A stretch of DNA of 64,000 nucleotides from Eledone cirrhosa. Taxonomy: Eukaryota. Shown in pieces: positions 1 through 64,000 of the stretch. The first letter of the stretch is position 1. Every line of letters starts with the position of its first letter. The notes beneath the pieces are model-generated. The model was not told the origin of the DNA and made no database searches. It saw only the letters and a list, made by a program, of their open reading frames with translations. The DNA is taken from the NCBI GenBank assembly GCA_964016885.1, contig OZ024741.1, forward strand, positions 235,352,001 through 235,416,000, read 5' to 3'. The position numbers and the translations under genes were made by a program.

Positions 1-2245
1 CACCACTAGTACCACTACAACACCACTATCACTCCCACACAGTCCTGATACCACTACTACTCCCACACAGCCCTGGTACCACTACAACACCACTACAATA
101 CCACTATCACTCCCACACAGTCCTGGTACCACTGCAACACCACTATCACTCCCACACAGTCCTGGTACCACTACAACACCACTAGTACCACTACAACACC
201 ACTATCACTCCCACACAGTCCTGATACCACTACTACTCCCACACAGTCCTGGTACCACTACAACACCACTAGTACCACTACAACACCACTATCACTCCCA
301 CACAGTCCTGATACCACTACCACTCCCACACAGTCTTGGTACCACTACAACACCACTACAATACCACTATCACTCCCACACAGTCCTGGTACCACTACAA
401 CACCACTACAATACCACTATCACTCCCACACAGTCTTGGTACCACTACAACACCACTACAATACCACTATCACTCCCACACAGTCCTGGTACCACAGCAA
501 CACCACTATCACTCCCACACAGTCCTGGTACCACTACCACTCCCACACAGTCCTGGTACCACTACAACACCACTAGTACCACTACAACACCACTATCACT
601 CCCACACAGTCCTGGTACCACTACCACTCCCACACAGTCCTGGTACCACTACAACACCACTAGTACCACTACAACACCACTATCACTCCCACACAGTCCT
701 GGTACCACTATCACTCCCACATAGTCCTGGTACCACTACAATACCACTATCACTCCCACACAGTCCTGGTACCACTACAACACCACTATCTCTCCCACAC
801 AGTCCTGATACCACTATCACTCCCACATAGTCCTGGTACCACTACAATACCACTATCACTCCCACACAGTCCTGGTACCACTACAACACCACTATCACTC
901 CCACACAGTCCTGGTACCACTACAACACCACTATCACTCCCACACAGTCCTGGTACCACTACCACTCCCACACAGCCCTGGTACCACTACAACACCACTA
1001 CAATACCACTATCACTCCCACACAGTCCTGGTACCACTACAACACCACTACAATACCACTATCACTCCCACACAGTCCTGGTACCACTACCACTCCCACA
1101 TAGTCCTGGTACCACTACAACACCACTACAATACCACTATCACTCCCACACAGTCCTGGTACCACTACCACTCCCACATAGTCCTGGTACCACTACAACA
1201 CCACTACAATACCACTATCACTCCCACACAGTCCTGGTACCACTACAACACCACTACAACACCACTACAATACCACTACCACTCCCACATAGTCCTGGTA
1301 CCACTACAACACCACTACAATACCACTATCACTCCCACATGGTCCTGGTACCACTACAACACCACTACAACACCACTATCACTCCCACACAGTCCTGGTA
1401 CCACTACAACACCACTATCACTCCCACACAGACCTGGTACCACTACCACTCCCACACAGACCTGGTACCACTACCACTCCCACACAGACCTGGTACCACT
1501 ACCACTCCCACACAGTCCTGGTACCACTACAACACCACTATCACTCCCACACAGTCCTGGTACCACTATCACTCCCACATAGTCCAGGTACCACTACAAC
1601 ACCACTATCACTCCCACACAGTCCTGCTACCACTACAACACCACTATCACTCCCACACAGTCCTGGTACCACTGCAACACCACTATCACTCCCACACAGT
1701 CCTGGTACCACTATCACTCCCACACAGTCCTCGTACCACTACAACACCACTATCACTCCCACACAGACCTGGTACCACTACCACTCCCACATATTACTAG
1801 TACCACTACAACACCACTATCTCTCCCACACAGTCCTGGTACCACTGCAACACCACTATCACTCCCACACAGTCCTGGTACCACTACCACTCCCACACAG
1901 TCCTGGTACCACTACAACACCACTAGTACCACTACAACACCACTATCACTCCCACACAGTCCTGGTGCCACTACCACTCCCACACAGTCTTGGTACCACT
2001 ACAACACCACTACAATACCACTATCACTCCCACACAGTCCTGGTACCACTACATCACCACTACAATACCACTCCCACACAGTCCTGGTACCACTACATCA
2101 CCACTACAATACCACTCCCACACAGTCCTGGTATCACTACAACACCACTACAATGCCACTATCACTCCCACACAGTCCTAGTACCACTACAACACCACTA
2201 GTAACACTACAACACCACTATCACTCCCACACAGTTCAACACTAG
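1..2245. repeat. Modular minisatellite array (runs off the left edge)
   Basis: Core CACTCCCACACAGTCCTGGTACCACTA recurs throughout, with variable numbers of CAACACCACTA / CAATACCACTA / GTACCACTA sub-modules between cores. Confidence 0.97.
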
Positions 2246-2531
2246 TACAATCCTATAATACACTGTTTTATTAAGAGTAGTGCCCTCCCCATTTTGGTTG
2301 TTACAGTCACAGGTTTTCTGCCATTATGCTTTCTGGCCTTCTTTGTGTACTTATCATATTCAGTATTTTAATGTCTTCTTCGTCCACTTATTCCTCAGAG
2401 GTTTGGGGGGCAGAGTCCTCAAACAATATTTTAAAGTCACACTTGTTACTTAAACTACAGAGAAATGTTATTCTCATTCCATTGCCCATACATTGGAGAT
2501 ATCCTCATAATTATTACATGAGAGAGAGAAT

Positions 2532-2748
2532 GGCAGTGGATTGGCAGTGTCGGTAAAGCATCAGTCAATATGCTTTACGGCATAGAGTTACGGCCCTTTA
2601 CATTGTGAGTTCCAATCTCACCAGGGTTAGCTTTGCCTTTCATTCTTATGGAGTCGATAAAATAAAGTACCAATGACATACTGGGGCGATTTAATCAAAT
2701 TTCCCCTCCCCTAAAATTGTTGGCCTTGTGCCTCAATCTGAAACCATT
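2532..2748 (+). mobile_element. tRNA-derived SINE, family B
   Basis: GGCAGTGGATTGGCAG head, GAGTTCCAATC B-box-like motif, body TTTGCCTTTCATTCTTATGGAGTCGATAAAATAAAGTACC, tail TTGGCCTTGTGCC; many relatives in the window. Confidence 0.8.
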
Positions 2749-4087
2749 ATGAGAGAGAGAGAGAGAGGGGGTCAACATTAGTAGTTTCCTGGTACTATAT
2801 TTATTGAGCTTGAAAAGATAAAAGGCAAAGCTGACCTCGGTGGAATTTGATCTCAGATGCAGGGAGCTACAACATATACTGCAAGGTATTCCATTTGATG
2901 CTTTCAATGGCTCTGCCACTTTGGTAGAACAGACTTAACAACATAGGTACATAGGAACAGACTTAAATACCTACTTTTAGCTTCTGCCCCCCCCCCCCCA
3001 AACATGCTTAAATAACCCTCCTCTCGGAGCCCCCACCAGCTGTCCTTCCCAACATACTTATATAGACTTCCTCTAACCCTCCTTATCCTCCCCTTACAAA
3101 CCTATATAAACTTCTCCTCCTCCTTCCTTACAGACCTGTATAACCCTCCCTTCTAATCCTTCTCTCCCAACACACCTATATAGCCCCCCTCTAAATTTCC
3201 TCCTCTCGATACACACTTTAGTAACTCCCCACTTCCCTTAGTAAATTTGTTCTATTGTTACTTACTGTTTATTTTTATTTCTCATTAATCAGTAATTAAT
3301 AACATTCCTGAAACTGCGACATTTAATTAGCACCTAATTACCACACACTTCTATTAATGAGAAAACGACAAATTATAATTAATTATAATTTTTTTTTTTT
3401 TAATTGGCAAAAAAGTTAAAAATTTATAACAGAAAAAGGTAGAGAAGTGCCCCAGCATGGCCAAGAGTTTAATGACTGAAACCCATAAAAGTGAATTTAG
3501 TGAATTTAACAAACGTTTCTACTAGTATATGACTTGCACAAATCTATAGATGTAGTAGTTATCGTAGAATGTACAAGTGCCACCTTATTCCATGAAAATA
3601 TGATGTAAAAACCAGCATGAAACTTATCTACTGGAGCTACAAAACCTCAATTCACAATATATGGTGCATTGTAAATTTTTGATGTAAAATGGAAGTGTAA
3701 CATACATGAGTATATAATAAAGCACTTATATGGTGCCAGATATCGACCAAAACAAAAGAATATTCAAACCCTAGTTGCTCATTCATCTACACATATACAT
3801 AAATCCCTAAAGTTTGAAGGTAGTTTACTGGTGGAATTTCCTGAAATGTTAACTTTGAAATGGTCTAAAAACTGAACGAAATAATGCAGTTCGAGTAGAT
3901 AACGGAAGCTTACTCCAGAGCGCTGGAGCTGACTTAAAGAAAATCTGATCTCTACAGCTCTTCATTTTTGTGTTTGGTACAATGAGGAGTCTCGTGTCTG
4001 GAGGGTGAAAGGCAAAGTCAGCTCCAAAAGTATTTCGACTGTATAGTGTTCACTAAACTCTGCCAGTTATTTTATCTATCACTCTAC

Positions 4088-4640
4088 CTTCTTCTTCTTT
4101 GCCCACTTATTCCTGAGAGGGTTGTGGGAGCAGAGTACTCAAACACTCCTTCCAATGGGTACTGTCAGAAGCAACTGATCTGGCTGGATCCCCAAGTGAG
4201 ACCAGCCAAGCTCATAGATGTTATCCAGCCATCTTGCTTAGGGTCTACTCCCGAGTTTCCTGCTGGTTGGATTTTGTCCATAAAATCTGTCCAGCGATCC
4301 TTTCCTGAGACATTCTAACAACATGCCTGTAGTATCGGAGCTGTGATCTCTCAATTCGGAGAAGTAGCGGCTGTACCTGGAGTGACTCTCTGATCTCTGA
4401 GCTGTGCACCCTATAGAGTAATGTTATTTCAAAGACCCTTCAGAGAAACCCCATTTCAACCTCTTGTATTCGCGATCATATTCTTTTAGTCACTACCCAA
4501 GATTCTTGACCGTAGGTAAGAGTTGGCATGAATACCGAATTGAAGATAGCGAGTTTGGCTTTTACACCTACCTCCCTTCTTCTGATTACTGAATGCTGAA
4601 GCTGGCACATTACTGCACCAGCTCCTGCAATTCTAGTTGC
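4088..4640 (-). mobile_element. Decayed 3' end of an RTE-clade LINE with a (GAA)n tail
   Basis: KAKLAIFNSVFMPTLTYGQESW matches the RTE post-RT L.YG.E.W motif; (CTT)n at 4088-4099. Confidence 0.75.
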
Positions 4641-4824
4641 AATATAAGCAGGCAACTGCCAGACGAATAAGCAACCCCAGACCAACAGCGATGGGTTATG
4701 CCTGTAGCTCCCAAGAAAACTCTTACAACCCAGTGACATAGCTATGACAAGGTAAGTAATGGCCGCCTCTAAAAAGGCCAGTCTTTGCGGTTTTGACAGA
4801 GTACCAGATTGGTGACTGGTGCGA

Positions 4825-5015
4825 AGACCATCGAAACTGCAATATTTAGAGGAAGGGGGAAAATGATTATATCAACCCCAGTACTTAAGTAGTTCTTTAT
4901 TTTATCAACTCCAGAAGGATGAAAAGCAAAGTTGACCTTGACAGAACATCCAGAATGAATACTGCTAAGCATTCTGTCTGACACTCTAACCTCTAACAAC
5001 TCTGCCAACCCACCA
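4825..5015 (-). mobile_element. SINE family B, diverged
   Basis: TTTATTTTATCAACTCCAGAAGGATGAAAAGCAAAGTTGACC is the reverse complement of the family B body. Confidence 0.7.
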
Positions 5016-5256
5016 ATGATGGTTGCAAACAGTGACATGAAGGAAGAAGAGGAATGTAGTCAACTTCAGTAGTTAAAGTGGTGGTTCCTAACCCTAAAGA
5101 ATGGTTGGCATCATTCTGACAGGATTGCAAAGACAAAAGCTTTTGAAATATTTGGTAAAATGTTCTTGAATATGTCATACATGTTTCATTGCTTAACACC
5201 TTGGGCAGAGCAAGAAACTTTTATTGAAGTATATATATATATATATATATATATAT

Positions 5257-6063
5257 TACGTGAACGGCAAAGCATAAACGAACTAAGGAAAAAATTAGAA
5301 ATAAGAGGCATCAGATGTTGTTTACTCGAGAGAAGGCTACGTTGGTACGGTCACGTGATGCGCATGAAAGACGACAGCTGTATAACAAAGTGCAGGGCAA
5401 TAAAGATAGACAGTAGCCACGGAGTAGGCAGACCCAGAAAAACATGGGACGAGCTGATAAATTCCGACCTCACACGCTTACACCTCTCCAAGACAATGTC
5501 ACTGGACCGAGACCTTTGGCGGTACTCAGTAATAGAGAAGACCCGCCTTACCTAAATACAAAGTAAAAACCTACTACAGTCAGTAGGCATCTCTATCAAC
5601 CCCCCCCCCCCGTCCCACCACCTCCACCCCATCCACACCGCCCCTTTCAATGTAAAGTTATGTTGGTCCCACAACATCCAGGCCGAAACAAATGAGATCG
5701 TGTAGGTGTCACGATAAAAAAACACACAGTCCACGCTGTAAATGTGGCCGTGTAGGCAACACGGTAAAAACCTCCCAGCCCCACACTGTAAATGTGGTTG
5801 GTGTTAGGAAGGGCATCCAGCTGTAGAAAACACGCCAGACAGTCCACGCTGTAATGTGGCCGTGTAGGCAACACGGTAAAAACCTCCCAGCCCCACACTG
5901 TAAATGTGGTTGGTGTTAGGAAGGGCATCCAACTGTAGAAAACCCGCCAGACAGTCCTATGCGAGCAAGACAACCACTCTTGCCTCAAGTGGGAAAACCC
6001 CCGTCCAAACCCATGCAAGCGTGGAACACGGACGCTAAACCTGATGATGATGATGATGATGAT
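5257..6063 (+). mobile_element. 5'-truncated RTE LINE, family 1 (ORF end, 3'UTR, (ATG)n tail)
   Basis: RRLRWYGHVMRM...GRPRKTW; 3'UTR has a ~112 bp tandem duplication (units start ~5728 and ~5840); ends in (GAT)n inside (TA)n. Confidence 0.93.
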
Positions 6064-6111
6064 ATATATATATAAATATAGATAGATAGATAGATAGATA
6101 GATATATATAT

Positions 6112-6298
6112 TGAAACAGCGATCGAGTTTGAAATTAGAAATAGAAGCTTTTGCCATATTTTTTTTTTACTAAAGAAATTTTAGCTTGATAGTGGGGTTT
6201 AGAACCCTCCAAGAAATGGAAAAGTATGAGTATTGTATTGTATGTCCATTTCTTAGAGAGTTCTAAACTCTACTATCAGGCTAAAATTTCTTTAGTCA
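6112..6298 (-). mobile_element. Fold-back insert related to the tRNA-headed element at 12037-12235
   Basis: Inverted arms ~6168-6221 and ~6245-6297; the reverse complement of 6112-6225 resembles 12120-12232. Confidence 0.6.
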
Positions 6299-6502
6299 GA
6301 CACACATATACATATATATATATATTTTTTTTAATATATATTATATATATATATATATGTGTGTGTATATAAGTGTATGTGTTATGAGCACTTTGAGAGA
6401 GCAACATAAAAATATCAGCCTGGAGAATAACAATGAATCGAAACAACAGAAGTAAGCTTCATGTTTTCTTTATGTTTTTCTGTTTTTTATGTTCAACCTC
6501 TA

Positions 6503-6565
6503 GCTGCCTGATGAGGTCATAACTGTTCCATTAACAGTTATCACAGAAATATATATATAACATCG
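6503..6565 (+). ncRNA. Decayed type I hammerhead ribozyme (PLE-type)
   Basis: CTGATGA 6508-6514, hairpin ATAACTGTT/AACAGTTAT, GAAA 6546-6549; shares the GCTG.CTGATGAGGTCAT context with 53919; stem I degenerate. Confidence 0.5.
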
Positions 6566-7323
6566 ATTATGAATAAACGAAGTGAATTATAACCTGCTGA
6601 CTTGTACTTCATGTTTATAAATATACTCTGAGTAAACAGACCCACTTGTTTACTTCGTCGTGTGCTCTACCCTGCATACTAAAGTGTTGCTGATAAACTA
6701 ACATAATTAATATTATATATCATCATCATCATTTAACGTCCATCTTCCACGCTAGCATGACTTAGACAGAAATTGTCCCACTTGAGGCAAGATTGATTGG
6801 GTGACCATGTTTCACTCGTATAGGACTGTATATATGCAAATATGTTATTTAGTGTGTCTGGTTGATGATGCTGTAACAAGGAGCAATTGCAATACACTGT
6901 AACACAGTAAACAATAAAAACAAATAGAAAAAAAAACATATTGATTGACAATACTACAATTCTATATAGAATCCCACACAAAATGAAGAAAATAACTATG
7001 AAGGCTTTATTTATAACAAACACATCATAAATACAGCACTTGTAAAATTAACTATGAAAACTATCAGAATGGTTGAATATTTATTTTAAATCTGTCATTG
7101 AAGCTTTTTACCAATAGTTTGGTGATCTTTTGCAACCACTACAAAGCATCTGAACAATTTACCACTACTACAATCCTTCTTGTTCTAAAGGTCTCAAAAA
7201 GTTAATAGACATATTCTGAATTTAGGAACACTATTTTCCCAAGCCAAACATAAAGGACTTATAAGGAAATATAAAAAGTCATTAATAAAAAAAGATCAAA
7301 GAGTACTTTATATATATATATAT

Positions 7324-8277
7324 AAGTGGTAACACAACAGTTAGTTCACCATACCGAGAACAATTGTTTCACCTTAGCGGATCTTCAGCTCGTACTGGTC
7401 ATGGTTATACTGACCAGTACCATCTTTAACAGACACAGAGTAAAACTAGGGTACTCCTGCGTTAAGAATATGAAGGCCCACATCACCAAAAGTCCTAAGA
7501 GCGGCACCCCACCAGGATGCTCTTGCCGAAAGCCTAAAGCTTGTCCCCTTCAACAGCAATGCAACACACACGCTGTAGTTTATGAAGCTGTGGTCACTTC
7601 CAACCGACCAAATCAACCACAGGAGGTCAAATCCTATGTGGGTATGGCGGAGGGCCAATTTAAGGAATGCTTCCTGAACCATCAGTCGACCTTTAGGTAC
7701 TCGGACAAACGATCATCCTTGAAACTCGTGAGCCACGTATGGTCCCTCAAGGATTCAGGTATAGACTACTCCATTCAATGGAAAGCCATCACTAAGTCCA
7801 AGCCATACGCAAGGGGCAATCCGTCTTGTAGACTGTCTATTGAAGAAAGCATAAATATTCTAAGGAGATTACGCAATAGCGATTTCCTAAATTCAAGTAA
7901 TGAAATCTTCTCACGTTGTCCACATGTCTGGAAACACCTCTTGCATAACTACAAAGCTCCGGATTGAATAACAACATTCTAATTTTCTAATCAACTCGAA
8001 CACCTTTTCCGGACTTTCACAGTTATCTACCTTACAACTTTCGCCCATGGCTTTGTACCGCTTGGGTGAAGTGACCGTTTCTGTGCATGCGCGTTCATAT
8101 GGTTGTTCTTCCTGTTCAGTATAACCATGACCAGTACAAGCTGAAGATCTACTAAGGTGAAACAATTGTTCTCAGTATGGTGAACTAACTGTTGTGTTAC
8201 CACTTCTACCTAACTCGTCCCATGAACTGAGTGTTCTACCACTACAGATATTACCTTCCAGTGTTCTACCTCTCTCT
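7324..8277 (+). mobile_element. Penelope-like element (Neptune-type GIY-YIG 3' part) with inverted 5' pseudo-LTR
   Basis: ORF has CSC..CPL..C, VVYEAVV, YVGMAEGQFKE, HVWSLK..YSIQW, CRL..EE, LNSSNE..CPH; 7324-7413 is an inverted copy of 8116-8205. Confidence 0.88.
8132..8180 (+). ncRNA. Minimal type I hammerhead ribozyme in the PLE pseudo-LTR (mirror copy on minus at ~7349-7397)
   Basis: CTGAAGA 8141-8147, short stem II, GAAAC-AATT-GTT; stem I CGAG/CTCG is intact in the minus copy. Confidence 0.6.
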
Positions 8278-8280
8278 ATA

Positions 8281-10376
8281 TCATCATCATCATCATTTAA
8301 CGTCCATCTTCCATGCTTGCATGGGTTTGGACGGGAGTTTTCCCACCTAAGGCAAGATTGGTTGTCCTGCTCGTATAGGACTGTCTGGTGGGTTTTCTAC
8401 AGCTGGATGCCCTTCCTAACACCAACCACGTTTACAGTGTGGAACTGGGAGGTTTTTACCATGTTACCTACACGGCCACATTACAGCGTGAACTGTGTTT
8501 TTTTTTGTTGTGACACCTACACGACCTCCTTTGTTTCGGACTGGATGTTGTGGTACCAACATAACTTCACATTTAAGGGGGTGGTGTGGATAGGGTGGGG
8601 GTAGTGGGACGGGGGTGTATTTCGTTAGAGGTGCCTACTGACTGTAGGTTTCGCTTTTTACTTAGGCAAGGTGGGTCTTCTGTATAACTGTGTAGCGCCA
8701 AAGCTCTCGGTCCAGTGACATTGTCTTGCAGAGGTGTAAGTGTGTGAGGTCGGAATTTTTTAAGTCGTCCCAGATTTTTCTGGGTCTGCCTACTCCGTGG
8801 CTACCGTCTACTTTTATCGCCCTGCACTTTTTTATACAGCTGTCGTCTTTTAGGCGCATCACGTGACCATACCAATGTAGTCTTCTCTCGAGTAAACAAC
8901 ATCTGATCCCTCTTATTTCTAATTTCTCCCTTAGTACGTTTATGCTTTGCCGTTCACGTATATTACTATTACACATCCAGCGGAGCATGCAAGCTTCGTT
9001 TCTCTCCAGTCTGCGTATATCCTCTGCACACAATGCCCAGGTCTCACTGCCATGTAACATTGCTGTTCGTATGCAGGCATCATACAGCCTGCCCTTAATT
9101 TTTAGAGAGAAACCTTTAGCGGCCAATAGTGGTATAAGCTCTCTGAACTTTTTCCATCCTGTTCTGACTCTAGCTAATGTACTTTCAGAGCACCCTCACC
9201 CACTGCTGATTTTGTCACCCAGGTAACGGAAGCTGTCCACTATTTCTATAGAACCATCTGTGCAATGGAATGTGTTAGTATTCTGAGGGCACTTGCTGCT
9301 ACTTATTGCACCAGAGCACCGGCCACATATAAAATCTAGATTCTTAGTTAGCTTTCCTGTGATCCCACTACATCTTTTATGTACCCATACTTTGCATTTG
9401 GGACATAAAATGGAGTTTCTGCCTACTCCTTTCCTACACACTGAGCATGGCCATTTCCCAGATGGGACCGGTGCCCTATTTTCCTTCCTACAAACTAGAA
9501 CTTTAGTCTTAGACAAGTTAACTTTAAGGCCTTTTGATTCTCGGCCATGCTTCCATGTTTGGAATTTCTTCTCTAGTTCAGCCATTGATTCAGCTATGCG
9601 CGTTAGATCATCTGCATATAGAAGTTCCCATGGGCAGCCGGTCTTGAACTCCTCTGTTATAGCCTGAAGGGCAATAATAAATAGTAGGGGGCTAAGGATG
9701 GAGCCCTGATGAACAACTTTTACTCTAAACTCTTCACTATATTCGTTGTTAATTCTAACCTTGCTGACTGTTTCTTTATACATGGCTTGTATAGCTCTCA
9801 CAAGCCATTCATCAACACCTAGTTTTCTAAGGGCCCACCAGATAATCGAGCGGGGTACTCTGTCAAAGGCTTTCTCCAAGTCAACAAAAGCTAAGTATAG
9901 GGGTTTACTTTTAGCTAGATACTTCTCCTGTAGTTGTCGTACAATGAAAAGAGCATCTGTGGTACTTTTACCTGACACAAACCTGAACTGCATTTCGTCT
10001 AGATCAATTCGCTCTCTGATTAGTTGCGCTATTACTTTTTCTGTGACCTTCATGACCTGGTCAATTAATTTAATGCCTCTATCTAGGGCATCACCTTTAC
10101 CCTTGTAGCAGTTAATGATGATGCTGCTGCGCCAGTCCTTCGGAACGACCCCATTCTGTATGACTTGGTTTACTATCCGGGTGACCATAGTGTGTCCCAC
10201 CGTTCCAGATGCTTTCAGCATTTCGGCAACTATTTCCGAAGGCCCGGCCGCCTTGCTCGTCTTCATGTCTTTCTTTGATCGCCTTACTTATTATACTACC
10301 TTCAACTTGCACTGCTGGTCCCTCTATTGGGTCGATGTGGGGGAGACTGTCTTTCTCCCAATTATTCTCCTCATTT
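8281..10376 (-). mobile_element. RTE LINE family 1, 5'-truncated, RT domain frameshifted
   Basis: ORF 9196-10266 has KAAGP, FVDLEKAFDRV, HQGSILSPLLF, YADD and a PHD-like C..C..WVHKRC; 8662-9126 is the C-terminus; (ATC)n tail at 8281. Confidence 0.96.
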
Positions 10377-10943
10377 AGTATATATACATATATATGGTGT
10401 ACGTGTGTCTGGTGAATTCTGAGCCTCTGATTGGACAATCTCTTTATACTTGTTTGTGACTGGCTGTTTTGGCCACAAATCCGATGTGGATTTTGTTGTA
10501 ATAGCACTGGTCTGAGGATCAGTCATATCTGGAATCTGGTCTGGAACATTAACACAGATCATGAGCCGACTGTTTATGAAACAATTGTAACCAGGACTGA
10601 TCAATAAATTTCATGTAACATCTCCAATTTGTTATTATATACACACACACACCAGGCAGCAAAGAGTCATTAGAACATAAGACAGAATGCTTTATGATAT
10701 TCATTCTGGGTGTGTGTGCTCAAGGCCAAATCCTGTCATGCACAACTTTACTTTTGAGGTTGATAAATAAAGTACTAGTCTAGTAATGGGGTTGATTCTT
10801 CCACTATATATTTTTCACTGGAAGAAACTGACTCTGTTTAGACCTGGAAATTAATGATCTCCACCAGGTTTAAATATCCAAGAGATGCCATCTATCACTA
10901 CAGCACCTCTACAACTCAATCAGGATTTAAAGATCCCTTTATA

Positions 10944-11853
10944 CTAGCATTAAACCCCGGCGTTGCTCGGGGTCAGTAAGTTACCAAAGTTAGGTTGCAC
11001 CACCCATTTTATGGCAGCACTTTTTTGTCTGCCAGACACTGGGTGAATGAATTGCAGACCTGGACTGCCGAAGCAGGAGCTGCGCCAGCAGTGACAATTG
11101 TAGTTTCGCCTATGGATATTATCTCTGTGCAAAGAAGTGTGGAAATTTATTGTTTCACAGTACTTGCACAACACGCACGTAGACGATGCCAGCCGAACAA
11201 CAGAGCTGCGATGGAGTTGTTCTGCATGGTTGTCTGTGTTTTCTAAATTTAAGACAGTAGGGAGGGGTGTGATATGGGGGACAGTTAGCTGCTGTTTCTA
11301 GCAGGTTTAGTGACCTCATAGAGGATATTATTGTCTATATTAAATAAACTGATACTTCTTTCTTCCACGTTCGTTGAGAGATGTTTTAAAAAAGAATTTA
11401 TCGCTATTTTTTTTTGTTGTTGAATAAATTTATCTGTTGCTTTTGAATAATTGTTGTCATTGAAGTAAATAAATGTTTGACTGTTCCACACTCAAAAACA
11501 AACGTTCTCTCTCTCTCTCTCTTCGGCGTTCCTAAAGGAAGTTTGTAAGTTTAAGCGTATATAAGAGAAAGTTGCAGCATGTATGTAGTTTTATCGAATT
11601 TTAAGGAGAGTAGAGAGAGGAAATCAGATTGTATTAGAGGGGTAAAGCGTAATGTATTTAGTTTTATCAATTATTTCCATAATTGTGGGTGAGTTTGAAA
11701 TAAATAAATAGTCGTTGACCTAAGTTAGACCATTTACAACATTCTTACAAACTTTGAGTCAAATCGGTTTGAAATTGTGCAAATGTATAAACATGGAACA
11801 TGCACACACACACACACACACACACACAACAATCTGCCTTTTATAGATAATGA
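10944..11853 (-). mobile_element. Non-autonomous Helitron
   Basis: On minus: A|TC start at 11853, subterminal hairpin CCCCGAGCAACGCCGGGG, CTAG|T end at 10944. Confidence 0.8.
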
Positions 11854-11923
11854 TATATATATATATCATCATCATCATCATTTTACGTCCGCTTTTCCCT
11901 GCTTGCAAGGGTGGGACGGGTCT

Positions 11924-11960
<37 letters not shown>

Positions 11961-12036
11961 ATATATTTATATATTTATTTATGTATTCATATGCTATGAT
12001 TATATAGCTTCAAATTGAATGGAATTTTGGGTGGGT

Positions 12037-12108
12037 GACATATTGGTGTAATGGTTAGTACAGTGGTCATGATAGCCAAAGATGTGGGTTCATGTCCAAT
12101 GTATGTCA
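12037..12108 (+). pseudogene. tRNA-like cloverleaf (tRNA pseudogene or SINE head)
   Basis: 72 nt; acceptor GACATAT/GTATGTC, A-box TGGTGTAATGG, B-box GGTTCATGTCC, T-run at ~12121; mismatches in anticodon and T stems and no U33. Confidence 0.6.
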
Positions 12109-12312
12109 ATGTTCATCCCCTTTTTTCATTCTATGGGTTTTTATAACTCCAACTATTAGGCTAATTTATTAGTCAAAAATATGGCGGAAGTACTATTTCA
12201 CTATCTAATTTTCAAATTCTCCGCTGTTTGTAAACAAAGCTAAGCTTTGTATCTAATATATGTATACATACATAGATTATGTGTGTGTGTATGTGTATAT
12301 ATATATATATAA

Positions 12313-12642
12313 TCATCATTTTTACGTCCACTTTTCCCTGCTTGCAAGGGTGGGACGGGAACTGATTCTGGCTTGATTTCTACAGCTGGATGCCCTTCCT
12401 AACACCCACCTCATTTACAGTGAGTGCTGGGTGCTTTTTTGCCGTGGCACCTCCACGACCACTTTGCAGTGGAATGATATGAACCCCAGTCCCTATCATC
12501 TCATTTCTACAGCTGAGTAAACTGGAGCAATGTGAAATAAAGTGTCTTGCTCAAGGAAACAACACATCACCCGGTCTGAGAATTGAACTCACAACCTTTC
12601 GATTGCAAGGCCAATGATCTAACCACTAAGCCATGTGCCTCC
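12313..12642 (-). mobile_element. tRNA-headed CORE-like SINE with RTE tail, family A
   Basis: GGAGGCACATGGCTTAGTGG head, GAGTTCAATTC B box, CCTTGAGCAAGACACTT core, RTE-like end CCCACCCTTGCAAGCAGGGAAAA. Confidence 0.9.
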
Positions 12643-13069
12643 ATATATATATATATATATACAGACAGACACACACATATATATATGCATATCTCCAGTA
12701 GCAGAGTTATAGTCCCTAATAAAAAGATGCAAGTCAAATCTAACTGAAATACAGATTTCAAACTAATTGCCTCTCATTGACATTTACTTTAAGTGAGTTT
12801 TTTTATGTCAGTCATACTCTACCAATAATTTCTATTTCCATGCTGGCATGAGTTGGACAAGTCTATCCACTCAGAATACTTTATCTACATCTAGTACACA
12901 CAGCAAAAGAAACAAGCTTTACTAGTATGTCTTACTTTTTTTATTAGTATGTTAGCTCTATGTCATTATCATCAAAAGACTAAGATTAGAATGCAGCATA
13001 CATACGTAATATATGCATCTGGTTGTGCAACAAAAACTCACTGAAAATACTAGTGCTAATAACAATAAC

Positions 13070-13215
13070 AATGGTTTCTGATTTAGGCACAAGGTCAACA
13101 ATTTTGGGGAGCTGAAAGTCGATTAAATCAACCCCAGTGCATTACTGGTACTTCGTTTCATTGACCCTGCAATGATGAAAAGCAAAGTTGATCTCGGCAG
13201 GATTTGAACTCAGAA
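13070..13215 (-). mobile_element. SINE family B fragment
   Basis: AGGCACAAGG...CTGGTACTT...ATGAAAAGCAAAGTTGATCTCGGCAGGATTTGAACTC. Confidence 0.75.
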
Positions 13216-13914
13216 AATAATAGAAATGATTAAAAAAAATAATAATAAACATCAAAATTAAATGTAAGCCAATAACTTTTGAACACAATTTCATTTTTCA
13301 TTTTTTTTTTGACAAACTGTTTTTAATAATCGTTAATTACAGTTACATAATAATAATAGTAATAATATTAATATCAATAATAATAATAATGATAATGATG
13401 ATAACACTAACAAAAAATAAATAAAAACAACAAACAAAGTGTTAGGTGGTTAATACTTGTAATAAACAAGGGATGAAATCAAAAGCAAATAAGGGTTTAC
13501 CATGGGGAATATTTAAAACAAGGTTATGTATGTTTAGTGGTGGTGGTAGTGATATAATGGGGATAGAGTTCGTTACCTTGAGTTTGTAGAGGCAGCAGGA
13601 TGGTGAGGGTTGAAACAAATACCACAAGGTGAATAAATAAATAGAAACACAACAAGAGTAAAATTTAAAAAAAAAACCTGAAAAAATGTCAAACAAGTTC
13701 CCTTGTCTGTCTTCATCATCATTTTAGAATGTGAGGGATGGGGAATAGGGGAAGGGAAAAAAAGGGTCACACAATATACACACACACACACACACATTTA
13801 GGTATTGTGTACATGTATGAGTAAAATATGTTTAGTGTGTAAGGAAATAGGCATCTTTCACAGAAACGCACTCACTTAACATTCACATAAAAATCCTTAC
13901 ATACATACATGTGT

Positions 13915-13965
<51 letters not shown>

Positions 13966-14529
13966 TGCACAGAATACATGTATACACACCTATATATCTA
14001 TATATATAGGAAATTAAGTAAATGGATCTACCATCAATTTCATCAGAGAAATATAGATTAACTGAACTACCTACTTGTTGAATTAACATGCATGAGGCTG
14101 AATATTCCACAGATGTATTCTTCAGGTAGGATCAGTATGAAATAGTATGTCTGACAATTTAAGGGTAAACCTTTGAATTAGGTCTAACCTTAAATTACAC
14201 AAACACTAAATGTAAATATACACACACATTATATATATATATATAATGTGTTTTTATCTACCCAATTTTACTCACAAGTCTAGGGTTGGCTCAAGGCTAT
14301 AATAAACAACATTTAACCAAGATACCATGCTGTGGAATTGAACCCATTATTGCAAAGCAAACGACTTAACCATTGGCCATGGTGCATCCACATATACAGG
14401 CATTATATGTGTGTGTGTATGTGTGTATTAGTGGAGCAATGTTACACATGGCACAGAGTTAATTATACAAATGTTTGAAAGAAAAACAAAAGTTTTAAAA
14501 TGAGATGGGATTTTTAAAATTTGAAACTA

Positions 14530-14632
<103 letters not shown>

Positions 14633-14669
14633 AATATACATAAACATATTATAAAGAACAAATAATAAT

Positions 14670-15230
14670 AATAATGTTGCAAAGGGAATTTTGATCTTGC
14701 CATACTAGCAGATCAATCCACAACATTTTCTGAGAAGCCCAAAGTTCTGAAGAAAGAGTGAAATGGTGCTGGTAATAGATATCCTCAAACTACCTCTCTA
14801 CTCACTGCAGAGTTGGCCACCTGTAAGAATGAGCCCTGGAAGTTAAAACACCTATTTCTATGCATTTCCCCTCTATCCTCTGGGGTAATCCTTTCTCCAT
14901 TCTGTCTGCTAGGTCCATGAGGCAGCTTGCCCCTGGGTTTCAGCATGTCAGGGAAAGTTCTCCCACATTATCCAAGTGTGTATCACTGGGGCAGCGATGG
15001 TATACATTGCTGATATCTACGACATTTGTTGACATTTCTTCTCAAACTTACAACTAGCAATACACTATACTGTCAACAAGACAGACATTATCACTGTGGC
15101 TTGTGTATCAAGAATAGTGAGAGCAAGGTGGGGGAAAGGTTTCTGGTTAACAACACACAGCAATCAGTGTTAGCTACATGTGGCCTAATGCCTCATGTGA
15201 GCTTAGTGACAACACTACCAAACAGCTGCA
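14670..15230 (-). mobile_element. Possible highly decayed non-LTR retrotransposon 3' end
   Basis: High-complexity island between (AAT)n and (GTT)n tracts with only a faint resemblance to a zinc-knuckle/restriction-like endonuclease region. Confidence 0.25.
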
Positions 15231-16644
15231 ATTAAGAAGGCTGTTGTTGTTGTTGTTGTGGTTGCTACTGCTGATACAAAGTTGATTTTATGCAGGTGGT
15301 AAACAGAGATAACCACAACACCCAAACTTCACTGTACCACACATGGAGATAAGAAACAATGAAACATGGCAATCTTCAAACTTGACAAAAGTTTGGTTAC
15401 ATTTTCTTGCAATGAGGGAAGGAGCCATTACAATAAAATTGTAAGTGCAAGTACTAACTCACAACTTGACACAGTGTTGCTGTTTTTTTGCATTAGCAAA
15501 ATGCCAATGGCATTTGCAGCCATTTCATAAACATGACAAATATTAGCAATGTCAACTGAATAACTCTCATAACTGTACACAATTATTTGCAACATTTGCA
15601 GTAATTTTATATGGGTAGTTAGCATTAGCAACAACTGAGTTTTTCTCACAGTTTGCACACACATGTTAACATTTGTAGCCATTTCATAATGGTAGTACAT
15701 GGTAACAAGAAACTGAGTCACTCTCACAACTGTACATGGCCATTAGCAACGACGACCATGTGTGTGTGTATGTCTGTTTAATCGGTAGCACTCTTAATAA
15801 CAGTGAAAGTACTGAATATTTCCAAGTACATTTGCAACAATCATCAGAACATTGGTGCAACATCTCAAATATATATGGTGGTGATGGTGGAGATGACAAT
15901 GATGTGTGTGTATGTGTGTGGTGGGGACAGGGGGGGTCTGCTGGTTGTGGTTGTAGTGGTGCAGAATTTCACAAGTATTAGCAACTGTGACTCCTGCTTA
16001 ATAATATATATGGCAGGCAGTGATAACAACAACAATGTCAAAAACAACAGTAGTAGAAGTGATAATAGTGGTGGTGGCAGGTGATAATAACAGCATTAGT
16101 AGTAATAGTAGTAGCAGTGGTGGTGGTGGTAGTGAAATTGTGACAGACTTTAACAGTAACACTCTGGTTTATGTTTATGTTGTCGATGCATAAACTAAAC
16201 AAAAAAAAGGGAAAATATACTATCCACACACACACATATATACATATACATATATATATGTGCATGCACACACACACATACACATACATGTATATATTTT
16301 TCATAGGCAGGTCATTGCAAGAAGAGAGAAAGCAATGAGAAAATGTTTTTAAAAAAATAGAAAAAGAAAAAAAGCTTGAAAAACACAGAAATAATTAAAA
16401 AAATAATAACAATAAATTAAATAATTGATGAAAAAAAAGGAGAGAAGAAAATAAAAAAATCTGTTAAGAAAATATTCTTTCTGATTTAAGCCGAAAGGTG
16501 ACAGTTGTGATTGTGAGACATTCATGCCGTTCTGAAAGGTAGTAGAATTTGACAGGGTCAGTGCTGCCATTAAACACACATACCTCTTGTTCTACAGTCT
16601 TACCTCCCCATAGCTGCATAATAATTATGATAATAATAATAATA

Positions 16645-17975
16645 ATGGTTTCTAATTTAGGCACAAGGCCAACAATATTTGAGGAGAGGAGAAAGTAGAT
16701 TGAATCGACTCCAGTATTTGACTAGTACTTTATTTCATCAACACCAGAAGGACAAAAGGCAAAGTTGACTTTTGCAGGATTTGAACTTAGAACAAAAGGA
16801 ACCGAAACAAATATACTGCCAGGGTGTTTTGTCTGAGGCTCTAATAATTCTGCCAATCAACTGTCCTAATAATGATAACAATAACAACAGTGGTTTATCC
16901 AAGAGTGACACCTTTGTGTCAGATGTGAGAGCAAATGGAAAGATCTAGCTTTTGTGCTTTTGTGAGGACATCAGTGACCTAAATGGTCCTGAGAGTTAAA
17001 CCTGCTGTGAGAGTGAGCCCAATTTGACCATAAATCTTTCATCATACAGCCCTGAAATACACATAGTATCTACCTATCATAATAATAAAATCATTTCTTT
17101 TATATAATGAATTAGAGTTATCATTTCACACCAGTTTTTCCATGTTTGCACAGGTTGAACAAAGCCAGGAGTTTATCCCAGTTCCATGGACTATTATGTG
17201 CCTGAGAAAACAAGACTTCATCCTGGATGGGTTGTCAGTCCATCAGAGTTAACTCCATCTGCTGCTGATACTCAATTTCAGTTGAGTGAACTGGCGCAAT
17301 GTAAAATGAAGCGCTTTGTTGAAGGATACAACACCAAACCTAGTCTGGGGATCAAACTCATGACCTTATATGACTGGGAGCCTAACACTAATTGCTAGGC
17401 CACATGTCTTCACTCTTCATATAATAATTATTTCTAATATAGGCACATGCCAAAAATTTAAGGGAAGTGTTTTGTTGATTATATTGACACCAATTCTTGA
17501 CTGGCACTTTATTTTATCAACAAAGGAAGGGGGAAAGGCAAAGTTGACCTTATGGGGATTTGAACTAAGAATGTAAAGACCCGTAACTAAGTATTTGCTA
17601 TACATTTTGTCTGATGCTCTACTAACTCCGCCAATCCACCCCTGTTATAATAATAATGATAATAATAATAATAATGATTTATTTATTTATAATAATGATA
17701 CATTATATAGGCACAAGGTCTCAGATTTAGAAAGACTGAAAGTGTGTGACATTCATGCTTTGCTCAATGATGATGATGATGATGATGATGACAATAATAA
17801 TAATAATAATGATTTCTACTATAGGCACAAGGCCAGCAATTTGGGGGAAGTGGAAAGTCGATTATATTGACCCCAGTACTTAACTGGTACTTCATTTTAT
17901 TGACCCCGCAAAGTCAAAAGGTAAAGTTGACCGTGGCGAGATTTGAACTGATATTATAAAAGGACTTAACTAATA
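16645..17975 (-). mobile_element. SINE cluster: family B at ~16645-16870, ~17430-17645, ~17810-17975; old family A-like copy at ~17140-17410
   Basis: Repeated GGCACAAGGCC...GTACTTTATTTT...AAAGGCAAAGTTGAC...ATTTGAACT motifs, each next to (AAT)n. Confidence 0.8.
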
Positions 17976-18324
17976 ATTGTATTAAAAGAAAAAAGAAAAA
18001 ACAGACAAAGTTAATGTGTGGAAAATACTTGAAAAATATGTCCCACTTTTTGTTGTCCTCCATAGAGTATTTCTGCAAAGGCACTGTGAGGGGTCGACCC
18101 CCATAAGGAGGAAGGGAAAGATGTAGAAATCATGGGAGAGCTTGCTAACTTCAGTTGCCCTGGTTACAGACAGTTAGTTTTGGTAGTGGTGGTGGGGGTT
18201 GGGAAGAGGGTAACTGAAGAATTTTTGTTTGACTGAAGGAGAGGAGGAAGAAAATTACATGCTGGCAGTGGTGGTGGTGGGAAAAGCAGAGATTCCATGG
18301 TGGTGGTCATAGTAGGACTGCTCT

Positions 18325-18357
<33 letters not shown>

Positions 18358-19419
18358 GACCTTTGTTTTTTAGTTGAGTTTTATCCCACATGTGAGTGAC
18401 CATGATGTATGCATGTGTGTGTGTGTGTATTATAACCATATTGCTTCATCATAATAGTTGTATAGCCCCAGATCAACCCTGATAGAGCAGAATATGGTGA
18501 AAGACATTTCAGTCATGACCATCCAGGCTTTTATTTTTAAAAAATATTTTCTTGGAGGGGGGAACAGATGAGGGATTCTAGGAATACATTACTTAATGTG
18601 TGATTTTTCCTTAATTTTCACGATTGTGGTGTGATTTGAGGGAGAATTAGCTGTTATTTCTAGCCAGTTGAGCAACCGTACAGGAGAGGGGCTCATCCCT
18701 CATTAATGCATCACATCATCACAGAAGTTATTTATCATGGAGTGAGGTGTGGTGGAAACTAGCAGGATGATACACAACAATGGTAATTGGACACAAGGGA
18801 TCATTTTCTTACTGGGAGGAGACCAGACATACAGACAGTCAGTTTGAAGCAAACTTCGGATCACCACCACCACCACCACCACCAGTATTTATTTTACTAA
18901 TAACTCCCTCCACATCATCATCTCACACTCCATCCTGTCACGAAACACCAAAGTTCAAAGTTGATTACAGATATAAATGGATGTGAGGACTGTGGCTACA
19001 AAGTGTCTCCAGCAAAATGTGACCCCCACCCCCATCCCCCAAAGAAACAGGCATGGATCTGCTGTGGAATCGGCAGCAATTAATCTATAAGACAGTTTAG
19101 TAATTTCATTAATATTTTGAGCAGTAGACAAAATCCATTGCCCAGTTTAACACTGCAACCTGAACCTAGGGTGCCTTTAATAGAGTCCAATTGGCTGTAA
19201 AATACTCAGGCCAGGTTTCTGAGGTTTGAGGATGCCTTCCTCCTACCAGTTTCAGAGACCCCTGAAAAGGATCATGGACACTGCCGTTCCTTCCCTGACT
19301 AAACACTAAAAGAAAAATTCTGCACGTAAGAAATCAAATTAATAAATTCTTTTACAAATTTGTTGAAGTTAATTATCAAATTTCACTTGCCTAATTTACA
19401 CACCAGCACCACTATAATA

Positions 19420-19859
19420 ATGGTTTCTTATATAGGCACAAGGCCAGCAATTTTTGGGGGGAGGGGAAAGTCGATTAAATCGACACCAGTGCGTGACTGG
19501 TACTTTATTTTATTGACCCCGTAAGGATGAAAAGCAAAGTGAACCTCAGCGGTATTTGGACTCAGACCATAAAGGGCCGTAACTTTTTGCTGCACAGCAT
19601 GGTGTCCGACCCTCTACCGATACTGCCAATCCACCGCCCTTTAATATAATAATAATAATAATAATAATTGTTTCTACTTTTGGCACAAGGCCAGCAATTA
19701 CCCAGTACATTACTGGTACTTTATTTTATCGACCCCGTAAGGATGAAAGGCAAAGTCAACCTCGGCAGGGTTTGACTTCAGAATGGCAAGGGCCGTAACT
19801 CTATGCGTCAAAGCATGGCGTCCGACCCCCTATCGATACTGCCAATCCACCGCCCTTTA

Positions 19860-19893
<34 letters not shown>

Positions 19894-20600
19894 TGTTTCT
19901 ACTTTTGGCACAAGGCCATCAATTACCCAATAATAATAATAATGATAATGATAATGGCTTCTAATTTAGAAACAAGGCCAGCAATTTAGGAGTAGTGTAG
20001 GGTGGAACATTTCATTATAGACCCTTATACTTCACTGGTATTTTATTTTATCAACCTCCAGTAGGAAGGATGAAAGGCAAAGTTGATCTTGGCAAGATTT
20101 GAATTGAGAACATAAACAGTTGCAACTAATACTGCAACGTATTTCATTCGGTGCTCTAATAATTCTACAAATCCACCACCTTAAAAGAGAAATGATTTAA
20201 AATTTTGACAAAAGGTCACAAAATTCATCAAAAAGGAAATAGTGTTGATTAAATTAACCCTAATACATCACTGGCATTTATTTTTTTCGAAACACCCCCC
20301 CCCCCCCCCTCTTCCCCACATCACCAGAATCTCACCTAGTGTGACTTGAACCATGGACATGAAAATGTATTGGCAAAGCAGTCCAAAGATGTTTTTATTC
20401 CATCCACAGTAGTGGTGGTGGTGGTGGTGGTGGTGGTGGGGTGATTGGAAAGGTTGAGTCAATTATATCTTCCTCCAGCCACCTGGACAATATTAGTGAA
20501 GTAAAGGGAAAATAGCTTTAGTTAGTTGCAAATGAAACTCCAGGTTGTGTGTGACTTGAACTCACAGCCACCATTCCACTGCATCAGCTACAATAATGGA

Positions 20601-20641
<41 letters not shown>

Positions 20642-21212
20642 GTTTTCAATTTAGGCACATGGCCAGCAATTTGTGGGGAAGGGGGATGGGGAGGGGGGGA
20701 GGGGGCTGATTAAATCGACTCCAGTATATCAAACTTGGAAGGATGAAAGGCAAAGTTGGACCCGGCAGGATTTGCACTCAGAATGTAAAGAGCCGGTATA
20801 AATACGGTAATAATAGTCATTCCTAGTAAGCACAAGACCTTAAATTTGGGAGAGGGCAGGAGTAGCCAATTAAAATGATCCTAGTACTTTACTGGTACTT
20901 TATTTTATAAACCCCAAAAAGGATGAAAAGAAAAATTGGTTTCAGAAGGTAAAGAGCTGCAACAAGTACAGTGATGCATTTCGTCCAATGCTTAAAATGA
21001 CTGCCAATCAACATCCCTAATAACTGTTTCTACTTTTGGCACAAGGCCAGCAATTACCCAGTGCATTACTGGTACTTTATTTTATCGACCCCGTAAGGAT
21101 GAAAGGCAAAGTTAACCTCGGCGGGATTTGAACTCAGACCATAAAGAGCTGTAACTCTTTGCTGCAAAGCATGGCGTTCGGCTCTCTACCGATACTGCCA
21201 ATCCACCGCCCT
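19420..21212 (-). mobile_element. Dense co-oriented cluster of SINE family B copies
   Basis: Copies at ~19420-19640, 19668-19856, 19892-19929, 19955-20181, 20640-20810, 20820-21018 and 21025-21212, mostly separated by (AAT)n. Confidence 0.88.
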
Positions 21213-21344
21213 TATAATACATGGTTTTTGTACTTTCTATCACTAATATTCCACTTCAGACCATTACAAACTTTCTCTCTCTCTCTCTATATATATATAT
21301 ACATATATACACATATACACACACACACACATATATACACACAT

Positions 21345-21426
<82 letters not shown>

Positions 21427-21573
21427 GTATATGTTTATGTGTGTGTATGTGTGTTTTAATAAGCCTGAAGTAAATTTATTCAATTTCTTACAACATGGTC
21501 ACAAAGTTCCAGCAAGGCATGTGTTTGCTTAAGCTTCATCAGAGAAAACTCAGGCTCTAAGAACATGATATAA

Positions 21574-21639
<66 letters not shown>

Positions 21640-21870
21640 TAGTCTGCTATAAATATTGAGTTCTTCCTCTTTTCTGTGCTACTTAGGTTTCATGGCCAAG
21701 CTCATATTGCAAATGCAGTAAAATTTTGCCCTTCACAATTCAAAATCATTTTGAATTTTGATGTCTAAACAAAGGTAGGATTTGTAATCTGAGTCAGTTC
21801 TTCATATATATATATATAGAGTGCTCTTTTCCTTCCTGTTGGCTCTCTGGCTATATATATATATATATAT

Positions 21871-22286
21871 ACAAGGATGATTGGTTACTCTTTCATTGTT
21901 TATTGGTTAGTGACGCGCGTTTCGCCACTGATCAGCTCAAGGTTCGATCTGTATCAATCAAAACAAACTTCACTGACCACCATAGGAACATCAGACTTTC
22001 TCATACGGCATGTATATTCATTTTTCCATTACCATTATAAGGGGTCTGACGAGCCGCGGATTACAGAGTCGGGATAGATCGATACAGATCGAACCTTGAG
22101 CTCTTCAGTGGCGAAACGCGCGTCACCAACCAATAAACGTAATGAAGGAGTAACCAATCGTCCTTGTTATTTTATTTCACTATAATACACTCTGTCTAGC
22201 TCTACACCTTGACACTGAAGCGATCCTAAACATCGAGTGCTCACCCGGGTGAACCTACAGTAACTGCAAGTTACACTCTCTGGATA
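21871..22286 (+). mobile_element. Non-coding PLE-type insert with inverted arm, hammerhead and structured tail
   Basis: 21871-21959 is inverted against 22077-22167; tail 22200-22286 matches the reverse complement of 54061-54147; flanked by (TA)n. Confidence 0.8.
22041..22127 (+). ncRNA. Type I hammerhead ribozyme
   Basis: Stem I GGT/ACC, CTGACGA 22046-22052, stem II GCCGC/GTGGC, GAAA 22113-22116, palindromic CGCGCG stem III, GTC triplet 22122-22124. Confidence 0.8.
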
Positions 22287-22306
22287 TATATATATGTGTA
22301 TATGTC

Positions 22307-22459
<153 letters not shown>

Positions 22460-22732
22460 GTAAAAGTACTGGTGGTGGCCTGCCTCAACCAAAATTATAT
22501 TCTATTGTAAGTCATCAATTTTAATAAATTCATATGTCATGAGGTGAAAGGGATCTGACATTTTGGTGCGTGTCCATTCAACTGAAAGGGAGAGTTTGAA
22601 AATTTCTCTCCTATAATAAAAGACAGTCCCCAAACATCATATTTGGCTTTTCCACAAGGCATATAACTTTATCTAATTCACAAACTTTGTGTGAATGTGT
22701 GTGTATGTGTGCGTATATGTAAACACACATTC

Positions 22733-22773
<41 letters not shown>

Positions 22774-23140
22774 TACATATGCATACAAAGATATACTAAT
22801 ACAAGGATATGAATTATGTTAATTCATGCATCCTCTTTTACATGTGTATGTATTTATGTGTGTTCATGTATGTAATAACATGGGTATAAGAATGATCATT
22901 ATTTATCATTATTATTTGTATTATTATTATTATGACCATAACTTATTGTACCATGTTGAGTCATGTGTGTTCTTATGCAATGTCTGGGGCGGGGACAATT
23001 ATTATCATTAGTGTTATTATTATTATCAATATTATGAGCCTAGTTCATCACATTGAGTTTTGTGTGTTGTTATATAGTCTTGGGAGTGATTATGATTATT
23101 GTTATTATTATTATTATCATTATTATGGCCATAGCCTAGT

Positions 23141-24011
23141 TCACCATGTTGAGTCTCGTGTGTTGTTACGTACAGTCTGGGGCACATTGAGGCATGTCGA
23201 GGCATACATCTGTATTGTAGGAAAGATCTGTGTAGTTGCTGGTGAGATTTCAATGGTTGAAGGGAACACAGGCATGGCTGTGGCTGTTGAGCCCAGTTTT
23301 GCAATGGCTGTGTGGTAGATCTGTTGGGTCTTCGAGTTAGTCAAGCTCTGTACATTGCTGACTGGTACGACAACGGTTCCACTCTCACCAGTGATTGGAG
23401 TCATTTGTTGCGTTACAGTTAAGATGTTTGCTTCATTGGTGTTGATGTCCTTAGTGTCAATGGGTTGTTGTTGTTGCTGTTGCTGTTGTTGATGTTGGGG
23501 AATGCAGTTTAGTTTACGTTCACCATCCTTGTTGCGTTGATGCTTCAACAAATGGTCCTTACGTGCAAACATGAAGCCACACACCTCACATTTGTACGGC
23601 CGTTCCCCCGTATGGATACGACTGTGGACAGTCAAGTAGGATTTCCGAGAGAAGCATTTTCCACAGTCCTTGCAGTTAAACTGCTTGATGTCTGTATGCG
23701 TGCTCTTGTGGCGCTCAAGGTTGTCGCGTCGGGCAAAAGCTCTGTTGCAAAATTCACATTTGAATGACACGGATGCACCAGTCCTACCCGAGGCCTTGCT
23801 GTTGGTTGTCACAGGAGTGGTGTTGCTGACAGTTGCAGTCCCACTGCTACTGCACATTACTGCATGTTGTACTGATGCAAAAGGCTTTGGCTGTTCAATG
23901 GTTGTGCAGTTTTGAAACTGTATTGGTGTCTCAATTTGTTCTCCAATCACCATCTTTGTTATTCCACTACAATCAGTGATAATATGTTGTTGTTGTTGCT
24001 GTTGCTGCTGC

Positions 24012-24043
<32 letters not shown>

Positions 24044-24068
24044 CTGCTGTGCTTGCTGTGGTTGTTGC

Positions 24069-24099
<31 letters not shown>

Positions 24100-24838
24100 G
24101 CGGTGATTCTTGTATCTGTTGCACTTGCTGCACCTGCTGTTGGTCTTGCTGTTGTGCAGCTTCAATGCAACATTGTGAGCCACCACAAGAAGTATTGCAC
24201 ATTGTGCAGTCAGTGTAAGTGGTGTTCTTCTGGTCACTGTCAATGTTTTCCCCAATGCTGTTAATTATAATGTTGTTACATTTTAGTTCCTGGCCATCCA
24301 TCTGTACCTGAATATTGAGTTGTTGGGGTTGAAGTTCCCCTGGGTTAGCGTGTGTGTACACCGTCTGGCTGCCATCACTGGCTGTTGTCACATAGACAGT
24401 TGTTACAGGTTCTTCTCCATGCTGTTTCCTCCTGTGTCGGACAAGGTGGTCACCACGGTAAAAAGCACAGCCACAAACATTACACTGGTATGGTCGCTTG
24501 CCTGTGTGTATCCGCTCGTGAACAGTCAAATAGGAACGTCGGGAGAAAGCCTTACCACACACCTCGCACTTGAACAGCTTCAGACCTTGATGGCCGCGGA
24601 TGTGTATGACGAGGTGGTCATTTCTGGAGAAGGCATGGCCACAGATATTGCAGCCAAATGGTCTCTCCCCGGTGTGGATCCTTTTGTGTAGTTTTAGATA
24701 GGACTTCTGTGAATATGCTCGGCCACACAAATCACACGGAAACATTTCTCGGTGTAGGTGCCGATTCTTATGCCGTTCCATGTTGTCGCGGCGAGAGAAA
24801 ACTTTGCCACAAACATCACACATTGGAGGTTTTTTCAT
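23141..24838 (-). CDS. C2H2 zinc-finger transcription factor, 565 aa, 5+3 fingers separated by polyQ, single coding exon
   Basis: Intact ORF with eight C-x2-C-x12-H fingers and TGERP/TGKRP linkers; in-frame TAA upstream of the ATG. Confidence 0.96.
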
Positions 24839-24934
24839 CTTGCTTGTTGGCTGGTTGTTTGATGCAGACAGAATGAGATAAATCGATGCTGGTCTGGCTT
24901 AGCTGAACAACAATGACAACACAGATAATCTGTT

Positions 24935-24975
24935 CTGAAATATGTTTTAGGAAAAAACAAAAAAAAAATACAGTT
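24935..24975 (-). promoter_or_regulatory. Probable 3' splice acceptor upstream of the ZNF coding exon
   Basis: Minus strand reads poly-T tract...CCTAAAACATATTTCAG|AACAG, 96 nt before the ATG. Confidence 0.65.
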
Positions 24976-26721
24976 CAAGTAGAAAGAGGTCTGGTTGAGT
25001 AGTTAATTAAAAAACAGGAGTCCAGTCAAGTGAGTTTGATTAGATGTGTTGTATCACTGCTGCAAGTGAGAGGAGGATAACAGTTTTAGCAATGCAAACA
25101 TACATCACTTCAAGTGAAGTGTTATTTTATATATGTGTGTGTGTGTGTAGTAATAGTAGAGAGAAAAAGAGAGAGAATGATGAAATAATAAACAGGTTTA
25201 AAAAAAGAATGTATAAAAATCAAAATATTTCAATCATATACCACTGTTGTTACCATGGGAATTTGAAAGAATTTGTTTTCATTTGAAAGATTCTGAGTTT
25301 GGCGAGAATTAAAAGCCATCAACAGCCATATATATGTATATATTAGCACTTAACTGTTCTTTCCTGTTGAAATTGGTGTTTAAAAAACACACATTATATA
25401 ATCACACAGATAAATAGTAATTTTTACAATTCAGTTCTTGTTTTTAACTTTCAGATTAAGATTAAAAAGATAAGGAATAAATTGTCCTTTTATCTTGGAA
25501 ATATTTTGTAAAATTCACAAAAAAAAGTTTTTATACAGGTTTGTAAAATATAGATTTGATTTATTTATGTATATTTTTTTAACTTCTTTGTGGTGGGGAG
25601 GTCTTTTTACTTTAAAAATTCAAATGCAAAATATTTCTTCCTGAAACAAATATGTATGTGTATGTATATGTGTGTATGTGTATGTATATATGTAATATAT
25701 GTGTGTGTATGAAGAATAGGGTTGGAGAAGGAATTTACTTCGAAAGTAGCAGAAAGAATGTTTGGATCTTGTAATCAAGAATGCAATTTTTTAAAAACTT
25801 TTTTTTAGCAAAATTGGTGGCAAAAAACCACCCAAAAACTAATTAAAAACCAAATCAATCAATCCGTTAGTGTTAATTGGTTAAGTATTGAGAAAAATAA
25901 ATAAAGAGAAAAATAGAATTGATGAATGTTACTGTTATTTTGTGGTTGTTATTTCCCTGAATTATTTAAATTGATATTTGTTGTTGTTTTGGTGTTTCTT
26001 CAATAGAAACAAGCAATGTCAAAATGGCCAACTATGTGTGAAGAAGATGTCCACTCAAAACTCCATATATCTCAGTTGGTTATTATATGGAAGGAACAGA
26101 TAGTGAAGTTGTTTGTCTGTCCAAAATGTTTGGGCCAACAGGCTGAGCTGTGTGTGAGGTTGTGTAAAATCCAGTGAGTTATGGCTATGGCACATCAAAC
26201 CACCATCACATTGTCATATAGCAACAACCATAGACGATGTGGGGTAGCATAACTGTTTTCCTCTTTTAAGAAGAAAAAAAAAAAAAAGAAACCTCGAACT
26301 TCTCTGAAGAAAGACCTGAAAAAAAAAAAAATTATAATGAATAACAATATCAATAATAATAGTAATTAATAGTAATTAATATATTATTGGTGAATACAAA
26401 AAAAATACAAAATCATAAATATGCTCAAACAATATATAGATATGAATATTTTGTACCACCACATCATCATTATTATGCTTGCCTTTTATTCTGTGCGTGT
26501 TTGGACTGCCAGGATAGTCACTGAGATGCTGAAGACATCTGGTGAAGCGGCACAAGTTTGCCGAGATAATCAATCAGGTAGTAAATGATGGTATCATAGC
26601 CAACCAAGCTGGCAGGGCAGTGTAAACATTAAAGAGAAAAGGTGGTGATCTAAGAAAGAGCAACTATAGAGGTAAAAAACTGATGAATCAAGTTATAAAA
26701 GTAGCAAGAGGAGTTTTAGCA

Positions 26722-29700
26722 CAACTGATTTGGAGCAACTACATAAGCATGTAATTAGATAAAATACAGTTTAGTTTTGTCCAGGAAGGAACACCACTGG
26801 TGCCCAACTGATTTGGAGCAACTACATAAGCATGTAATTAGATAAGATGCAGATAGTTTTGTCCAGGAAGGAACACCACTGGTGCCCAACTGATTTGGAG
26901 AAACTACATAAGTATGTAATTAGATAAGATACAGTTTAGTTTTGTCCAGGAAGGAACACCACTGGTGCCCAACTGATTTGGAGCAACTACATAAGCATGT
27001 AATTAGATAAGATACAGTTTAGTTTTGTCCAGGAAGGAACACCACTGGTGCCCAACTGATTCGAAGCAACTACGTAAGCATGTAATTAAATAAGATACAG
27101 TTTAGTTTTGTCCAGGAAGGAACACCACTGGTGCCCAACTGATTCGGAGCAACTACATAAGCATGTAATTAGATAAGATACAGTTTAGTTTTGTCCAGGA
27201 AGGAACACCAGTGGTGGCCAACTGATTCGGAGCAACTACATAAGCATGTAATTAGATAAAATACAGTTTAGTTTTGTCCAGGAAGGAACATCACTGGTGC
27301 CCAACTGATTTGGAGCAACTACATAAGCATGTAATTAGATAAGATAGTTTAGTTTTGTCCAGGAAGGAACATCACTGGTGGCCAACTGATTCGGAGCAAC
27401 TACATAAGCATGTAATTAGATAAAATACAGTTTAGTTTTGTCCAGGAAGGAACATCACTGGTGCCCAACTGATTCGGAGCAACTACATAAGCATGTAATT
27501 AGATAAGATAGTTTAGTTTTGTCCAGGAAGGAACATCACTGGTGGCCAACTGATTCGGAGCAACTACATAAGCATGTAATTAGATAAAATACAGTTTAGT
27601 TTTGTCCAGGAAGGAACATCACTGGTGCCCAACTGATTTGGAGCAACTACATAAGCATGTAATTAGATAAGATAGTTTAGTTTTGTCCAGGAAGGAACAT
27701 CACTGGTGGCCAACTGATTCGGAGCAACTACATAAGCATGTAATTAGATAAAATACAGTTTAGTTTTGTCCAGGAAGGAACATCACTGGTGCCCAACTGA
27801 TTTGGAGCAACTACATAAGCATGTAATTAGATAAGATAGTTTAGTTTTGTCCAGGAAGGAACATCACTGGTGGCCAACTGATTCGGAGCAACTACATAAG
27901 CATGTAATTAGATAAAATACAGTTTAGTTTTGTCCAGGAAGGAACATCACTGGTGCCCAACTGATTCGGAGCAACTACATAAGCATGTAATTAGATAAGA
28001 TAGTTTAGTTTTGTCCAGGAAGGAACACCAGTGGTGGCCAACTGATTCGGAGCAACTACATAAGCATGTAATTAGATAAAATACAGTTTAGTTTTGTCCA
28101 GGAAGGAACACCACTGGTGCCCAACTGATTCGGAGCAACTACATAAGCATGTAATTAGATAAAATACAGTTTAGTTTTGTCCAGGAAGGAACATCACTGG
28201 TGGCCAACTGATTCGGAGCAACTACATAAGCATGTAATTAGATAAAATACAGTTTAGTTTTGTCCAGGAAGGAACACCACTGGTGCCCAACTGATTCGGA
28301 GCAACTACATAAGCATGTAATTAGATAAGATACAGTTTAGTTTTGTCCAGGAAGGAACACCACTGGTGCCCAACTGATTCGGAGCAACTACATAAGCATG
28401 TAATTAGATAAAATACAGTTTAGTTTTGTCCAGGAAGGAACACCACTGGTGCCCAACTGATTCGGAGCAACTACATAAGCATGTAATTAGATAAAATACA
28501 GTTTAGTTTTGTCCAGGAAGGAACACCACTGGTACCCAACTGATTCGGAGCAACTACATAAGCATGTAATTAGATAAAATACAGTTTAGTTTTGTCCAGG
28601 AAGGAACACCACTGGTGCCCAACTGATTCGTAGCAACTACATAAGCATGTAATTAGATAAAATACAGTTTAGTTTTGTCCAGGAAGGAACACCACTGGTA
28701 CCCAACTGATTCGGAGCAACTACATAAGCATGTAATTAGATAAAATACAGTTTAGTTTTGTCCAGGAAGGAACACCACTGGTACCCAACTGATTCGGAGC
28801 AACTACATAAGCATGTAATTAGATAAAATACAGTTTAGTTTTGTCCAGGAAGGAACACCACTGGTGCCCAACTGATTCGGAGCAACTACATAAGCATGTA
28901 ATTAGATAAAATACAGTTTAGTTTTGTCCAGGAAGGAACACCACTGGTGCCCAACTGATTCGGAGCAACTACATAAGCATGTAATTAGATAAAATACAGT
29001 TTAGTTTTGTCGAGGAAGGAACACCACTGGGGCCCAACTGATTTGGAGCAACTACATAAGCATGTAATTAGATAAGATAGTTTAGTTTTGTCCAGGAAGG
29101 AACATCACTGGCGGCCAACTGATTTGGAGCAACTACATAAGCATGTAATTAGATAAGATAGTTTAGTTTTGTCCAGGAAGGAACATCACTGGTGGCCAAC
29201 TGATTTGGAGCAACTACATAAGCATGTAATTAGATAAAATAAAGTTTAGTTTTGTCCAGGAAGGAACACCACTGGTGGGCAACTGATTCGGAGCAACTAC
29301 ATGAGCATGTAATTAGATAAAATACAGTTTAGTTTTGTCCAGGAAGGAACACCACTGGTGCCCAACTGATTTGGAGCAACTACATAAGAATGTAATTAGA
29401 TAAGATACAGTTTAGTTTTGTCCAGGAAGGAACACCACTGGTGCCCAACTGATTTGGAGCAACTACATAAGCATGTAATTAGATAAAATAAAGTTTAGTT
29501 TGGTCCAGGAAGGAACACCACTGGTGCCCAACTGATTCGGAGCAACTACATAAGCATGTAATTAGATAAGATAGTTTAGTTTTGTCCAGGAAGGAACATC
29601 ACTGGTGCCCAACTGATTTGGAGCAACTACATAAGCATGTAATTAGATAAAATACAGTTTAGTTTTGTCCAGGAAGGAACACCACTGGTGCCCAACTGAT

Positions 29701-32175
29701 TCAAAGCAACTACATAAGCATGTAATTAGATAAAATAAAGTTTAGTTTGGTCCAGGAAGGAACACCACTGGTGCCCAACTGATTCGGAGCAACTACATAA
29801 GCATGTAATTAGATAAGATAGTTTAGTTTTGTCCAGGAAGGAACATCACTGGTGCCCAACTGATTTGGAGCAACTACATAAGCATGTAATTAGATAAAAT
29901 ACAGTTTAGTTTTGTCCAGGAAGGAACACCACTGGTGCCCAACTGATTCGGAGCAACTACATAAGCATGTAATTAGATAAAATACAGTTTGGTTCTGTCC
30001 AGGAAGGAACACCACTGGTGCCCAACTGATTCGGAGCAACTACATAAGCATGTAATTAGATAAGATACAGTTTAGTTTTGTCCAGGAAGGAACACCACTG
30101 GTGCCCAACTGATTCGGAGCAACTACATAAGCATGTAATTAGATAAGATAGTTTAGTTTTGTCCAGGAAGGAACACCACTGGTGGGCAACTGATTCGGAG
30201 CAACTACATAACCATGTAATTAGATAAAATACAGTTTAGTTTTGTCCAGGAAGGAACACCACTGGTGGCCAACTGATTCGGAGCAACTACATAAGCATGT
30301 AATTAGATAAAATACAGTTTAGTTTTGTCCAGGAAGGAACACCACTGGTGCCCAACTGATTCGGAGCAACTACATAAGCATGTAATTAGATAAAATACAG
30401 TTTAGTTTTGTCCAGGAAGGAACATCACTGGTGCCCAACTGATTCGGAGCAACTACATAAGCATGTAATTAGATAAGATACAGTTTAGTTTTGTCCAGGA
30501 AGGAACACCACTGGTGCCCAACTGATTCGGAGCAACTACATAAGCATGTAATTAGATAAGATACAGTTTAGTTTTGTCCAGGAAGGAACACCACTGGTGC
30601 CCAACTGATTCGGAGCAACTACATAAGCATGTAATTAGATAAGATAGTTTAGTTTTGTCCAGGAAGGAACACCACTGGTGGGCAACTGATTCGGAGCAAC
30701 TACATAAGCATGTAATTAGATAAAATACAGTTTAGTTTTGTCCAGGAAGGAACACCACTGGTGGCCAACTGATTCGGAGCAACTACATAAGCATGTAATT
30801 AGATAAAATACAGTTTAGTTTTGTCCAGGAAGGAACACCACTGGTGCCCAACTGATTCGGAGCAACTACATAAGCATGTAATTAGATAAAATACAGTTTA
30901 GTTTTGTCCAGGAAGGAACATCACTGGTGCCCAACTGATTCGGAGCAACTACATAAGCATGTAATTAGATAAGATACAGTTTAGTTTTGTCCAGGAAGGA
31001 ACACCACTGGTGCCCAACTGATTCGGAGCAACTACATAAGCATGTAATTAGATAAGATACAGTTTAGTTTTGTCCAGGAAGGAACACCACTGGTGCCCAA
31101 CTGATTCGGAGCAACTACATAAGCATGTAATTAGATAAGATAGTTTAGTTTTGTCCAGGAAGGAACACCACTGGTGGGCAACTGATTCGGAGCCACTACA
31201 TAAGCATGTAATTAGATAAAATACAGTTTAGTTTTGTCCAGGAAGGAACACCACTGGTGCCCAACTGATTCGGAGCAACTACATAAGCATGTAATTAGAT
31301 AAAATACAGTTTAGTTTTGTCCAGGAAGGAACATCACTGGTGCCCAACTGATTCGGAGCAACTACATAAGCATGTAATTAGATAAGATACAGTTTAGTTT
31401 TGTCCAGGAAGGAACACCACTGGTGCCCAACTGATTCGGAGCAACTACATAAGCATGTAATTAGATAAAATACAGTTTAGTTTTGTCCAGGAAGGAACAC
31501 CACTGGTGCCCAACTGATTCGGAGCAACTACATAAGCATGTAATTAGATAAGATACAGTTTAGTTTTGTCCAGGAAGGAACACCACTGGTGCCCAACTGA
31601 TTTGGAGCAACTACATAAGCATGTAATTAGATAAGATACAGTTTAGTTTTGTCCAGGAAGTAACACCACTGGTGCCTAACTGATTTGGAGCAACTACATA
31701 AGCATGTAATTATATAAGATACAGTTTAGTTTTGTCCAGGAAGGGACACCACTGGTGCCCAACTGATTTGGAGCAACTACATAAGCATGTAATTAGATAA
31801 GATACAGTTTAGTTTTGTCCAGGAAGGAACACCACTGGTGCCCAACTGATTTGGAGCAACTACATAAGCATGTAATTAGATAAGATACAGTTTAGTTTTA
31901 TCCAGGAAGGAACACCACTGGTGCCCAGCTGATTCGGACCAACTACATAAGCATGTAATTAGATAAGATACAGTTTAGTTTTGTCCAGGAAGGAACACCA
32001 CTGGTGCCCAACTGATTCGGAGCAACTACATAAGGATGTAATTAGATAAGATACAGTTTAGTTTTGTCCAGGAAGGAACACCACTGGTGCCCAGCTGATT
32101 CGGACCAACTACATAAGCATGTAATTAGATAAAATACAGTTTAGTTTTGTCCAGGAAGGAACACCACTGGTGCCC
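26722..32175. repeat. 83-bp (81-bp variant) tandem satellite, about 66 copies
   Basis: Unit CAACTGATTYGGAGCAACTACATAAGCATGTAATTAGATAARATACAGTTTAGTTTTGTCCAGGAAGGAACAYCACTGGTGCC; first period 26722 to 26805. Confidence 0.98.
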
Positions 32176-33007
32176 TCACTAAGAATAGTGAAACAACTAT
32201 AAGAGAAATTCCGATCTAAATGTAAGCCACTATATCTAGCTTTCACTGATCTGGAGAAGGCCTATAGATTAGATTACCCCTTCCTGTTGTTTGATCCTTA
32301 AAAAAAAGTAGGTGAACATGAGTGGTTTGTGAAAGCAGTGCAAGCTATGTACAGAAATGATGTCAGTAAAGAAAAGTAGGTAATGAGTTTAGTGAGGAAT
32401 TCAATGTGTAGGTAAGTGTTTATCACAGCTCAGTGTTCAGTCGACTCTTGTTTATTATAATTCTCCAGGCCATTAACAGAGGCGTTTAAGATCAGTTGTT
32501 CATGGGAAATCTTATATGCTAATGACCTAGTACATATAGCAAGAATCTGAGGAAGATTTAGAGAAATACCAGATGTGAAAACAAAACCTGGAATTGAAAG
32601 GGCTTGAGTAAACTCAATTTATAGAAAAGGGAGTAAATAGAAAGTACATACAGTGTAAACTTTGCGTGTACAAGAAATGCACCAGAACTACAGGCAGGCA
32701 AAAAAAGAAAGATTTTTTTGTGTGGCATATGCACAGGGCAATCAATAGGAAGAGCATCAGTAAAATAAACTCTTTCCAGCCTAAGGAAAATTCCACATTA
32801 GTTGATAGTTTTTGTTACTTATTCTCAGGTCTTGAATAGTCCCTCCCCGCTTATTAATTTTTCAGACCCCCCCCCCCACCCACACACACACATATACACA
32901 CACTTTTATTCTGAAAGATTAACAGCCAGAATAAGAACAGAGTGGAAAAGGTTCAAGGAGCAACTACTGCTGGTAACAAAGGCGTTTTCTCTCCAACTAA
33001 AGCTTAA

Positions 33008-33228
33008 CCCTTTAGCATTTAAACCAGCCATATCTGGCCAGAATTCTCTCACCTCTCTCTGTTCAAACTGGCCATCACTAACCACTCATACTGATGTTAA
33101 GTTATTTTTCTCAAAATAAATAATATCAAAATCTCATAGCTTTTATAATATGTGAGATAATTATATGAGGTAAAGTGTTTACCATGAAAATATAATAGTA
33201 TATATAGAGTAATGTAAATGCTAAAGGG
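33008..33228. mobile_element. piggyBac-type MITE
   Basis: TTAA on both sides (33004-33007, 33229-33232); 14-bp TIR CCCTTTAGCATTTA/TAAATGCTAAAGGG; interrupts the old RTE. Confidence 0.88.
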
Positions 33229-33602
33229 TTAAATTACATAATGCCTGTGTACGAAGTACAATATGTGTGTGAGAGTATATAAGTATGTATAAGACAGGCC
33301 ACGAGTGAGGTTGCCATATCCTTGACTCAAATAAAGATTTATTAAACCCTTTGTTTGGCATGATTTCTAAATGCTTTTCTTAACACAAATCACCTTATAG
33401 TGTACAGAGTGTACATGGCATCAGCACTAGTGAGGTTGCCTTTTAATTTTAAAGACTAAAGTGTATTCATTAGTTATGGTATAAAAGAGGTTTAAAAAGG
33501 TTGCCATCGGGAAGGGCATCCAGCCATAAAACTCTGCCTCAAAAATTCCCTTCCCACACTCACAACAGTATGGAAAAGAGGGTATAAATATAATGACAAG
33601 AA

Positions 33603-33881
33603 CAGTGGTTCCCAAATGTTCCATTACCAAGGACCCCCTTTTATTTAAATGAAATTTCCCATGCCCCCCCCCCCCCAAAAAAAAAACACACACAACAATT
33701 ACCCCCTCCCAAGTTATATGGTGAAATATCAATTGAAAAAGTGGCATGTTTATACTAAGAGAAAAGTGAATACTCAATGGTGTATTATGTGTTTAAACAA
33801 ATTTTTAACTTATCTCACTGACTTCCCAGTCCCACCACTATCTCAGTACCACCTTTACAAATCCCAGGGTGGCAACTGCTG
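33603..33881. mobile_element. Possible hAT-type MITE remnant
   Basis: Starts CAGTGGTTCCCAAA; right end GGCAACTGCTG is degenerate; no clear TSD. Confidence 0.35.
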
Positions 33882-35607
33882 GTACAGAGGGACTGAATGA
33901 GGGAGGAGACAGGGATGGAGTAACAGCCTATGGGCAAGGGTTGCAATGGAGGGAGGGTGAAAGTAGGAATAACAATACAACAAAAACAACAATAATAACA
34001 AAAGTAAAGGAGTGAAAGGAAACTATAGGTAATCATCATCATCAACATCAACATCATCCTCATCAACATTTAAAGTCGTTCTTCCTACTATCAAGATTGG
34101 ATGGGTGAGTGAAGTCAACAAAGTTTGTAAATATGGTCAGAGACTTCCTGCTGTGACCATCCTGTCAGACATAATGTATCAATGTCGCTTACCCATAGAA
34201 ATACATTATACAATGTATCCTTCTTTCAGATAAGAATGTGAGCTTGTTACTATTTCTAGCAATTCAGGCAATCACTTCTTTGCCTTGTTATGTCATGGAG
34301 GAAACATGATTCTAACGTTAAGGGCTGGGCCCTGCTTTGAAGGGAAAACAAATGAAAACCAAAGAGATGTGACTAGAGGATATATTACTATTAGTTATTA
34401 ACAACAGCAGCAATAGCAACAAACACCACTGTAATAACAACATGAGCAGCAGCAATATCAGCTGTAACAACAGCAGTAGAAACAACAGCTGTACCAGAAC
34501 AACAGTAGCAGCAATAATAACAATAACAACAACAGCAATAACATCAATAACAACAACAGTAATAGAGTAACACCAACATAGATCAATTGTAGGAGAGTGA
34601 GTCAGAGATGTTACACATGTTGCTGACATTTCAACACCATCAAGCACACATACACACACACATATATACACCCACACATATATATATATACAAACACATA
34701 CCTATATACACACATATATACCCAAGTTCACACATACATATATACAAACACACAGATACAAACACATATAGACACATAACAGATACATACACACATACAT
34801 ATATACATATCTGTTTAAAATACCTCACTCACATATACATTCTGTACATACATATACACACACACACACATATATATACATATACACAAACACACACACA
34901 CATATATATACATATACACAAACACACACATATATATACATATACACAAACACACACACACACATATATATACATATACACAAACACACATATATATATA
35001 TATATATACATACATACATACACACACAAAGTAGCAGATGTGAGTAGGAAGCTGAAATATGAGAGGTGGGGGAAAGGGGCTAGGGGAAATATGATGGTGG
35101 TGGGTAGTAGTGTGTATGGTAACATCACCACATACACCACACTACTACCACTACTACTAATAATATTGGTAGTAATAGTATTATTGAAGTAAGGTCATAG
35201 TTGGTAGTTACTAGTAGTAGTAGTAGTAGTAGTAGTGATGGTGGTATTAATAGCAGTTGTGGCAGTAGTAGTATAAGTAGCAATGGTGGTGGTGGTAACA
35301 GTAGTGGTGATGGTAGAGAAATCATAAAATAGCCACAAGACCCAGGATTTGGAAGGCGGCAGCAGTGTGTGGTCTATTATATTACCTCAACTCCAGTACA
35401 TTACTGCTACTTTTATTTTATTACTCTTGGAAAATTGAAGGCCTAAGCTGGCCTCAGCAGCATTTGAACTCAGAGAGATATAATTAAATACAATATTTCA
35501 TTTGATGTTCTACTGAATGTGTGATCCAATCAACCACTCTCTCTCTCTCATCTAAGCACCTGAAAATTAGGTCACAAATTTGATCCCTCTTTCAATCAAG
35601 AGATATG

Positions 35608-35726
35608 GTCAATAATAAAAACACACGCACTATTTGATTTTCACTTCAGCTTTATTATTAGTTGTTAGTTTGACAATCTAACTAATAACAGCTGAAATGA
35701 AAATCAAATAGTGTGTTTTTATTGAC
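35608..35726. repeat. Short palindromic (MITE-like) element
   Basis: AATAAAAACACAC..CACTATTTGATTTTCACTTCAGCT versus AGCTGAAATGAAAATCAAATAGTGTGTTTTTATT. Confidence 0.7.
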
Positions 35727-35734
35727 AAAATCTC

Positions 35735-36228
35735 ATACTGTTGACAACAAAAGACTTCTCCCTACATACAAAAGGATAGCTATATGATGCCTGCGTGCGA
35801 AGTGTGCTGTTGCATGGTAATGAAACATGGGCTGTGAGTGCAGAGGACATGCATAGGATGGAGAGAAATGAAGCAATCATGCTTCGTTGAATGTACAATG
35901 TAAGTGTGAGAGAAAAGCAGAGCTTGGATGAACTGAGGGAGAAACTGTGTTTAAAAGGAATCCGAAGCAGTGTGCAAGAGAGAGAGAAGATTGTATTGGT
36001 ACAGACATGTGATACACGTGGCTAATGGTCGCTGGGTGAAGGAAATCCCAGTGGAAGGAAGCCTCAGTAAAGGTAAACCAAGGAAGACCTTGGTGGAGGT
36101 GGTGAGAGCTGATCTCAAATCGCTGAGACTCACAAGGGAGATGACAAAGGAACACAAGTGGAGAGATGTTGAGCTGAAAAAGACCCATCCAACCCATGCA
36201 AGCATGGAAAAATGGATGTGATGATGAT
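35735..36228 (+). mobile_element. Decayed RTE LINE 3' end (family 3-like)
   Basis: LYDACVRS.LLHG.ETWA and RL.WY.HV...GKPRKT; ends ACCCATGCAAGCATGGAAAAATGGATG(TGA)n. Confidence 0.85.
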
Positions 36229-36388
36229 ATGACCATCATTTTTAGGTTGACTTTTCCATGGTGGCATGGGCTGGATGGAACTTTTTGAGGCAAAGTTTTT
36301 CAACCCTTTTAGTTACTTCTTAGGACACACAAGGATATGTGGCATCGATTCTAAACTGGATACACATGGTTTCTCTCTCTCCACATAT

Positions 36389-37306
36389 ATCATCATCATC
36401 ATCATCACCGTTTTACGTCCGTTCTTCCAAGCTAGCATGGGTTAGACGGGTTGTCCTGTTGTGTGCAGTGTCTGGTCGGCTGACCTTGTCTTGCTCATAC
36501 AGGAACTGATCTGGCTTGATTTCTACAGCTGGATGCCCTTCCTAACACCAACCTCATTTACAGTGAGTGCTGGGTGCTTTTTCGTGGCGCCTACACGTCC
36601 ACTTTACAGTGTGGGCTGGGTGCTTTTTTGCCGTGGCACCTCCACGACCACCTTGCGGTGGGGGGGGTGGGGGCATATTGTTTATATGCTTCAGCATGTA
36701 CCCATGGGAGGTCGGGTACCCTGTATTACTGCGTGACGCCAGAATTCACGGTCGTGTGTCATTGTCTTTGAGAGGTGTAATTGGGTAAGGTCGGCTTTTA
36801 TCACCTCATCCCAGGTCATCTTGGGTCTCCCCACTCCGCGGTTTCCATCAACTTCTAGTGCTCTGCACCTTTTTATGCAGCTGTCATCCTTCATACTCAT
36901 CACATGTCCATACCAGCGCAACCGCCTCTCCTGCACACAGCATTTGATTCCTCTTATGCTCAGTCTCTCTCTCAATTCATTTATGCTTTGTCGTTCATGT
37001 ATATTACTGTTACACATCCATCGGAGCATGCAGGCATCGTTTCTCTCTAATCTACGTAAGTCTTCCACCTTCAGCGCCCAGGTCTCACTACCATGCAACA
37101 TCGCTGTTCGGATACACGCATCATACAGTCTGCCTTTCATTCTGAGGGAGAAGCCTTTTGCAGCTAGCAGTGGTAGTAGTTCCCTAAACTTCTTCCATCC
37201 CGTTCTTACCCTAGTTATTGTACTTTCTGAACACCCACCTCCGTTGCTAATTCGGTCACCTAGGTAGCAGAAGCTGTCTACTGTTTCTACAGGGCCCTCC
37301 CATATA
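36389..37306 (-). mobile_element. RTE LINE family 2, 5'-truncated
   Basis: ORF 36691-37314: VDSFCYLGD...RLRWYGHV...GRPKMTW; 3'UTR and (ATC)n tail. Confidence 0.93.
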
Positions 37307-37829
37307 CAGTGCATTAAGTATACAATTCATTTATATCTATGCATTTACACTGAGTAAACATGTATATAAATACACACATTGAGTATACAGACACAAACAT
37401 CTCTAATATAAATTGAAAACACTGATGACTATCCTTAATCCAATTTTGACCATTGTTGTGGTCTCATCAGAGAAATATAGAAATTTAACATGTTTACATG
37501 CCTATATACTCAATGTGTATATTTATATACATGTTTACCTTGTCTCAGGTACCTCTATACTGTATATGTACAGATATAAATGTTTTGTATACTTTGGCTT
37601 CTTTGTGCACAATTTAATACATATTAAAATTAACTGCCAACATAAACACTAATAAACTAATAAACTGGGGTATTTTTAAGGATCAGTGTTCTAGTGTCTG
37701 AATTCATGAAATTTAGTTGATGAGAGGTATATAACTTTTTCAGAGTTCCACGTGACACATACATAAATTATTCATATACTTTGAGCAATGCAGCTGTTAA
37801 GTATGCACACACACATACATAAACACAGA

Positions 37830-38172
37830 GAACCATTGATGACCACACCCACCAAAGACCATCTAAATGCCCAAACTGGACAACCTGCTTCCTATTCAAG
37901 AGAGGTAACATGCGATATGACATTTTTCCTGCCGCCAACTTTGTTGTTTCAGCCACAAACCAGCACACTGCCACCCGTAACACAGAGGAAAAGGAGATAG
38001 CCAAGTACAGGGACTTGACTAACCATTGCCTTTTTGTGTCAGTTGCCCTCAAGACTTCTAGAGACCTCAAACCCAAACTGCTGTTTTCCTCTGCAAAATT
38101 GGGACAAGGGTAGGTATCCTACCTGATGCAGCAGGTATCGCCGGTTGTTCTCCACTGCAATGCCTTCATCAT
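37830..38172 (+). mobile_element. Decayed CRE-clade non-LTR element, restriction-like endonuclease end
   Basis: TEEKEIAKYRDLTNHCLFVSVALKTS resembles the CRE AE..K..KY..L...F.PVA.ET.G motif; ends near a H(C)NA equivalent of RGNA. Confidence 0.55.
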
Positions 38173-38214
38173 TTTATTAGTAGAGAGCACCTGAGATATG
38201 CACCAGTCTGGCAG

Positions 38215-38455
38215 ATAAAGTCTGTAAGGTTGTAAATTCAATTCCTCGCAGTGCTTCATTTCCTTGAGTAAGACACTTTATTTCACATTGCCCCAGTTCA
38301 CTCAGCTGACAAAAATGAGTTTTACCTGTAATTAACAAAGGGCCAACTATGTCCCTGAGAATTACATTAAAGGTACACATATCTGTGGAATGTTCAACCA
38401 CTTGTATGTTAATTTCAAGCTCTTCCATTGTTTGATCACTTGTCATAACTCACAG
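38215..38455 (-). mobile_element. Old CORE-like SINE
   Basis: TTTCCTTGAGTAAGACACTTTATTTCACATTGCCCCAGTTCACTCAGCTG reads in the family A sense on plus; the minus call is uncertain and the orientation is likely plus. Confidence 0.4.
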
Positions 38456-39161
38456 AAGCCCAACACACATCTAGGATCACACTAACCAATGTTCTCCTAT
38501 TAAGACAACGTGGTATTCTTTCAAAGATATCTGGCTGTTATATTTAGCAGATCCAGCAGCAGACACTGAGAGCATTTCTTGTTGGTTAGTTGGCGTGGTA
38601 GTAGTTAGAGATACCATATACACCTCAATGCGCCCTCCCACCCACAAACTAACAGGTTGAAATCATAAAATATTAACAATGACGACTTTGTGCTATGGTG
38701 TGTTTTGTCCCTTTGACTTCCATATACACACACAGAGGCACACAAACAAAGAAAAACATACATGCACATACAAATATATATGCATGCACACAGAGATACA
38801 GATATAAATACATACACAAAACAAAAAACATAAAATATTCATAAAAACACACACATTCAGGCAGAGATGAGTGAGGGATATATATGTTTATATATATATA
38901 TATATATAATATACATACATACAGAGAGAGAGAGAGAGAGAGAGCTTTACCCTCATCAGACTCAGCCTCTCAAACAAGGTACATTACTCTGACTGTGTCT
39001 TAGTCCCCTCCTCCCACTGAGATGAATATTAGTCAATACTACCAGAATACTGAAACTTCTGTCAGAGATAGTGCTTAATCTGTTCATTATACTATTTCTA
39101 ATAAAATATTGAAAATAATTTTAAAAAAATTGAAGGGATTATATATATATATATATACATA

Positions 39162-40058
39162 CAGGGTGCGGATGATATTTGTTCGCAATTTTCAACTGCT
39201 AATTTTATGCAAATTTTTTTTACTTCCGTCTTTTTTTTACTCTTGTCTTCATAAAAACAGTGACTATATTTCCATTATTTATTTTCAGAATAATTGATTA
39301 TGAATAATTTTGAACCTCAAAATTTGTGGAAGAGTCACAGAGTTCTTCTCAGAATCCGCGCCGGGAGGACAAATAAAACCAGAAGATCAACTCCCAGAAC
39401 AACAGGTGGCTCGCTGTCTCATCCAAAGACGCGCCCAGAGTCATGCAGACAAAGTTTCCAGCGACAACATTGGTCTTAGGTGTCGTCAGCAGTCAAGGTG
39501 ACGTCATGCCACCTCACTTCTTCCCTGAGGGCTTCAAGTTGAACACCGATGGCTACATCCGCGTTCTGAGCGAGGTAGTAAAGCCCTGGATCAACCAGGT
39601 AGCTGCAGGTAGGCCGTACGTGTGGCAGCAAGACTCAGCGCTCTGTCATACCAGCCGAAAGACCCAAGCCTGGCTGTCAGAGAACTTCGTCGACCACACT
39701 TCACCTGACATCTGGCCTCCCAGCTCGCCTGACTGCAACCCCCCCCCCCCCCCCCCAACTTCTTTGTGTGGGGCACAGTGGAACGAAACACCAACAGATC
39801 TAGCTGCAATACGGAAGACGATCTGAAGGCCAGCATCACAAGTGCCTTTAGAGGCCTAAGTCGGGGGACAGTGACGAAGGCCTGTAGGCGGTTCCGGGGC
39901 CGTCATCAAAGCCAGTGGCGGGTTTATCGAGTGAGATCGAAAGAACAAGTCACTAAGACTAACTGACCCAAGTTTGATAAATAAATCTTAAAAAATAAAA
40001 CTATTGTGTTATTTTTTCCTAGACAGTAATCTTGCGATCACATATCGTCCACACCCTG
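39162..40058 (+). mobile_element. Tc1/mariner DD37D (maT) transposon, internally deleted
   Basis: TA|CAGGGTGCGGATGATATTTGTTCGCAA...TTGCGATCACATATCGTCCACACCCTG|TA; transposase QQDSA.CH...WPPSSPDCNP spacing fits DD37D; a poly-C expansion breaks the frame. Confidence 0.92.
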
Positions 40059-40218
40059 TATATACATATATATATAATCCCTTCAATTTTTTATTATTTT
40101 CAATATTTTATTAGAAATAGTGTAATGAACAGGTTTGTAAAAAAATGATGATTGATTTTAAACCAGTGATATTTATGGTGAATTTATTGAGAAAAACTGC
40201 ATAAAATATACATATAGA

Positions 40219-40575
40219 GGAGGCACATGGCTTAGTGGTTAGAGCATTGGCCTTACAATCGAAAGGTTGTGAGTTCAATTCTCAGACCGGGTGATGTGTT
40301 GTTTCCTTGAGCAAGACACTTTATTTCACATTGCTCCAGTTCACTCAGCTGTAGAAATGAGAAGGCAAAGTGGTCATGGAGGTGCGACGGCAAAAAAAAA
40401 ATCACCCAGCCCACACTGTAAAGTGGACGTGTAGGCGCCACGGAAAAAAGCACCCAGCACTCACTGTAAATGAGGTTGATGTTAGGAAGGGCATCCAGCC
40501 GTAGAAATCAAGCCAGAATCAGTTCCCGTTCCACCCTTGCAAGCAGGGAACAGCGAACGTAAAATGAAATGATGA
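40219..40575 (+). mobile_element. SINE family A
   Basis: Full head, core and RTE-like tail. Confidence 0.9.
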
Positions 40576-40579
40576 TATA

Positions 40580-40738
40580 TATCATCATCATCTTACGTCC
40601 GCTTTTCCCTGCTTGCAAGGGTGGGATGGGTCTTATTCAGCATCTCTCCACTCGTCACGGTCCTTCGTCATCTCCACCGTGAGCTTCAATGATCTGAGGT
40701 CTGTTCTCACCACCTCCGCCCATGTTTTTCGTGGTCTA
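40580..40738 (-). mobile_element. RTE family 3, short 3' end
   Basis: Minus strand encodes RPRKTWAEVVRTDLRSLKL; matches 59833-59970; (ATC)n tail. Confidence 0.85.
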
Positions 40739-41221
40739 CATAAAAAGGTGCAGAGCACTAGAAGTTGATGGAAACCGAGGAGTGGGGAGACCCAAGATGA
40801 CCTGGGATGAGGTGATAAAAGCCGACCTTACCCAATTACACCTCTCAAAGGCAATGACACACGACCGTGACCTCTGGCGCCATGCAGTAATACAGAGTAC
40901 CCGACCTCCCATGTGTACAAGCTGAAGCATATAGACAATATGCCCCCACACCCTCCCACTGCAAGGTGGTCGTGGAGGTGCCACGGCAAAAAAGCACCCA
41001 GCCCACACTGTAAAGTGGACGTGTAGGCGCCACGAAAAAGCACCCAGCACTCACTGTAAATGAGGTTGGTGTTAGGAAGGGCATCCAGCTGTAGAAATCA
41101 AGCCAAATCAGTTCCTGTATGAGCAAGGCATGGTCAGCCGACCAGACACTGCCCACAACAGGACAACCCGTCTAACCCATGCTAGCGTGGAAGAACGGAC
41201 GTAAAACGGTGATGATGATGA
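40739..41221 (+). mobile_element. RTE family 2, 3' end
   Basis: IKRCRALEVDGNRGVGRPKMTW plus 3'UTR and (ATG)n tail. Confidence 0.92.
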
Positions 41222-41321
41222 TATATATACATATACATATATATATACATATATACATATATATGTAAATATATATATATATACATATATACATGCATAT
41301 ATATATATACATATATACATA

Positions 41322-41580
41322 TATAATCGAAGAAATTGATGAAAGAAAAGCAAGCCGTTAAAATATATTTATAAGAAGCTCTTATTATTTTAACGGCTTG
41401 CTTATCTCTCATCAATTTCTTCGATTATAATTGCTCTGCTTAAATTCGCACACTAAATATTAACACTTCTAATATTTAACCCTGTTTGCACAAGCATCGA
41501 GCACGAATGCACCTGCTTATGCCAATTAATTATCTGTATCGTCTCCTTCTATAACGCTTCGTCTCTCTATTCTCTCTCAC
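41322..41580 (+). mobile_element. Fold-back insert with PLE-like tail
   Basis: Inverted arms ~41322-41363 and ~41384-41429, then a unique tail containing CATCGAGCAC; flanked by (TA)n. Confidence 0.55.
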
Positions 41581-41781
41581 GATACTGTAACATTTTATTA
41601 TACATATATATATATATATATATATATTAATAAAAGGAATTCCAACTTTGTCCGATTTACTCATTTTATTTACAATCCTTTAAAATTTATAATGGTATTA
41701 TAATGAAATAGTATGATAGAATATTAAATGTTAAGTGTTAATTGAACAAGTACTTTCATGCTTTCGCAATCTTCAGGTTCA

Positions 41782-43324
41782 TAATGTTGGTGTAAAGGCT
41801 TACCACATCATAACTAAGTAGAAGTGAATTCGTTTCTGTGGTTTTGGGAAGATGGGACAGGAAGTCGATATCATCCCGGATGAAACTGGGATGATATCGG
41901 CTTCCTGTCCCATCTTCCCCAAAACACGGAAACGAATTCATTTCTACTTAGTTTTGATGTGGTAAGCCTTTACACCAACATTACACATGATTTAGGAATA
42001 AAGGCGGTTAAATACTGGGTGTAAAAACATAGAGAAGTGATTCACACCAGATTCACAGTGCCATTTATATTAGACGCAGTTAAACTTATTCTGGAAAACA
42101 ACACTTTCTTCTTCAATAGAAAGAATTACATCCAAATTAGAGGCACAGCGATGGGAACGAAGTTTGCTCCCATTTACGCAAACTCCGTAATGGGATACTT
42201 AGAACAACAACTCTACCAAGAAATAGAGGAAAAATATAGAACTGACTTTAGAAAGTACATTGAAAAATCTTGGAAGAGATACCTTGACGACTGTTTCATC
42301 ATCTGGACAGAATCTCTAGATACTCTGGATTAGTTCAATATCCTCCTGAATAGTCTACACCCATCTCTCCAATTCACAAAAGAGAAGAGTAGGACCAAAT
42401 TACCATTCCTAGATATAATGATAATCAAAAACGACACCACCATTACCACGGATATATATTATAAACACACAGACACCCATCAATATCTGAATTTTAAGTT
42501 GTGCCATCCACCTCATACAAAACGCAACATCCCATACTGCCTAGCCAGAAGAATTTGTACCATTGTAGAAGATACGAATACCAGGTACAAACGCCTAACA
42601 GAACTAAGAGAATTTTTGCTCAAACAAAAATACCCATCTCTACTTATAGAAAATGGCATACAGCCGGCTATAAAAATACCTATACAACAATTTAGGACAA
42701 CCCAAGGAAGAAGAAACCAAGAACTGGTCATACCATTTATAATGACACACAACCCATGTCACCAGAATATCTTCAACACTGCCAAAGCAAACCTACCGAT
42801 CATTGCTCAAAGTAATGAATTAAAAGGCTTAATCACAGATCGATCTTTGACTCTTAGTAAAAGACAGCCGAAAAATTTGAAGCAATTACTAACAAAGGCA
42901 AAGTTTGACCTTAACAACAAAGACCAATCATTCACTGTATCTAAATGCAATGATAGTCGATGCGGCACATGTCAATCCATACGCCGGTCAATATATGAAA
43001 ACAAAAACTGGAAAAATATTCCCAAATGCAAATATGAACTGCAAAAGCAGAAATCTAATTTACTGCATTAAATGCCCGAATTGTGAAGAACTATATGTCG
43101 GTCAAACTGGAAATGCACTATCGGAACGTGCACGGGTACACCGTCAGCAGATCAGAGACCCAAATGTCCGTCAGATAGCCCTAAGTAACCATCTAGCAAC
43201 ATGTGGTCAGGGAATATTTATAATATTCCCATTCTACAAATTACACAGCCCAAGTGAAATCAAGAGAAAAATCAAAGAAAAGAATTTTATTGATAAATTC
43301 AAAGCCAAGCTAAATGAACAATAA
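41782..43324 (+). mobile_element. Penelope-like element (Penelope/Poseidon-type) RT and GIY-YIG, disrupted, with 5' inversion
   Basis: FDVVSLYTNI, GTAMGTKFAP, RYLDD, DIYYKHTDTHQYL, NLIYCIKC..C..LYVGQTG; stops and frameshifts; 41782-41877 is inverted against 41888-41983. Confidence 0.93.
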
Positions 43325-43520
43325 TAATGCTTAGAGGTATTACTTCTACTATGACTATGACTACGACCATGTCGACTACGACCACTAACAACAACAACAA
43401 CAACAACAACAATAATAATAATAATAAAAGTGATGTTGATGTGATGATTACTAGAAAATGCTATTTTCATCATTTCTAAAAATAGCAAAACAATTGATGC
43501 TTTGAATAGGATCAATTAGT

Positions 43521-43794
43521 TGTGGTCTGTGGCGTAGAGTATTTCCAGGGTCTCAGCGGCGCAGAGGTCACATGGTCTTTTATTTCCGTTATACGATCTA
43601 GCCCTAGCTAGGATCTCCCAGTGTAACATATTGGGTGTGGTTGTCTTTTAGACTCCAGATATAAGCTGAAAGTGACGTCATATTCCTTCTTAGAGGGTAA
43701 CGAAAAGAATGGGGATGCATGTAAAGACGCTGCTTGAATCTATTGGCGGTTAACCCTATGTAGGCTATGGAAATACTCTACGCCACAGACCACA
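43521..43794. mobile_element. MITE-like element with perfect 26-bp TIRs
   Basis: TGTGGTCTGTGGCGTAGAGTATTTCC...GGAAATACTCTACGCCACAGACCACA; TSD not evident. Confidence 0.7.
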
Positions 43795-44811
43795 TCTTAA
43801 ACAAAAAATCTGAGGCAATTTCGGCTTGTAAACATAAATTGCACAAAACTTTCCTGTATTACAACCCCACATGATACCCTAACGGATAGTACGATCTATA
43901 CGCGGATATTTTACGTCTTGATGTGGTAGCTAAGTATATGTTATGTTTATACCATTACTTATTTGCATAGGTATGTATATATTACCTGTATGTTTTGTGA
44001 AGGTACGTATACTTTCTCGTACGTATATTTGATTGTATATGTTATGGCGTATATTTTTATATATTCTGGTACATATGCTTTTGGTTATGTGTATACGTGA
44101 GTTTTGCGTCTGTGTGAGTATGCGGGTTCGTACGTATGTAGGGTGTGTGTATATGTGTACTTTGTGTTTTGGTTGACGTACGTCTCAGAACATTTGTGTA
44201 TTTACATGTAGGTATGTGTGTGTGCTTGTTATGTACGTATTTATTTATTTATATACATTTATTTAATTATTTGTATACACGCACACACACACATATTTAT
44301 ATGTGCGTGTATTTGTATACCTATGGCGGGTGTTTTCGCGTATGCTTGTGTATCTATGTATTTGGATGCGTGTATGTATTAATTTCAATTACCTCTGTAT
44401 TTTATTTACTCTGAAGCGGAGAATCATTCGGTTTCCTAGTTAGAATTTCAGTCTACGACTTCAGTTATACCATTTACGTGGTTCTGTCTTTGCGTGTAAT
44501 TGTTTTTCACCGCTCCAATTAATGACGTATTATATTCGTTTTTTCCCGTTCTTTGCCAGGGAACGTTACCACGAACCAAAGTATCGTCTTCCTGTCTTCC
44601 TCCGGTTGCAACGTTATTTTAAATATCCACTTCTGCGTTTACAGATTGACTTTGTTAGTTTCAGAAGATCTCGTTAAGGGTGAAAGCAGCGATTCTTTGC
44701 TTAAACTTTAATCTGTTATTTTAATAAATATTTGCTCTTCTTATATATTTGATATATATTTATCCTTATCGAGCCCTCTTTGGATTTTAGTCTTCAAATT
44801 TAGTATTATTA

Positions 44812-44997
44812 CTGGATTGGCAGTATCAGTAGAGGGTCAGACGCCGTGCTTTGATGCATAGAGTTACGGCCCTTGCCATTCTGAGTTCAAATCTTGCCGA
44901 GGTTAACTTTGCCTTTCATCCTTACGGGGTCGATAAAGTAAAGTACCAGTAATGAACTGGGTAATTGCTGGCCTTGTACCAAAAGTAGAAACAATTA
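44812..44997 (+). mobile_element. SINE family B, young-looking
   Basis: TGGATTGGCAGTATC...GAGTTCAAATC...TTTGCCTTTCATCCTTACGGGGTCGATAAAG. Confidence 0.88.
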
Positions 44998-45054
44998 CTA
45001 TATATACATATATATATACATCATCATCATCATATAATCATCATCATTTTCATC

Positions 45055-45360
45055 ATTTCATTTTACCTCCGCTTTTTTCCCTGCTTGCAAGGGTGGGACG
45101 AGAACTGATTCTGGCTTGATTGCTGCAGCTGGATGCCCTTCCTAACACCAACCTCATTTACAGTTAGTGCTGGGTGCTTTTTTGCCGTGGCACCTCCACG
45201 ACCACTTTGCAGTGGAATCTCATTTCTACAGCTGAGTAAACTGGAGCAATGTGAAATAAAGTGTCTTGCTCAAGGAAACAACACATCACCCGGTCTGAGA
45301 ATTGAACTCACAACCTTTCGATTGCAAGGCCAATGCTCTAACCATAAGCCATGTGCCTCC
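45055..45360 (-). mobile_element. SINE family A
   Basis: Near-identical to 12313-12642 with an internal deletion. Confidence 0.9.
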
Positions 45361-45446
45361 ATTATAATACATATATATATACATACACATATATATATCA
45401 TCATCATCATATTATATATACATATATATATATATATATACATATA

Positions 45447-48400
45447 TCTATATTAATAAAGCTGACGGCCGTATGTATGTAACAAAATTTTCGCCAAGTG
45501 GCACCAAATTTGCACCATAGATGTAACTTTTTCCAAGTAAGAAAGTGAGGGTATTTTTGTCTACTAAATTTTGTTAAAAGATTTATTTTATTTTTTATTT
45601 TTTATTTTTTATTTTTTACTTAAATATTCACTTCCTTAAAATTTTCAAATGTCAACACTTCCGGTTAGCAATCGTTTAAATAAACATTCATATATTTTGC
45701 AGTTTATATATATCGTCTTTTTTTTTTTATGTATCATGGATTAAATTTCTGAGTATATTGTCAATCTCTATCTATATTAATAAAGCTGACTTCATTACTG
45801 GTACTTTATTATATATCTATATATCTAAAACAGAGAATGTCTGTCTGTCTAACTCCCTAAAACTCGAGAACCACCCAACTGATTCTTTTCAAACTTTACA
45901 CATGTAATACTGATGGTCCTGTGACGGTTTTGAGCAAATTTTCAATGCCCTAGGGACTGCATTAGGCGATTTAGCGCTCTCACTCAATAATTTTTAGTCT
46001 TTCTTTTTGATAGATACATAGATATAACGTTGCGTCCTTATAATATCTGTCTGTATGTCTGGCTGTCTGTATTACGACATTATGACGCTATATGTGTGCG
46101 TGTGTATATATATATATAGTGTGTAACGTTTTTCGAAATATTTACTTCTGCGTTCCCAGATTGATTGATAATATCTGTCTGTATGTCTGCCTGTCTGCAT
46201 TGACTTCGCTTCTAACCAACTTTTAATTAATGATATGTAGATATAATTATATATTCGTGTACATATTTTCAACAGTAATACTGTACTATATATTTTCAAC
46301 AGTAATACTGTACTGTACTATATATTTCCAACAGTAGTACTGTACTACATATTTTCAACAGTAATACTGTACTACATATTTTCAACAGTAATACTGTACT
46401 GTACTATATATTTCCAACAGTAATACTGTACTACATATTTTCAACAGTAATACTGTACTGTACTATATATTTCCAACAGTAGTACTGTACTACATATTTT
46501 CAACAGTAATACTGTACTGTACTATATATTTCCAACAGTAGTACTGTACTACATATTTTCAACAGTAATACTGTACTACATATTTTCAACAGTAATACTG
46601 TACTATATATTTCCAACAGTAATACTGTACTACATATTTTCAACAGTAATACTGTACTGTACTATATATTTCCAACAGTAGTACTGTACTACATATTTTC
46701 AACAGTAATACTGTACTGTACTATATATTTCCAACAGTAGTACTGTACTACATATTTTCAACAGTAATACTGTACTACATAATTTCAACAGTAATACTGT
46801 ACTGTACTATATATTTCCAACAGTAATACTGTACTACATATTTTCAACAGTAATACTGTACTGTACTATATATTTCCAACAGTAGTACTGTACTACATAT
46901 TTTCAACAGTAATACTGTACTGTACTATATATTTCCAACAGTAGTACTGTACTACATATTTTCAACAGTAATACTGTACTACATATTTTCAACAGTAATA
47001 CTGTACTGTACTATATATTTCCAACAGTAATACTGTACTACATATTTTCAACAGTAATACTGTACTGTACTATATATTTCCAACAGTAGTACTGTACTAC
47101 ATATTTTCAACAGTAATACTGTACTGTACTATATATTTCCAACAGTAGTACTGTACTACATATTTTCAACAGTAATACTGTACTGTACTATATATTTCCA
47201 ACAGTAGTACTGTACTACATATTTTCAACAGTAATACTGTACTGTACTATATATTTCCAACAGTAATACTGTACTACATATTTTCAACAGTAATACTGTA
47301 CTGTACTATATATTTCCAACAGTAGTACTGTACTACATATTTTCAACAGTAATACTGTACTGTACTATATATTTCCAACAGTAGTACTGTACTACATATT
47401 TTCAACAGTAATACTGTACTGTACTATATATTTCCAACAGTAGTACTGTACTACATATTTTCAACAGTAATACTGTACTGTACTATATATTTCCAACAGT
47501 AGTACTGTACTACATATTTTCAACAGTAATACTGTACTACATATTTTCAACAGTAATACTGTACTGTACTATATATTTCCAACAGTAATACTGTACTACA
47601 TATTTTCAACAGTAATACTGTACTGTACTATATATTTCCAACAGTAGTACTGTACTACATATTTTCAACAGTAATACTGTACTGTACTATATATTTCCAA
47701 CAGTAGTACTGTACTACATATTTTCAACAGTAATACTGTACTGTACTATATATTTCCAACAGTAGTACTGTACTACATATTTTCAACAGTAATACTGTAC
47801 TACATATTTTCAACAGTAATACTGTACTGTACTATATATTTCCAACAGTAATACTGTACTACATATTTTCAACAGTAATACTGTACTGTACTATATATTT
47901 CCAACAGTAGTACTGTACTACATATTTTCAACAGTAATACTGTACTGTACTATATATTTCCAACAGTAGTACTGTACTACATATTTTCAACAGTAATACT
48001 GTACTACATATTTTCAACAGTAATACTGTACTGTACTATATATTTCCAACAGTAATACTGTACTACATATTTTCAACAGTAATACTGTACTGTACTATAT
48101 ATTTCCAACAGTAGTACTGTACTACATATTTTCAACAGTAATACTGTACTACATATTTTCAACAGTAATACTGTACTGTACTATATATTTTCAACAGTAG
48201 TACTGTACTACATATTTTCAACAGTAATACTGTACTATATATTTTCAACAGTAATACTGTACTGTACTATATATTTTCAACAGTAATACTGTACTACATA
48301 TTTTCAACAGTAATACTGTATGTACTATATATTTTCAACAGTAATACTGTACTACATATTTTCAACAGTAATACTGTACTGTACTATATATTTTCAACAG

Positions 48401-49365
48401 TAATACTGTACTACATATTTTCAACAGTAATACTGTACTGTACTATATATTTTCAACAGTAATACTGTACTACATATTTTCAACAGTAATACTGTACTGT
48501 ACTATATATTTTCAACAGTAATACTGTACTACATATTTTCAACAGTAATACTGTACTGTACTATATATTTTCAACAGTAGTACTGTACTACATATTTTCA
48601 ACAGTAATACTGTACTATATATTTTCAACAGTAATACTGTACTATATATTTTCAACAGTAATACTGTACTATATATTTTCAACAGTAATACTGTACTGTA
48701 CTATATATTTTCAACAGTAATACTGTACTGTACTATATATTTTCAACAGTAATACTGTACTACATATTTTCAACAGTAATACTGTACTATATATTTTCAA
48801 CAGTAATACTGTACTGTACTATATATTTTCAACAGTAATACTGTACTACATATTTTCAACAGTAATACTGTACTATATATTTTCAACAGTAATACTGTAC
48901 TGTACTATATATTTTCAACAGTAATACTGTACTACATATTTTCAACAGTAATACTATACTACATATTTTCAACAGTAATACTATACTATATATTTTCAAC
49001 AGTAATACTGTACTACATATTTTCAACAGTAATACTATACTACATATTTTCAACAGTAATACTGTACTATATATTTTCAACAGTAATACTGTACTATATA
49101 TTTCCAACAGTAATACTATACTATATATTTTCAACAGTAATACTGTACTATATATTTCCAACAGTAATACTGTACTATATATTTTCAACAGTAATACTGT
49201 ACTATACTATATATTTTCAACAGTAATACTGTACTATATATTTTCAACAGTAATACTATACTATATATTTTCAACAGTAATACTGTACTATATATTTTCA
49301 ACAGTAATACTATACTACACAGAGGGTTTATCGTCTGTTTATCCAAGCGATGCTAGGTACGTCAG

Positions 49366-49399
<34 letters not shown>

Positions 49400-49454
49400 G
49401 GATGCCGTAGATCACGCCAATGGTAGCCGGGCGCCAGCCGGATGGTCTAGCTAG
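45447..49454 (+). mobile_element. Composite non-autonomous Helitron(s) enclosing a satellite
   Basis: A|TC starts at ~45447, ~45770 and ~45816; 45870-46075 matches the reverse complement of 63790-64000; hairpin plus CTAT at ~49343-49369 and CCGGGCGCCAGCCGG plus CTAG|T ending 49454. Confidence 0.72.
46260..49318. repeat. 21/26-bp minisatellite array, about 3 kb
   Basis: TATTTYCAACAGTARTACTG(TACTG)TACTAYA repeated; 21-bp and 26-bp units often alternate as a 47-bp dimer. Confidence 0.98.
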
Positions 49455-49482
49455 TATATACATATATATATATATATATATA

Positions 49483-50085
49483 TACGTGAACGACAAAGCA
49501 TAAATGAATTGAGAGAGAGACTGAGCATAAGAGGAATCAAATGCTGCGTGCAGGAGAGGCGGTTACGCTGGTATGGACATGTGATGCGTATGAAGGATGA
49601 CAGCTGCATAAAAAGGTGCAGAGCACTAGAAGTTGATGGAAACCGCGGAGTGGGGAGACCCAAGATGACTTGGGATGAGGTGATAAAAGCCGACCTTACC
49701 CAACTACACCTCTCAAAGTCAATGACACACGACCGTGACTTCTGGCGTCACGCAGTAATACAGGGTACCCGACCTCCCATGGGTACATGCTGAAGCATAT
49801 AAACAATATGCCCCCCCCCCCCCCACCGCAAGGTGGTCGTGGAGGTGCCACGGCAAAAAAGCACCCAGCCCACACTGTAAAGTGGACGTGTAGGCGCCAC
49901 GAAAAAGCACCCAGCACTCACTGTAAATGAGGTTGGTGTTAGGAAGGGCATCCAGCTGTAGAAATCAAGCCAGATCAGTTCCTGTATGAGCAAGGCATGG
50001 TCAGCCGACCAGACACTGCCCACAACAGGACAACCCGTCTAACCCATGCTAGCGTGGAAGAACGGACGTAAAACGGTGATGATGA
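49483..50085 (+). mobile_element. RTE family 2, 5'-truncated
   Basis: ORF 49509-49793 RLRWYGHVMRM; near-identical to the reverse complement of 36389-37000. Confidence 0.93.
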
Positions 50086-50654
50086 TACACACACATATAT
50101 ATACATATATATATGTATATATATATACACACACATATATATATATACATGTAAATACACATATATACATATAAATACACATATATACATATATATACAT
50201 ATATGTACACATACACACACACATATATACATATATGTACACACATATATATACATATATATATAGTAGAAAATGAGGGGAATTCCTTAGTACAGTAAAA
50301 TAAATTTGAAAAAAGGGGAAGAATGACTTCACTGGTGGTTGATGTTCTTTAATAATTCAAATCCTTAGAATAAGTTTTATAGATATTAGTTCTGGGTAAG
50401 TCCGTGTTAATTCTCTGAGGAACTTTCATGCACATGGTCTGTTGTGTTATGATGAAGATGTATACATATATATATATAGAGAGAGGGGGGAAAGAAGATA
50501 GAGGGTCTGGGAATATAGGAGCAGAGAAGTGTAAGAGCGCATGTACAGATGAAAGGGTGTAATAAAAATAAATAAAATTTTAAAGAATATAATTTTTGTC
50601 ATTTTCTTATGATTAGGGAAGTGGAGATGGAGTGAAAATGATATTGGGGTTTTG

Positions 50655-51260
50655 TTGTGATGGTCAGATAGAGATGACCTAAGTGACATTGATGATTAAA
50701 GTGATAAAGTTAAAAAAAGCAATAAAATATTGGTATTTTACAAATAAGGAAGTTTTCTTTATGATAGGAGAGGTTGATTAAGTGATGGTGACTTATTGCG
50801 ATGAATACAAGAGCAAAATAGTGTTAATGAGATAAGTGTATTAAATCTTATATTGTTGAAAAAACTGTGAACAGCTGGGTGGTGAGGGGATTAGGGGTTT
50901 AATTACAAATGGGAAGTGAAAATCATGAAAATTTTTGAGGGAGAGGTAAATATGTGAGAGTGTGTGTACAAATGGGAGGGGTACAAATCAAAACAGGGTA
51001 TGTCATTTTTTGATAGGCAGATAGAGATGACCTAAGTGACATTGGTGTCTATAAAGTTGAGAATGCAATAAGTTGTATTTTACAAATGTTTTATAATATA
51101 TAAATACACTTATCATTAACTTTCTTTTGATCTTGTATCGACCACAATAAGGATTAATCAACTTTTCCTATCATAAAAGATTTGTAATATACGCCAACAT
51201 CTTATTGCTTTCTCAACTTTATCACCAATGTCACTAAGGTCATCTCTATCTGACCATCAT
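50655..51260. repeat. Triplicated ~100-bp unit (two direct, one inverted)
   Basis: CAGATAGAGATGACCTAAGTGACATTG at ~50665 and ~51018; reverse complement at ~51226-51252. Confidence 0.8.
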
Positions 51261-51313
51261 GTTTTCATTTTCCTATCATCAACCACTTTTTTCAAATATA
51301 TATATATATATGA

Positions 51314-51740
51314 AATGAAGAATAAGGCAATATTCTGGAATCTTACATCATTTTAGTAATTATATCATTGCTGTTATACGTATTTCGATGGTATCAATTA
51401 TGCAATAGATATAATCTCATCAAACAGCTATTATGTAATTTTTTATACTGCAATATGCCCAAGGCAAGTATTTTGATGTTGTCTTTCTATGCCCAGTTGA
51501 TACCATTGAAAAACATATGACAGCAATGATGTAATTAATAAAAACGATGTAAGATTCCTGCACAATGTCTCATTCTTCATTATTATACAAAAACTCTGTC
51601 AGAGATAAACCTATGTAGTTACATCACATTCTGGAAAATATACTACATCGAGTGCTAAAACATGTGTACATAAAATTGATCAATACATACAACTGAGAAA
51701 CAATTACGAATTGACGAACATCAACGGGCTAAACATAAAT
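51314..51740 (+). mobile_element. Old PLE-type fold-back insert
   Basis: Diverged inverted arms ~51314-51410 and ~51486-51581; tail has ACTCTGTC and CATCGAGTGCT as at 22188-22242. Confidence 0.6.
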
Positions 51741-51748
51741 ATATATAT

Positions 51749-52046
51749 ATCATCATCATTTGATGTCTATCTTCTATGCTAGCATGGGTTAGACGGGATT
51801 GTCCTACTCAAGGCAAGCTGGCTCGGTTGACCGTGCCACATTCGTTTAGGACTGTTTCTGGCTGGTTTTCTACAGCTGGATGCCCTTCCTAATGCCAACC
51901 ACATTTACAATGTGTGATGGGTGCTTTTTACCATGTCTCCTACACAACCACTTTGCAGTGTGGACTGGGTACTTTTTGTCATGATACCTACACGACCACT
52001 TTACAGTGTGGGCTGAATGATTTGTGGTAGCAACATAACTTTACAG
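51749..52046 (-). mobile_element. RTE 3'UTR-only fragment
   Basis: (ATC)n, ATGCTAGCATGGGTTAGACGG, CTACAGCTGGATGCCCTTCCTAA. Confidence 0.8.
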
Positions 52047-52049
52047 AGA

Positions 52050-52084
<35 letters not shown>

Positions 52085-52269
52085 AAAAGTCAAGATAAAA
52101 AAAGGACAAAAATACAATACAAATTGTTTAATACTTGATATAGTAGAATAGAATGAGAAATAGAAGAAATAGAAAGATAGACAAAAGTAAGAAAAGAAAG
52201 AAATGGAAGAAAGAATTGAATTTTCTCAGAAGAAAAACACATGTAGTTAGCCATTTCTCCCTCAGTTCA

Positions 52270-52635
52270 TATAAGTTCTGCCTTTCTCCCACATTTATAT
52301 TACACATCCAATGGTTGCTTCCTTTATCTCCAACCTACACATGTCCTCTACAGTCACTGTCCATGTTTCACTACCATGCAGCATTGCACTTCGCACACAG
52401 GTGTCATACAGTTGTCTTCTGCATGTAGGGAGACACCTTTTGCTGTCAACAGTGGGAGTAGCTCTCTTTTTCATCCTATCCTTATTCTCTCAGAACACCC
52501 TCCTCCACTGCTAATTAGGTCACCTAGATAACAGAAGCTATCAACCACTTCTATGGACCATACATGTGATTGGAAAATGTTTACATCATTGATGCTCTTC
52601 CTCTTGATTACCCCTGTGCATCTTCTACATACTAA
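52270..52635 (-). mobile_element. Decayed RTE fragment
   Basis: Minus-strand remnants of DSFCYLGD.ISSGGGCSE and LYD.CVRSAMLHGSETW. Confidence 0.8.
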
Positions 52636-53784
52636 TTCTTCCCTTTCTGTTACTCTACATTATGTATATACATATACATAATATATATTTATACATTATA
52701 TATATGTGTCTGTGTGTGTGTATACATACTCACACACATATATGGCAAAATATTGACCTTGCATATAAGCCAATCCCCATTTTATAATCAATTTTTTTTT
52801 TTTGTCACATATTTCTCAGCTTATATATATATATATATATGAGTATATACTGTATGTCATACAGTAGCTCACACACAGGCTGTCTTAACAGTGACTGATA
52901 CATCCAACAAGCTCATCAAAAACCATACACATGCATGAATGTATGCAGCTACACTCTGCATAGTTTTGTCCCTAACGTCATTACTTCCCATGGGAAAAAA
53001 AATGAAGTCAGATATTTTTTCGACAGACCATTAGAACAGGTTACCCTCATTATTACAAACATACAAACCAGTACAACCAGTTAATTTTCAGGTCATGAAT
53101 GACTAAAGCAGCAAGTCACAGTTGTACAACCACACCAACAAACTAACCTGCCACAATTTATTTACACACACACACACAGATATATATATTCATCATCATG
53201 ATCAAGACTATAGTTTTCACATTAACTTTTCCATGTTAGCATGGGTTGGATGGAACTTTTTCAACCGACATTTTACAGCCAGATGCCTTTCCTGACACCA
53301 ATACTTTTAGTCACTTCTAACAATATGCAGGGATATGGTGTACTTATTCTAAACCAGATACACACAACCATATATATTGTGTGTATGTACATTTATACAT
53401 ATTATATATATACTGACATTACAATCCTTAAACACCAAAGTAACGCTGGAGCCACTTTTTTAACATAAAAACAGGTAGAATTCCTAAAACTAATCAGATC
53501 AGAGCAAACAACACGGACACTCTATCTCAAAATTATTTTTGAAAAGCATTTAGAAATGCGCAACCGGTAAAAACTTAAAAACTTAAAACCACAACTGAAT
53601 ACTAACCCATACAATCACTAATACTCTTTTATTCCTAATTAAACCTTTTTTCAACTGTGAACAATTTGTCAGCATTTTCTATTCCGTTTACCAATATATA
53701 TATATATACTTACGGTAAATATTGATGTAATTCAATTCAAGCACTCAACGTATTTTTTCCACAAAGGAATGACGGAGTATATTT

Positions 53785-54045
53785 AGAATAAGAAAATGCG
53801 AAGTAGTTTCAGATGTTAAAGTCACTTATTGATAAGGCTGTGATACATATTTCAATGACGACAGTGGCCACACGATTCCGTGTACCCAGTGCCATGACCT
53901 CATCAGAAGCTGTAAGAAGCTGTCTGATGAGGTCATGGCACTGGGTACACGGAATCGTGTGGCCACTGTCGTCATTGAAATATGTATCACAGCCTTATCA
54001 ATAAGTGACTTTAACATCTGAAACTACTTCGCATTTTCTTATTCT
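53785..54045. repeat. Perfect inverted repeat, 123-bp arms, 15-bp spacer
   Basis: 53785-53907 is the reverse complement of 53923-54045; no mismatch seen by eye. Confidence 0.97.
53919..53993 (+). ncRNA. Type I hammerhead ribozyme
   Basis: Stem I GCTGT/ACAGC, CTGATGA 53924-53930, long stem II capped by ACACG-GAAT-CGTGT, GAAA 53977-53980, TATGTA stem III, ATC triplet 53986-53988. Confidence 0.82.
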
Positions 54046-54060
54046 CTCTCTCTCTATATA

Positions 54061-54610
54061 TATCCAGGGAGTGTAACTTGGAGTTACTGTAGGTTCACCT
54101 GTGTGAGCACTCAATGTTTAGGTTCACTTCAGTGTCAAGGTGTAGAGAACAGCCTCTTTAAGCTATGTAAATAGAATGACACCGTCATTCTTGCTCTTGT
54201 GTTGCCGTTCTGTTTATATGCCAACGTCGGTAGATTACTGATGAATTTTTCCCATCTTGGAGTTCTCACCAGTTTTTACTTATCCTTTCTCCTTATGCTA
54301 AATATTAATAGCATAAGATGTACTGAGGGACATTATAAGAATAAAAACACAACATATATAGGTGAAACAGCTCGTAGCATAAGAGAAAGGATAAGTGAAC
54401 ACTGGCGAGAAGTCCAAAATGGGAAAAACTCATCAGTACTCCACCAACATACCAAAATAGAACATAGGGGCACATTAGAGAACAGAGATAACAATTATAT
54501 CCACACACAGAAAAGATGCAATGCTCAGACAAATTACAGAGGCGACAAACATAAATGAATTCCAACCAAAATTAAACAGAAAACATGAGTGGAATAGCAA
54601 CATCATAACT
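54061..54610. mobile_element. PLE remnants: structured tail (minus), inverted and direct GIY-YIG fragments
   Basis: YIGETARSIRERISEH on plus (~54355-54402) and a LNRKHEW-like end; 54225-54300 is a diverged inverted copy of 54375-54450. Confidence 0.75.
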
Positions 54611-55501
54611 AGTAATTAAGGACAAAATGAAGACATACAGACACACACATAAACCAAGCTAATAAAACAAATCACACACACAGATCAAACAAAAAACCAA
54701 CTAGTGACAAGTAAATAAACACACAAATAAATAAATTAAAAAAAAACACAAGCATATGGATGTAACGCATGTGCAAACCAAGCACACAACACACAAAAAT
54801 AAGATGGTGTACGACAGAACAAAGGAGACACACAAAATAAAAACCCAATCACTGAGGTCACAGAATGTGTGACAAAAGAATTTTAACAATATACAAACAA
54901 CCATACAGTTATCGAACCAACCAACCAACCAACCGGAAATTTATAAATTTATAAAGTGAAAACCAACAGGTGTATGTGTTGTTATTGGCAGCATGACACT
55001 CTCAAAGTATATATATATATTATAATACTAACACCCCCACCCCTCCCCCTATCACATGTGCACCCACACCCACCAGTACATACACTCACTCACACCATTC
55101 ACACACCCTACTACCATCACTAACTCCCACCCACACCTTCACATCTGACCACCCCACCACTAATAATACTAAACATCCCCCCCAACCCACCGTCCATGGA
55201 ATAACACTCAGGAACACATACACACCCACACAAACACTTACACTATTTTCACACCATGCAATCATACACCCACACCACACACGCTCGTGCGTATCCTCAC
55301 ACACACACACTCAGCCTCCGGACTCCATACGCCCCCCCCTCTCCCCCCAGACGCACACACACCGACTTTCACCCCATGTACACACTGGTTTCCCTATTAC
55401 CCGAACATGGAACCTCGTTCTTACCCCAACTCTCACATTCACATCCACACACACACACACGTACACTCACACCACCTTCAGCCCTCCCGTCTCCATAAAT
55501 A

Positions 55502-55542
<41 letters not shown>

Positions 55543-55920
55543 TACAATGAATCCCAGTTTTTAGAATAGGTGTACCATATTCCTGTATATGTTACAAGGT
55601 GACTAAAAAAGTTGGTATACCAGTACATGGAATCATGGCAGAAAATTTGAAGAAAACATATGACAAGATAAAAGTACTAATCAACTTAGACCAGAATACC
55701 AATATACTGCCATTGGGTAACTTTACTAACCTCAACTAACCAGAGAGATACATTCTCTCAAGTATATCACTATAGGATCATAGAAAAGCAGAATCTCTGA
55801 CAGACTTCACAAGCATGCAGATCATGGAACAACACACTCGATCTTCAGCTGTGTAAAAATGACACTTATAAACTTCTCTGATCATAACATTGTAGATGTA
55901 ACACTGTATGTGGTCTAAGG

Positions 55921-56113
55921 CAGAGGTTGGGAACCTACAGTTCTGAGAGCCGTATATTAACTCTTTAGTCTATCTTAAATGGTCAAAAATTGCGCTGATT
56001 AAAAAGACAAAAGATTAGTCAAATACATGTTTTCTTGAATATATTTTAGTATATTGTGGCTCCAACAGTTTCAATCAATGGATCTTCAAATTAAAAAGAT
56101 TCTTCCGCTCCTA
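55921..56113. mobile_element. hAT-type MITE
   Basis: CAGAGGTTGGGAACCT start, degenerate right TIR, 8-bp TSD GTCTAAGG/GTCGAAGG. Confidence 0.65.
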
Positions 56114-57554
56114 GTCGAAGGGAGTGTGTAGCTCAGCAAAGATATATCAATAATATTGTAACTGAATATCCACATAGCTCAATGGAAATAAATTTAGAAT
56201 GTAATTTGTAGCATAAACTGAACTCAAACCCTGTTTAAAAGACTGCATAGAACTGAAAGACTTTATGCTTATAATAATGTACTATATGCATTAAGCATGC
56301 CCTAATGAGGAAATTCAACAATGATCAATGAAATATTATCCCCAGAAACAGAAAGGTCTCATGAGATGGAGGAAAACTCTCATGAGACAAAGAAAAACTC
56401 TCAGGAGACGAAGATAAAAGATTTTAATTGGTTTAAATAATCAAACAACTAAAAAAGAAAGGAACAAGTTTAAAATGTTGCTCATAGACATTTAAAATAA
56501 AATTAAAGTACTCCAACAAAGGAAACATGGGCAGTGGAAAACACATTAACTGTAAAGCTTTCTATAGTTTTACCAATAGAATCAGTCTCATGTTCCACAA
56601 AATAGGTCCCCTGTTTGAAGGAAGAGGATTACTCACCATGCAGACCCATGCAAAGTGAGTGAACAATTCAGTAGTATGTCCTCCACACCACTGATATATA
56701 AAGCGTTAAGTCGACAGATTTTTCTTTTTTCAGCACAACAGTCATATATGGAGAAGACAGAGCCATGAATAACAAACATACAAGAAACTGAAGTAATAGC
56801 TACCTAAGACAAAGTGAGTTCAAAACTCACCAGCAGACGCAGCAATTCTCCTAAAAACATGGAAAACCAACCAAACTGAGACACCTTTTCCATCATTATT
56901 CCAAGACTTTCTGAAAAGTAGCCAAATCCCGAAGGAGGGCATAATATGTGTTACATAGTTAAGAAGTTTAATTTACAACCCCATGGTTTCATGTTCAATA
57001 CCACTGCATGATACCTTAGCCAAGTATATTTGGTTGATCAATGCCTTGTGAGGGAATTGGTAGTCAGGAACTGTGAGTAAATCTAGTCTGTGTGTTTGTG
57101 TGTGTGTACAGGTTCAGGTATCCATCTCCAATAATCATCATATCAATGCTATTTAAGCCTTTCATTACCATATATATAATGACTCCGCCTTTGACTTTCA
57201 AATAATTTTGAAAATAATTGAGAATTTAAAAGAATTTAATTATATAACAAACTTTCATTTATATAGTGTTTAAAACATATCTTAATCGAAGTTCTTACAT
57301 AGAATTATGATTGGGGCTTTTTAGACAAATATAAACACTTTAAAAAAAGCTGTTTTGTATTGTAGAATCAGGAGTATTTTCAAACAGAAGTTAACAGTAA
57401 GCAGTAATATTTATGTCCTATGTAAACAATTTGCATAATGGTTCAAGAAATTGTAGAAAAACTGCCTCAAAAATGTCTTATTCAACCTCTCTGTGTGTGT
57501 GCATATATGTGTATGTTTGTGTGTATATGTGTATATATATCATCATTTCATTTC

Positions 57555-57887
57555 ATCATTTCATTTTACGTCCGGTTTTTCCCTGCTTGCAAGGGTGGGA
57601 CAGGAACTGATTCTGGCTTTATTTCTACAGCCGGATGCCCTTCCTAACACCAACCTCATTTACAGTGAGTGCAGGGTGCTTTTTTGTCATGGCACCTCCG
57701 TGACCACTTTGCAGTGGAATGATAGGGATCCCAGTCCCTATCATCTCATTTCTACAGCTGAGTAAACTGGAGCAATGTGAAATAAAGTGTCTTGCTCAAG
57801 GAAACAACACATCACCCGGTCTGAGAATTGAACTCACAACCTTTCGATTGCAAGGCCAATGCTCTAACCACTAAGCCATGTGCCTCC
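57555..57887 (-). mobile_element. SINE family A
   Basis: Full-length match to 12313-12642. Confidence 0.9.
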
Positions 57888-57933
57888 ATGTATAATATAT
57901 CCATGCCTCTATGTATAATATATATATAAATAT

Positions 57934-58174
57934 ATCCAGCTGTAGAAAACCCGCCAGACAGTCCACGCTGTAATGTGGCCGTGTAGGCAACACGGTAAAA
58001 ACCTCCCAGCCCCACACTGTAAATGTGGTTGGTGTTAGGAAGGGCATCCAACCGTAGAAAACCCGCCAGACAGTCCTATGCGAGCAAGACAACCACTCTT
58101 GCCTCAAGTGGGAAAACTCCCGTCCAAACCCATGCAAGCGTGGAACATGGACGTTAAACGATGATGATGATGAT

Positions 58175-58177
<3 letters not shown>
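57934..58177 (+). mobile_element. RTE family 1 3'UTR fragment
   Basis: Matches 5816-6063. Confidence 0.9.
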
Positions 58178-58205
<28 letters not shown>

Positions 58206-58825
58206 GTATAATATATATATATATAATTTTTATATATTATACATATACATATATATAATATATATATATATATATTATACATATATATATATAATATATA
58301 TATATATTATACATATATATATATAATATATATATATTATACATATATATATATATTATACATATATATATATAGTATACATATATATATTCAAAACAAC
58401 AAACAGCGAAGGACGCATTCCGGACCTGTCCGACAGACAACCTTTTCCCCCCACCCCGGAAAAAACCCCAGTTGATGGATGTGAATCAGAAATATATAGG
58501 GACATATATATATCCCCAACACACTATATCGGACATAACATCTGGCGCCGCTGATTTCTTAGTGGCAATAAACCAAGGTAACTCTCTCTTGTGTTGTTAT
58601 TTTTATTCTATCCTTTATACTCTTCCCTTCATTCTACACAGCTCACACATCTTATACACACCACACATCTCAACGTACACCCACTTACATCTCTCTCTCC
58701 ACCACCGGACCTTGTTACCCGGAGATTTACCCATTTGCATTGTCGAGGCTTCCAAACAACTTAAAGATATATATATATATATATATATATATTATACATA
58801 TATATATAATATATATATTATATAT

Positions 58826-59164
58826 CATCATCATTATTTCATTTTGTGTCCACTTTTCCCTGCTTGCAAGGGTGGGATGGGAACTGATTCTGGCTTGATT
58901 TCTACAGCTGGATGCCTTTCCTAACACCAACCTCATTTACAGTGAGCGCTGGGTGCTTTTTTGCCGTGGCACCTCCACGACCACTTTCCAGTGGAATGAT
59001 AGGGACCCCAGTCCCTATCATCTCATTTCTACAGCTGAGTAAACTGGAGCAATGTGAAATAAAGTGTCTTGCTCAAGGAAACAACACATCACCCGGTCTG
59101 AGAATTGAACTCACAACCTTTCGATTGCAAGGCCAATGCTCTAACCACTAAGCCATGTGCCTCC
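58826..59164 (-). mobile_element. SINE family A
   Basis: Full-length match to 12313-12642. Confidence 0.9.
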
Positions 59165-59281
59165 ATATATATATATAATATATATATATATTATACATAT
59201 ATATATAATATATATATATATATTATACATATATATATATAATATATATATATATATTATACATATATATATATAATATAG

Positions 59282-59344
59282 AAGTGGTTACACAACAGTC
59301 AGTTCACCATACCGAGAACAATTGTTTCACCTTAGTGGATCCTC
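59282..59344 (-). mobile_element. Solo fragment of the Neptune-type PLE pseudo-LTR, truncated inside the hammerhead core
   Basis: Near-identical to 7324-7387. Confidence 0.85.
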
Positions 59345-59446
59345 ATTGTGTTTAATTTCGTTTATTGCCACTAAGAAATCAGCGGCGCCAGATGTTATGT
59401 CCGATATAGTGTGTTGGGGATATATATATAATATATATATAATATA

Positions 59447-59978
59447 TCTAGAATAAGGACGGGTTGGAAGAAGTTTAGGGAGCTGCTTCCTCTGTTGACA
59501 CAGAAGGGTTTCCCCTTGCGTACGAAAGGACGGTTATATGATGCCTGTGTGAGATGCACGATGCTGCTTGGTAGTGAGACATGGGCAACAACTGCAGAAG
59601 ATATGCGACGGCTGGATAGAAATGAAGCAAGTATGCTCCATTGGATGTGCAATGCCAATGTGCATGAACGACCAAGCATAGACGAGTTGAGAAAGAAACT
59701 GGGTATAAGAGGGATAAGTTGTGGTGTGCAGGAGAGAAGGCTGGGATGGTATGGACATGTGATGCGCATGGAGGATGACCGATGAGTGAAGAAGTGCCAG
59801 GAAGTCCCAGTGGAGGGAAGATGCAAAAGAGTTAGACCACGAAAAACATGGGCAGAGGTGGTGAGAGCAGACCTCAGATCACTGAAGGACCGTGAGGGGT
59901 GGAGAGATGCTGTGCTGAATAGGACCCATCCCACCCTTGCAAGCAGAGAAAAGCGTACGTAAAATGATGATGATGATA
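59447..59978 (+). mobile_element. RTE family 3, 5'-truncated
   Basis: KGRLYDACVR..ML.GSETW...RL.WYGHVMRM; (ATG)n tail. Confidence 0.92.
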
Positions 59979-60103
59979 ATATATATATATATATAATATA
60001 TATATATATCATCATCATCATCATTTTATGTCCGCTTTTCCCTGCTTGATATATATATATATATATAAATATATATAATATATATATAATATATATATAT
60101 ATA

Positions 60104-60520
60104 CAGGGTGTGGACGATATTTGTTCGCGATTTTCAACTGCTAATTTTATGCAAATTTTTTTTACTTCCGTTGTCACTCTTGTCTTCATAAAAACAGTGA
60201 CTATATTTCCATTATTTATTTTCAGAATAATTGATTATGAATAATTTTGAACCTCCAAATTTGTGGAAGAGACACGGAATTCTTCTTGGAATCCACGCCG
60301 GGAGGACAAATAAGGAAATTTCAGACTTTCTCAGCTTCAGCAGGAGAATTGTGGAAAAGGTCAGAAAGGAATTGGAAGATTCAGGATTCGACTACGAAGC
60401 AACATCAGAGGGGAAAACACATGATCGATGATATGACGCCTTCAGAACGCCCGAGTTCGTCGCTGAAGTTCAGGATATCATCAACAATGAACCTAGCAAG
60501 TCGATGCGTGCCATTGCAAA
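60104..60520 (+). mobile_element. DD37D/maT transposon, left part only
   Basis: TA|CAGGGTGTGGACGATATTTGTTCGCG TIR as at 39162; HTH-type N-terminus MNNFEPPNLWKRH...KSMRAIA. Confidence 0.9.
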
Positions 60521-60790
60521 TCATGGTGGTTTGAAGTTTGTGAATCTAGTAGCTATTTTATGCCTACAGAAAATTGATCTTTCTATTTTGCTGTTCAGCA
60601 GCATCCCATCGTACCTTAAAATATGTAGTAGTTCTAAATTACAAAGCCCGCAGTGGGACATTCCATTGCTGTAGGGTCTTGCTACCGATAATTTTGACCA
60701 GCTAATCTTATATTCTAGGTTTTTGTCCTTAAGCTGCCAGATTTTATTGGCAGCTCTCTGTCTGGTTGGAGCTCTGCTCCAGTCACAAGT
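60521..60790 (-). mobile_element. Neptune-type PLE GIY-YIG C-terminal fragment
   Basis: KIWQLK..EYKISW...PYS....CGLCNLE...LLNSKIE...CRHK. Confidence 0.82.
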
Positions 60791-61260
60791 TTCATCTGCC
60801 ATAAGTTATCATCTATGTCATACGACTCTAAATCGTCTTCTTTTTCGTCATACACATCTTGAAGGGCTTTCCTAAATTTGTATTTTAGTGAAAGGTCTTT
60901 TAGCTTCCAGACCTTTCTTCTCCACACCTTCCTGTATGTCTCATTCCGTCTCTTGCTTACTGATATATGACTAATGACTATCCTATGCATTCTTCCCCAG
61001 GGTTTGCGTTGGTATTTGACACCATCGGTCTGTCCCGCTGCCTAACTAGTAAGAAGTCAATCTGGCTTATGTGCTCGCCTGATTTGTAGGTTATTAGGTG
61101 GTTGGCAGGTTTCTGGAAGTTAGTGTTGCAAATGGTTAGTGTACTTGCATCACAAAATTCAAGAAGTCTCACTCCTTCATTTCTTGAGCCGTAATCGTGC
61201 CCACCATGTACCCCAGTGTAACCATCCTGGAGCTGTCCAACATGACCATCGAAGTCCCGA
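60791..61260 (-). mobile_element. RTE apurinic-endonuclease domain fragment
   Basis: DFDGHVG...GVHGGH.YGSRN.G.RLLEFC...NTNFQK...ITYKSG..SQIDFLL...HRIV. Confidence 0.88.
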
Positions 61261-61336
61261 TATATATATATATATATATGTATATATCGGGACTTCAATG
61301 GTCATGTTGGACAGCTCCAGGATATATATATATATC

Positions 61337-61680
61337 ATCATTTCATCATCATTTCATTTTACGTCCGCTTTTTCCCTGCTTGCAAGGGTGGGACGGGAAC
61401 TGATTCTGGCTTGATTTCTACAGCTGGATGCCCTTCCTAACACCAACCTCATTTACAGTGAGTGCTGGGTGCTTTTTTGCCGTGGCACCTCCACGACCAC
61501 TTTACAGAGGAATCATATGGACCCCAGTCCCTATCATCTCATTTCTACAGCTGAGTAAACTGGAGCAATGTGAAATAAAGTATCTTGCTCAAGGACACAA
61601 CACATCACCCGGTCTGAGAATTGAACTCACAACCTTTCGATTGCGAGGCCAATGCTCTAACCACTAAGCCATGTGCCTCC
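61337..61680 (-). mobile_element. SINE family A
   Basis: Full-length match to 12313-12642. Confidence 0.9.
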
Positions 61681-61699
61681 ACATATATATATATATATA

Positions 61700-62744
61700 A
61701 TCATCATCATCATCGTTTAACGTCCATATTCCACGCTTGCATGGGTTTGGACGGGGGTTTTTCCCACTTGAGGCAAGAGTGGTTGTCTTGCTCGCATAGG
61801 ACTGTCTGGCGGGTTTTCTACGGCTGGATGCCATTCCTAACACCAACCACATTTACCGTGTGGGGCTGGGAGGTTTTTACCGTGTTGCCTACACGGCCAC
61901 ATTACAGCGTGGACTGTGTGTTTTTTTGTCGTGACACCTACACGACCTCATTTGTTTCGGGCTGGATGTTGTCACACCAACATAACTTTATATTGAAGGG
62001 GTGGTGTGGATGGGGTGGGGGTAGTGGGATGGGGTGTATTTTGTTAGAGGTGCCTACTGACTGTAGTAGGTTTCACTTTGTACTCAGGTAAGGCGGGTCT
62101 TCTCTATTATTGAGTACCGCCAAAGATCTCGGTCCAGTGACATTGTCTTGGAGAGGTGTAAGTGTGTGAGGTCGGAATTTATCAAGTCGTCCCAGGTTTT
62201 TCTGGATCTGCCTACTCCGTGGCTACCGTCTATTTTTATTGCCCTGCACTTTTTTATACAGCTGTCGTCTTTCATGCGCATCACGTGACCATACCAACGT
62301 AGTCTTCTCTCGAGTAAACAACATCTGATACCTCTTATTTCTAATTTCTCCCTTAGTACGTTTATGCTTTGCCGTTCACGTATGTTACTATTACACATCC
62401 AGCGGAGCATGCAAGCTTCGTTTCTCTCCAGTCTGCGTATATCCTCTGCACACAATGCCCAGGTCTCACTGCCATGTAACATTGCTGTTCGTATGCAGGC
62501 ATCATACAGCCTGCCTTTCATTTCTAGAGAGAACCCTTTAGCGGCCAATAGTGGTATAAGCTCTCTGAACTTTTTCCATCCCGTTCTGACCCTAGCTACT
62601 GTACTTTCAGAGCACCCTCCCCCACTGCTGATTTTATCACCCAGGTAACGGAAGCTGTCCACTATTTCTATAGAACCATCTGTGCAATGGAATGAGTATT
62701 CTGTGGGCACTTGTTGCTACTTATTGCACCAGAGCACCGGCCAT
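61700..62744 (-). mobile_element. RTE family 1, 5'-truncated
   Basis: ORF 62084-62710 near-identical to 8662-9325; 3'UTR and (ATC)n tail. Confidence 0.95.
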
Positions 62745-62768
62745 ATATATATATATATATATAATGTA

Positions 62769-63180
62769 GCATGGCTTAGTGGTTAGAGCATTGGGCTTGC
62801 AATCGAAAGGTTGTGAGTTCAATTCTCAGACCGGGTGATGTGCTGTTTCCTTAAACAAGACACTTTATTTCACATTGCTCCAGTTTACTCAGCTGAAGAA
62901 ATGAGATGATGGGGACTGGGGTCCCTATCATTCCACTGCGAAGTGCTCGCGGAGGTGCCACAGCAAAAAAGCACACTGTAAACTGGACGTGTAGGAAAAA
63001 AAATAAAAGCACCCAGTACTCACTGTAAATGAGGTTGGTGTTAGGAAGGGCTGTAGAAATCAAGCCAGAATCAGTTCCTGTATGAGCAAGAGAAGGTCAG
63101 CCAACCGGACACTGCCCACAATAGGACAACCCGTCTAACCCATGCTAGCGTGGAAGAACGGACGTAAAACGGTATGATGA
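62769..63180 (+). mobile_element. SINE family A head and core with an RTE family 2 tail
   Basis: Ends GGACAACCCGTCTAACCCATGCTAGCGTGGAAGAACGGACGTAAAACGG as at 41161-41209. Confidence 0.85.
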
Positions 63181-63199
63181 TATATATTATATTATATTA

Positions 63200-64000
63200 C
63201 TAGCAGTGGTACCTGGCGTTGCACGGGATAAGGTATTTTGGAAGACCTAATCGTGGATAAACTGCATGCCTGGACAATATGTAAAGAAAATAAACCAAAT
63301 ACTCTGATGGCTGGATAATCTTTAAGATTTTCCTCGATGAAGCAGGAAAAATGCAGGTTTTCACCTAATGCAGGCCCTAGGGGATCAAGAAAATGATTTT
63401 TTTTATGTGCATAATATGCCTTGAAATTTCGGGAAAATCAGCTAGACGTACGCCTCCAAAAAGCTCTAAAAAGCTGAAAAAAATGAAATTTTTCACCTAA
63501 TGCGGTCCCTAGGCCATAAAAAAGTTGGATTTTCTTTGCTCACGGTATGAAGAAGACTGACTAATACATAGTTACAATTTCAAGGAAATCGGTCTGACGT
63601 AACGCCTCAAAAAAACCCTAAAAAGCTTAAAAATGCAGTTTTTCACTTAATGCAGGCCCTAGGAGATTATGTGCATAACACTCCCTGAAACATAATACAC
63701 ATGTAAAGTTTAAAAAAAAATCTGTTGGGTAATTCTCGAGTTTTAGGGATTCAAACTCACAGACACACACAGACATCGTCAGGGAAGTAATGTAATGCAG
63801 ACAGCCTGACACACAGACAGATATTATAAGGGCGCGACGTTATATGTATGTATCTATCTAAAAAGAGAAAGACTAAGAATTATAGAGAGAGATCGCTAAA
63901 TCGCCTAATGTGGTCCCTAGGGCATTGAAAATTTGCTCCGAACACTACCTGAAACATAAGTATTACATGTGTAAAGTTTGAAAACAGTCGGTTGGGTGGT
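63200..64000 (-). mobile_element. Non-autonomous Helitron (continues past the right edge)
   Basis: Minus 3' end CCCGTGCAACGCCAGGTACCACTG-CTAG|T; internal repeats of TTTTCACCTAATGC.GGCCCTAGG; same family as 45816-46100. Confidence 0.82.

What the first reader, a model, noticed from the sequence alone, without database searches (positions are those of the whole stretch)
21871..22286. Compact non-coding hammerhead retroelement (retrozyme-like) 0.9 kb past the ZNF stop
Seen: a ~415-bp insert in (TA)n with no ORF, a canonical core (CUGACGA, GCCGC/GUGGC, GAAAC-GCGC-GUC) with a ~50-nt loop 2, and an ~89-bp inverted arm covering only the 3' half of the ribozyme. The ribozyme is antisense to the gene, but the hairpin forms on either strand. 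Known: PLE-derived retrozymes give self-cleaved and circular RNAs in other metazoans. Inference: could put an editable dsRNA in the ZNF 3'UTR.
Basis: partly seen in the sequence, partly recalled or inferred. Interest (0 to 1): 0.72.

Follow-up and report, generated by a model that had tools for sequence, protein, structure and literature searches.

The report
Two-armed Penelope fragment forming editable hairpin
This is not a stand-alone ribozyme element but the truncated end of a common Penelope-type jumping gene, inserted as two back-to-back copies that are predicted to fold into a long RNA hairpin, which likely lies in the tail of a zinc-finger gene's mRNA and is likely edited there.

Summary
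The hammerhead motif, inverted arm and (TA)n flanks are real. The element is not a retrozyme. It is the terminal repeat (pLTR) of an RT plus GIY-YIG Penelope-like family with the Hydra-clade motifs; near-full-length copies exist, 616 exact hits of one 28-mer, and 0 of 88 sampled insertions are tandem arrays. The head-to-head layout is routine: 39 of 88 insertions are two-armed, and 35 of 38 classifiable ones pair a long end with a short end 102 nt upstream, never long with long (p=3e-8). Best explanation: both nicked target strands primed reverse transcription on one RNA at two fixed sites. At this locus the ribozyme is likely silent: antisense to the ZNF gene, and clamped by the inverted arm on the other strand. 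One contig from a run of unrecorded kind spans the unique flank and the arm and shows four T>C changes, all in the duplex, two of them erasing an AAUAAA; this suggests A-to-I editing but lacks a matched DNA control. New family of a known kind, with a useful mechanistic statistic.

The parts
21852..21870 (.). (TA)n target remnant, left
   Evidence: 113 of 135 family arm ends have a TA run within 20 nt, against 200 of 1760 flank controls
21871..21959 (-). Inverted short-end arm: second truncated copy of the pLTR (unit positions 123-213), holding only the 3' half of the hammerhead
21955..22286 (+). Sense long-end arm: 332 bp of the pLTR of a Hydra-type Penelope-like element; junction with the inverted arm at about 21955-21959 (short shared letters)
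22041..22131 (+). Type I hammerhead motif: stem I 22041-22045 / 22125-22131, core 22046-22052, 60-nt helix II 22053-22112, GAAAC 22113-22117, palindromic helix III, predicted cut after 22124
22077..22167 (+). Partner of the inverted arm; predicted ~89-bp duplex on either strand
22185..22286 (+). 102-nt 'tail' between the family's two fixed 3' ends (22184 = short end, 22286 = long end)
   Evidence: 3' ends pile up at unit positions 230 and 332
22284..22295 (.). (TA)n target remnant, right, followed by (TG)71
21892..21908 (-). Candidate A-to-I sites 21892, 21903, 21904, 21908 (T>C on +). All are A-U paired in the predicted minus-strand duplex; 21903 and 21904 are the first two A of an AAUAAA at 21904-21899
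   Evidence: one contig, no matched DNA
21475..21480 (-). Candidate distal poly(A) signal of the ZNF transcript; the contig carrying the changes extrapolates to end near 21451
   Evidence: inferred, and a microsatellite at the same place is an alternative reason for the contig's end
23141..24898 (-). C2H2 zinc-finger ORF (stop to stop, 585 aa; first ATG about 24838)

Best explanation
The feature is a 5'-truncated, head-to-head two-armed insertion of the terminal repeat of a Penelope-like retrotransposon with Hydra-clade motifs, likely made when both nicked strands of a (TA)n target primed reverse transcription on one element RNA at two fixed sites 102 nt apart. Shown: family membership, the parent ORF, the two fixed ends, the long-plus-short pairing and the likeness of paired arms. 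Inferred: the enzyme nicks both strands; the distal cDNA usually runs through the proximal start by displacing the other cDNA; the two cDNA ends are joined in the middle. Where arms overlap the insert is a ready-made hairpin. Here the hairpin is predicted to lie in the 3' UTR of the minus-strand ZNF mRNA and is likely an ADAR substrate (about 0.65). The hammerhead is a passenger and likely does not cut at this locus (about 0.85): it is antisense in the ZNF transcript, and in a plus-strand transcript its 3' half would be trapped by the arm transcribed before it.
For: Parent: L061 and L062 have pLTR-RT-EN-UTR-pLTR, L062 with an inverted truncated copy abutting its 5' end; 22 of 30 loci holding the ORF start have a pLTR piece contiguous with it. 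Layout: 39 of 88 insertions two-armed; 35 long+short, 3 short+short, 1 long+other, 0 long+long, while single-armed ones are 23 long, 24 short, 2 other (binomial p=3.3e-8 for 35 of 38). In 5 of 39 the long arm stops before reaching the short start, as twin priming on one RNA predicts. Paired arms differ by 7.8% against 11.1% between loci (31 pairs, p=4e-7) and agree at subfamily site 121 in 13 of 14 pairs, expected share 0.32. A purified Penelope protein cuts and extends both strands, starts at two internal sites that define the tail, is predicted to be a dimer and does not need its hammerhead (PMC11167929). The hammerhead fold is 74 kcal/mol above the hairpin in the whole plus-strand element. 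Copies with U4C (18 of 75 arms) or A6U (6 of 75) cores also spread. Editing: all 4 listed differences in the one locus-specific contig are T>C, all in the arm (p=0.005 for position alone), and none is a family variant (G in 1 of 121, 0 of 123, 0 of 122, 0 of 122 arms).
Against: The window's own arms differ by 9.8%, no less than between loci (9.2%), and its short arm ends at unit position 213, not the modal 230. Three two-armed insertions are short+short. Arm likeness could also come from one master gene or from later conversion between arms. The sample was picked by an exact 28-mer, which favours two-armed insertions by up to twofold, and covers 94 of 616 hits, from two contigs. The editing signal rests on one contig of depth 7 from a run whose kind is not on record; 3 of its 7 differences were not listed; the other three runs are from another sample, so alleles are not excluded. 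No contig joins the arm to the ZNF coding exon. Clade assignment is by motif and by eye, with no tree.
Confidence: 0.78

Rival explanations
1. A stand-alone non-autonomous retrozyme that yields self-cleaved monomers and circles.
For: Size (332 bp), type I hammerhead and no coding frame in this copy; 75 of 88 sampled copies start inside the unit and carry no upstream UTR; retrozymes are thought to derive from pLTRs (bioRxiv 10.64898/2026.07.22.740005).
Against: 0 of 88 tandem arrays, 5' ends scattered from -661 to 151 rather than fixed or permuted; the unit is contiguous with the ORF on both sides in long copies; only one complete hammerhead at this locus.
Confidence: 0.05
2. Same parent element, but the inverted arm arose by fold-back or template switching of a single cDNA, or by two independent priming events on separate RNAs, and not by twin priming on one RNA.
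For: Several junctions carry short extra fold-back pieces (gaps of up to 73 nt); most arms overlap widely, unlike L1 twin-priming products (recalled); 3 short+short cases.
Against: Independent priming predicts about half mixed pairs and some long+long; 35 of 38 are mixed and none is long+long. Fold-back of one cDNA cannot give the 5 cases in which the two arms share no sequence, nor explain why the second arm stops at a site that single-armed copies also use.
Confidence: 0.15
3. The insertion is inert for the ZNF gene: the mRNA ends upstream (AUUAAA at 22525-22520 or AAUAAA at 22176-22171) and the T>C differences are alleles or come from a DNA run.
For: Those signals exist; the run's kind is not on record and there is no DNA of the same individual.
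Against: Four same-type changes within 17 nt, confined to the predicted duplex, on the ZNF strand and absent from family copies; the run's assembly is 16 times smaller than the others (87.8 against about 1,400 million letters) yet holds 0.84 of the words of 22460-24900, as a transcriptome would.
Confidence: 0.3

Closest known systems
Hydra clade of Penelope-like elements, including Hydra-1_Obim (Craig et al. 2021, PMC8557442; passages, section 11, supplement parts 1, 2, 7, 52 read)
   Same: C-terminal GIY-YIG; RWK, DKT, CxCx5C, CxxC and CxH motifs; no CCHH; (TA)n targeting; hammerhead in the pLTR; 5' truncation; inverted truncated copy at the 5' end; tail on one end only.
   Different: A separate family: the hammerhead sequence differs from the one listed for Hydra-1_Obim; unit about 3.77 kb against mostly under 3 kb; helix II spans 60 nt whereas the 26 Hydra rows of File S2 have loops of 3-10 nt; tail 102 nt against the 30-40 nt stated for PLEs. 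The paper gives no count of how ends pair.
Poseidon element of Anolis (PAc), in vitro (Frangieh et al. 2024, PMC11167929; parts 1-2 of 4 read)
   Same: Two internal start sites define the tail; both target strands are cut and extended; AT-rich target; hammerhead dispensable.
   Different: PAc starts lie inside the ORF; here both ends lie upstream of the ATG (long end 44-45 nt before it) and 102 nt apart, each ending in TA-like letters that could pair with the target. No significant stem-loop was found at either end here.
Animal non-LTR retrozymes (Cervera and de la Pena 2020, PMC7229834, passages; Li et al. bioRxiv 10.64898/2026.07.22.740005, part 1 and passages)
   Same: About 300 nt, type I hammerhead, high copy number, related to pLTRs.
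   Different: Defined by tandem repeats with at least two hammerheads and no own ORF; neither holds here.
Metazoan PLE hammerheads (Cervera and de la Pena 2014, PMC4209133; parts 1-2 of 4 read)
   Same: Short palindromic helix III suited to dimer cleavage (dimer of the palindrome -14.7 kcal/mol), enlarged helix II, short helix I, mostly single motifs from truncated PLEs, some pairs on opposite strands 100-700 bp apart.
   Different: Helix II is far longer than the 6-8 bp described.
Hyper-edited self-folding repeats (Porath et al. 2017, PMC5625713, passages: frog Harbinger, lizard Penelope, octopus) and 3' UTR repeat editing in cephalopods (Albertin et al. 2022, PMC9068888, passages)
   Same: A single insertion supplies its own dsRNA; repeats in 3' UTRs are commonly edited.
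   Different: Here the palindrome is made by the insertion mechanism and is not part of the element's own sequence.
L1 twin priming (recalled, no call)
   Same: Same geometry: true 3' end on one side, internally primed inverted piece on the other.
   Different: The internal site is fixed and the arms usually overlap.

Membership tests
Penelope-like elements (EN+) | Single ORF with RT and GIY-YIG endonuclease | tested here: met
   RT (LYRDD) and IIY...YIG frames in family copies, broken in every copy read; Pfam named neither piece
Penelope-like elements (EN+) | pLTRs from partial tandems, 5' truncation, inverted 5' copy, one-sided tail | tested here: met
Hydra clade | C-terminal EN; RWK and DKT motifs | tested here: met
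   RIRWKAY and ADKTG in L061 and L055
Hydra clade | CxCx5C linker; CCHH absent; CxxC and CxH around the conserved E and N | tested here: met
   CNCKKRVEC; one Cys only between IIY and YIG; CRLC...E...N...CRH in L047 and L055
Hydra clade | Insertion into (TA)n | tested here: met
   113 of 135 arm ends
Hydra clade | Generally shorter than 3 kb; canonical compact hammerhead | tested here: not met
   Unit about 3.77 kb; helix II 60 nt. Described as typical, not as defining, in PMC8557442
Hydra clade | Placement in the RT phylogeny | not tested
   Compared with Hydra-1_Obim by eye only; 42% identity over 190 aa to a second Hydra-like family in this genome
Non-LTR retrozymes | Head-to-tail tandem units with at least two hammerheads | tested here: not met
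   0 of 88 insertions; the 4 with a second same-strand piece are split or diverged fragments
Non-LTR retrozymes | Non-autonomous, no ORF in the family | tested here: not met
Non-LTR retrozymes | Self-cleaved linear and circular RNA | not testable with these tools
   only assembled contigs were available
Type I hammerhead ribozyme | Conserved core and three helices | tested here: met
   93.9% of cells paired in 24 copies
Type I hammerhead ribozyme | Compensatory changes supporting the helices | tested here: inconclusive
   3 pairs with one double change each; copies too close
Type I hammerhead ribozyme | Self-cleavage | not testable with these tools
   monomer fold is 3.9-17.8 kcal/mol above the minimum in 40 of 76 copies that have the core

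The most novel reading that the evidence does not exclude
Penelope twin priming mass-produces single-insertion hairpins (30 of 88 sampled insertions carry a duplex of 72 bp or more), making it a main source of the edited dsRNA of cephalopod transcripts; in this ZNF 3' UTR the inverted arm brought in a poly(A) signal that is hidden in the duplex and erased by A-to-I editing, so ADAR activity sets where the mRNA ends.
Probability: 0.2. Interest if true: 0.72.

Novelty: new member of a known kind. Interest (0 to 1): 0.42.

Why it matters
How Penelope elements make their inverted ends and one-sided tails is called unresolved in Craig et al. 2021. The 35-of-38 long-plus-short rule and the five non-overlapping pairs give a sharp genomic prediction, one RNA primed twice, that the existing in vitro system can test. 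If such inserts are edited, they help explain the abundance of near-perfect dsRNA reported for octopus and offer a natural case of editing acting on a poly(A) signal. The practical lesson for the scan: a lone hammerhead with an inverted arm in (TA)n in this genome can be a truncated Penelope end and not a retrozyme. I found no paper stating the pairing rule or the editing link in searches, but the library lacks most subscription papers.

Tried and rejected
No RNA holder listed: the four runs have no recorded kind. The second laying of run X1 (21456-22314, likeness 85) did not lay the 508-nt contig at all (no depth at 21688-21774), so the T>C cluster was seen in one laying only; X1 gave no cover of 21962-22053 and runs X2-X4 none of 21686-21800. 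Idea that unit position 1 is the transcription start: two long copies begin at positions 2 and 3, but upstream pLTR ends in 30 loci scatter from -77 to 301; rejected. Stem-loops at the two fixed ends: z from +1.1 to -0.8 in 6 folds; not supported. A minus-strand hammerhead using the CUGAAGA made by this copy's private change: no adjoining helix II or stem I (read by eye); rejected. The 34-bp piece at 21818-21851 as another repeat's end: its 25-mer occurs once in the genome; not supported at exact match. Alifold on the gapped alignment returned no structure. Core positions are not more conserved than flanks among copies, as expected for dead copies; uninformative. Look-ups of earlier findings by place and by sequence gave nothing.

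Full report
Observation. A relaxed hammerhead descriptor finds only this site in the window and none in 100 shuffles. The arm at 21871-21959 matches the reverse complement of 22077-22167 in 83 of 91 columns, and the element folds far better than shuffles. The C2H2 zinc-finger ORF on the minus strand stops 855 bp away. Rfam does not call the ribozyme, probably because helix II is so long. The host is not given; an octopus-like cephalopod is my inference from the likeness to Hydra-1_Obim and the genome's make-up.

What it belongs to. A genome search split the element into a 332-bp unit (21955-22286) with 3,896 first-look candidates, 40 scored at about 89-98% identity, and an inverted piece that is part of the same unit. 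One exact 28-mer of the ribozyme's 3' half occurs 616 times, the reversed control 0 times. Most of the best-matching copies continue upstream into a ~700-bp UTR and a GIY-YIG frame, then into RT. L061 and L062 are near-full-length: unit, ORF, UTR, unit; L062 has an inverted truncated copy against its 5' end. The ATG lies 44-45 nt past the unit's end, and 22 of 30 loci with the ORF start have part of the unit directly upstream. The unit is therefore the pLTR. The protein pieces carry every motif that Craig et al. list for the Hydra clade. All frames read were broken. The family differs from Hydra-1_Obim in its hammerhead and length; I compared proteins by eye and built no tree.

The insertion rule. 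I took 94 of the 616 exact hits in genome order and merged those in one insertion, leaving 88 loci (L084 and L086 dropped as duplicates). 3' ends pile up at unit positions 230 and 332, and 113 of 135 run into (TA)n. 39 loci are head-to-head two-armed: 35 long+short, 3 short+short, 1 long+other, none long+long; single-armed loci split 23 long, 24 short, 2 other (p=3.3e-8). In 5 the long arm stops before the short start; in 30 the arms overlap by 72-164 bp. None is a tandem array. Paired arms are more alike than arms of different loci (7.8% against 11.1%, 31 pairs with 60 or more shared columns) and share subfamily letters. Picking by exact match favours two-armed loci, so 44% is an upper estimate. 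The window copy is an ordinary long+short case, though its short arm ends at 213 and its arms are no closer than average.

Mechanism. Frangieh et al. showed that a Penelope protein cuts and extends both target strands and starts at two internal sites that bracket the tail. The pairing rule adds that the two strands do not choose independently. The simplest reading is one RNA primed twice, the distal cDNA usually displacing the proximal one (inferred; similar in geometry to L1 twin priming, which I recall and did not read). Inverted copies and a one-sided tail are known. By my hand arithmetic on File S2 and the length table, published Hydra consensus ends lie either 5-22 nt (10 families) or 60-128 nt (11 families) past the listed motif, with 3 others and 1 excluded, so a long tail may be general in this clade.

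The ribozyme. It has the short palindromic helix III of metazoan PLE hammerheads, which cut poorly and as dimers. The long 'loop' is predicted to be a 60-nt helix; covariation is too sparse to test. Copies with U4C (18 of 75 arms) and A6U (6 of 75) also spread, in line with cleavage being dispensable. At this locus it is antisense to the ZNF gene, and in a plus-strand transcript the active fold costs 74 kcal/mol against the hairpin.

Editing. Run X1 has no recorded kind. Its assembly is 87.8 million letters against about 1,400 million for the other three, and it holds 0.84 of the words of 22460-24900, so I infer RNA. One 508-nt contig, depth 7, covers the unique flank and the left arm (21640-21955) with 7 differences; the 4 listed are T>C at 21892, 21903, 21904 and 21908. 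They read as A>G on the ZNF strand, are A-U paired in the predicted duplex, fall in the arm more often than chance (p=0.005) and are not family variants. Two of them destroy an AAUAAA that the inverted arm places on the ZNF strand. The contig extrapolates to end near 21451, about 24 nt past another AAUAAA, but a microsatellite lies there too. This is one contig seen in one laying (see Tried and rejected), with no DNA of the same animal, so it is a lead. Editing of 3' UTR repeats in cephalopods and of self-folding repeats is already known.

Earlier notes of this scan describe the same twin-arm footprint and the one-RNA idea for other families in this genome. They are unchecked notes and not independent support; the counts above are my own. 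One of them reports hairpins at the two ends, which I did not find here.

Verdict. A new Hydra-type Penelope family, seen here as a typical truncated two-armed insert; not a retrozyme. Interest is moderate, for the pairing statistic and the editing lead. Supplements of the bioRxiv preprint were closed and long supplement sequences of Craig et al. were cut, which may bear on whether this family is already catalogued.

Noticed in passing
window 54057-54147 (-): A 91-bp piece of the same family, tail only (unit 241-331, 90% identical to L062), ending in a TA run.
   Followed up: partly
window 7422-7850 (+): Endonuclease end of a second Hydra-like family (CSC-x5-C linker, YVG; 42% identical over 91 aa to the ORF in L067).
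   Followed up: partly
L067 4289-5518 (-): 410-aa open frame of a second Hydra-like family lying next to a copy of this family; 42% identical over 190 aa in RT.
   Followed up: partly
L070, L076, L087, L090, L014 (two arms): A subfamily whose hammerhead core is altered at U4 and A6, with shared upstream changes; it amplified although the core looks dead.
   Followed up: partly
window 21818-21851: 34-bp piece between two TA runs that resembles the start and end of the family's tail; its 25-mer is unique in the genome.
   Followed up: partly
window 26722-32175 and 46260-49319: Long tandem arrays: 66 copies of 83 bp (96% matches) and about 53 copies of 59 bp.
   Followed up: no
window 12037-12108 and 62772-62829: Weak tRNA matches, probably heads of tRNA-derived SINEs.
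   Followed up: no
window 19496-21160: Several diverged copies of a ~200-bp repeat on both sides of 20600, downstream of the candidate poly(A) site.
   Followed up: no
window 23976-24100: Long polyglutamine tract between the two zinc-finger clusters of the ZNF ORF.
   Followed up: no
L005, L011, L019, L024 flanks: Large perfect inverted repeats from other elements sit directly beside family copies, suggesting that (TA)n sites collect several two-armed inserts.
   Followed up: no
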